A stretch of 64,000 nucleotides of DNA from Octopus vulgaris (taxonomy: Eukaryota): contig OX597818.1 in assembly GCA_951406725.2 (NCBI GenBank), positions 116,684,001 through 116,748,000 of the forward strand. The letters are read 5' to 3'. Below the pieces are notes generated by a model, which worked only from the letters and a program-made list of their open reading frames with translations, was not told where the DNA came from and ran no database searches. The translations under genes and the position numbers were made by a program. Shown here piece after piece: positions 1 to 64,000 of the stretch. Each line of letters begins with the position of its first letter. The first letter of the stretch is position 1.

Positions 1-112
1 TGGTATGCATGGGCGACTGCTGGTCTTCCATAAACAACCTAGCCCGGACTTGTACCTGGGTGGGTAACTTTCTAGGTGAAATCCCATGGTCAGTCATGAC
101 CGAAGGGGGGTC
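1..112 (+). mobile_element. 3' part of a tRNA-derived SINE (family C), cut by the window edge
   Basis: Matches 23616-23728 (tggtatgc..gggc.actg..cttccataaacaac..gtcatgaccgaaggggg.tctca), the tail of a SINE with a tRNA-like head at 23398. Confidence 0.75.
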
Positions 113-699
113 TCAAATGGCAAAATATTTAGCTCTCATTCATCATTTACTATTTTGAAAGAAAAGTCAGAAACAAAATTCCTCCAATTGTGCTAAACAT
201 AAGGTAAACCGTCCATCTAATGCATAATTAGGAAGAGATTCCAACACATGATTTTAATAAAAGAATACTTTATTCATTATTATTTGAAACTCGTGTTTAT
301 CACTTAACAAATTCTAGAAATTGACACAGGTCAATATTATTGATATTTACACCTCTGTTAATAGTCATTTTGTTTTACTTAAAGCCAAAGACATCTTACA
401 TTTCGTTGGAACTTAAGCTGATATGCTTTTAAGAAAATAGTCAACGTTTTAGCGATTCAAAATAGCTAAAAATAATCCAAAAAAGTTACTAATTGACACT
501 TATGAGAATATGTTGTCCTGAACTATGAAATAATTTGCCCTACCTGTTTTACATATTGTTATATAATGAAATTCATGGCTTAAACGAATGGTTTTTATGG
601 AGATAAATACCAAATTATTAGATATCCTAAGAAAATATCTCACAAAATTACATATACTTTTTATGATTACGATCGTTACAAACACCGAGCTGGAAAAAT

Positions 700-1300
700 C
701 GTTAAAACGACGGACAAAACGCTTAGACAACCACCTAAACGATTTCAGATCAGCATAAGGATTACCATCACCCCATTCGAATTCAACCAGAGAACATAGA
801 AACACTTGCTTCGGATCGAGCTGAATGGCGAACAAAAGCGTGGAGTGGAGTGAAAGCGTTTGAAGAGGCCGGGATAGCGTATGCAAGACGCAAGCGAGAT
901 TAGAAGAATGTTACGATCGAAAGGCGAATCACCATGACCTTTTGCTCTGCACAGTTTGTGACAGACCACGCATTTCTTTTGCTGAGCTCGCCTCTCATTT
1001 GAGGACCGATGAAAAACGAACCTCCATCAACTATTATTTTCTATATATCTGTGAACACCTTTCAATGTCCTGTATGCAACAAGGTCTGCAAATCTAACGT
1101 AGGCCTCAAGAGACATTTTAAGGTCCACAAAGATCAGAACTTAACTGCAGCACTTGGTGGTCGAAATCGGATATGCAATCTGTATGGTTCTTTTCAAAAT
1201 ATTGTCTGGTTTAAAAAGCCACATCAAACGCCAGACGCCATGATATCTAAGGTTTAGGTACAAGAGATGGGCAGATTCTGCATAAAGAGTAGACAACCAC
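700..1300 (+). mobile_element. Decayed 3' end of an RTE/RTE-X-like LINE with C-terminal C2H2 zinc fingers
   Basis: Plus-strand translation ETLASDRAEWRTKAWSGVKAFEEAGIAYARRKR, then FQCPVCNKVCKSNVGLKRHFKVH (ORF 1009-1257) and a broken second finger; ends at a (TA)n tract. Confidence 0.7.
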
Positions 1301-1324
1301 CATATATATATATATATATATATG

Positions 1325-1600
1325 TTTACCTTTTACTTGTTTTTGTCATGAGATTGTGGCCATGCTGGGACATCGCTTGAAGAATATTTAGTGGTATAAA
1401 TTGACCACAGTACTTATTTTTTTCAACCTGGAACTTATTCTATAGATCTCTTCAGTCGAATCGACACTTTACCGGGACGGAAACACATCATCTTCGGTTG
1501 CCAAGCGGTGGAGGAGGACAAACATAGACACGCAGACACGGACGCACACACAAACGCATACACACACAGATATATATGACGGGCTTCTATCAGTTTCTGA
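1325..1600 (-). mobile_element. SINE family B fragment
   Basis: Reverse complement of the family B tail (..cagcatggccacaatc..acaagtaaaa) and the gaagcccgtc box. Confidence 0.7.
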
Positions 1601-1660
1601 AAGTTAATTATATATATATATATATGTGTGTATGTATGTGTGAGTATATGCATATATATA

Positions 1661-1713
<53 letters not shown>

Positions 1714-1719
1714 CTGTTG

Positions 1720-1752
<33 letters not shown>

Positions 1753-1851
1753 CTCTATGTAATTCTTTCTCTCTCTCTCTCTCTCTCTCATAATATATAT
1801 TATATATATATTATATATTATATATTGTTCTTTTTATTATATATATAAATA

Positions 1852-1929
<78 letters not shown>

Positions 1930-2705
1930 ATCACATATGTTCCGAATACAGGTATTTGTGCTTATCACATATATAAACGAAATCGATGGTCCTCTGTTAT
2001 TATATGTTTCAGTTGAAAAGACTACTCTTACAATTTCCTAGAAGCTTCTATGAAGTCGAATCTGTAAAAATAAACGAAGAGAGAAATTGATTTATCATTT
2101 ACAAAAGAAACTTATCATTGTCGCAGGAATGAATTGATTTCGAGATAAAGGGTCGGTCAAGGCATTCATTTGAAAGTAAATTACAAATATATTACATGCG
2201 ATCGTCAGGCATGTGTTTGCGTACAATATTGAATGTTGCATGTATTTTATGAATTAAATATCCTTACAGCGTATGCATCCTATTCTTTCGTTTTAAAGTG
2301 ATCAAAGGTTTACTCGTTATGTAAATGACATGTTTTTAAACGCTTAATGCGCCACTCCTAGATAGCAGTTTAAAATTGCTTGCATTTGCATATGAATAGG
2401 ATTTTTTTTATTTCCATAATAATGTTTCTGCTAAACACAACAGGATATTTTTGTTTGAGGAAAATTTTGTTTGGGTGTCTCTCCTCCTAATACTACATGT
2501 ACACACATGCAAAGATGCTTACATACACACATGTAGAGGCATGCATGTACACATGCACAGATATCCGTGTTGTATGGAATAGTTTTTCATACGCATTCTA
2601 GAAGCTAATGTACTTGCAAAATATGACACACGGGTTGGCTGAATTTGAAACCACACAGTGTAGACACACACACTTTAACCACATGATAGTATGTGATAAA
2701 AATTA

Positions 2706-2921
2706 GGGCGGCGAGCTGGCAGAAACGTTAGCACGCCGGGCGAAATGCGTAGCCGTATTTCGTTTGCCGTTACGCTCTGAGTTCAAATTCCGCCGAGGTC
2801 GACTTTGCCTTTCATCCTTTCGGGGTCGATTAAATAAGTACCAGTTACGCACTGAGGTCGATGTGTGTCTGTCCTTGTTTGTCCCCTCTGTGTTTAGCCC
2901 CTTGTGGGTAGTAAAGAAATA
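2706..2921 (+). mobile_element. tRNA-derived SINE family A with 16-bp target-site duplication
   Basis: ggcggcgagctggcagaaacgttagc head, B-box gagttcaaattcc, central gcctttcatcctttcggggtcgat..agtaccag; TSD agtatgtgataaaaat at 2688-2703 and 2922-2937. Confidence 0.9.
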
Positions 2922-3139
2922 AGTATGTGATAAAAATGTTTTTCTAGTTCTGGCACAAGGCCAGCAATTGTGTGTTGAGGTAGTACAGATTTCCGCGTTG
3001 TATGGAATCGTTTTCCATACCCATTGTGTTTCCTCTAGAAACTAATGTACTTGTAAAATATGACACACGGGCTGGGTGAATTTGAAACCACACTATAGAC
3101 TCAAACACTTTAACCACATAATAATATGTGATAAAATTT

Positions 3140-4105
3140 TATTCTAATTCTGGCACAAGGCCAGCAATTTTGTGTTGAGGTAGCATTCGTTTGCACCGTC
3201 ATCACTTGGCAACTACATTATTTTGCCAACCAAATAAAGCAAAGTTAACAAGAGCAGAATTTAAATTTAAAACGTAATGGACCAGAAGTAATTACCGCTA
3301 AGTATTTTGGCCGATGTGCTAATGGTTCTAACAGCTAATCACTTTGCACGTCTGACGTAATATTAGTTTCGTAGATTTGTACAAAGTCATCAGTTTCGGA
3401 AGAGAGGATAAATTGATTACCATTACTTCACCACTCAGTTTGTATCTATTTAATTCCGAAAGGATGAAAGGCAATGTCGACCTCAGCGGAATTTGAGCTG
3501 AGAACGTAAAGGGATGCAAACGGTTCTGCCACCCGGTCACTTTACATGTCTACCATGATACTGATTTTGGCACAAACTTTTACACAAGGACAGCAAGATC
3601 AAGAAGGTGGTGAATAGATTACATCGACCCCTGTGCTCAACTGGTTCTTATTTCATCGACCCCGAAATGATAAACGGCAAATTCGACCTTGGTGGCATTT
3701 GAACTCAGAATGTAACGACGGACGAAATGCCACTAAAAATTTTGTCCGGCGTGCTAACAATTCCGCCAGCTCGTCGCCTCCTTGCCTGACATAATATCGG
3801 TTTCAAATTTTGTTGGTACAAGGCCACCAGTATTTCACTGGTACTTATTTTATCGACCCCGAAAGAATAAAAGGCAAAGCCGGCCTCAGCAGAACTTGAA
3901 CTCAGAACCTAAAAACGGATGAAATGTCGGCGTGATAACGATTCTGTCAGTTTGTAAGCGTGACATATATTCTTTTCTCCTCTAGGCACAAGCTCCGAAA
4001 TTTTGGGGGATGAAAACCAGTCGATTAGATCGACCCCAGTATGCAACTGCTTCTTAATTTATCGACCCCCGAATGGATGAAAAGCAAAGTCGAGCTCGCC
4101 GCCTT
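3140..4105 (-). mobile_element. Cluster of diverged SINE family A copies
   Basis: Repeated atcgaccccgaaa.gat.aaaggcaaa.tcgacct..gcgga.tttgaactcagaa motifs at about 3240, 3460, 3655, 3850 and 4060. Confidence 0.8.
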
Positions 4106-4794
4106 AAGGTGTGACATAGATTGACTGTAATATATTGTTTAGTTTCTCGAGAAAATAGCCATCTGCACTTAAGATATTTCAGATATAATACTTTTACTTT
4201 AGATACGGGAAAAGCTTGAATATTGTTTTCAACCAAGTATTCCTGATGAAACAGACCTACCTTTACAAGCCATGACTATCTCTTTGTATATTCACTTAGC
4301 TTTTCTATATACTAATTCATTTAGTAGTAACACCCGCGCTATTTCTGTGTCTCATTTAACAATGCACTCGGATCAATTGATTTCCTTACATATACTTGCG
4401 CTATTGGCGCTATTGTTCAACTATTTTGAATATTTTCTCTATCCTCAACGTTCTCACCTTCATCTCCATTATCATAATGATAGTCTCTATCAATATTATT
4501 GATGACAACTTGTGTTCTTTTTGAAGTAGTATTCTGTGAACAGTTGAAGATTCAATGATTCAAAAATTAAGGAGTTCCTTTAAAAGAATGAAATTCTGTT
4601 CGTTTGGAAATGCAAATCATGGATGTTTCAACAATATAAATATGCGAACGAATTGTTGTGAACGAATTGCGATTCAAAATCAGATTCACACTTCTTATGG
4701 TAACACACTCGTCTTTCTTATCCCTTTATTGCATTACAATTACGAAAATTTCCTCTGCATAGCATTCCGATCACACATTTTAAAGGAGTAAACT

Positions 4795-5200
4795 AGGCGT
4801 AGGAGTGGCTGTGTGGTAAGCAGGTTGCTTATGAACTACGTAGTTCCGGGTTCAGTCCCACTGCGTGGCACATTGGGAAAGTGACTTCTACTAAAGCATC
4901 AGGCCGACCAAAGCGTTGTGAATGGATTTGGTAGACGAAAACTGAAAGTAGATCATCGTATATATATATATGTATATGTATATATATCTGTGTGTGTGTT
5001 TGTGTGTCTGTGTTTGTCCCCCCAACATCACTCGACAACCGTTGTGTTTACGTCCCCGTAACCTAACGGTTCGGCATAAGTGACCGATAGAATAAGTACT
5101 AGGCTTACAAAGAATAAGTCCTGGTGTCGATTTGCTCGATTATAGGCGGTGCTCCCGCATGGTCGCATTCAAATGACTGAAACAAATAAAAGAGTAAGAG
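4795..5200 (+). mobile_element. Full-length SINE family B
   Basis: ggcgtaggagtggctgtgtggtaag head, B-box-like gggttcagtccc, internal (TA)/(TG) tract, tail aaatgactgaaacaaataaaagagtaagag. Confidence 0.85.
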
Positions 5201-5240
5201 TATATATATATATATATATATATATATGCATATGTATATA

Positions 5241-5960
5241 TCAGGTTATCCCATAAGTTCTATCTGAATTTGGAGTAAAGAAAACAAGTGATCAAATGTT
5301 ATACTTAATCGAAATTTAATCATCAATGTATTTTCCCTGATTATCTATGATTTCCTTCCATCTATTTACAAGCTTTTTAATCCCATCAATGTAAAACTCT
5401 TTTGGTTTCAAAGCTATGAACTCTGAGCTGTTAGTTTCGACTTCCTGGCTTGTGACGGTTAAGTACCCCAAATGATTCTGTAAACTACGAAACAAATAGT
5501 AGTCTGAAGGAGCAAGATTGGAGAGGATGAGGAATTTTTTCCCAACCAAGCTCTTCGATCTTGTGTGATGTGATCTTTGCAGTGTGGGGTCGTGCATTGT
5601 CCTGATGAATCATCACTCCTATTTGATTTACTAAAGCGGCTCCTTTTTTCTTCAAGACTTGGTTCAAATGCTCTAATTGTTGACAGTAGACTGGAGCATT
5701 GATTGTTGCATTAGGTGGTAACAATTCAAAGTGAATTACTCTTTTGCAATCCCACCAGATAGAGAGAAAAACCTTTTCCCCATGAAGGTCTCTTCTCGGT
5801 TATGGATGAGCGTTTTCCTTTTTACCAAGCCACTGTTTACGACGTTTAACATTTCGATAGAAGATCGATTTTTCGTCACCAGTTACAAGTCTATCGAAAA
5901 CGGGTGAAATGAGTTCACGAGAATGGAGAGAAGAGCAGATGACAACTCGGGATTTGCGGT
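5241..5960 (-). mobile_element. Mariner (SETMAR-like DD34D) transposase pseudogene with 3' TIR
   Basis: Frames read LVTGDEK, MIHQDNARPHTAKIT, LAPSDYYLFRSLQNHL, FYIDGIKKLVNRWKEIIDNQGKY; TIR-like tcaggttatcccataagtt after TA at 5239-5240. Confidence 0.9.
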
Positions 5961-6355
5961 TGTGTATATGTGTGTGTGTGTGTTTGTGCAGGTGTGTCTT
6001 TGTGTGTGTTTTCGTGTGTGTCTGTACACACACACACACATACACACACATATATATATATAAATTTATGTAAATAAGGATAAGATTGTTATTTAAAATA
6101 CCGATCTTATCAAGTGACTAGCATTGGAATAAAAACCTCATAGATAATAATAATTATTAAAATTACAATTAGGGTATCTAAAAGATACCATCATGTTAGA
6201 GATAGCAATCAAATCTTGATTCTAAAACCACATCAAAAATGATTGGAATATATATATAAGTTCAGTAAAAATTTAGATTCATTTGAATATGGTACTTAAG
6301 TTAAAGGCACCAGAATTTGGTATGGTATTATCTATATAATTCAAAATGGGGTGAT

Positions 6356-6431
6356 TATAATCAAAATAAGCAACAAGGATATCCAGAGGTAATGCAGCAT
6401 TACCTCTGGATATCCTTGTTGCTTATTTTGG

Positions 6432-6436
<5 letters not shown>
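6356..6436. repeat. Near-perfect palindrome (34-bp perfect arms, 1-nt loop)
   Basis: caaaataagcaacaaggatatccagaggtaatgc (6362-6395), a, exact reverse complement (6397-6430), running into (TA)n. Confidence 0.95.
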
Positions 6437-6489
<53 letters not shown>

Positions 6490-6570
6490 GTACTTACTCA
6501 TTCTCGAATTTGATGGTTCATATAGCAGGACGTAAACCGACTCAAGAAATCTCTAGTGAAACATTTTATT

Positions 6571-6616
6571 GATGTACCTGAAGAGACCCATAACGGGTCG
6601 AAACATGTGTTGCATC
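6571..6616 (+). ncRNA. Type I hammerhead-like motif, degenerate cleavage site
   Basis: gatgtac-CTGAAGA-gaccc(ataac)gggtc-GAAA-CATGT-g-ttgcatc; perfect stem II, palindromic ACATGT stem III, AATAAA at 6618. Confidence 0.7.
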
Positions 6617-6993
6617 CAATAAAGTCTATTACACATTCCATCTCCCATTTTATTAATTCTTTTACCCCAAACCGCCAATACGAAGTTCCTGCATTAAGTA
6701 TACGGATAACAACAGGTAATAGAAACTGTGCCGGTGCTTTACTTATCGTCTCTTTATACATTTTGTATAATTTCTCCATTATTATATATATATGGCAGCC
6801 TCTATCCATACGCACACACTCACACACTCTCACATACACAAGCACACGCACGTTCGTTTTTGTATCACCAATACTTTAATATTTCTCTTCTTCCTATCTC
6901 TCATATCTAAACCCCTCTCTCCATCCAGCCGCCATGATTGAACGCTAGGTCCAAAAGATATTTTATTCTGTGTCCCTTTATTTCCGCGTGTTG

Positions 6994-7029
6994 CTTTCTG
7001 TTGAAGAGCGTAGGCTCGAAATGTAAAAG
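6994..7029 (+). ncRNA. Minimal hammerhead-like motif, CUGUUGA-core family, in a repeat ending at (TA)n
   Basis: cttt-CTGTTGA-A-gagc(gtag)gctc-GAAA-TGT-A-aaag; the surrounding repeat (about 6965-7140) is homologous to 47230-47400 and 48210-48430. Confidence 0.55.
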
Positions 7030-8725
7030 ACTTTCTCACCTTCCCTAGCACTAAACTTATACAGCTGTTTGTTGTTTATACATCTATCTTCGTCTTTTCT
7101 TTTTCTGTAAGTTTCAATTATATGAAAACTTCTGGTATATATATATATATATACACCAACATTATCGCACATGAACTGGCTATCAACAGAATTTAAGTTA
7201 TACTGTGTATTGAATTATAAGTATTAACGTTGGACGTGTATGGCACAAGAATCAGAAAATATCACAATATGCTTTACATTAATAACGATATAATAACTTT
7301 AAAGATACTATAAATTGTTACATGTGTTTTAAATTGGCTCCATCACTAGCATGATTCAATTGATGCGGTTTCAATTCGGTCTAAAATGCAATTACTCTCC
7401 ACAATTTGCATTTTATTACAACATTATGTAAGCGAAAGCAAGTGAGGGAGCGAAAGAGAAAGATAGAGATAGAAAGAGAGTATATTTGTGAGAAAGATGG
7501 AAGAAAGAGAGTGAGAGGGATAGAAGTTTTCATATGCTTCTTATTTATTCTTTAACAGTTAACTTTATTCCACACTAATTTTGTTTTAGTCTCTTCTCGT
7601 TTGTCAGGCTAACAGCTACCGTCGTCAGTATAGCTTTATGCTTGGTAACATAATCGCATCCTGCCAATATTCTGTACACTGATCAAAATAATTGACCGAC
7701 TCCAATTTCACTTTCTCTCATACCAACGAAACATCTGTTATAAATTTAAATTTTCACTTTTTCAAATTCCTTCTGCCTTGTATTATTTTATAATCGACCT
7801 CAGCAAATCTATGCTGAAACATGATTTTCTGTAATCAATAAGCACTTAACGTCACAAACGTCTGTTATTATACACCTAAAACTCTATAGTTTCTACATGA
7901 TTGTATACTTTATTTTCTCCATTGTAGAGTCCACCATGATTATTTCAGTGCATTATTACTTACAGCTCACCAACTATAATTCCTTTATGATCAAATCTTA
8001 CACATTTACTACATTATTCACGGCATCGTCCATTTGACTGGAAAAAGATATGCTTCTCATTAAGATATTTCCTATCTGGAGATTATTGGTCCACATAACG
8101 TATTTAATTTTTCTGCTTCTTTGTGTGTGTCATATAACCGCTGGGTGCATATTTCTTTGTCAAATACGACTGAAGATTATATGCTTTCTGAGCAGAATAT
8201 ATTTTAAGAAACCATTTGAATAATTTCAACCACCTTCTTATGGGTCGGTTTTACTAATGGGAAGATGTGCGTCTTCCATACGAGTGAATCTGCTCAGGTT
8301 TTCTCTAATAGCTCTATTTTGATTAGAGTTTTCCTTTCATGCTTCTGAAATTCGTATATGATATATTGTTCACATTTGTTCTCGAGTTCATATTATAATA
8401 TATGATGAAGAGCAATTGTTCGAATTCTAAAATTAGTGTTACCCAAACAAGAAGCCCGTTCATTTTGTTTACTTCGTCATCAGCAATTCAAATCCTTCTG
8501 AGTCTATACCGGAATTGTTACATCTCCTTACTTCATTTGCCGACTGCCTCATTTGCGAAAGGTTATGAGTAGATAAGTAATGAAGTAATTAAAATGATAT
8601 CATGTCAAGGGATCTCTAAGATCGTAAAAGCTTAGTGGGTTCAAAAACATCTCAGATACAGTCAAGCGTAAAAAACGATAAAAAAGATTATGCGGAAAAT
8701 GTTGCTGAACAGAAAGCGCCATGTA

Positions 8726-9270
8726 TTGGGTTGTCCGGAAAGTTCGTGCCGATTTTTAAAGGAAAGAAAAAGATCACTAAATACTTGCCATTACATTTTT
8801 AATCAACCAAATATAAACCATTTTGTTGAACAATGCGTCTCCATCTTTCCTTTAAATTGAAAATACCCTCTTCCCAGAATTAAGGCGTTTTCATGGCAAA
8901 GATTTCATCAAGATATCTTTTTACGTCATCCAAGGAATTGAATATTTTACCATTAAGACTATTCTGCAGAATAAGTGGAAATCCGAAGGAGCAATATCTG
9001 GTAGATATCGAGGGTGGGGTAACACATGCCAGCCGAGCTGTAGCAATTTTTGTCTGGTTCCCAAAGCATCAATTGCTGAAAACGAACTTTCTTATCTTCC
9101 ATTTTAAAGGGTTACAGAATTAACACAGATTATAGGAATATAAACTTTCTTCCACGAAAAGATAGCTTAAACTGTGCTGTAAATGGAGGTGTAGTCAAAT
9201 CCTATTTTATGGACATAACCATGTTCTAAAATAAGTCGAAAGGTAAACACAAAATTTCCGGACAACTCAA
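8726..9270 (-). mobile_element. Internally deleted mariner element with both TIRs and TA TSD
   Basis: TA-ttgggttgtccggaaagttcgtg ... cacaaaatttccggacaactcaa-TA; the interior retains decayed C-terminal mariner coding sequence. Confidence 0.85.
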
Positions 9271-11055
9271 TATTTGTAAAGTTATTTTCATTGTTATCAA
9301 CTGTCATTATGAATTTATTAATAACGTTAGAGTCAGAAATTTAAATGTGTTTTTTTTTTCATGTTCTCTATTGGATGTAGCAAAAGCGTGGTGTCGAACT
9401 GAAACTAGTTTTGACCAATGACACTAATAATGTTGTCTAAAGGTAGATACAAACATATAACAAACAAAACTACTACGTTTAAATTGAATCACGCCATCGT
9501 CTGCTTTGAAATTAGCAAATACTTTATCATCACGATGCAACAAGACAGAGCGCTGGGCTCTGTGTAGGCGGACAGTATTAAATAACTTGTCAGAAAATAT
9601 AAGGACAACTCAGTTGGCGACTTTGCGCTGTGAGTAAGCGTTTAAATATGTCAAGTCTGTTTGCTTTCTATGTCTTAATTGTTTTTTGTTTTGTATTCGT
9701 TACTCATGTGATGGTATATCGGTTTGAAATATTCTATTACATTGTCAACAATTATATATGTTGAGCAGGTATCGTCTTAGGTTAGCTAGTGCTTTGTGAA
9801 CTAAAGTTACATTTAGATCGAAACAAAATATTGTCGTGTTTCTGCATTTGGGTGGAGAGGATCTCTAAAATATCTGAATAAAGTGAAATATTTCGCTCGA
9901 ATTCTCGCAGGAATTTTTGTTATATTCAGAAATCTTCAAATATAAAGAATTGAACTCATCATTTTCATATTATTTTTTCCCTGATGCCGCGTTTTATACG
10001 CCCATATTTCATAATTTTTATGTTACACATTAGAAATACATATTTCTCTTTTCAATATTTGTTTTTCTTTTTCATTTGTTCTTATTGATGATATTTTTTT
10101 CTCATTTTGAATCCACTTGGTAACTACTTCACTATTGTAACCACGGAGAGCCAAACCATCGGCCATTATGCAATCCATTGCAACCGTTGTATTAGATAAT
10201 TGTTATAAATATTTCCTGCAAAGTTACACTTGAAAGTTTGGGTACATTTTCTATTTGGTTCGAGATATTTTCATCACTATTATTGGAAATATTTGGCGAG
10301 CGTGACGACAGCAGAATCGTTAGAGGGTTTGAAAAAAATGCATTCTCGCCATGGTCACTTTCACTTTTAAGGCCACCCTTCCCTCAAAAACTGCTGGACT
10401 TCATTGTTTTATATACCTTTGAATATGGCTTCCACGAAACAATCTAGTAAGCTATGCAAAGCTTGTTTTGTCTATATTTGCATTTGCACATGCAGAGGAA
10501 CATATATTAAAAAATAGTTACATACGCATAATCTCACTGCTACATATCCACATATACATATCCACATATATCTCCATTAATTGTATATCCTGATTGATGT
10601 GCTAAAAATATACTCACACACGCACTTACGTATACATAACATTCTATATATGTGTGTGTAAGCATAATCAGCTGAAATTGCGAGGATAATCTTGACTGAG
10701 GAAAGAAAACTTCGAATGACCCGTCCTTGTTTTCTTTGTATCGTCTATCTGGATATTTTGTTGTCCCGTTTTGTATTATATATATATATATATTTCGTTT
10801 TTGGATTTGGTTTGCAAGATTCTTTATATGAGTTCGTTTGTTGAACCATATTCTGTTGTGTCTGGGTTGGGTCATTTTCTTTTGGGGGCTTATAATGTAA
10901 CACACTCACCGGTAAAATATAAGGCACAAAAAGAAAATGACTCTCCCGAGACACAACAGTATATATATATAAAATATCATATTGTATAAAATTGTATTAT
11001 ATTATAATTTATATTTATGCAATATTTAATACGGTTTTCTTTTATATATTTTTAG

Positions 11056-12578
11056 GTAACTGCAATGAAGATACGAATCCATCACAGTCGAAAAGCAAAT
11101 TGAACGAAAACAATGTAGCTGAGCAACACCTTGATAAACGCAGCAGTGGCGAGTACAACCCGCACGATCTGAAAACAATAGTTGCGGCAATTCTTGAACG
11201 ACAAGAACAAGGCCAAAAACAATCGTCTGCATTGAGGTCTATGAACGAACTTGCAGGCGATCAGTACAGTGGTGATGCATTATCGCGTGTAGTTCAGCTT
11301 CTGAGAAGGTCTATGCCATCAGATTTCGATGAGTTTGAAAGACGATTAGCACCTGTTCCAAGATTAGGGCGTCTAAAGAAGAGATCTGTGCTCAGTAACC
11401 CTAACAAAGAAGTAGATTATGATGAAAATGAAGCAAATGATAACAACGAGAGCGCTGATAATATACTTTTCCCCCGCCAAATAACCCTCCCACGATATGG
11501 AAAAGATGAGGGATCTGATGCAGCAGATGCCGAACAATATTTGTCATCGGATTGTGAAATCTTTGATGCCTATGGCACATGTGTGCAGTATAAAATACCA
11601 AGAGAGAATGTGAAGAGGCAAGTTAGAATGTTGCGATTAGGAAAGCGTCAGATGCATCCAATAAAAATAGATGATGAAACAGGGATGGACAAAAGGTCAG
11701 AAGATTTTAACGTGGATGGAAACTCCGGTGAAAGTAAACGGGCAGTCTCAATGTTGCGTCTTGGAAGAAGTTTCAATGCTGGTGGGGAATCTGAAGAAAA
11801 TGAAATTCCAGTTTTCGACGAAGCCAAACGAGCAGTTTCTATGTTACGGCTTGGCCGCAGTGGACCATTCCTTGATAAACGTGCACTTTCAATGCTCCGA
11901 CTTGGTCGAAGCGAATTTGATCAGGAAAACACAGCTCTCCCAATAATGTATCCAGGACCAAATGGTTTCGAAAGCAACAAGCGTGCTGTTTCAATGTTGC
12001 GCCTCGGTCGCAGTATGTCTGCTGATGATAAAAGAGCTGTGTCTATGTTACGTCTCGGTCGCAGCGGATTTGATACAATGAAGCGAGCAGTTTCAATGTT
12101 ACGCCTTGGAAGAAACAGTGGATATCCATCAGAAAAACGAGCAGTGTCCATGTTGAGATTAGGACGATCAGGATCAGATGAAGACAAGAGAGCAGTGTCT
12201 ATGTTGCGGTTAGGACGATCAGGATCAGATGAAGACAAGAGAGCAGTGTCTATGTTGCGGTTAGGACGTAGTGGCGCAGATATAGAAGACGAAAAGCGAG
12301 CAGTGTCGATGTTAAGGCTTGGTCGTGGTGGTGCTGATAATATGAAGAGAGCTGTTTCTATGTTAAGACTAGGTCGAAGTGGAAGTGATGATATGAACAC
12401 GAAGAGGGCTGTGTCTATGTTGAGACTCGGACGAAGTGGAAATGACAATGTTGGGGAAGATAAACGTGCCGTCTCTATGTTGCGACTAGGCAGAAGCGAC
12501 AGCAATGCAAATAATAAGCGAGCCATGGCTATGCTACGATTAGGTCGTAGTAATGACACTAGTGCAAAAGAAACCTAA
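11056..12578 (+). CDS. myomodulin: Myomodulin neuropeptide precursor, last coding exon (5'-partial; the ORF-track start 10992 is intronic)
   Basis: 12x [11 protein letters not shown] plus [16 protein letters not shown] and [10 protein letters not shown] (MLRLamide is the molluscan myomodulin signature), acidic spacers, amidation glycines. T-rich tract plus tttag acceptor ends at 11055 (phase 1); stop TAA at 12576-12578. Confidence 0.95.
12159..12268 (+). repeat. Exact 51-bp tandem duplication inside the myomodulin CDS
   Basis: ttaggacgatcaggatcagatgaagacaagagagcagtgtctatgttgcgg at 12159 and 12210, plus 8 bp of a third unit. Confidence 0.95.
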
Positions 12579-12619
12579 ATTTTGTTGTAATAAACTAATT
12601 TATGAAACCTAAAAACGAG

Positions 12620-12669
12620 ATATATATGTGCTCATATATATATATATATATTTACATATATATAAATAC

Positions 12670-12702
<33 letters not shown>

Positions 12703-12781
12703 AGTGTGATTGTGTATATATATATATATATATATATGTATACACATATATATATCAATATATATATGTATACATATATAT

Positions 12782-12820
<39 letters not shown>

Positions 12821-12836
12821 CATACATATCAATGTA

Positions 12837-12879
<43 letters not shown>

Positions 12880-12935
12880 GTATACTCTGGGTATATACAT
12901 ATATATATTTGTATATGCATAGTATATGCATATGC
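12620..12935. repeat. Compound (TA)n/(CA)n microsatellite in the presumed 3' UTR
   Basis: Directly visible; it generates the spurious YIYI ORFs. Confidence 0.95.
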
Positions 12936-13154
12936 ATAATTGCATTCGAACTTGATACAAAGTCAATTTGATTTGATTAACAACAGTTTCAAAAGGAAAT
13001 GGATGCGTAAAGATAATAATTAAAGACCTATGACAATTACCATGCATTTGTTAGTCAACAGTATTTTTCGATAACGAAAAATTAAAACTAGTTTAACAAT
13101 ATATATACGCATATATATATATATTGAAAATATGATTTCAACAAAAGGATTGGG

Positions 13155-13217
13155 AATAAATTGTTTGTTTATTGTTGGTGATGTTTAAAAATTTCGATTT
13201 ATTATTCTTCAAATAAA
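13155..13217 (+). terminator. Candidate polyadenylation signals of the myomodulin gene
   Basis: AATAAA at 13155-13160 and 13212-13217, the second followed by a pyrimidine/T-rich stretch; another AATAAA at 12589. Confidence 0.4.
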
Positions 13218-13506
13218 AGATTACCTCCCTTCACTTCTGCCTCTTCAAATTCCTTTCTTTTATTCTTTAATATTATTTGTACTGTATAGAATGTATCTGA
13301 TATTTTATTATTAATGGAAGGATTTCGTGAAGTTATTCTTATGTGTATATCATGGAATGCTAAGGCATTATATTAACAGGTGTATGCTGTTCATATAAAA
13401 CAAATAATAAATATATACCTGTTAACTGTAATGTCTATCTACATTTCGCGTTGTCCCCAGAACAAAAGAACGAAGCAACAAAGGCAATAAGAAAAAAGGA
13501 ATATAA

Positions 13507-13666
13507 GGCGCATGCGTTGGTGTGTGGTAAGAAATTTGATTTCGAACTACTTTGTTCCGAGTTCATTTCCACTATGTGGCACTTCAGACAACCTTCTTCT
13601 GCTATAGACTCTAGCCAACGAAGCCTTGAGTTGATTTGGTAAGCGGAAACTAAAGGAAGTCCGTCG

Positions 13667-13707
<41 letters not shown>

Positions 13708-13930
13708 TTGTGTCTCTGTGTGTGTTTGTGTGCTTGTTCCCCATCACAATCACTTGACAACCAGTGTTGGTGTGTTTACGTCCCTGTGACATAGCAGTTC
13801 AGCAAAAATGACCAATAAAACAAGTTGCATGATTTAAAAAAATATATCATTTCTTTGACTAAAATTCCTGAACGCTCTGCTCCATCATGGTTGCAATTTA
13901 ATGACTGAAACAAGCAAAAGATGAAAGCTG
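13507..13930 (+). mobile_element. Diverged SINE family B
   Basis: Head ggcgcatgcgttggtgtgtggtaag, internal (TG)n, tail aatgactgaaacaagcaaaaga. Confidence 0.8.
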
Positions 13931-14137
13931 TAAATGAAAACCAAGCTCAGAGCGGATCGTCATTTGGATCAGCGGTCCGACATTTTCACATTTTCTCTTA
14001 CGCTAACCGTGAAACAATTATGAACACTGCAAGATAATATCTCACAAAACAATATTTCTGAACACAAGCATCTTTCTGAAAAATAATATAATACAAGGAG
14101 TTGTACTTTATTTCGATGAGTTGGGAAATAGCAGTTG

Positions 14138-14435
14138 GGTTCGATTAAATAAGTACCAGTTACGCATTGGGGTCGATATAATCGACTTAATCCCTTTGTC
14201 TGTCCTTGTTTGTCCTCTCTGTGTTTAGCCCCTTGTAGGTAGTAAAGAAATATGTATTTCGTCTGCCTCTACGTTCTGAGTTCAATTTCCGCCGAGGTCG
14301 ACTTTGCTTTTCATTCTTTCGGAGTCCATTAAATAAGTACCAGTTACACACTGGAGTCGATATAATCGACTTAATCCGTTTGTCTGTCCTTGTTTGTCCC
14401 CTCTGTGTTTAGACCCTTGTAGGCAGTAAAGAAAG
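14138..14435 (+). mobile_element. SINE family A, tandem of 3' modules
   Basis: Two copies of taaataagtaccagttac..tcgatataatcgacttaatcc.tttgtctgtccttgtttgtcc..gtaaagaaa. Confidence 0.85.
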
Positions 14436-15522
14436 AAGAAATAATTAAGTATCGATAAATATGGTTTAGAGGTTTTAAGTCAATTGAAATATCGTAAAAA
14501 CCTCTGTCTAACAACAAGTTTAAATTTCGAAACATTACTTTATTTCTCAGTTTGTTACGAGAAATTCATATTTTGGTAACAAATATCGCTTAATCTTATA
14601 CACTTTACTTGCAATATCGAATTAGATCCTAGCTGGCTTTTTTCATGAGTTTCATTCGTAATCGAATTTGACTCGGTAGCATTAGTGTAATTTTTTCTTA
14701 ATATATTGTGGGAACTTCATCAACGGTGCTTCACTCTTTCGTGGGATTGTAGACAGCATGTCAGTAAAACTGTTGAGCATTTGTATACAAAAATATTGCT
14801 TATATATCCGGCGCAGTGAATCATGTCTTGACTGCATGATTTTTTTTTCGCTTGCTTCATCCAGACTGATTCTGCAATATTTACTCCTGTCTTTATAGCT
14901 ATGCAATATTGTTTGTAGTCAGTGAATTTCTTTTACCATGCTGTCTCAATCATGTTATCCGTTTCATTGAGATGTTTAATCATGTTTTTACAACAGTCTC
15001 TTCGCGCCGTCTGTAGAGGCCTTCACATCTCACAGCTCTGTATCTATGAATCAGCGAGTACCTTACTGCGTATTCCGTCCATTGAGAATAATATGACGGA
15101 ATTCAGCAACTGTAGATGTCATTTGTTATACTGTACATAACTTTAGCCAATACAGTAGGAATGCGGGAGGCCTATTTATGCCGCTGTCACTTCCTAGTTT
15201 GTCTGACGCAACTGTGCCAAGCGAGTATCAGCTGGTGCAGAGTTAGAAAGTGGAGAAGCAAGTTGTACTAGAAGTTGCTTGACGGTATTCGCCTCAACAG
15301 CACGGTACAGTTCAGAAAAGTTTAGGTTACTGCCATTCGACTCTTTTGACTCTCTTTGTCACATCCGTCCGACAGACAACGTTTACGTGGCAGGTGTCAA
15401 TATATATATATAATCAGTGAGGTAGCCATCCCACTTCATATCCAGTGTACATATTACATATGCAATACAGGCCCTGTGGCTAAGTACGTAGTGTAACAAG
15501 TGCCACAACTTTTGATCAAATA

Positions 15523-15990
15523 CACTGGCGATAATAAATTTAAGACCGATGATAAAAGTTCTATTTCTTACAAAATACAATTATCTTTATCTTTTATACA
15601 TTATGCAGAATTTATTTCTCTTTCGAATGATGCAGGCAATAACTATTTTTATATAACTTGAAGAATTCTAATGCTAAATTAATACAAACGTTTCAAATTT
15701 ACCGGCAAAATTAATTTAAGACCGTATCGTTATAATTTTATTTAAAGCATAAGATTGTAGCAAAATTGAGCAACAAGAACGAAATATATATTAGTACTTT
15801 GTGCAATAGCCTTTATTCTTAATAACGGCTGACCAAAACCTCGGCATTGAATTCGCTAAGTGGTTACAAAATTATATGGGTATGCTTTGCAATATTTCAT
15901 TGATATAATCGAATAATTGTTTTAGATTAGATTATTTTGTAAGAAATAGAACTTTTATCATCAATCTTAAAATCTTTATTTTCGCCAGTG
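15523..15990. mobile_element. Tc1/mariner-type MITE with TA TSD
   Basis: TA-cactggcgataataaatttaaga ... tcttaaaatctttattttcgccagtg-TA; no coding capacity. Confidence 0.8.
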
Positions 15991-16587
15991 TATGATACTA
16001 AGGGTCAAATAATTTTTCAGAAAGCAGAAAAGCAGTGTCTGTTAAAGTGTTCAGGTCGATTAGAAATTGACACTGTAATTACGATTTAAATTCTCGAAAA
16101 TTTTCTACAACACGGTCCTATGTCATGTAGTCCTTACATTACAACCAGTGAAACGGAAGAATATTTATAACAACAGCTCAACTTTTCTTCAATAAATACA
16201 GAAGTATTATATGGTTAAAATCTGTAATTAAATTCACAGACAAATCCTTGTTACTTTTCTTCAATTCTAGAACTGCAAAATTCTACATCTTCATTGTGTT
16301 ACTGTATGTTATGAATGAAAAGCAAAATCTCGAGTACCACGAAGTCAATCGTGAATTATTGAATATGTTATGAGTATATTGATGACGTAGTTAGGTACAA
16401 CACAGCAAAATTAAACACATTTCTGGCAGCTGGTACACAAATTTTAGTAAGTTGTAAGGACACCATACTTTGTTATGCGACCATAATATACCACAAAGTA
16501 TAGGCAAAACTGTTATATCAATAATGATAGATCTCTATATTTAGTGGCTATTTAAGAAATTGGTTCTTGGATGGTAATTTGTTGCAT

Positions 16588-16632
16588 AAATACTGATGAA
16601 GGTACAAGAAATCCTGAAAGATGCATATACAC
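16588..16632 (+). ncRNA. Degenerate hammerhead-like motif
   Basis: CTGATGA-agg(tacaagaaat)cct-GAAA-gatgcata; stems I and III are poor. Confidence 0.35.
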
Positions 16633-16860
16633 CAATTTCTCATTTTTCATTTTCGATCTCATTGTTGTTTACATTAGACGTATTCGGATACGAAACGTCG
16701 TAATAAATCAGTGCTGGATGTAATTTCTACAGAAATTCTGTAGAGATAACCTCACCAGTAAGAATTGGTTCAGAGATATAAATGATTGAATCGAAACCGT
16801 ACTTCCTTTCCACGGTAATAATTTTGTCGACCCTTGAACGGTAAAATGTAAACAAACGAA

Positions 16861-17018
16861 GGCGTGGCTGTTTGGTAAGAAGCTTGCTTACCAAACACAT
16901 GGTTCCCGATTAAGCCCCACTGCGTGGCACCTTGGGAAGAGTCCTCTGCTATAGAGCGTCGGGCCGACCAAAGCCTTGTGAGTGGATTTGGTGGATGGAA
17001 ACTAAAAGAAACCCGTTT

Positions 17019-17064
<46 letters not shown>

Positions 17065-17290
17065 TGTGTGTGTATGCGTGTGTGTGCGTTTTTGTGTTCG
17101 TATTTGCGCCTCTCCCCATCACTTGACAACAGATGTCGGTGTATTTATGTCCCCAATTCTTAACGGTTCCGCAAAAGCGACCGATAAAATAAGAATAAGT
17201 CCTGGGCTTGATTTGTTCGACTGAAGGCAGTGCTCCAGCATGGCCGCAGTTAAATGACCGAAACGTATAAAAGAGTAAAAGAGTAAACGC
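16861..17290 (+). mobile_element. Full-length SINE family B
   Basis: Same head, (TG)n tract and tail as 4795-5200. Confidence 0.9.
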
Positions 17291-18159
17291 AAGTAGACAG
17301 AGCCCTGTATTAATTCTTTCCAAGCGTTTGTTTTGAGATTCTTGATAACCCCAAAAATTCGTTAGTTTATCGCAGAATCCGTCAGTTTACCGTAAAACAG
17401 TTATATATTAGAAGCTAAAGATAATACATAATCAATTAAGAATTAAATGCTACAGATTGCAATATATTCGATTTAATTCATTATTAATTCTTCCAATGTT
17501 CTCTGCGTCAGACTATGTGCCGTTGAATGAAGAGCAGGACACTAAACCTCAGCCTATAGGGGGCGCTAATGATATTGCTAGGATTCCAGATTACTTGGTT
17601 GTTCGCCTTCTATAAACTAAATTTTAATTACGTATATTTAAGAGAAGGATTATATAGGGATAACTGCTTATTCCTACTTAGAAACTGAAACCCGGAATTT
17701 AAAGAGCTCAAAATGGATCTACATCTCTTTAAACATCGTGGATTTACCATTACCAGAACATCAAATGTTAATTCGGTTACCTTCTTAAATGTAATTCTTA
17801 AGCAAACCACGTGTAGCAAGCGGAATGAAACACTTAAATGCTATATGAATAATCTAAACATTTACGAAATATCTAAATTGATTTAGTTAATAACGAAATA
17901 TTTAACGTAGCTGTAACGAATATATTTATAGCCATTTTGTTTCTTATGGCAGGATTCTAAATAGAAGTAAATTCAATATGAAAAGTAAACAGAATGAAGA
18001 AGAAACCACGTTTACGGGTTTATTCCATAAAACCAATTAGGGTTGAAAAGTTAGGGTTGAAATCCTCTTTCATTTTCTCAACAAACAGTTCACGCAAATT
18101 ATGATGAGAGAATTTTAATAAATGAATAAAATAATGTCAATCTTTCATATCCCGCTATT

Positions 18160-18570
18160 CTTTTTCTTTTTTCAGTCATTTGACTGAGGCCATGCTGGAG
18201 CGCCGCCTTTAGTCGAACAAATCGATACCTCAGGACATATTCATTTTAAGCATAGTATTTATTCTATCGGTCTCTTTTGCCGAACCACTAAGTTACGGGG
18301 ACATAAGCACACCAGCATCGGTTGTCAAGGGATGTTGGAAGGACAATACAATCACACAAACGTACAACCCCCCCCCCCATATATATATATATATATATAT
18401 ATACGACGGGCTTCTTTCAGTTTCCGCCTACCAAATCCACTCACAGGTCGTTGGTCGGCTCGAGGCTATAGTAGAAGACACTTGCCCAAGGTGCCACGCA
18501 GTGGGACTGAACCCGGAACAATGTGGTTGGGAAGCGCACTTCTTACTACACAGCCACTTCTGCGCCTATA
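18160..18570 (-). mobile_element. SINE family B
   Basis: Reverse complement of the family B consensus. Confidence 0.9.
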
Positions 18571-19312
18571 TAATATGTATATACTGTGTGTAGTTGAAAT
18601 GTAGCCACAACATAAACTTATTTGAGTTAAGAAATTCGTCAGATACACTAACTCAATCACTACCCATCAACTTGCTTGTCTACATTTAACCTTAGAAAAT
18701 TCACAGCCAATTTGTCAATTCTATTAAACGTTCTCACTTGCATGCTATATTCGGTCCGAGAAATATTTTCTGTGGCATAGGACAATTATATTCTTCATCA
18801 ACCTATATCCTATTTATAGGAAGCATTTCCGTTGAAACCTTTATGATCTTTATGAGAATCAAAGCTATTAAAACATGTCAAAATGTTGACATACATTAGT
18901 ATAATTCCTCTACTCTCTTCATTACAATTTAGCATGTTAACTTCTACGCCTTATTGGCATAATTTCAGTGTAGGTCAGAAATAGCATTCTTTTCTCCGGA
19001 ATCTCTTGTAGTTTACAAGCAACATATCTCTTAATGGAAAACTCTCCTATATTACAGGATTCTATTCTTAAGACTTTATATACTTTCACTCTCACTTGTT
19101 ATATTTAAGCGTATAATCTATCGCATTCTTTAGCTTCCAGGCAATCTTACCATATTTTTTATTATTTATGGAGCTTATTTTTCAAGAAAACATTTTCATT
19201 CTATTTTACTCTCACATGATTTAACCACTATTTTTCGTAAAGAATTATCATGTCTACTTAATATTGTATAATACTAGCTGTCTATACTTTCATACAATAA
19301 TATTTAAACCTA

Positions 19313-19935
19313 GGCGGCGAGCTGGCAGAAACTTTAGCACGCCGGGCGAAATGCATAGGGTTTTATTTCGTCTGTCATTACGTTCTGAGTCCAAATTCCG
19401 CCGAGCTCGACTTTACCTTTCATCCTTTTGGGGCCGATAATTTAAGTGCCAGTTGCGAACTGGGGTCGATCTAATCGACTGGCCTCCTCCCCCAAAATTT
19501 CGGGCCTTTTGCCTAGAGTAGAAAATAATATTTAAGCCTAGGCGGCGAGCTGGCAGAAATGTTAGCACGTCGGGTGGAATGCTTAGTGGTATTTTGTCTG
19601 CCGCTACGTTCTGAGTTCAAATTCCACCGAGGTCGACTTTGCCTTTCATCCTTTCGGTGTCGATTAAATAAATACCAGTTGCGCACTGGATTCGATGTAA
19701 TCGGCTTAATCTGTTAGTCTGTTCCTGTTTGTCCTCTCTGTGTTTAGCCCCTTGTGGGTAGTAACATATATGTATTTCGTCTGCCGTTACGTTCTGAGTT
19801 CAAATTTCGCCGAGCTCGACCTTGCCTTTTATCCTTTTGGGGTCGATAAATTATGTACCAGTTGCGTACTGGGGTCGATCTCATCGACTGGCCTCCTTCC
19901 CCAAAATCTCGGGCCCTGTTCCTAGAGTAGAAAAG
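19313..19935 (+). mobile_element. Two SINE family A units in tandem, separated and flanked by the same 17-bp target
   Basis: aataatatttaa(a/g)ccta at 19296, 19524 and 19936. Confidence 0.9.
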
Positions 19936-20454
19936 AATAATATTTAAGCCTACAATACATTTTTTTATCCTTTTTAAGACATGCAAATTTTAAGAACTGC
20001 TAACATACCGCTACGGATATATGCAACACTTCGAAGATGAGACCAACATTTAGCTAGTTTTTGGTTTTATATGTATTTTAAAATCTTAATATTCCTTCTT
20101 ATTCAATATTTAGATTGCCATTTTCTTTTTGCTGGCAATAAATATTTTAAGCAAATATAATTCAATTACCTTGTCGTTTTCGCAACAAGTTCCAGAGATT
20201 CTCGCATTTTTGAACAAGTTATTTTTAAATACATAAAGGTTTTAGAATTTCGTATTAGTTGCCACTTAATTGCAGGCAAAACGATCTAAAAGCAAATTTT
20301 CATATTAACAGCGTTTCAAAATATTTCAAACTGCGTTGCCGTTTACTACGGTTCTTACTTTGCGTATATTTGAGTAAGAACGTATTACAGGGGACGTTTT
20401 AGCTTACCTGTGAAAGCATACACGTATGTACGTATATATGCAAAAATGTTATAG

Positions 20455-20750
20455 TCTTTTTACTCTTCTTTTTACTACTTCTACTTGTTTCAGTCACTTG
20501 ACTGCGGCCATGTTGAAGCACAACCTTAAAGGGTGTTACTGTATATCTATACAGTAATCCCTCGACTATCGGCGGGTGTTACGTTTCAACACTATCCGCA
20601 ATTGGTGAAAATCCGCGATGTAGAAACAGTACATGGCTTTGGTTTGCCCGAGGCTATAGTAGAAGATACTTGCCCAAGGTGCCATGCAGTGGGACTGAAC
20701 CCAGAACCATGTGCTTGGTAAGCAAGCTACTTACCACACAGCCACTGCTC
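20455..20750 (-). mobile_element. SINE family B with the middle replaced by a Tc1/Tigger-like end (tacagtaatccctcgactatc)
   Basis: Family B tail at 20455-20530 and head at 20635-20750. Confidence 0.6.
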
Positions 20751-21342
20751 TCATTACATACATACATGTACACACACAAAAATTCTCAACGTTCAGCATT
20801 CTGGTGGACATTACCTTTATGAAATGGCGTCTGGAGATCAAAAACTTTTATGCTCATTTTAAAAATATTATTCTCTTCAAAGAGGTAAATGCAATAACGT
20901 CGCACCCAGTTCAATTTATCATCATAGTGCTTTAGTTTTCTTTTCCCAATATATCGCAAACCCAGTCAACACAACAAAACCCGGTGGCTTCTTATACACC
21001 CTGTATATTGCAGCAGCTAAATTGATTTTAAACTTGCTAAAGATTTACAATTCGCTTTCTTTTTTCATTGTTTCTTCTTTCACATAGGCCTTATTAACTT
21101 TGTAATAAAGGCAGCGAACTGGCGGAATCGATAACTCATCGTATAAAACGTTTAATGGCATTTCTTTCTCCTTGTTATATTGTTAGCATATATTGCATCG
21201 AGGTCGATTATTTTCCCTTACTCCTTTTGGGGTCGTTAAAATAAGTACGAGTCAGTTGCTGAGATTAGAGTAACCGAGTCTCGTTTTCCCCTCTAAGAAC
21301 ATTCCTGTCCTTGTGTCAAATCTCACTATATGATACATGGGT

Positions 21343-21570
21343 GGAGGTGCGTGGCTTAGTGGTTAGTGTGTCAGCATTATGATCGTAAGATTGTGCTTTC
21401 GATTCGTGGACCAGGCAACGTGTTGTGTTCTTGAGCAAAACACTTCATTTCACGTTGCTCCAGTCCACTCAGCTGGCCAAAATGAGTAACGTTGCGATGG
21501 ACTGGCGTCCCGTCCAGCTGGGGATCATATACGCCATAGAAACTGGGAAACCGCCCCATGAGTCTGGCAC
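21343..21570 (+). mobile_element. SINE family C
   Basis: ggaggtgcgtggcttagtggttag head, gtgttcttgagcaaaacacttcatttcacgttgctccagt body. Confidence 0.8.
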
Positions 21571-21649
21571 ATAATAGACGCATAAAATTAGATTAACACT
21601 ACATTCAAAGTTAAGCTACTTAGATTTAAAACAGCTGGTTAAACATAAA

Positions 21650-22650
21650 TATTATGATCATGAGAATCAAGATCGTTTCATAAAAAATCCTAAAAACCAC
21701 AAAGCAGAAAGTTCAGAAAAGAAACACTGTTAATCATATAGATAGCAATGTCTCCAGAGTTTCCATAATGGTTAATAAAACGAAGGCTAGTTTTGTAGAG
21801 TTGAATTTTCCCAAGCACAGGGCGTATCAATCAGTCATCGATCAGCCCACAAATTGAAGGGAACGGAAATTTTCACCCAATCAAGATTCAAATTTATGAA
21901 TTAAGTCTGAATAGAAGTATCGGGAGCAAAGATTGTATAGTTAGACACATTAAGTAGAAAATCATTAAGAGAATCTAGAAAAAAAAATGGGAGGAAAGAG
22001 AAAACTTTCAGGAAAGATACAAGAAAGCTAAAAATGTTTTTATTGAGATTCAGATTTTAGGAGGTGAGGACAATGTGAAAATCCATATAATGTGTTTCCG
22101 ACACGTCAAATGCAACTATACATTTTACATATTATTTATCTACATAGAACGGTACACTTATGGCAGGCAGAAATTGAATGGTGGAGTGTGATGTAGCGAA
22201 ACCTGACACCGTATCAGAAGACAGAACCAGGTAATCAATGCGCAAGAGAAGAACGATAGAAACTGAAAGAAGGAATCTTTTTAGGTGGTGATTACGATGA
22301 TCGGAACGTTTGTCATAGATTTTGGAAATAGGAATACGAAATACGAAGGGCATTATTAGCAGGCTGGAATGTTTTGACGGAACATACGAAAATTCATTTA
22401 TAAAACATTAGAAAAACAATATTAGAACCAGACACCGTTTCAGTTTCAAGACTTGAATTAACTCTTCAATAAACTTAGAATTTGTGAGTGAAGCTGATAA
22501 TGGAGCAATATAAAAAAGGAAGAAAAAATGGCTGGAAAAACGTGATCAGACAAATCGAGTGAAAACGTATTAGAAAATAACTGGGCAAGCAATATTGTTT
22601 ACCTTTAGAAGAGTTAATACCACCTTACATGCAATTATTGAAAAGAAGAA
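21650..22650 (+). mobile_element. Heavily decayed RTE-like LINE reverse-transcriptase region
   Basis: Remnant translations such as EIRRALLAGWNVL, KLRICE and NWASNIV appear in the order expected for the RTE C-terminal half; boundaries uncertain. Confidence 0.4.
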
Positions 22651-22714
22651 GAATGTCGTAGATTTTCGAAAGAATCTCGCGAGATCTGGCTCTGAGAAGC
22701 AATGTTCTTTGTTC

Positions 22715-23170
22715 CTTCTCGAGTCTCGTTTGGCTCATAAGGGCCGATTTCCCGGTCTCCTTGGCGTATAGGTTCCCTACCTGGACGAGACGCCAGTCCG
22801 TCACAGGTGAGCTGCAAGATGCGGGATGAAAGAGTGAGAGAAAGTTGTGGTGAAAGAGTCAGCAGAGATTCGCCTTTACCTTCTGCCGGAGCCGCGTGGA
22901 GCTTAGGTGTTTTCGCTCATAAGCACACACATCACCCGGTCTGAGATTCGAACCCGTGATCCCTCGACCGCGAGTCCGCTGCTCTAATCAATAAGCCATG
23001 TGCCTCCACTTAAATAAATGTTCCTTCTGGAGTCATGCCAGGCTCATAAGGGCCAGTTTCTCGGTTTCAGTGGCATAGAAATTCCCCACCTGGACGGGAC
23101 GCCGGTCCGTCGCAGGATTACTCATTTTTGCCAGCTGAGTGGACTGGACCAGCATGAAAATGAAGTGTTG
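22715..23170 (-). mobile_element. SINE family C-related copies
   Basis: Homologous to 52520-52812 and 38613-38722; tRNA-like head on the minus strand ending near 23008. Confidence 0.75.
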
Positions 23171-23397
23171 AGAAGCAATATTAGATTTGGCCAATTTCCA
23201 TTTAGTATATTACTGCATGAATGGTCTTGCTGAACCATCTAGGCTATTAGAAGGGTATCAGCACACTTACCCCACAGGACAATTTCCCCGCCGACGACAA
23301 CTATCCCTTAGGACAATTATTCACCTTGGTTAGTTACACTCTCTCCAATATATTAAGAAGTTTTAAATCATCATCTGTTGTCCCCAGGCCATGTGAA

Positions 23398-23728
23398 GGC
23401 TCATAGCTCAGTGGTTAGAGCGTCGAGCTTACGCTCGTGAGGTTGTGAGTTCGAATCCTGGACCGGGCTGCGTGTTGTGTTCTTGAGCAAGACACTTTAT
23501 TTCACGTTGCTCCAGTTCACTCAGCTGCAGAAATGAGTTGCGACGTCACATGTGCTAAGCTGTATCGACCTTTGCCTTTCCCTTGGATAACATCAGTGGT
23601 CTGGAGAGGGGAGGCTGGTATGCGTGGGCAACTGTTGGGCTTCCATAAACAACGTTGCCCGGACCTGTGTCTGGGAGAGTAACTTTCTAGTTTTAATATC
23701 ATGGTCAGTCATGACCGAAGGGGGTCTC
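23398..23728 (+). mobile_element. Full-length SINE family C with clear Pol III boxes
   Basis: A box tagctcagtgg, B box gagttcgaatcc, body shared with 21343 and tail shared with 1-112. Confidence 0.85.
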
Positions 23729-24624
23729 AGTTCTCTCCGGGGTAGAACAGTTTTTAAGAGGTGTCAAAAGAAAATCTTGAAAAGGGCGATCCTGTACATA
23801 ATTCAGGTGGTATATACAAAATGCAACTAGTGAAAACAATGCAGAATAACTAAGTATTGTTCGTAAGAAGTAAAAGCATCAGTGTCTGTCAGGATCAAAG
23901 AAACTACTTCGAAGACACAAACATTAGAAGGAGGAGAGACAGAATTATCCCGCTTAGCATCGCGATTAATATCTCGAAAAGATCTCAATCATTTTTAATA
24001 TAAGAATTACAATGAGATGGAAAATCACTTCTAGGGTAACAGCTAAAAGAGATGTGTCTGTAGAGACAACGTCAGAGTTGGAGTTAATATAGGGAGTATA
24101 AAACAGTAAAATGCTGCTATGAAACTCAATGCAGGATACCAATAAGGCTTTTAAGAATATGCGAAAGAGGCAAATTGCGGAAAGTACTAAATTTAAGTCA
24201 TCAGAATCAGTCATTTTAGAATGGGGTCTGTGAACACGATGAACATTAAAATCATTAAATAGCAGAATACTTATAGAATGACAGTACGATGTGGTTTCTT
24301 CTATCGTGTCGAATACAATATCAGTGATAGTACAGTTCTAAGATATTGGAAGGCAATAACGGAAGAAATGAGTGACAGAAAGTAGGAAGGTTTTGCGGAA
24401 AGGCATAAACGAATGATGAGAATGCGTGTTCGAAGTCACATTCATGAACAAGTTGAAGATTATTGCAAACTGAGATATTAAGACTATTCAAATAATTTAT
24501 AGTGTGATTAATTTGCGATTATGATGGAGATAAGCATCGAGAGTGAAATTCGAACAGGAAATATCACGACTCACTTTAGTTTGATTCAGAGAAAAGCTGT
24601 AATGTTTCGTGGAAAGACTGAACT

Positions 24625-25118
24625 CTCGGCACAAAGCCCGAAAGTTTTAGGGAGTGGGGCCAGTCAATTAGATCGACCCCAGTACGCAACTATATCTATG
24701 AGGAATTGACGGTCTTGATTTCCCAAGTCAAGAGTGAATTAGGGAAATAATTTGCGTGTGTAATTATTTTAATTAAAATAATTTTATAAAAATAAATAAA
24801 TATACACAAACGTCTATTTTTCAATACTTAATTTATCGACCCCGAATGGATGAAAGGCAAAGTCAACCTCGACAGATTTGAACTCAGAACGTAACGGCAG
24901 ACGAAATACCTATTTCTTTACTACCTACAAGAGACTAAGCATAGAGGGGACAAACAAGGACAGACACACGGATTAAGTCGATTACATCGACCCCAATGAG
25001 TAACTGGTACTTATTTAATCGACCCCGATAGAATGAAAGGCAAAGTCGACCTCGGCGGAGTTTGAACTCAGAACGTAGCGACGAACGAAATACTGCTAAG
25101 CATTTCGCCCGGCGTCTT
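24625..25118 (-). mobile_element. SINE family A (dimeric), interrupted by an insert of about 135 bp
   Basis: The consensus cgaccccagtacgcaact|ggtacttaatttatcgacccc is split by 24692-24825. Confidence 0.8.
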
Positions 25119-26394
25119 ATGAATATCACAAATATTGATGAAAGACAATATCAGGCTTCGCTCCATGAATATGGCAGTTATTGTTTGCTCTCTAAGCGTC
25201 CGTGTATCCATTTTGGTATGTGTAATGTAAGGAAGAAATATTTTAGATAATCTTTGAAAATACTGAATGAAATAATTGAAAACGGAAGCTAAGATCATTA
25301 TATCGTTGCAATATGTTTCTTGCTGTATTTAAATGAATGCCTACCAAGGATAATCGGAGGTACAGATACCAAACCATGACATGGTATCGCAAACATAATA
25401 TACTACAGAGATGGCATAGCATCAGATCCGCATCTACGGGAGATATACACATCTTCGGGCTTCTAACTATTTGTCTCAGATAGAATAGTTAAGATAAGGC
25501 TAGTATTCTGGGCTAGAGCGAAAATATTGACAAAATACTATTGACAAATACCTAAATTCGTGAACAAAGATTTTACTCGAGAAGTTGAAAGAGACCAGAG
25601 TGAGGATTACGAAAGAGAAAATACTTTGCAATTATCTATACTTCTCTAAACTTTGGAGAGGTGTACTATGCTGAAAAATGGGTAAACCCATGTAAACCTA
25701 AATTAAATAATGATCCCAATAAACAATACCAGTGTTTCTTTTAGCCTAACACAAACACTAGATCTTTTTCATCCAGTGATGGCGTTGCGTCTTCTTGCAA
25801 TCTGCAATACCCCAACCGCCAGTTAATAATTCTGAATTTCAATGTTGATTGAGTTTCTCTCAGCGTTATATCGTTCATTCCAGTTTCTGTTTGCCGGGAC
25901 CACCCCGACGCATGGACTCATCTAATGCGGGTTCATCATACAATGAAATAATGGCTAAGAATAATATACACTGTTTGTATTCCCTATTTAGTTTATGATA
26001 AATTTAAACATCTCTACCCTAAATGTTTAGGTTAGAAACGTATTATCAACATGGCCAGTGTTGACATCTTAATTAATTTCTTTTTACTTACTTCCTCATG
26101 TATTGAAACCGTCACATAATTTATGAGGTACACAACAAACACCCATACAACTCAATCGAGGTACCTCTCAGGCTTTTACTTCTATTATTACTATTGTATT
26201 TATTTCGTATTTGAATGATTAACTGTTTGACCAAAATGTTTAACATATGAGTTTGAAAAACTAGTAAAAAACGGCTGATTGATAAATTGGTTAACAGAAT
26301 AACTAACCCATTAACTAACAATAACAATAAAGGAGGGAACCAGTGCGTGTGTTTATTATTACCGGTACAATGCCCCTCCCAAGGTTCAATAGTA

Positions 26395-26660
26395 CTATAG
26401 CCCGTCGTATATGTATATAGATATGTATGTGTGTGTGTATATGTTTGCGTGTCTGTGTTTGTCCCCTTACCATCACTTGACAACCGATGCTGGTGTGTTT
26501 ACGTCCCCGTAACTTAACGGTTCGGCAAAAGAGCCCGATAAAATAAGCACAAGTCTTACAAAGTATAGGTCCTGGGGTCGATTTGCTTGACTATAAAGAC
26601 GGTGCCCCAGCATGGCCGCAGCCAGATGACTGAAACAAGTGAAATAGTAAAGAGTATAAG
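26395..26660 (+). mobile_element. 5'-truncated SINE family B
   Basis: agcccgtcgtat..cacttgacaaccgatgctggtgtgtttacgtccccgtaac..atgactgaaacaagt. Confidence 0.85.
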
Positions 26661-26692
26661 GGAATGTCAGCACACACACGCGCGCGCACACA

Positions 26693-26752
<60 letters not shown>

Positions 26753-27870
26753 CACACATACACACACAAACAAAATAAAAATAGACGGAAAGACAATTTC
26801 GTTGTTTTACTTGTCTAACAATGAATTGATATGAGAACGTGCATTAAAACTAAAGCAACTCCATCATGGCAAAAAGAATGTAATTTATTACCTGAAGCGT
26901 CGCAGTTTTTGTCGTACACTGGTCTGCGGCACAGTTTAAGGGTGGTCGAAGGAGTAATTCGACTGGGACCAGGTTGTAGATGAGCAATGACAATTTTGAC
27001 ACCTTGTGAAATACATTTAAATTAAAAATGGATTTAAGAGATTTGTGTGTTATTAAATGCCTCTTCCACTGAGTAATTATGACAGGCAATAAATCCGCGT
27101 TAGATTTGCGGATATAATAAATATGTGCGTGTAATTATTTTAATTGAAAAAAAGATGTTTGTGTAAATTCATTTATTTTTATAAAATTATTTTAATTAAA
27201 ATAATTACAACACACAAAATTTTTTTCATAATTCATTCTTGACTTGGGAAATCAAATCCATCATTTCCTCATATATCTAACTCTAACAAATATTACCAGT
27301 TGAATCAGGGAATGAAAATGCGCATAAAATTATTAAGATATTTAGAGGCATCTCTACTGATTATATCATTACCTAATAATCAGGGTCAAATTCAGTGTTA
27401 TAATTTAGGATTATAATTTAGGATTTAGCTCATACTTTGCGCTCACATACTGACTGGTAACAGGCATAAATAGAACAATTGTAATTCGTTCGAAGTCCAG
27501 GAAGATAAAACACAGGGTTTGACTCTCCTGTAATTTTGTTCCTTGATATTTTACTCCAAAAACAAGATCAGGGATCTGCACAAATATATATTTATGATAT
27601 GGTATATCAAGTGGAAAGATGTATGCAAATACCCAGCACAGTAGATAGATATATTATGGAAAATGTGATATTCTTGCAGAATAGTCTTTGCATACAAATT
27701 TATTATTTACTTCAAGCTTTCTTTGGAGAAAATGTTCATTTGGATCCGATTCCATGAAGCTGTAAATGAATTTCTTCGAATTAAAAACAACGTTCAATTT
27801 TCTATCAAAATTATAAATACATCTTCTATTTTAAAAAATTGATAAAACAATAACAACAACAACAACAACA

Positions 27871-27932
<62 letters not shown>

Positions 27933-28167
27933 CTTTTCTATTATAGGCGCAATGCCAGAAATTTTAGGAGAGGTGGCCAATCGATTTGGTCGACCCCAGT
28001 ACGCAGCTGGTACTTAATACATCGATCTCAAAAGGATGAAAGGCAAAGTATGAAAGGCATGGACAATTTCATAGGAATGTTGAAGACGGACAGAGAACGC
28101 AGCAGCAGACGAAATACCGCTAAGAATTTCGCCCGTCATACTAACGATTCTGCCAGCTTGCCGCCTT
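27933..28167 (-). mobile_element. SINE family A inserted in (TAA)n
   Basis: Reverse-complement consensus ending ..ctgccagcttgccgcc. Confidence 0.85.
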
Positions 28168-28195
28168 AATAATAATAATAATAATAATAATAATG

Positions 28196-28230
<35 letters not shown>

Positions 28231-28274
28231 ACTAATAATAATAATAATAATTATAATAATAATTATAATAATAA

Positions 28275-28446
28275 ACACATATAACATACAGAAAATTGCA
28301 CTACTAGGCACTGCACACATCCTACGCAGAACACTTTCAATACAGTAACCATCAGAGCATCACAACAAATCACAGCACATACCCAAGGCACACAGAGCTG
28401 CGCTCGGTAGTGAAGTGGAAGCACGTTATAAAAATAAAACTACTGA
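28275..28446 (+). mobile_element. 3' end of an R4/Dong-like non-LTR retrotransposon inserted in (TAA)n
   Basis: Translates NIQKIALLGTAHILRRTLSIQ*, the C-terminal QKxALLGTAxILR motif of R4-clade elements; TAA repeats on both sides. Confidence 0.75.
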
Positions 28447-28455
28447 ATAATAATA

Positions 28456-28486
<31 letters not shown>

Positions 28487-28487
28487 T

Positions 28488-28555
<68 letters not shown>

Positions 28556-28664
28556 GTAGCTGGAGAGCATCATAGCCATGGGTTGAGAGGAATTCTCTGG
28601 GATTTGGATAATTCATCTTTGGAAACATAGGTGTTTCGTTCAACTTCCTTAAATAAACCTTATC

Positions 28665-28696
<32 letters not shown>

Positions 28697-28769
28697 TAGG
28701 AGAGGTTTTATCAGTTGCCAGGATTGCATAGAAACAAAGGAAGACAGCTTAGGGTGTATGCGAACAATA

Positions 28770-28995
28770 CCTATTTCTATTTCTTAATAACCACAAGGGG
28801 CTAAACATAGAGGAGACAAACATAGGTATTAAGTCGATTACATCGACCCCAGTGCGTAACTGGTGCTTAATTTATCGACCCCGAAAGGATGAAAGGCAAA
28901 GTCGACCTCGGCGGAATTTGAACTCGCAACGTTACGGCAGTCGAAATACCACTAAGCATTTCGCCCGACGTGCTAACGATTCTGCCAGCTCGCCG
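28770..28995 (-). mobile_element. SINE family A with TSD
   Basis: gtatgcgaacaatacc duplicated at about 28756 and 28996. Confidence 0.9.
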
Positions 28996-29454
28996 GTATG
29001 CGAACAATACCGTGGAGCCATTGCTGAAACATGCGAAAAAGGCCGGCGTCTTCAAAGCTGAGAATTGTGTAATGAAAGAGAAATTTAAAGTGGAAAAGAA
29101 CACAAGAAGAAAGGAACGGCATAGAAGGAAAATAATTCGTTTAAGCAAAATCACGAGGAAAATTTCTTTAAGCAGTCACATCGCATCCTGTGCAGGAACG
29201 GGCTTACTCAATATCAAAATCTTTAACCTCTACAGGTGTTCAGATTATTTCAACCAAGAAGAAAGACTAAATAAAGTCAATTTATTAACAAGTGACTTGG
29301 CATTTCGTCGGCTGCGACGACGAGGGTCCCAGTTGAACCGATCAACGGAACGGCTTGCAAGTGAAATTAATGTGTAAGTGGTTGAGCACTCCACAGTCAA
29401 CAATGACACTTAAAATAATTTAATACACACTGTTAAATTCTTAAATTTTTTTCA

Positions 29455-29499
<45 letters not shown>

Positions 29500-29758
29500 T
29501 GCACACACATATACACAAAAGATAACATCGCAAAAACATATACACATGCACACACACATACGCATACCCGGAGACACCCAAAAGTAAACATCACACATAC
29601 ACACACGTACACACAACTGGAGACACTCAAAAGAAAACATCGCAGTTCAAACCTACACACAGCAAAAAGAAGGAAATGTTGAATTCCTTTTCTTAACAAG
29701 ACATTCATCACAACATACACACCCATTAACACCCAGCTGGTGACATTCCAAACACATT

Positions 29759-30312
29759 TGTAACGAAAGTGTGAATATCTTCTCTGGACCTTTTGGGGGT
29801 GCGAGAAGCAATCACTATCCGTTGCTTTTAAATCCAGATTCTCTACCAGTCAGAAACAACAAGACGCAGACGTAAATAATATATATCTACTTTATTCTCT
29901 TATGACAGTAACAAATAAGTGGTATATCTGGGTATCCCTTTGGTATAGATGTGTCAGAGCTGAACTATATCGCTGTAGAATCTACAGTGTTCAAATGCTA
30001 ACGACACTGGTCAAAGATGGCGTCCGGAACAGGGAGAAGATGATGTTGTCTGCAACAATTTGGTTAAAGCCTTCGGCCGACTGCTATCATAGATGGACAG
30101 CGAGAAAATATACGTCCGTTGCCCTCGGTCGCTTTGTCTCAAGCCAATGACTACTGCTGGACGCTAGTGGTCAACGTCCTACGATCCCCCTGCCTCGGCT
30201 AACTGCCACGTAGGCAAATGGTCCTACTTCCGGTGGTGAAAGCACCAACCCCGCACGCGCGAAATACAAATGGACGGTGCGCGAGCGCGCGCCGTTGTAT
30301 AGGATCACTACA
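29759..30312 (-). mobile_element. Solo LTR (Gypsy-like), 554 bp
   Basis: TGTAACGA...TCACTACA termini, 4-bp TSD CATT (29755-29758, 30313-30316), AATAAA on the minus strand near 29891, GC-rich relative to flanks. Confidence 0.8.
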
Positions 30313-30642
30313 CATTCAACGAACATTCAGCACAATACATATACAAGCACACACACATACACAAACACATGCACACACAGACACATACACACTCATACAC
30401 ACAGCTGGACATAAAACCCTTTCAATAACTGTTTTTAAGTCACTCCCTCGGCAGGAACCCACAGAGTACTTTTTAGACAATAGTGTTTATTGAGCGAAAA
30501 CACTCTTTCTCTCTAACATCTTGTACTCTGTAGAAAACTATGTTTAAAGAAGTCTTCATCGAAAATACTCCAGAGATGTTTTGACCACCAAACATAGGAT
30601 AAACTGTTTTTACTCCAAACTTTTATAAAAATTGTTATTTTA

Positions 30643-30683
30643 ATATTTGATAAGATGAAATCTATCACCGAAACCGGTAATAT
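30643..30683 (+). ncRNA. Minimal type I hammerhead-like motif with U3-A8 core variant
   Basis: atat-TTGATAA-gatga(aatcta)tcacc-GAAA-CCGG-TA-atat; palindromic ACCGGT stem III, GUA triplet. Confidence 0.55.
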
Positions 30684-31078
30684 CCTATGTTTTCTTTATA
30701 TATCCTTTAAAACATTATTAAATTCTTTCTTAATTGAAATACGTTAGATTTACGTCTCTACTGTTTCTACATCCATGAAGGATATTTGGGGATATTTTAG
30801 GGTTATTTTTTTGGTCGAGGCGGTTTCTTTTATACTCTTATAGGTATATTTTATAATTTGCACTACTATTTCAATAGTAATACAAAAAAAACAAACCAAA
30901 CATCTTTTAAATTTTTCTTCATTTTCTTTTATTGACATTTTAATTTTATGAGACTCTTTATACACAAATATATATTGATGATCTTCCTATCAATATATTT
31001 GGTTAAACCCAGTTGGCATCAGAATTGTTTTTAACAATCCCTTGCGTGGATATTGCTTCCTCAAATTCTTGATATATA

Positions 31079-31193
<115 letters not shown>

Positions 31194-31615
31194 ATATGCA
31201 TATATGTATACGCATATATATATATATGCATACACACACATATATGCATTTATATAAGAGGTGGGTTTTTTGATAAATATTAAACAAAACCAGGTAAATT
31301 TTCTTCATTAATTATTTATTATTACTTGCATGCTAGTATGATTTTAACACGGGCATTTATCACTATACCTTTGGGCATCTTCGAAGTGTTTAGAACCCAT
31401 TTCCAGTACATTACCCATTAAAAAGATAATCACATTCAGCCAACATAATTTCAGCGACTCATATTTTCGAAAATATGTTTTAAAAACATATTACGCGCGT
31501 ATAACCATGTGAATTAATTCGATCAATTAAGCGTTCACTACTTATACGTTTCAAATTACAAAAATTTTTGAGCACACAACAGATTTGGAAACAATCATAT
31601 CGAATACGATAAGAA

Positions 31616-31703
<88 letters not shown>

Positions 31704-31977
31704 GACCATATATATATATGAATGCATGAAATTCCTAATTAGTCGGATTTTCAGGTTTAATTGTATCCAATTTTTACAATTTTACAAAACTGAAATAAAA
31801 TAGTGTTATCAAGCGTTACGCCATCATCATGATTATGTAGTTACAGTCGTGTTCCACGATTGGCATCTGTAGTGAAATAGTTAGATTTAGCTTTTAAATA
31901 CCTTCCGACGGCCTTCAGAAAGCTGAATGTTATGAACTGGATTTTGACCAATCAGTAAGTGGCTTAGATGTCACGGT

Positions 31978-32180
31978 GTGGTTATACTATTTATAGTGAC
32001 ACACAATCTGTGTCACCAAAATATCCTTAGCACGTGCAAAGCAAAATTGCCAATCATTGTTCATACTAATGAATTAAAGGATATAATCACTGACGAGGGT
32101 ATGATTCTAAGTAAAAGACAGCCGAAGAACTTGAAACAATTTTTAACAAACACAAAGTTTGACCTGAGCAACAATGACAA
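31978..32180 (+). mobile_element. Penelope-like element ORF remnant (RT C-terminus / linker before GIY-YIG)
   Basis: ILFIVTHN...ILSKRQPKNLKQFLTNTKF resembles the PF(V/I)TTYNP and RRPxNL(K/R)xxL motifs of Penelope ORFs. Confidence 0.6.
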
Positions 32181-32518
32181 ATCAGCATGGCCGCAGCTCA
32201 GAGCTGAAACTAGAAAATAAAAACATATATACGACGGGCTTCTTTCAGTTTCTGTCTATCAAATCCACTCACAAGTCTTTGGTCAGCCCGAGGCTATAGT
32301 AGAAGACATTTGCCCAAGGTGACACGTAGTAGGAATGAACCCAGAACGAAGTAGTTGGTAAGCAAGCTACTTACCACCCAGCCACTCCTGCGCCTAGCTA
32401 CTTACCACACAGTCACTTCTGCGCCTATGAGAATAATTTTATAACTTCGTTAAACCGAAGAACAAAATATAAATAGGACCGCAGTTGGAATTGCTCAGGT
32501 GACACTGGGGCAAATGGA

Positions 32519-33310
32519 AAAAGAAATTGAAAGGTATAATGAATAAGCACTCCAATCAGTCAAAACGACTTTATAACACTCACATATTATCATAAATCAA
32601 ATATATATATATATATATATTAAAACATCAGGGCATCCATTGGTAAAACCCAATGGCATAAAATATACACATATATACGAATAAAATGTGATGAAACCTC
32701 AAAGGATAATACGAATGAAGTTGAATGAAGAAAAATATATGGATAAAATTAATGCATAACAAAGGTGACTAAAATCTAAGGCTATGAAACCAAAATAATA
32801 TGGATATAAATATATTAGTATAAAAATAAAGGGCAAAGTGATAACTAGGAAAGAGTCTGCACAAATGCATCTCTACGATCGTTTTAAAGGATGTTGCCTC
32901 ACTTTGTCAATGGTCAATTTAAAATTCTTTAAGGAAATCCAAAGGCAATGACCTTTTCTTTGAAAAGATCGTACCCACGCATCTGCCTTTTATATTTATA
33001 TTTATATATTTATGTTTATATTATTTTGGCTTCGTTGCTTTAAATTTTAGTCGCCCATATTATACATTAATTTAATCCATATATTTTTTCCTCATTCGAC
33101 GTCACTCGAATTACACTTTTAAGTTCTATCACCTTTTATTCGTATATATGTGTATATTTTATACTATTGGGTTTTACCAATGGATGCCCTGATGTTTTAA
33201 TATATATTTACATTAATATTTATATTTATATTAATGATAATATGGTAATGTTATAAAGTCGTTTTGGCCAATTAGAGCGTTTATTCAATATATTTTTCAA
33301 TTCATTTCTA
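32519..33310. repeat. Long diverged inverted repeat (arms about 320 bp or more, short spacer)
   Basis: 32620-32654 is the exact reverse complement of 33166-33200; similarity extends about 32519-32900 versus 32940-33310. Confidence 0.9.
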
Positions 33311-33654
33311 CCGGTCAATATATGAACACAAAAACCGGAAGAATATTTACAAACGGAAATATGAACTGCAAAAGCGGAAATTTAATTCTCTGCATCAAAT
33401 TGTCGAATTGTAAACAGATATTCGTTGGACTTTCTAGGAATGCATTTTCGGAGCGTTTACGTGTGCACCAACAGTAAATTATGGATCCTCATGTCCGTCA
33501 GGTACCTTTAAGCAACCATCTGGTAAAGTGTGCTCAAAATAAGTTTATAATATTCCCATTCTACAAACTACGGATCTAGCCTTTCTCATTCGCAAATTGA
33601 GCCCCCGCTTAATTCTGCTCAGATTGCTTTCAATTTTGGTGTATCGATGCAACT

Positions 33655-33880
33655 CTTTTACTCTTTTATTCTTTTACTTGTTTCAGTCGTTTGACTGTGG
33701 CCATGCTGGAGCACCGCCTTTAGACGAGCAAATCGACCCCAGGACTTATACTTTGTAAGCCAAGTACTTATTCTAAGAACAACTAAGTTACGGGAGCGTA
33801 AACACACCAGCATCGGTTGTCAAGCGAAATTGGGGGGGTGGAACAAACACAGTTGCACAAACATATACACACATATACAC
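33655..33880 (-). mobile_element. SINE family B 3' part
   Basis: ctcttttacttgtttcagtc..ggccatgctggagcaccgcctttag. Confidence 0.85.
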
Positions 33881-34018
33881 ACCGTATGTTTTTATTGTCG
33901 TCGGTTACGTTCTTGTTCCGATTCGGGGATGTATATATAGACATATAGTGGCGCACGTACACCTTTTGGTCACCATATATATATATATACATACATACAT
34001 ACACATACATACATATAT

Positions 34019-34049
<31 letters not shown>

Positions 34050-34074
34050 CATACATACATACATGCATACATAC

Positions 34075-34135
<61 letters not shown>

Positions 34136-34140
<5 letters not shown>

Positions 34141-34624
34141 ATTGGCAGGGCTGGCCTGCTAGGTAGCCGGCCAGAATGCTAGAAATAGATCATCAACGAT
34201 CAAACGACAAGGGAAATTCTCTAGAGGAAGAATTCAGCGAACACCAGAACCAAATTTGGCGGGCAGGACATATGAAAAATTAAATAAAAAACAGACTTAA
34301 ATGCATACCTCGGTTTCGGTCTTAACAAAAGAATTACTTGCATAATTCAAGTGTCCGTGACTTCTTCAGTACATTCGGTCCTCGAGATGCAAAACGCAAG
34401 ACTAACCCCAGCTCTCTGTGTCAAGACAGACACGTGCTTAGTCTTACTGATTACATCGGGAATAAAATTTCAGATGTCTTGGTTCCGGCGCGCTAAGAGA
34501 CTCCTGAAGCGAAGGGCTGCAGTGAATAATTCACTGCGGGTAAAGCTTACTACTAGGGAACGTATTTATTTAAATATTTAAAAATTGAGGGAGATAAATT
34601 AATATTAGTTTTAATATCAATTTA
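34136..34624 (-). mobile_element. Inverted copy (489 bp) of the 546-bp hammerhead-bearing repeat
   Basis: Reverse complement of 35106-35594 with about 4 mismatches seen by eye. Confidence 0.95.
34299..34376 (-). ncRNA. Type I hammerhead ribozyme (copy 1)
   Basis: Reverse complement of 35354-35431. Confidence 0.8.
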
Positions 34625-34712
34625 TGTATGTATGTATGTATGTATGTATGTATGTATGTATGTATGTATGTATGTATGTATGTATGTATGTATGTATGTA
34701 TGTATGTATGTA

Positions 34713-34778
<66 letters not shown>

Positions 34779-34843
34779 TGTATGCATGTATGTATGTATA
34801 TATATATATATGGTGACCAAAAGGTGTACGTGCGCCACTATAT

Positions 34844-35697
34844 CAAGTAATTCTTTTGTTAAGACCGAAACCGAGGTATGCATTTAAGTCTGTTGTTTAT
34901 TTAATTTTTCATATGTCCTGCCCGCCGAATTTGGTTCTGGTGTTCGCTGAATTCTTCCTCTAGAGAATTTCCCTTGTAGTTTGATCGTTGATGATCTATT
35001 TCTAGCATTCTGGCCGGCTACCTAGCAGGCCAGCCCTGCCAATATACACATATATTTGAATTTTCTCTGACTCCTCAGATTTTTTGAATGCTGGACTACT
35101 GGTTTTAAATTGATATTAAAACTAATATTAATTTATCTCCCTCAATTTTTAAATATTTAAATAAATACGTTCCCTAGTAGTAAGCTTTACCCGCAGTGAA
35201 TTATTCACTGCAGCCCTTCGCTTCAGGAGTCTCTTAGCGCGCCGGAACCAAGACATTTGAAATTTTATTCCCGATGTAATCAGTAAGACTAAGCACGTGT
35301 CTGTCTTGACACAGAGAGCTGGGGTTAGTCTTTCGGTTTGCATCTCGAGGACCGAATGTACTGAAGAAGTCACGGACACTTGAATTATGCAAGTAATTCT
35401 TTTGTTAAGACCGAAACCGAGGTATGCATTTAAGTCTGTTTTTTATTTAATTTTTCATATGTCCTGCCCGCCAAATTTGGTTCTGGTGTTCGCTGAATTC
35501 TTCCTCTAGAGAATTTCCCTTGTAGTTTGATCGTTGATGATCTATTTCTAGCATTCTGGCCGGCTACCTAGCAGGCCAGCCCTGCCAATATACACATATA
35601 TTTGAATTTTCTCTGACTCCTCAGATTTTTTGAATGCTGGACTACTGGTTTTAAATTGATATTAAAACTAATATTAATTTATCTCCCTCAATTTTTA
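34844..35697 (+). mobile_element. 1.56 tandem units of a 546-bp hammerhead-bearing repeat (retrozyme / Penelope pseudo-LTR-like)
   Basis: caagtaattcttttgttaagacc recurs at 34844 and 35390 (period 546); ends in (TA)n. Confidence 0.85.
35354..35431 (+). ncRNA. Type I hammerhead ribozyme (copy 2)
   Basis: Stem I gaatgta/tgcattt; CTGAAGA 35361-35367; long stem II a-gtc...gaattat(GCAA)gtaattc...gac-c; GAAA 35413-35416; stem III ACC(ga)GGT; predicted cut after GUA at 35424. Confidence 0.8.
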
Positions 35698-35751
35698 TAT
35701 ATATATATATATACTTGCATGTACGTTTATGTGTGTGTGGGTGGGTGTTTT

Positions 35752-36535
35752 GGATCTTTTCTGTTTGATAGACGGAATTTTCTAGTTAACTAAACAATTT
35801 GAAACTTCGTATACTGGTAGAATGTGTCAAAAGAAAACATTATTGTAAACAAAATTGAAAACAAAATTGTAATTCGTAACTTAAACGTAGTTTAATTTTA
35901 CGAATTTTAACCAATGAAATCGCAGCATTCGAGCTCAAATTATTTACTGCGTCTAAAAACTCACACGCACACGTCTTATTCATCTTCGTCTCTTCTTCTG
36001 TCTTCTGTCTTCTACATGTGCTAGAAATAACAGCTATATCTCTTAAATCGATGAATTTCGTCTCCCAATAAAAATATTAACGATATTTTTTGAATATTTT
36101 CTTTATTTTTTTTTACCGAAAAGACTTCTCCCATGGTTTTGAAGGGCCAGAAACAACAAAAACAAAACAATAATATGCGTAAATCGGTCTCGAGTTTGCG
36201 CGTGGAGTGTGAGTAGTATTGTAAAAATTTGCGAAATATTTTTTCATAAAAGGATGCTTCCAGCTTGTCGGTAGCTGTGATATAAATTGGGAAAAAAATC
36301 CTCGGCACCAGTGCGTAATTGGTACTTAATTTATCGACCCCGAAACGATGAAACATTAAGCCCCCCCCCCTTCTGGTTTATTTACCTTTTGTGCAAATTT
36401 GTTGCGGCAAGTGGCAAAACACGAACGTGTATGTATGCTTGTGTGCGTATGTGTGTGTATGTATATTTCCGTTTGTATGTGTGTGTACGCTTATACATTC
36501 ATTACTATGTGCTTGTGCAAATGTATATGCATGTG

Positions 36536-36573
<38 letters not shown>

Positions 36574-36855
36574 TGTGTGTGAGTGTGTCTGTGTGTGTGT
36601 GGGTCGTGCGTCTGCTATATTTCTTTATCAATATCGATAACGCAGCAATGCTGGGATTTCATTGGTTAAAATTCGAAGATGTTGGGATATCATTGGTTAA
36701 AATTCGTAAAATTAAACTACGTTTAAGTTACGAATTACAATTTTGTTTTCAATTTTGTTTACAATAATGTTTTCTTTTGACACATTCTACCAGTATACGA
36801 AGTTTCAAATTTTTTAGTTAACTAGAAAGTTCCGTCTATCAAACAGAAAAGATCC
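35752..36855. mobile_element. Non-autonomous DNA transposon with TIRs of about 170 bp and an 8-bp TSD (Merlin- or MULE-like)
   Basis: ggatcttttctgtttgatagacgg... / ...ccgtctatcaaacagaaaagatcc; TSD ggtgtttt at 35744-35751 and 36856-36863; inserted in a SINE B. Confidence 0.9.
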
Positions 36856-38117
36856 GGTGTTTTTGTTCGCTTTCCACCACCGCTTGACAACAAATGTTAA
36901 TGTGTTTGAGTCACAGTAGCTTAGCGGTGGGCTTGAAAATAAGTCCCAGCTTGAAAACTCCTAAGTACTAGGATCGAGTCATTCGATTGGAAATACTTCA
37001 GGGTCACTGCCCCTGCATGGGCGCTGTCTAATGCCTGAGATTTGTAAAAAGAAAAAAAAAAAGAAAAATGACTGACAAAAATACTTGATGATGTCATTCT
37101 ATACAAGATCACTGTAACCGAATTACGTTACCTGTAATAATACTTTCTACTCTAGGCACAAGGCTTAAAATTTGGGGGGACGGGGGCCAGTCGATTAGAA
37201 AATTTCCAGAGAAAGTTCTGTAAAAGTTACTTGCCAAAGTATTTAGAGCGTGAAAACATCTGGTCTTCCATCACTTCCTCTTCGCAAAACTTTATGGTTT
37301 TTAAAATAGCAAGTCTAATATGAGCTCTGTTTTGTTTCACGCCAATCTGGATACATTATTTTATATTTAAATATGGTCATAAAACGTTTTCACCGTATCA
37401 GAAGAGTTAATATCTTTCATTTTACGTGATTAATTACCAAATTACAGAGGTGCTACATTTTATCAGGCGGTCAATGTTTCTATAATTAAAGGCAAACAAA
37501 TTAGCCGAAATTTGTATATCATTTGTATATAATTTGTAAAGATACGAAGTTCTCATTTATCTAAATAAATAGAATTCTGACTTTGCAATCATACAAAAAA
37601 TTTAATTTAATTCTTTATTAAAAGCTTCTCAGGCATCCAAACAGAACAGAACCAAATCATGGCAATATAAGATCTAACATTCTTTTGAAATAAAACTGAA
37701 ATTCTACATCACTGATTATTGAGAAAACATCTACAATGCTCCCAGTCATGTTAAGCATTTTCTGCTGTTTATAAACAGCTAGCAATAAAAATCCATTAGT
37801 TTTGATAATGAATCACAATCTATAAAGAATGATAAGGTTATTACATGCACGCCCATATACACAAAGACTCGCTCATAATCAAAAACAGGCACGCTCACGC
37901 TAAAAGACACCTCCCGGACTTCATGTATATATATAGGGAGAGAGAAGCAATTATGTGGATAAACAGCTTATTATCCGCTCACATTGATTTGTCTTATAGC
38001 CACTCTTTACCTCGCGGAGTTCGTCCCTCGTAATGACATCGGATTTTTAGTTCGAATCTTTGAGCAATAAAAGTGCAAAGCGTTTTCTGTTTCAAGAACG
38101 TCTGGTGCATCTAGCAA

Positions 38118-38202
<85 letters not shown>

Positions 38203-38399
38203 AATGGATGAATGAATTATCCTCTGTTTACCGTTAACATGGAAAATTGAATAAACAGTTACCAGGGTAGCAAAATTCACGCAAGTAACAGAGTTGTGGC
38301 GACCTATTCAAAGGTAGAAACTCCGGGTTAATGTGCAGTAATTTGTATAGTATAAGTAAATAAATGAAGTTCAACGCAGATGCTATTCAAATTCTTTTA

Positions 38400-38485
38400 C
38401 TTTCGACATATGTTTCGAAGACAACATTGGTTTTATTCCAAAGGAATAAACTGTGTAAAATAATGCAATCTTCTCATCAGGAGAG
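38400..38485 (-). ncRNA. Type I hammerhead ribozyme with canonical core and GUC site
   Basis: Minus strand ctctc-CTGATGA-gaaga(long insert with tttattcc/ggaataaa hairpin)tcttc-GAAA-CATATG-TC-gaaag. Confidence 0.8.
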
Positions 38486-38612
38486 ACAACAACAAGACAT
38501 TATAACAATTTTGATGACTGCGTAAATGATAAACAGAACGCTATTAAGTATTTAATAAAAACCCATTAGTAGAACCGTTAGTGTATATATAAGAAAAAAT
38601 ATATATCGTGTT

Positions 38613-38722
38613 TTTAGGTGTTTTCGCTCAATAAACACACACAACGCCCGGTCTGGGAATCGAAACCGCAATCCTTCGACCGCGTGTCCGCTGCCCTAAC
38701 CACTGGGCCATTGCGCCTCCAC
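38613..38722 (-). mobile_element. SINE family C-related head
   Basis: Matches 52706-52812 and 22903-23008. Confidence 0.8.
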
Positions 38723-38944
38723 GCTTTAATCTTTACCTTGGTAAAATTGAGTCAGCAGGCCTGTTATTAAACACTCCATTTGTATCCAACAGTGGATGTG
38801 CTGAACAATAACTTGTAAGTCATATCTGAATTTTCCCACAAAAATAATTATCAGTTGAAGCATATCTGCCCTGAATAGGATACCTTATGCACGAAATGGC
38901 AAAACACAAGATCAGTGTCACCGAATTACCTTACCTGTAATAAT

Positions 38945-39572
38945 GCCTTCTATTCTAGGAACAAGTCCTGAAATTTGGGGTAGGGGGCTGGTCGATTAGA
39001 TCGACGTCAGTACACAACTAGTACGTAATTTATCGACCTCGAAAGAATGAAATGAAAAGAAAAGTTGTCAACCCCGGCGAAATTTGAACTGAGAACATAA
39101 AGACAGACGGAATACCACTAAACATTTCCTCCGGCATGCTAGCGTTTCTTATTTCTTTATTGCCCACAAGGGGCTAAGCATAAAGGGGACACACAAGGAC
39201 AGACAGAGGAATTAAGGCGATTACATCGACCCCAGTGCGTAACTGGTACTTATTTTATCGACGCCACAAGGATGAAAGGCAAAGTCGTCGACCTCGGCAG
39301 AATTTGAAGTCAGAACGTAAAGAGTCAGAGAAAATACCTATTTCTTTACTACCCACAATGGGATAAACATAGTGGGGACAAACAAGGACAAACAAACGGA
39401 TTAAGCCGATTACATCGACCCCAGTGCGTAACTGGAACTTAATTTATCGACCCCGAAAGGATAAAACGCAAAGTCGACCTCGGTGGAATTTAAACTCAGA
39501 AGGCAGCGGCGGACGAAATACCGCAACGCATTTCGCACGGCATGCTAACGTTTCTGCTAGCTCACCGCCTTA
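38945..39572 (-). mobile_element. Multimeric SINE family A (about 3 modules) within a single TSD
   Basis: ttacctgtaataat at 38931-38944 and 39576-39589. Confidence 0.85.
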
Positions 39573-39883
39573 CATTACCTGTAATAATATAATATTTTCA
39601 GATTGTTGACCGACAAGAATTGAGAATTGTGCTCAATAAGACTACATAACCTAAGCTGGAATTTTCATCACACACACCAACAAATGAGCATTTGACATGT
39701 TTAATGTATTTTTCAGGACGTGTTATACGAGTGCAATCTGTAACATATATATTCTAAGGTGAGGGTCACGAGTCGAATAAATTAATACACTCAGTTATAT
39801 GCATATGGTGCGAATTAGCAGCGGTTTCTAAATTCCATCCAAGGAAGAATTTTTTTTAATTAAGCGCACGCACACACACACAT

Positions 39884-39933
<50 letters not shown>

Positions 39934-40053
39934 ATACAAAAACTCGCTTAGGCACACACAAACACATACATTTACACAAACACGCACGCGCCGGCTTATA
40001 TAGTGAATGGATAATAACACTCAAAATTTCATGCAATTAACGGAAAAAATTAT

Positions 40054-40520
40054 AGGCGCAGGTGGGCGTGTGGTTAGAAGCTGCTTCCCAACTACATGGT
40101 TCAAGGTTCAGCCCTACTGCGTGGTACCTTACGCAAATGTCTTCAACTATAGCCTCGGGCCGGCCAAACTGAAAGAATCCGGTCGTGTGTCTGCCTTTGT
40201 GTTTGTGTCTTTCGATCACCACTGCTTAACAACCGGTGTTGGTGTGTTCATGTCTTTGTAACATAGCAGTTCTGTTTAAAAGAACAACAGAATAAAATAC
40301 TAGGCTTAAATAAAGCACTGGGGCCTACTTTTAATATAATTAACCATTTCAACAGCTAGGTGTAATACTTGCTTTAACTCAACTCCTATTGTTTTTGAAA
40401 CTAGTACCTCCCTATGTAGGAAGCAATGAGTACGTATAACATTAGGATTTGGTGTTGTACGAGCGATACAAGACGGTGTCCCAGCATGGCCGTAGTCCAA
40501 TGACTTAAACAAGTAGAAGA
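40054..40520 (+). mobile_element. SINE family B carrying an internal hAT transposase fragment of about 150 bp (40322-40470, minus strand)
   Basis: The SINE resumes at agacggtgtcccagcatggcc; the insert translates THCFLHREVLVSK..AVEMVNYIKSRP. Confidence 0.8.
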
Positions 40521-41177
40521 TACAAAAATAGAAGATAATACAAAGCAATATGCCTTAGGATGACCTTATATTAAGTTTGGAATATGTAAGAGAAGAGCAA
40601 ATCTCTTAATCATTATGGTGGGACTAACTATATTTTCTCTGTAAGTTTTTGTATATATATATATAATGGGTTATCATGAATAGACATGAAAATATCTAGA
40701 GGGATGGAGAAAAGAGAATGAACGAAATAAGTATGAAAAACAAATATAAGACAATGAATTCCGAGATATATTTGTAAAGTTTTCTATCATCAGCTGGATG
40801 TGATATATATTTAAAATTATTCACACGAACTAAGGGGCAACATATGCAGAAAGTATGCGGCTGTTAGTAAGGATGCATCATTACACATTAAAAATGAAGA
40901 ATTTCTAGCAATAAATCGTCAATAATTTATTAAAGCGAAACATTACTTTTGACTTATGACAGCAGGTGAAAATGAAAATATTTGAATATATCATACGAAA
41001 TACCTAGAAATATATAAACATATAACTCAAAATTCTCCACGTGATAATGTGTTTTGGAGTGGGTGTATAAACTGATTTTATCAGTTGGAAACTAAAGACC
41101 CAGTTTTGTGATATGGTTTACATGTTTCGATTTTTGAACTGCCACCATGCTGGAGCATCGTCCTGAAGGGTTTAGAG

Positions 41178-42935
41178 CAGTGGTCCTCAAACGTTTTTTA
41201 CTCACGTCGCACCTTACAAGAAGTTAAAATATTTTTGGCGCGTTTTGTACATAAATTCTAAAATTTATTCAAAACGGCGATTTATACCTTTTAGCATAGA
41301 CTACAAAGTAATATATAGATAATTAAAAATACGGAAAAATTGCATTAAATGTAAGACGGCGAGCTGGCAGAATCGTTAGTAGGCTGGGCGAAATGCTTAG
41401 CGTTATGTCGTCTGCCGTTACGTTCTGAGTTCAAATTCCGCCGAGGTCGACTTTTCCGTTCGGTTGATATTTTTTGGAAAGGTTTTCAATACTGGGACGG
41501 ATTTGAGAAAGACAAACCCTAGTACTTCTTCGATGCAACGGAGCCTCTCTCTTTCTTTGGATTTGATGCTATTGAGGGTTGAAAATCCCAACTCATAAAT
41601 ACGATGTGGAAAACTGCATAAAAACGGATAAAGCATTTTTTGCTACTGAGGTGTATTCTCCAAAATATATCAATAGTTAACTCAGCATACTTGATTTTAA
41701 GTCTGCAATCACTGGATATAGATGTCAGTTCCTCTTCTTCACATATTTTCAGACCAATATTAGATGAAATTTTACGAAGGGTTTCGAACCCACTCATACT
41801 CTTCTGTGTTCAATGACGGAAACTACAAGTTTATTTCTTCTTCCAGATTTGTCGAACGTTCAAATACAATTGGAGTAATTTCTTTTATACAGCTTTGAAG
41901 TATTAAGGGAAACATTTAAAAGTTACCGCCTTCAACTCAATTTTTCCAAATTACAACTTTCTTTTTAAATGAAACCAGCTTATACGTCGAAGTGAGAATA
42001 GTTTCACCTCTTCCTCGCATACTTGTATGAAAATATCCAGCTTGAAAACCAAGATTCGTATTGTAGATATTCCAAGAAGTGTTCATGTTTTTCTTCTTTG
42101 AAGAAATGCATGCAATTCCTTCTGGAGTATGCGACGTAGCACCTTACCTTTTGAGAGCCATCAGACTTTTGTGTGTAAAAGTAAGCGCTTATGCTGGGAA
42201 TCCATATCAACACAAATTTGTTCAGATAAAGAACAGTTCAAAGGCTTACTTTTAATATAATTAAACATTTCAACAACTTGGTTTAATACCTGCTTTAACT
42301 CACCTGGTATTGTTTTTGAAACTAATACCTCTCTATGTAGGAAGCAACGAGTACGTACAACATTAGGCTTTTGCTATTGTATGAGCGATGCAAAACCTTT
42401 AAGGAGCCCATCATAGATGGTGCCCCATTGGTACATATTCCAGCACATGAATTCTGGATAAATTCCATTTTTCGAGGTAAGCAGATAAAATGTCAGAAAT
42501 ATCTTGACCTCTTGTAGTGAGTGGCATTTCTTCGCAACAAAAAGAAGCGATTTATGGTTTGGCTACCACCAATAAAGCGAATAAATGTAATTGTGCTTTG
42601 TGGCTAACGTCAGTTGATTCGTCAACCTGTAGAGTAAATTCTGAGCTCTGAAGTATTTTCTGTACATTTTCCTCTATATCAGCAGATAAATCCATAATTC
42701 TCCTATGGATTGTATTATCTGAGAGCGGAATATTGCTTATTTCTTGCTTGGCTTCATCACCTAACATGGTTTTAACCACCTTTCTACAAGCAGGTAAGAT
42801 AATCGGCTAAAGTATGCGATTTCATTTGTAATGCAACCATTTCGGCTATATCAATGGACGAGATTTGAGACTTTTCAGAAGCTTTCATCCTTTTTTCAAA
42901 ATAGTTTCTTTGATAATATTGCTCTTCTAGCAGTC
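41178..42935 (-). mobile_element. Decayed hAT transposon, Buster/Charlie (ZBED8/SCAND3-like) transposase
   Basis: IPLSDNTIHRRI, FTLQVDESTDVS and YELGFSTLNSIKSKERERL motifs; terminus cagtggtcctcaaac next to gtttagag (NNNTANNN); SINE A head nested at 41358-41455. Confidence 0.9.
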
Positions 42936-43420
42936 TTCTAATATAATAAATCCGAAAACTAATTTCTGTGTGTCGGTGTGTCACACTTCGACCCCCTCTC
43001 TCACTATTCTTTGACGCTCCTACTATTGCTAAAATTGGGGTGAGAGTAATAGTAGGCATAGAGAGGGTAGTAGCTTGACGGTTGTGATGGTTAATGGGGT
43101 GATAGTAATAATATGAGCAGTAGTTGTGGTATAGGCGGAGGCGACAGTGATGATGGTGGTGGTGGTGGTGGTGGTGGTAGCTGAGCCGGTCAAGTACAGT
43201 GGTGATAGTAAGCGATGTGAGAGACAGTAGTGATGGCGGTGGTGAGGGTAGGCGGCGAAGTCAAAGGTATTGATGGTGGTGACGTCAGAAGTCTGAATGA
43301 TGTGTGTATGGCAGTCGTAGTGGTGATGGTGATGGTTGAAAACAATCTACAGAAAGAGAGAGAGACAGAGAGGTTAGACAGAAAATTAAATTGCACTGAC
43401 GCCTGAAAGGGAAGGCAAAA
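42936..43420 (+). mobile_element. Possible Helitron 5' end with GGT-rich repeats
   Basis: Begins TCTAATATAATAAAT then ..tctgtgtgtc, resembling the starts of non-autonomous Helitrons; truncates the hAT. Confidence 0.35.
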
Positions 43421-45689
43421 AGTGTTGTTTATAATGCAGCTTTGAAATAAGTTCTAAGTCATTAAATCATATTGTTTTGATGAAAATTGTGCATTGCTTG
43501 AAAATTATTGATCAAGTTTAATAAATTTTAATATGTACTCAATGCATGAAGTATCATTGTTTGACCCAAAGACCAATGAAGAGTTCTCTACAGGTGCTAT
43601 GTTTTTTTTTCACCGACATGTTCCACCACAAGTAGTGAGTTTATAAAATGACGTAACTTTTATAAATAAAATTCATTAAATGACTTCATCAAGTACGCAA
43701 ACGCCCAATTCAGTTTGAATTACACGTGTGTTAGAGAGAAATGAATAAGTTATTGTCATGGAAATGGCTTCTAATTTCTAAATTTTAATGAGAGTTTAAC
43801 AAAACTTAGAACATGGTTTGGATTTTGATTCAGAGAGTAATTATTTCATTCGAAAATTTCTATTAGAGATATTAGCTCGAAGGCTTGCTCTTTACGCTTG
43901 GTGTAACACACCTCATTAACATTACAATTAAAAATATAATAAAGCTAGTGCTGTACTGTAAGAAAAGGCTGCAAGTAATTAGAAATATTTTAATGGTAAT
44001 TGAAAATATCAGTATTAATTGGATACGTATTGGATTGTTAATCGCATTTCCCTTTAAATCAATGTTGCTCAAATATAGCATGTTCCTTATTGAGGGCACG
44101 CAATTACATTACTTTGGTTTGTGTATGCATCATTTTGCGTTGGCTGTCGAGAGTTCTTTCGTTTGTTCATTCAACATACAGCTACCGATGCATGTCTTGG
44201 GCACATCTTCAATATTGCCTCCTAGAGTCACTGGGTGTTTCAGATCCGCAGACGACTAGGTCCAAACGGCAAATCTACTGAATCCACCGATCAACTCTTT
44301 TCAGTCAGCGCCATCTGAATACTATCAGCAGCTTCGAGGTTAACCTGGTTAGCTCTTCAGCTGGCAGACCTTGGAATATGTAGTCTTTATACAGTATATA
44401 AAAGGGACCACAGCATTTCCCTACTGACATGAGTGTGTATTCTTTCTCACCACTAAGAGATCCTACCAAATCTACAAATCAGTTGATATTCCCAGTCCCC
44501 TCCTTTGAGCGCTGTACCTCATGTGCTTATGATGCAGTCAAAGATGGCGTGTTATCTCTAAACTTTCACTGTCGAGGTGTGAGTGTGTATTCAGCAGACG
44601 GTATACCTGCACAATGCCGTGATCAACAAGGAAGCTTGAACATATCATGATGATTGTGAAACCATCCCTGTTTCCTAATTCTGTTTCAGGACCTTCCAAA
44701 CCCAAAGCCGTAGCTCTGGACAGTTTTTGCAGAAATTATATTTCTTTCCACTGGGGCCTGCTTCTGAGTTAGGTCATACCTGTATGTATGTATGTGTGCA
44801 TATATGTAAGTATATATGCTTGTTTGTATGTATGTATGTATGTATGTATGTATGTATGTATGTATGTATGTATGTATGTATGTTTGTATGTATGCATGTA
44901 TGTATGTATGCATGTATGTATATATGTTTGTATGTATGTATGTATTATGTATGCATGTATATATGTATATGTATATATGTATGTATGTATGTTTGTGTAT
45001 ATATGTATGCATGTACGACAGGCTTCTTTTAGTTTCCATTTACCAAATCCCCTCACAAGGCTTTGGTTTGCCCGAGGCTGTAGCAAAAAACACTTGCACA
45101 ACGTGTCAAACAGTGGGACTGGAGTCATAACTATCTGGTTGGTAAACAAACTTCTTACCACCCAGCCATCTTATCCAGTTATTAAAGAGAAAGGATAGTC
45201 TGGGGTAGAAATGTGTGCAGAAGCATATCGTTTTTGGATATTCTGTTCACATATATTCACACAAAATATATTCGCTTCCCGCAATGCCAAAAGCCTAACT
45301 CCAGAGAAACTTCCTTCTTATAAACTGACTACTGTTTTGTTCATATATACAATTGGAGGCAGCCATAATTGGTAATGGCTGTGACGTGCGAACGTTAGCA
45401 TTTTACCTCTCTGCACTCCGTGAAGGTAACATTATATTGTATTTTCGACGTTCGTCCCATTGTGTATTTCTACAGATATATCCTTCTTTCTTGAAATAAT
45501 TTAAAGTAAGAAAATGATGTCAGAATGATACTACTACGCCACTAAACGTAAGTTTAGGGTAAAAACTTACAGGCCATGTGACAGATTCACTTGCTCATTA
45601 TGTTTTGTGTTTCCATTTAATACATATGCATACACGCAGGCCTATTCCCCATTTATTAGAAGTGGGTAGCCACAACAAGACACACATCA

Positions 45690-46465
45690 GGCATTCCATT
45701 CATTTCAAGCTCAAAGAGGCGATCCCCGTCCTATGCTCGGGTCAAAGCATAGAACGCAACCCTCAATATCAACAGCTGGTTTTGTACATCACATTCACTC
45801 ATCATATTCACTCATCCGTCCACAAACACTCTTCAAGCTTTCCTATCATTTATAAACTCCCTTGACTCTCTCAGTCCAACAACTCTAACTACCAAAGCTT
45901 TCCGCACTCTACCCATGCACACAATCGAAGTCTGCCTCTGGTCCTACTGCCTACCACTACTGGGTTCATCACCCTCCTTACCAGCCACTCCTCACCCATC
46001 CTCTGCGTGCGGCCAAACCACCTCAACGTTCGTGTGTCTATTTTGGTTGTTAGTTTTTCCCCTCAACCCTGCTCGTCTTCGCACCTCCTCATTCCCTATC
46101 CTGTCCATCTGTGTCACACCAACCATATCCCTCAAACATCTCATCTGAAACACATCTAGTCGCCTCCTTTCCGTCTCTCTCATCCCCCACGTCTCTGCAC
46201 CATATAACATTGTCTGCACAATCACACCCTCATACACACCTCTTTTAGCTTTCATATTCAACCTTTTAGCTCTCAGCTTATCTTTCACAAGTTCAACTAT
46301 CTTAATCCCATCCCTCACTATATATCCCACCTCCTCCCCTAAACCCACCATCCGCCGTCACATGTGACCCCAGATGCTTAAAAACACTCACCGCTTCTAG
46401 CATCACACCATTTATACTGACATCCATCTTGCCAGCCATTCCATCTCTCCGACATCTCATCACCT
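45690..46465 (-). mobile_element. RTE-clade LINE 3' fragment
   Basis: KAKRGVYEGVIVQTMLYGAETW..RRRLDVFQMRCLRDMVGVTQMDRIGNEEVRRRAGL. Confidence 0.9.
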
Positions 46466-46741
46466 AACCCTTAGCTACTTTCACTTTCATTTTCATTTTC
46501 ATAGCCTCGTGTAAATCTTATCTTTGACTTGTTTCTCTGACTGGACTGCGGCCATGTTGGGGCAACACCCAGAATAGAATTAATCGAACCAATCGACACA
46601 GTTACATACATTTTAAAGCCGAGTTCTTGGTCTCTCGGTCTCTTTTACTTACCCCCTAACTTATGGGGGACAAAAGAAGCCAGCATCTGTTGGCAAAGAG
46701 TGATGAGAATAAAATTCACGCACACATATTCACATGCAAAT

Positions 46742-46772
<31 letters not shown>

Positions 46773-47229
46773 GATACAAGGACAAACACAGGCATGCACA
46801 CAAAAGCACGCACACACACACACACAAGCACACACATATTGACACACAAACACACATACACACACACACGCACACATACACTCACACACATACACTCGCG
46901 CACAAGCATATATACACACAAGCACACACATATTCATACGCAAATACACACATGCACACATGCACAAACACACACAAGCACACACAAGCACATACACATA
47001 CATGCACACACAAGCACACACATAATTGGCGACATAACTACATACATAATACATTTTGAAAATCTAATATGAAACTGCTAAAGTGTATTCCGATATGTTT
47101 AAATATTTATTTAAATTCTAATTAATTCGAATATATGTGCATTTTCAACTTCATTTCTTCTATTCCTCCACCTGTTTTGATAAATAACAACTGACATATC
47201 AACTGATAAATATCAACTGACTTGATAGA

Positions 47230-47400
47230 TCGTTAGCTACTACACACATTTTTTCTCTCCTTGTTTTTTTTTCTGTAGAAGAGCGTAGGCTCGAAACGTA
47301 AAATACTTTTTCTATTCCTGAGCGCTATACTAATACATTTGTTTGTTTGTACACCACCTGCCTTCGTCTTTTGTTTATTTTCGTAAACTTTCCCTTTATA
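47230..47400 (+). mobile_element. Short repeat with hammerhead-like motif (47270-47303) ending at (TA)n
   Basis: ttt-CTGTAGA-A-gagc(gtag)gctc-GAAA-CGT-A-aaa; inverted homologue at 48210-48430. Confidence 0.65.
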
Positions 47401-47469
47401 TATATCTATATATCTATATAACTATTTATCTATCTATATATATATATATATATGCACTCACACACACAC

Positions 47470-47527
<58 letters not shown>

Positions 47528-47721
47528 GTACACTCAGAGACACACATATATACACAAGACCTATACAAAATATATACATACACCTGTATATATATAAAAA
47601 TGTAACAAAAACGCAATAGAGGACAATAAAACATTCGGACAATACGATACAAAGGCGGACAAGAGAAACAACAATTAGAAGGGCAGGCAAAATAAAGACG
47701 GGTCATTCGTGGCATTCTTTC

Positions 47722-48059
<338 letters not shown>

Positions 48060-48157
48060 CTATAAGTAATGTAGGTTCAACCTTTTTTTCTGACGTGAAT
48101 TTGCTACCCGGGTATCGGTTAACCGAATTTTCCATACTAGGATAATTCATTCACCTA

Positions 48158-48209
<52 letters not shown>

Positions 48210-48210
<1 letters not shown>

Positions 48211-48430
48211 CGGTAAGCTTTATGAAAATAGACGAAGGCAGGTTTACGGAAATAAACAAAAGACGAAGGCAGGTGGAATACAAACAAACAATTGTATTAG
48301 TATGGCACTCAGGAAATATAAATGAAACAAGTCTTTAACGTTTCGAGCCTACGCTCTTCAACAGAAAGATACACAGAGAAAAAAAACACAGAAAGAAGGA
48401 GAGAAAAAAATATATGCGTGCAAAAGCTAG
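48210..48430 (-). mobile_element. Short repeat with hammerhead-like motif (48331-48370) ending at (TA)n
   Basis: Minus strand tcttt-CTGTTGA-A-gagc(gtag)gctc-GAAA-CGT-T-aaaga. Confidence 0.65.
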
Positions 48431-48662
48431 CGAATCAACATGGCGATCTGATTTCGCCCAGAAGTCAAAGATCAAACATGAGACGCAAGAGCGAAATTAG
48501 GGGAGATAATAGGGTTGAATGACCCCCGCTCAAACATAAGAGTGTGCGTGTGTGTGTATGAGAAGAGTGTGTGTGTGTGTATGAGAGAGTATTAGTGCGT
48601 ATGAGAGGTCTAGACGTGTGTATGTATATATGATGTGATGTGTAAAGTCGTATGGTGTAGTG

Positions 48663-48694
<32 letters not shown>

Positions 48695-51051
48695 TACATA
48701 TGTATGTATAACGGGTTTCCTTCAGTTATTCTCTACCAAGTCCATAAGCAAGGCTTTAGTTAGCCTGGGGCTATACAATGTTCAGGCAGTGGGATCAAAC
48801 TCGGAGCGATGTAGTGGGGAAACGAAGGTTTTACCACACGACGAACCCTTTAATTATCTCAAGTTTTTACTTTTCCATGTGAAAAGTGAATCGTAAATGT
48901 TCTATTGAATCCAACATGTTCCTAGATATGTGTTGGCTTTCAAACTAATAAAAACTACTGAAGCACTTAGAGAAGCGAATACAGAGGGCATTAATAAATG
49001 TTTGATGTCATTTCAAAGTATATATTCGTATAACATACTATATCGACAATTCTGCTTTTCTTCAACGGACAATTACTGACGAGGTAGCAGAGTAACGTTG
49101 AGAGTTTTTGATACTAATGCATATGATAATTTGTTAATATATATATTAAAGTTGAATATGACTATATATGAGAGATTAAAATTAATAGAAAATGACTGTT
49201 CTGATGTAGTTAAGATGAAATACACAATCACACATTAGTCCATTACAAAACAATTTGAACTTACACATACAATCGAAGCGACACGCTCACACAGACAAGC
49301 AAACATGCATACATACATATGTATATTTATATAGAAATACTTAAAAACACTCATATCAGAGGAATATCTAAATGCAAGTTATAAAACGAAAATTAATAAA
49401 AGTTTGCTATAATTAATTAGCACGCAAATATATAATTACTTTTAATTATCGGAGAAAGTTACACTTCGATATGTGTACTTGATTTCTATGTTAATACACG
49501 ACCAACATTCTAGGGAAATATTGCTTCTAATATCCATTGTTCTCTGCATCATGTACCTGTATTAAATTTGCTGTGTAATTTGATACAGCGGTGTACATGT
49601 GTATCCGAAGTAATATTTGTATGCGTGATTGGGTGGATATCTTTCGGAATGTATTTATAAGTTTAGAAAAGTTATTTTAATTAATTATCACCATCTTTGA
49701 TTTTTCTAAGTTCACAAACATTTAATCAAGATATACACATATGTATGTAGATATATGTGTATGTATGTGTGTGTGTGTGCGTGTCCGTGCGTGTGTGTAC
49801 ATTCACTAAATATTGACTAAATATTTTATGCATCACGTCACGGGTTTGGTAATTGAAGAACGAAGATTCTAAACCAATACGCAATCATCTAAAACGCACC
49901 GATGTACGTTCAGTTACACGCACACTCACACACACATAGACACACACACATACACATAGACACACACACATACACAGAGGCAAACACAGACATAGGCAAA
50001 CACAGACATAGGCAAACACAGACATAGGCAAACACCCACATAATACGAGTATGTATATACATACCTATGTCTGTATATATATGTATATATTGCATATATG
50101 TATGTATATTTGCGTGTGCGTGAGTGTATGTGTGTATCTAAGAGATGTTTGTAGTAGTTGTACGAGCAAGTGATATTTGCAGCCACTCCAACGTGGTTGT
50201 TCCGTTCGAAGTACGTCGTATATTATACATATGCACATATATATAGTAAATCCAAAAAAGAACAAACACAAAAAACAACGCCAGGACGTGGTACCTGTTA
50301 TATATTAGCAGCCGCTCGGGAAAGGAAAGAAAGATGGTTTTACGTTTCGAGCAGACGCTCTTACGACGGGCTTCTTTCAGTTTCCGTCTACTAAATCAAC
50401 TCTCGAGGATTTGGTCGGCTCGGGCTATAGCAGAAGACACTTTTCCAAAGTGCCATGCAGTGGAACTGAACTCGGAACCATGTGGTTGCGAAACAACCTT
50501 CTTACTACACAGCCACCTCTGCGCCTATTCTAAAGAAAGAAATTAGTAAAATCCTCGTAACATTAAGAATCTCTCCATTGTCGTTAATCTGGAGCTACAT
50601 CATTCAATGTATTTATTTATCCTCTTAAAACCGCAGGTGTAATTTCAAACCGCTCGTAATTCAGGTATAGCTCGCTGGTATTACATGTTACAGAAGAAAG
50701 CATTTAAAAGTGATGTATTCAAACTCCGTGTTGTACAATGTATACGGCTATTAAATGTTTTCAGTGCTGCATATTCAACCTTATATTTTCTTAATTATGT
50801 CAGGAAATGCTGCTATTGAAAAGACTTCTATTTCCTTTTCCATCCAATTTCTAAATAACTACGATAGGGTTTGAATTTATATGAAAGTAGTTACATCACA
50901 ATGAGACAAATTTATTGGGTGAAATTACATTTTTGGCTTCAAAGCGTATCTTGCTCTTGAAAGTACATGACCCATCAAAGAAGTGTAGCAGCAATCTGTC
51001 ACTTGTTGCAGGGGCACCGTCTTGAAGAATGGAGACAAACACAAACATAAA

Positions 51052-51088
<37 letters not shown>

Positions 51089-51129
51089 ACACACACGCAC
51101 ATGTATGGTGTACTTCTTTCAGTTTCCGA

Positions 51130-51348
51130 TTTTTTTATTGCCCACAAGGGTCTAAACAAACAGGGATAGACAAAGGGATTAAGTCGATTATATCGACCCC
51201 AGTGTGTAACTGGTACTTATTTAATCGACCCCGAAAGCATGAAAGGCAAAGTCGACCTCGGCGGAATTTGAACTTAGAACGTAGCGGCAAACGAAATACT
51301 GTTAAGCATTTCGCCCGGCGTGCTAACGTTTCTGCCAGCTCGCCTCCT
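51130..51348 (-). mobile_element. SINE family A
   Basis: Near-consensus reverse complement. Confidence 0.9.
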
Positions 51349-52519
51349 TAGACTTTTCCTCCTTGGAATCTCTTTCTTTCTTGGAATTTATCTCAAAGTA
51401 ATTCAGGTTCATTTTCGAGAGAGTGAGATACGTTGCTCTCAATCATAATTATACGGAATATTAGAGCAGTTTCTGGAAAAGGTAACAAAACGAAATCGAT
51501 GCGTATCTTGTGCATAAGACCTTTACATTCCTGTTTAATTAGATCTCCTCTGTCAAAGTATCCTGTATGGAAACACAAAATTTATAAGACAGTCTCTATT
51601 TGAGTTACTGTACGCATATTTACATGAGAATAACTTCCATGAAACGTCTCTTCATACCCCAAAGACACGTCCTCACTAAACACAGTTTATTGATGTTTAT
51701 CCATGAACACAAAACATTTTAAATGCGTAAAGTATGCGTATGCAGCGAGCTGGCAGAATCATTAACACATTTGTATTTCATCCGTTTTTACGTCCTCAAT
51801 TCAAATTTCGCCGCGGTCGACTTTGCTTTTCATCCCTTTCGTGGTCAATAAAACGTACCAGCTGACCACTGGGATCGATGTCATTTATTTACTCCTTCCC
51901 ACTCAATTGCTGGCCTTGTGCCAAAATTTGAAGCCAGAATTTATAGTATGCGTCAGTTATACTTCTCAAATTGACCTGGTATATTAAAGTTGGTTACTAA
52001 AAGATGTTAAACGAAGAATATTTATTTTCTGTTTAACTTTGGATACTGTTGAAAGAAAGAATTGTAGTCATAATGATCGTAGAAACACCAACAGTGGTGA
52101 AATCGATGTGATTAATGCTTCTCTGGATCTGTTTCAAGTCTATTGTTGCAAGAAAAACATTTGCAGTCCACTAAGTAGATATGATCAAGTGACCATTATT
52201 GAACAGATCTCGTCTGCGCATTCAATATAACAAAGGATTATAACATTAACAAACATAAATGTTATATTTATAGCATTATCGAATATATTATAGTATTAAT
52301 TTACTTATCTTATTCCCTATACATGTATTACTTCAGATTTATTTCCAAGTTTATGTTTGGAATGCTATGCATTTGGGAAGGAGAGATCTTCGTGTGTACT
52401 AAATACAAGCAACCAAATCGAGCATTTAATGGAATTATAAACTTTTGTATATATGAAATAATACTGATAATCTCACTAATAGAAAAAAAGCGATAGCAAT
52501 ATCTCGTCACCCTTTTCAA

Positions 52520-52812
52520 GCCTAGCCAGGCTCATGGGCCCGGTTTCCCGGTTTCTGTCGCGTATGTGTCCCCCCCCCCCAGCTGGATGGGACGCCAGTC
52601 CATCGCAGCTTTACTCAAGAAACAGGAAGAGAGAGTGAGAGAAAGTTGTGGCGATAGAGTACAACAGGGGTCGCCACCACCCCCTGCCGGAGCCTCGTGG
52701 AGCTGTTAGGTGTTTTTGCTCAATAAACACACACAACGCCCGGTCTGGGAATCGAAACCGCGATCCTCCGATCGCGAGTCCGCCGCCCTAGCCACTGGGA
52801 AATTACGCCTCC
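52520..52812 (-). mobile_element. SINE family C-related
   Basis: Homologous to 22715-23008. Confidence 0.8.
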
Positions 52813-54150
52813 AGTAATTGCAATATGCTCCTGGTAATTTTGTAATCAACACAGGAATGAATAGAAGTTGTATTTAAACCCGCTGTGATTTGAACACAAA
52901 TATATAATGAAGGTAACTAATGCCTTGCGTTTGGTCAAAGTTATCCCTACTTTTCTACCGCCATTTTAAATCTAATATGTTCCCAATTATGATGGTCATA
53001 TTTTTGCGAGGAAAACTACAATGCAGACGATGGCGAGATCAACTAACACTGGATCATTATAAATGGCAATATATCACTGTAAATGATTTAGAATATCGAT
53101 TCTATATTAAACATGTCATCGGCCGTAAAAACAACTTTGCTAGCAACACAGGACTGTTGATTATCGAAGAAAAACTGATAACAAATTACTATTTTACATG
53201 CAAGAATGATTACACATTTGATTGAATTGGAATATCTTCGTGTCTGTTTGTTTGTGCAAGTGTTGATTTGTGAGCCAGTTCATCGCTTAATACGATTCTT
53301 CTGATTATTACTAAAAAGCTCCAAGCTACAATTAAAACCAGTTTTCTTGTTACTTATGTTTTAAAATATTTTAAACAGGAAATCACGAGCTACATTGGAA
53401 TGATTTAACGTGGTAGTTATATACATAAATACATAAATACATACTTACATATATATATATATATATATATATATCAATAGTGAAATATAATTATTGAATA
53501 ATGTCAAGTTAGAAGCGATTTTTATCACAGTCAGCAGTAATTGAATACACTATCAAGTATCTGTATATGAAATTTCTGTGATATAAACATTGAAAGTATT
53601 TCTTTATTTATAATGATCTATTACATTTTAAAGTAAATACGAAAAGTAATTATGCTCTTCTCACAACCCTCCAACCACAAAGATAGCGAAAAAGCATATG
53701 AAAAGCATATGAAGAACATCTCTATGGTTCTGTAACTCGGAATGGCCCGTTATCATTTTCAAATAATTATTAAAACATATCTCTAATTAAAATGCGAATC
53801 AGCACAGTAATTTAATTTCATTTTAATATGGTGCAGCTGAAATGAGCAAGAAAATATTGGATTTAAAAAGCAGCTCGTATATTTTGTGTTCAATTATCCT
53901 TGTTGAGTTCCAATGGATTTTTAAGGAAAACAAGTAAACACATTAATGGGGGATCTCCGTCGGTTTCGACGATTTGCATTGCGCTGTTCGAAAAAGAGCA
54001 AATCTCGTTTAACCCAAACTGCCAACGGCAAGACATTCTGTAAATACGTCATTAGGACATAATTCTCTAGTTAGATTAGCGTGGCCTTACGTGTCAGGGC
54101 TGGATCAAGGCATTATAGGTAAATTAAATTCAAACTGCAGGTGAGAGAGT

Positions 54151-54181
<31 letters not shown>

Positions 54182-54507
54182 GGGGAGAGAGAGAGAAAGG
54201 GATATATAAAATAAAGTGAAGTGGTGACTCTTGTATTGAGCTGATAGTTTCTTTCTTGCTAATCGAAAGTATAGGAAACGTAATTTCAATCCCAGCAGGA
54301 TTTGAACTTACAGCAAGGATAACCGTACGAAATAAAGTCAAGCATTATAATGGCGTATAAGGGGAAAGATGCTGATTCAAAACGGCTAATCGATGCAGTG
54401 GAAATAACTGGAGTTAAAAGTCAATGAATAGGCATTTTAGGTATTTTCGAAAGAATAAACACACACACACACACACACACCACACACACACCACGAACAC
54501 AACACAC

Positions 54508-54598
<91 letters not shown>

Positions 54599-54710
54599 CA
54601 TATATTCGAGAAAATTAATAGGAAAATGATTTTGCAAGTTAATAATTAAATGTCTACAAAACATATGTTTACGAATCGTATCGTGACTCTCCTTCTTCCT
54701 GTGATTAGAG

Positions 54711-55295
54711 CATAGGTTTTCAAAATGAGTGCTACCGCCCCCCGGTGGGCGTTGAGACAGTCAAGGTAGACGCTAGTGCCTTAGGGGGCGGCAGAGAAAA
54801 GGGAGGCGTTGGGAGGAAAGCAGTAGATTGGGGGACACTATGAATTTATTATAATATTATTGGATTTGGTAGACGGAAACTTTAAGAAGCCTGTCGTATA
54901 TATGTATATATATATGTATGTGTGTGTGTGTATTTGTGTGTCTGTATTTGTCCCCCTTGCATTGCCTGACAACCGATGCTGGTGTGTTTACGACCCCGTC
55001 ACTTAGCGGTTCGGCAAAAGGGACCGATAGAATAAGTACTGGGCTTACAAAGAATAAGTTCCGGGGCCGATTTGCTCGACTAAAGGCGGTGCTCCAGCAT
55101 GGCCGCAGTCAAATGACTGAAACAAGTAAAAGAGTATCTTATACAGATTATATAATATATTAAATATCGAATGATTGATAGTATATATAATTTAGTAAAA
55201 TGCAATATATTTATTTATGCATAAAAATAGGGGGGACACTGAGAGTATTATGTGGCCATGAGGGGGCGGTGGCCCCAAAAGTCTGAGAACCGCTG
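54711..55295. mobile_element. hAT (Charlie/Buster) MITE with 8-bp TSD and nested SINE B fragment
   Basis: cataggttttcaaa ... tctgagaaccgctg; TSD gattagag at 54703-54710 and 55296-55303; SINE B at 54860-55137. Confidence 0.9.
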
Positions 55296-55636
55296 GATTA
55301 GAGTATGTTTCATAAAAAAAATAAATAAAAAAGAGCCCCTGATCTCAGAACGTGTTTGTTGCTTAATAGCAGATTTCAAATTTTACTTCTGTTGCTGTTA
55401 CAGTCATCCTTTGTTGCCCGGATGTTAGTTGGTGTGTGTGTGTTAGGAAACCATATGAACGAGTGGACAAGCGATAGAAAAGGGCACTCTCTATTCGGTA
55501 ATCTAAAGCTTGAAAGAGACGGGATCCTGGTAGAGAGCTGCGAAAGTTTAAGTCACATAGAACTGAATGAAAGTGTTGTATGTGTGTGTAGGTATATACA
55601 CACAAACACGCACGCACACACTAATATATATATATA

Positions 55637-55695
<59 letters not shown>

Positions 55696-56029
55696 CTCGT
55701 CAGGTGTCGCTCTGGATGCCCGAAAAGTTAAGTTCGTTCTACGAGCCTACGACTCTTTAAGTTGCTTGGAGATGATTCAGACTGCTATCAAACCATATAT
55801 GTGTGTATTATATATTATATATTACATATGTATATAAATGTACAATGTATGGTGTATATATATATATATATATGTATAGTGGGTAGGGAAAGGAGAAACA
55901 CCGGCATCCCAGGCTAAGGAAGTCTTCATCCACGTAAGGTGTTCTTATGTGTTTCCCGCGATATGAACGGTATAGTCCACCTCGAACTTTTAAACCCAAA
56001 CCAAACGATAACAAAGGAGGTCTAGTGCG

Positions 56030-56478
56030 AGCAGCTTGAGCGGCTAAAGTCAATGCCAGAAGAAAGACGACTGTCTTTGGCTTCAATTTCAAGACGAAAG
56101 ATGTTCTTCAATCAAGATAATGTTCGGTCACACACAGCGAGGATGACATTCCAAAGGCTGGAACAGTTTGAATGGGAAACGATTCCCCAACCATCATATT
56201 CGTCGAACATTGTACCATCTATTTACCATTTATTCCGCAGTCTTCAAAATCATTTGGACGAAAAAATATGAATTCTGTAGGCAAGGTCAGAATAGTACTG
56301 GAGGAGTATTATTTGTCACCGACAAGTGAATATGGGAAAAGAGGGTTTGTAAGTATAACAGATAGATGGAAGAGCATTGTAGATAATGAAGGAGAGTATA
56401 TTTTAGATAAAAAAGAACTTTATTTTTAATTTGAAAAATAACAGAAGTTTTAAAAAACGCATGATTTATGGGATGAAT
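56030..56478 (+). mobile_element. Mariner transposase 3' remnant
   Basis: FNQDNVRSHTA, PSYSSNIVPSIYHLFRSLQNHL (YSPDLAPSDYHLF-like), RWKSIVDNEGEY; TIR related to that at 5241. Confidence 0.9.
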
Positions 56479-56491
56479 ATTTATATATATG

Positions 56492-56525
<34 letters not shown>

Positions 56526-56594
56526 TGTATGTATGTATGTATGTATGTATGTATGTATGCATGTATGTATGTATGTATGTATTATGTATGTGTG

Positions 56595-56804
56595 TGTATG
56601 TATGTGTGTGTGTGTGTTTATCCTCCCAACATCGCTTCAAAAACCGATGGTGGTATGTTTACATCCCCGTAACTTAGTGGCTCGGCAAAAGAGACTGATA
56701 GAATAAGTACTAGGGTTCTAAAGAATAAGTCCTGGGGTCGATTTGCTCGACTAAAGGCGCTGCTGCAGCATGGCCGCAGTCAAATCACTGAAACAATTAA
56801 AAGA

Positions 56805-56807
<3 letters not shown>
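56595..56807 (+). mobile_element. SINE family B 3' part
   Basis: Consensus tail. Confidence 0.85.
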
Positions 56808-56852
<45 letters not shown>

Positions 56853-57559
56853 ATGTATATATGTATATGGAAAGTGAGACAGAAAGAATAAAAATGGAAG
56901 AAAGCGACGTGTATTTATGTGAAAGGGAGAAGGCCATTATGCTCATATAAATGTTGAACGTACGTATTTATGTGTTAATTTTTACCTCACTTATAAATAT
57001 TATTGCCAATTATAGAAATAATTATGTTATATTCATATCGTTTGAGGGTAAAAATTTCCAATAACAAAATTACAGATACTGAAATTTTATTTTTCTTTAT
57101 GATAATATTAAACGATTTAATATAATAATATTAATTATTTAAATCTAACTCGCAGGATTTCATATTAATATAGTTTTCTACTTAACGGTAGTATATATAT
57201 GTGTCTTCCATTTGACATTTGCTAACATCCGTATATCATTATATAGCATCTATTTTAATCTTCACTTTTCAATTCAGCAATTAGTTCTCGCTTTCACACA
57301 CAGCCGCACTTTCTGCAGTCTGGGTGAGTCTTCGTAGATGAGGGCCACTGCACCTATACTTCTAGAAATTTCATGTGCATACAATGATGCATGCATTCAG
57401 TCATTCATGCATACATTCTTGACACGAAAACCGTTTGTATAAACGAAACGCTTATTATCTCTTTTACTACGGAAATCAGTACTTATTCACTAAAAATGCG
57501 CGTGCCTGTGCATGTGTGTGTGTGTATGCATATATATATACACACATATATATAACATA

Positions 57560-57596
<37 letters not shown>

Positions 57597-57600
57597 TATA

Positions 57601-57643
<43 letters not shown>

Positions 57644-57844
57644 TATAATATAAATAATATATATATATATATATATATGAATACACACACACACATATAT
57701 ATATATACATATATATATTGTAAATAATATATACATATAAGCATATATATATATATATGTATACATATACATATACATATATATATATATGTATATATAT
57801 ATATGTATATATATACATATATATATGTATACATATACACATAT

Positions 57845-57898
<54 letters not shown>

Positions 57899-58386
57899 GC
57901 ATATATGGGTACAAGACAGTAAACAACATGAAATATGAAAACAAATGAGTTCCATACGCAAACAACGAGAGAAACAAATGGAAAACAGAAGTATCATAAA
58001 GAACGACACTTCATCAGTTGTCGGCTGTCTATCTACTCCTTATTTATATGTGTGTATAATCGTATACATAAGCATAAACGAGGTATGTCGATGTGGGTAT
58101 GTTATTGGGTGTATGGGTGTACGTGTTTGTCTATGCATATGTTTGTGTTTGCATGTGTGTTGGTTGCTGCCATGCTGGTACATTTTATTGGTAGCGTTTA
58201 TGTGTGTCTGTATGCGACACAGTGTCGTGGGGGATCAGACTACGTAGAGGTTGGTGACCCTGTTCGTGGAAATTGGTAGCGCTGCCCTTGTTGCAGTAAA
58301 GGGGACAGTTTATGTTAAGGTGGTATGTCCGGATTGTCGGCCACCATATATATATATATAGGTACACCACAACAAAATAATCCAAG

Positions 58387-58458
<72 letters not shown>

Positions 58459-59208
58459 TATATGTATGTATGAATATATATATATATATATGTATGTATG
58501 AATATATATATATTCATTCTTTCCCTCTTTCTATCAGCTCTTTCACACTTCGTTCATGTCACTCTTCGTTTTTTCGTTCTCTTCATTTAAATTTCCTGGC
58601 CTTCTCTTCATACTCACTTTTCCTCCTCTTTCACTTCACTCTGTCCCTTTCATTTTTTTTCTCGCTCACCTTAATTCTTCTATCCCTATACCTCTACCTC
58701 TCTCTCTCTCCTCTCCCGACGTAACCGGTGTTCGGCCAAGCCTGACCTTTCTTTCTTGGTTCGACTACCATCCGTGCTACATCTATATTCCTCCCTGTGC
58801 CTAAGGCTTTATCTCCACACACGCCAGTTTAATTTAATTCGTCCTTTGTGGAAAGACACCTGTTGCTATGCCTTGTTATTTGTATTTGTATTTGTGTAAC
58901 ATCTCTCCGTTTTTTGCTGTCCTTGTTTTCGTAAACATTCGCTGCTTTCTTCCAAGGAATCTAACGCTCATAGCTTAGGTTTTGCTTGGGGCTGGACAGA
59001 TTGGAGCAATCTCAAGTATAACCAGTCGAAATTGCAAAGATAATCTGGAACTCGACTGAGGAAAGAAAACTACTAATGACCTGACTTTGCTTTCCTTGTA
59101 TCATCTGTCTGGATATTTTCTTGTCCCTTTTGTGTATCACCTAACTGCCTGGATGTTTTGCGTTCTTGTCACATTTTTGTATTTTATATATATATATATA
59201 TATATATG

Positions 59209-59257
<49 letters not shown>

Positions 59258-59299
59258 TATAATAATACTCTTGTGTTTTTCTCCGTCACAACATATGAA

Positions 59300-59568
59300 T
59301 GAGAAACGAAGGGTGATGGCCAAGTGGCTGTAGCGTTTCAACTCTGTATGAGTATATGTGTGTATGTGTGTTTTCGTGTACAAGGGAAGTATGTGATTGG
59401 TTGTGCGTGTGAACCAGCGTTCTTTCAGTAACAAACGATGATCGATGTCACATCTAAAAAAACAACTATTTGATAACATTAACAAGTATATTAATTTGAT
59501 TTACCATCCATAATTATATATAAAATACTACAATTAGTCGTCGCTTTTTACGGCACGGAGTCAGCTAG
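59300..59568 (+). mobile_element. Possible Helitron 3' end
   Basis: Short GC-rich imperfect hairpin followed by gcacggagtcagCTAG|T. Confidence 0.4.
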
Positions 59569-61329
59569 TCTATGTATATATATTGGATACAAAGTTGCGA
59601 ATCACCATCCCCGATTGCCCTACGTGTATTGCATTCTATGTCATGTTAAAACATTCGATTTATACTCATTATATCAGTACAATAATGACCGCAAACATAC
59701 TTGTCAGTTGAATAAGTGTTATTGGAAACTCTATCGCTTCGTATTCGGTTTCATTGCGTGGTTGTTTTCGCAATATCTTTTACTATACTTTGATGACAGT
59801 GAACGCCTTCTAAATGAAATTTTATACACAGGAGATACGTGGAAACCTGTTGCAGTAGCCATTCCTTTAATGTGGGTGAGTTATCACTTAATCTATTGTT
59901 TCAGTGTTAGCGGAACTTTGTTGCAATCATTCGGTGAATACCAGGCTTCTAATGATAATTTTCGCACCAGATTCAAACATTATTCGCAGACCCTGCCTTT
60001 TTAAGTCTGGCCAAGCTATACAATTTGTATTACAGTTCCTTAGTTGACAAGACTGTTAACTTGTTCGCATTGTTATATCATTCAGAAACTCCGAAACGAT
60101 GCCCTGAAAGTATATAAATGAAATCAAATTGCATACTGCAATGTTAAAGCTTGTAAATTCAATGCTAAATACTAAATAAATTCCATACATTTATGGCAAA
60201 TGTGTGCCATAAATGCTTTAAATATGTGTACGAGAAGGAAGTCTATATTCCCTCCTCACTGGAACAAAAACGGTTCAACTCACTGGAAAGGAAAAGAAAC
60301 CAAACTTTGTTTTCAAAATACCTGCCGCCATTTTTTAAAAGAACGGGAAGATACATTGAAACATGTAGCTGTAGATAAATGTAAATTACAATCCAGAAAC
60401 ACAAAGACTGCAAATGCAAGCAATCAGAGTTGAGCTGAATGTAAATGCCATCATTAAAAAAGGGTTTTGCAATGGTAAAGTTGTAATACCAACGGGATTT
60501 GAGTTTGACGTGCAGAGACGGTCAAAACTAACTTTTGGAACACATTTTAATTTTCTTATAACATAACGTTTCTGTCATGTCATTTTCAGAATGTTGAACA
60601 AAACTATTGTTTTTATGTCACAGTAATTATAAAGATATTAAAGAATTTTGCGTCTAAAACCAAAGATAAAGCTAAAATGAAAATAAAAGTTGCAAATTCA
60701 TATACTAATAATATGATGAGCCTTAAGCTTAAATATGAATGGATCCCTTGGGAGTGAGCTATACTGACAAACGGGGAAAACAAATGATAAAATGTATAAT
60801 AATTATGTTTACAATGTAATAAACTTTCAATGCGTGATTTGCCCGTGTTTCGTCATTGCAAACGACGGTTCTAGTTATTTCATGACTCTTTTATAGGAAC
60901 AACATTGGACTTTCCAGCATAAATATTTAATGCTGCAAGTCGTTTGCTTTTATGAAGGCTAGTTAGAAATATTTGCCATCCAAATCTGCTGTATATTTTT
61001 TTTAAATGCGCCTAATATGGCATTAAAAAAATGAAGTGCTTACTATATTGTGTTTTGGTTCAGGCATTAAAGCGAACGTTTAAGATGAGGCGAGGCACAA
61101 AATCGATTTTTTGACCAATGAATGAGAAAATTCTCAGATGTATGGGAATTTCAAAAGAGCATGAAATGAAAATAACTGAATACTGTAAAGTATTTTTTCC
61201 GGATCTATAGTTCTGTTACCTTTATATATAACTCGTGTGAAAGAAATGAAAATAAGCAAGAAATGGAAACTTTTACCTGGTATTTATGCGTGTTATAACA
61301 AAGAAATACGTTCACTACAAGTGGTAGCA

Positions 61330-61556
61330 TAGCTATTTCTTTACTACCCACAAGGGGATAAACACTGCGGGGACAAACAAGGACAGACAAAAGGATTAAG
61401 TCGATTACATCGACCCCAGTGCGTAACTGGTACTTATTTTACCGACCCCGAAAGGATGAAAGGCAAAGTCAACCTCGGCGGAATTTGAACTCAGAACGTA
61501 GCGGCAGACGAAATACCGCTACGCATTTCGCCCGGAATGCTAACTATTCTGCCAGC
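61330..61556 (-). mobile_element. SINE family A
   Basis: Near-consensus reverse complement. Confidence 0.9.
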
Positions 61557-62246
61557 ATACCTTCATAATAAATTAAAAAGAAAAATGTCCACTACTATTA
61601 ATGAGATAATGACTCATATACATGCGAAATATCTTTTATTCTCATAGTGTAACATACTATTTCGGTATTAAGTACCATTTCTTCTTCGTATTTTAAGTTT
61701 TGTTTCTGTTACGACGTATAACTTGCTGCATTTTTATACAATGTGCTACAGTAATTTACGAAGCTCAGTTTCTCGTTGCAAAATTAAGCAACCTAAACGA
61801 TGTGTCTGATAATGTAAGATAATTACATGGTTGGTTATTGATGTTACGATTTTCTGTATTGAGGTATTTTTTGTAGATTACTGCCAGGCTAGTTCTAATG
61901 AAGCAAAACTATCGTCGGAAAATTTCGTGCAATGAGCAGTAAGTGTTTTGATATATAAGCACTACAATATCCGAGGCACCAGTTCTTTATAAAATGGTTG
62001 GTTATGATTTGAGAAAAATTTGGCTCGTATTCCAACAAGTCGTATAGTCACTTATAAGCTCAAACCGCAAGAATAATAGGAAAGTGTAAGAGAGAACCTA
62101 GTATTTTATCAGTCGTATAGGGTTTGCATATAATATTTACTAAAATCATTTTAATGTTTCCAAATGTTTCCACTTCAATTTTTTGCATTATTTATTATTT
62201 TTCTATGTGCTTATTTCTTTCGGGCCTTGTGACTATAATTAGTAAC

Positions 62247-62279
<33 letters not shown>

Positions 62280-62286
62280 GATTATT

Positions 62287-62480
62287 GCCTTTGCACAGCT
62301 TCTAACGCTGCAGATCTACTACAGTGTCAGCTGTTTACTACCAGTGAACTAAGGTAACACCTCTTATTTTTCGAGCACCTACCGGACTATTCGAGCGGTC
62401 CCAAGCAGTGCTGTTTTCTGCATGTGTTCCACCCTTATTGCAGCCCCTATTTGTTCCACGTACTTCTCGAGAATTTTTTG
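62287..62480 (-). mobile_element. 3' end of a second R4/Dong-like retrotransposon ending at (TAA)n
   Basis: VEHMQKTALLGTARIVR motif; (ATT)n at 62248-62286 immediately 3' on the element strand. Confidence 0.75.
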
Positions 62481-64000
62481 CTCACTGTTCCCAGGGTTCC
62501 GACAATTATTGGTACTACTGCTACTTATATAGGGAAATAATTGTAACTTAATGATGTTAAGGTAGTCATTAATGAAATACAAGTATTTTGGACTTAGTCA
62601 TAAATTTTGTAGGCATTAAATAAATGCATTTTATAGGTAATGTATTAGAAAATAAGATGCATTTTCTGGAAGTTGTGAATTCTTGTAGAGAATATAAAAC
62701 ATCTGCAGTTCAAAGGCCATGACATTCTTTAACAAATGTTGTGTTATTAAATTCTAAAAGATTTCTTCACTTTTCCTTCGTTTATTTCATCCTATTATTT
62801 ATTTATTTTTTGTGCATCACACCTTTAAATATTTGTAATTACATGTAGTCATTTACAAAATTTCAATCAATTTAGTGATATGTTCGTCTTTTATTTCAAA
62901 CAAAACTTTCTGTGTGCTTAGGTGCTCTTGTTCGCAAAATTAACGATTTGTTATTACTTTCAGTTTCCCAATTAATGGAAGTGAACTGAAGATCAGGATA
63001 TTATAATGACACGTTGTAAGAATAATATGAAGACAATGGTTTAGTAATTCCGTTTATATCTAATTCTAAACAATTACATAACGACTGTTATGGTTTCCGA
63101 AAGCAATTACCTTACACGCAAACATTTTGAAAATGGAGGAAAACTTCATGCTCGACTGCAATTTGAGATTTAGAAAAATCAAGTATGGCGTAAATTCATC
63201 AAAAATATATACCCTCTGGTGATGATTTTAAAAAGATAACAGATAGTTTCCGCCATCTGCGAAGAATTGTTTTCGTCATTTTGTTTTTTTATTCTTTATA
63301 GTTCCGACAGTCATTAAAAAGAATGTCTAAATGCGTAGCTGTGCTGTAAAAATTACTTACAAAGGCGTAAATGTTTATAGAAAAATAAATTACAATTAGT
63401 TCATTTACCATGAAGTATCATTAGCGTAATAATTTCTTATACTCATGTGAAAATGTGTACAGGTTAATTACAGCAGTCGTATGAAGAGACAAGTACAGAC
63501 ATCAAAAGAAACACGCAACTAATTTCGTTTCGAGGGGGTCATGGTTTTTAGAATTTCCCCGCCTAACTATTTATAATCGACGCTTATTCATAAACATTTG
63601 TAACTACATTGGATATAAATAATTCAGTCAGAACATTATTTCCGGATCATATTATAAGAAATGCAGATAGACTGTACTTTCTCTTATCAATTTAGAGTTA
63701 CCAAATTAATATAGTATACGAATTCAGAAAAAACATCCACTTATTTTACAATATTACAGTTGAAGACGCTTTAAAAGAAAAGAGTTGCCTGTAAACCAGA
63801 AATATTACGTGAAAAATAAATAACCAAGAAATATGTTTTACGCAAAGAAATTTCGAAGTGCAAAATATAACAGCTAATTAAGAGCTGTAGTAGGATATTG
63901 AAATTAGCACAACTAGGGTTTAGATTAAACAGCCACTCGAAGCAATCATGAAATTACACACAAGTGCCATTAAAGCAATGAGTGATAAGTACGAATGCAA

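Follow-up and report, generated by a model that had tools for sequence, protein, structure and literature searches.

Published work already covers animal non-LTR retrozymes (PMC7229834) and derives them from Penelope-like elements (10.64898/2026.07.22.740005). For the latter elements, an inverted copy, a "tail," and two reverse transcriptase (RT) start sites have likewise been described, and the origin of their inverted, tandem, and tailed insertions is still treated as open (PMC8557442, PMC11167929). Like the published retrozymes, a 546-nt repeat of Octopus vulgaris consists of noncoding tandem units, each with a type I hammerhead ribozyme, and it is low in GC, is predicted to form a self-paired circle, and coexists with Penelope-like elements (PMC7229834; 10.64898/2026.07.22.740005). 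At 546 nt, the unit exceeds the 170 to 400 nt given for invertebrate retrozymes and lies within the range of 51 to 972 reported for vertebrates, so that we do not take length as a defining trait. Unlike animal retrozymes as described, the octopus copies are dispersed as short arrays that have two fixed ends and an inverted arm placed head to head, and the words "inverted" and "microsatellite" do not appear in the main text of PMC7229834. Moreover, 24 of 57 frog families are reported to have a coding element with a homologous terminal repeat, whereas no such element was found here.

The locus lies in a 64,000-nucleotide stretch (contig OX597818.1, positions 116,684,001 to 116,748,000, forward strand; the window) of a 2.8-Gb genome and is made up of the following features, in window coordinates.

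33943 to 34135, plus strand: left target flank, ~40 unique bases and a (TA)n/(TACA)n microsatellite
34136 to 34624, minus strand: inverted head-to-head arm, monomer positions 228 to 546 and then 1 to ~169, with a short ("S") end in (TA)n
34293 to 34380 (34295 to 34390 in another delimitation), minus strand: inverted arm's hammerhead, complete, with the predicted cleavage falling between 34306 and 34305
34625 to 34843, minus strand: inverted duplicate of the left target flank between the arms, found in 1 of 46 inverted loci
34844 to 35697, plus strand: main arm, 1.56 units of 546 bp, 5′ truncated within the hammerhead stem II loop, with a long ("T") end in (TA)n
34844 to 34891, plus strand: 3′ half of a hammerhead, CUGAAGA core absent, predicted cut site after 34878
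34879 to 35424, plus strand: cut-to-cut monomer, 546 nt, noncoding, predicted to be highly self-paired as a circle
35350 to 35437 (35340 to 35435 in another delimitation), plus strand: complete type I hammerhead of the main arm, predicted cut after A35424
35592 to 35697, plus strand: "tail," ~105 nt between two fixed ends, with two predicted hairpins and a 24-nt core common to sister families
35698 to 35714, no strand assigned: right target (TA)n, read from the sequence

The positive-strand tandem ran head to tail from 34844 to ~35697 with a period of 546 bp, and a BLAST self-match of it reached 35714 solely through a TA run. The 489-bp inverted arm differed from the plus copy at 4 of 489 bases. 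These values agree with the initial annotation, which had described a 546-bp unit in 1.56 tandem plus copies and a 489-bp inverted copy at ~99% identity. The annotation overlooked an inverted duplication: the left flank recurs, in opposite orientation, as the 219-bp spacer between the arms, with the ~40 unique bases identical and the microsatellite lengths changed. Only two complete hammerheads are present, one per strand, and with a single complete plus-strand hammerhead, the locus is probably not a self-sufficient source of monomers. By the criterion for an "active" retrozyme, the window locus would not qualify and others would, for example, L009, L035, L071, and L090. In a transcript across the locus, a 489-bp hairpin would form and could mask the ribozyme. 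We conclude that the main arm and the inverted copy arose in one insertion event.

Other repeats and one long frame were seen in the window. A separate dispersed MITE-like element of ~1.1 kb with 177-bp terminal inverted repeats (35752 to 36855) begins 38 bp from the retrozyme end and is 91 to 98% identical at at least 39 other loci among the matches listed; the 177-bp inverted repeat was considered as a part of the retrozyme and was assigned to this element instead. Abundant dispersed repeats of ~230 bp (3543 to 3775, 24906 to 25138, 28762 to 28994, 39145 to 39566, 51112 to 51344, 61329 to 61561, and others) are presumably SINE-like. A 545-aa open frame at 10941 to 12578 on the plus strand contains many KR-flanked AVSMLRLG repeats and is what we take to be a myomodulin neuropeptide precursor exon.

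Every letter of the hammerhead proposed in the initial annotation was present in the main arm. Stem I is formed by GAAUGUA/UGCAUUU (35354 to 35360 and 35425 to 35431) plus a distal helix, the core by CUGAAGA (35361 to 35367) and GAAA (35413 to 35416), and stem II by 45 nt with a GCAA loop and two internal loops, and the GUA triplet places the predicted cut after A35424. Stem III (ACC-GA-GGU) consists of 3 bp around a 2-nt loop and is nearly palindromic, so that cleavage likely needs a dimer; the predicted energy of stem III pairing with itself as a duplex was −8.6 kcal/mol. In a double hammerhead, each core cuts the site of the other copy, and the cut at 35424 would thus need a second RNA. Short palindromic stems III are likewise found in dimer hammerheads of newt and axolotl and in minimal Penelope hammerheads (PMC7229834, PMC4209133), and an extra base after CUGANGA, as here, is typical of the Penelope type. 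Unlike those ribozymes, the octopus motif has an extra C before GAAA, and its stem II, 45 nt in length, is interrupted by two internal loops and capped by a GNRA loop. Because of the extra C, an A lies opposite a C at the step from the core to the first G-C of stem II, a position normally taken by a G-C pair; across 28 distinct copies, it was A·C in 24 and G-C in 4. The A·C opposition may slow the hammerhead.

The claim that each full copy folds as a hammerhead held for the letters of the plus copy and needs correction in other respects: just two hammerheads at the locus are complete, the first plus copy retains a 3′ half, and the isolated motif (96 to 106 nt) did not adopt the hammerhead fold under single-strand folding (z 0.52, not above shuffles). 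Without stem III, the hammerhead had an energy of −13.1 kcal/mol versus a minimum of −17.7 kcal/mol for the same motif. Comparison with Rfam models, which the initial annotation had proposed, returned no hammerhead match at the gathering score across the window and none at an E value of ≤10 over 33900 to 37000; the microRNA-like matches that Rfam gave in the window were microsatellites.

Conservation of the core and stems, also put forward as a check, was found across the family. For 30 copies (28 distinct) chosen to span subfamilies, with the 3′ motif invariant by selection, 95.7% of stem cells were paired, a value reached by 0 of 500 shuffles, and slid-partner controls paired in only 28 to 40% of cells. 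RNAalifold recovered stems I and II unaided from the alignment. Three pairs, two in stem I and one in stem II, were changed on both sides across subfamilies; their number was not above shuffles (280/500), and they represent a few changes inherited within subfamilies rather than 33 independent events. Among 47 copies selected by the 3′ motif alone, 45 retained CUGANGA, in which nothing but position 7 alternated, and the stem II loop was GCAA or GUAA in most copies. A model built from the covariation alignment detected two sister families, B and C, at E values of 3e-6 to 3e-3, which are to be read as rough, and with further paired changes; family B has a GUGA loop.

To estimate family size, exact matches to two hammerhead motifs were counted genome-wide. 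A 26-mer from the 5′ half had 157 matches and a 16-mer from the 3′ half had 506, and the reversed controls had none, so that the unit, whose copy number the initial annotation had left to be checked, is not single copy. Of these hundreds of loci, 75 were sampled: a young set of 35 and, from the 16-mer matches listed, 40 without the young 26-mer, mostly on contigs 1 and 2. As the loci were chosen by hammerhead motifs, read-through of the cut site is by construction, and two of them (L084 and L085) appear to represent a single event in duplicate. Relative to the window monomer, identity ranged from ~99% to ~84%, and the copies lay scattered on many chromosomes, in arrays of one to four units, which bears out the suggestion that longer arrays might exist. 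Both sister families are noncoding and older: family B, of which 30 loci were sampled, has units of ~530 to 548 nt at 65 to 79% identity, and family C has a unit of 507 nt at one locus. The core of the tail, common to the three families, had 1,218 genome matches. Four family B loci (L130, L131, L139, and L142) were solo tails with just the 110 to 120 nt between the fixed ends, within a microsatellite.

A head-to-head inverted arm was present in 46 of the 75 loci. Arm 3′ ends fell at two sites, ~168 and ~273 nt after the cut, in 107 of 120 cases, so that the fixed ends are ~105 nt apart, and 5′ ends were ragged. The targets were microsatellites, (TA)n, and 86 of 120 arm 3′ ends directly abutted sequence of at least 70% TA/AT, a count in which BLAST absorbs part of the run. 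Among the 46 inverted loci, 33 combined a short and a long end, 1 had two long ends, none had two short ends, and 12 had one end elsewhere; one site per arm was therefore the rule in 33 of the 34 loci with both ends classed (p ~2e-9), and the Penelope-type tail was on one end only in the same proportion (33/34). In 39 of 46 inverted loci, the arm junction fell between −7 and +8 nt. Two of the 46 junctions were fold-back palindromes and another was the flank duplicate of the window, and self-priming fold-back (PMC3846280) was rejected as the origin of the inverted arms, as it fits just those 2 of 46. We make no claim of an enrichment of 5′ ends at the cut site (7/129 by BLAST), as most continue past it. 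We conclude that the 546-nt family has two paired sites that probably serve for priming.

This is the anatomy of Penelope-like elements. Like the Hydra clade (Craig et al. 2021, PMC8557442), the family has (TA)n targets, a hammerhead near the 3′ end, partial tandems, an inverted 5′-truncated copy, and a tail at one end; unlike that clade, it has no open reading frame (ORF) and a tail of ~105 nt rather than the 30 to 40 bp in print. Like Poseidon PAc of Anolis (Frangieh et al. 2024, PMC11167929), it has AT-rich targets and would have two internal RT starts that define the tail, with both target strands cut and extended. In PAc, priming is not homologous to the target, whereas the ends here are AU-rich patches that blend into (TA)n, and a strict pairing of one site per arm is not reported for PAc in the text of PMC11167929 that we consulted. 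Noncoding Penelope-like derivatives in head-to-tail copies are also known from Chlamys (MRC1 type; PMC8557442), but most of those have no hammerhead, and at the 3′ end they are similar to their coding partners.

A protein search from a neighboring fragment returned many long ORFs, and six that were aligned contained RWK/RWR, DKT-like, CxCX5C, and CxxC..CxH motifs, with the set complete in four. RWK, DKT, a CxCX5C linker, CxxC and CxH around E/N, (TA)n targets, and a hammerhead are traits of the Hydra clade, and file S1 of Craig et al. 2021 lists Hydra-1_Obim for an octopus (PMC8557442). Assignment to this clade follows from motifs in the alignment rather than from a tree with reference sequences; these motifs overturned a first reading as Neptune, and Pfam gave no relevant family in the three candidate ORFs searched. 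At least seven Hydra-clade families (L106 to L125 and L172 to L182) were seen, several of them young, with intact ORFs of 720 to 1,090 aa and asparagine-rich inserts. Most coding families had type I hammerheads with a 51- to 60-nt stem II, a palindromic stem III, and (TA)n ends; their tails were ~62 to 148 nt, and 11 of 14 loci with opposite-facing ends, counted by eye, combined a short and a long end in (TA)n. In one microsatellite-rich stretch (L177, 6400 to 8501; L182, 1 to 5200), a family C retrozyme lies next to two distinct Hydra-clade elements, which suggests a shared insertion hotspot.

Eight coding families were compared with the unit, and none had clear nucleotide homology to it. Just one aligned above all 60 shuffles (z 3.6 to 4.1); it shares the A·C feature, has at least 150 copies and intact ORFs of 842 aa, and scored only E 0.3 to 0.5 with the alignment-built hammerhead model. 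A 775-aa Penelope-like family with Pfam RT and GIY-YIG matches was considered and rejected, as it has no likeness to the unit. That family (L126 and L127) appears very active, with a tandem period of ~4,271 bp and at least 150 near-identical copies, and a pattern search found no hammerhead in it. A coding partner suggested by the end of a 7.5-kb contig was also dropped, as three motif searches for it were empty and a fourth gave just solo tails and the noncoding family B. We conclude that the 842-aa Hydra-clade family is the best candidate for a helper and not a proven partner.

As the insertions bear the footprints of Penelope-type retrotransposons, the repeat likely borrows their enzyme. We are confident that it is a nonautonomous Penelope-like element, whether or not a circle is involved, and we favor, with moderate confidence, the fuller reading of a non-LTR retrozyme mobilized in trans by a Hydra-clade enzyme from a cut and circularized RNA. 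In agreement with the initial annotation, which had proposed a recently active nonautonomous hammerhead element moved by a Penelope-like RT, the family is young and dispersed, its stems covary, it has no ORF, and its ends are of the Penelope type. In the fuller reading, two hammerheads would associate by way of the palindromic stem III, each cutting the other, and ligation would close the monomer to give a circle of 546 nt. An RT-endonuclease borrowed from the Hydra clade would then nick both strands of (TA)n, and two cDNAs would be primed at the AU-rich patches ~168 and ~273 nt past the cut, travel back around one template, sometimes for several units, and be united head to head through microhomology. 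At the window locus, one cDNA may have folded back on the left flank before joining, giving the inverted flank duplicate.

Two published results count against the ribozyme-cut part of this reading: 8 of 9 frog retrozyme dimers remained uncleaved, and the Penelope-like RT of the anole inserted uncut RNA, with the ribozyme not needed, and ribozyme mutants irrelevant, in vitro (PMC11167929). The lack of a hammerhead fold in the isolated motif and of an Rfam match also weighs against it. The same element and helper might act on an uncut linear or multimeric read-through RNA, possibly two RNAs joined by stem III, in which case no circle is needed and the hammerhead would be slow, protein dependent, or incidental. 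Tandem source arrays for such a template exist, and we regard it as a serious but rather unlikely alternative. Divergence between arms of one locus was 0.9% (29 pairs) versus 4.8% between loci (6,611 pairs), and 16 rare variants were common to every unit of a locus (12 spanning both arms, one in the window); such locus-private variants argue against an uncut template. Rare differences restricted to a single unit numbered 204, many of them alignment gaps. In five loci (L012, L016, L022, L030, and L035), one unit read TCA at monomer positions 455 to 457 and the other units read GCG. TCA is the state of older subfamilies and was present on different haplotypes, and the window plus unit reads TCG (35333 to 35335). 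TCA on the young background was also seen in an independent large run, so that an assembly error is not a sufficient explanation. These one-unit variants are not accounted for by a single template; they suggest more than one and in this respect favor uncut RNA. Uncut RNA fits less well with a unit length that stays at 507 to 549 nt in three families that are ~30% diverged, with stems that stay paired through substitutions, and with the predicted circular fold of the monomer (−136.8 kcal/mol, z −4.0), as low as which none of 40 shuffles folded. A 585-nt contig that wraps around the unit was set aside as evidence for a circle, as a tandem array would give the same. Among the listed runs that contain the unit, none is on record as RNA, and their contigs were counted neither for nor against expression. 

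We consider it improbable that the copies are 5′-truncated terminal repeats of a coding Penelope-like element that our searches did not find. Most coding-element insertions in print are truncated to the 3′ part, and our sample comprised 75 family and 30 sister-family loci of hundreds, with genome searches that score the best candidates only. However, of 136 distinct tail copies, 92 ended in microsatellite, 36 entered the next unit, and 8 were otherwise placed or cut off, and none of the 136 in the sampled loci was followed within 900 bp by a Penelope-like ORF, the linkage that the initial annotation had thought worth seeking. Likewise, no ORF for RT plus GIY-YIG lay between terminal repeats in the sampled loci, and the longest ATG frame of the monomer is 64 aa, in keeping with the unit having been called noncoding. 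ORF-less head-to-tail 546-bp arrays, the longest of about four units, exist, and the eight coding families without clear homology also weigh against this explanation.

A satellite or rolling-circle element acting at the DNA level, with the hammerhead as a passenger, is conceivable in that unequal crossing-over could homogenize tandem arrays. Such an origin is very improbable in view of the dispersed arrays of one to four units, the ragged 5′ ends with paired fixed 3′ ends, and the (TA)n targets and end anatomy, which exactly match those of coding Hydra-clade elements. Finally, an assembly artifact at the window locus, to which the placement of the rare inverted flank duplicate in microsatellites and the absence of a contig spanning the whole stretch among those listed might point, is scarcely credible, as the family and its anatomy recur genome-wide, the unit is present in contigs of independent runs under several organism labels, and the arms are not identical.

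We conclude that the retrozyme class is known and that the 546-nt family and its end pairing were not found in print. No cephalopod retrozyme was found in the literature covered, with Repbase and Dfam outside its scope; the supplement of PMC7229834 lists invertebrate retrozymes and might include some. The same literature, as far as its available text goes, contains no tail this long and no statement of one-site-per-arm pairing beyond a "tail at one end," and the main text of an octopus repeat annotation (PMC13282606) mentions neither hammerheads nor ribozymes.

Mobilization of animal retrozymes by Penelope-like elements has so far rested on co-occurrence and sequence likeness. In the 546-nt family, a retrozyme bears the insertion footprint of Penelope elements, with a strong one-site-per-arm rule and haplotypes common to both arms, and the family is of value as an uncommonly clear trace of how Penelope insertion works on a small noncoding RNA. 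The family also yields candidates for circular RNA in a cephalopod, and the 546-nt RNA together with an intact 842-aa candidate helper in the same genome offers a small system for circular templates, dimeric hammerheads, and two-site priming. More tentatively, and at less than even confidence, we suggest that the octopus may harbor a long-lived, viroid-like circular RNA lineage with no coding counterpart, the insertions of which record twin priming. In twin priming, one Penelope-like enzyme dimer would use opposing nicks in the target to initiate a pair of cDNAs, each at its own fixed site of a single RNA circle. If true, twin priming would explain in one step why Penelope-like elements have an inverted copy, a tail on one side, and partial tandems.
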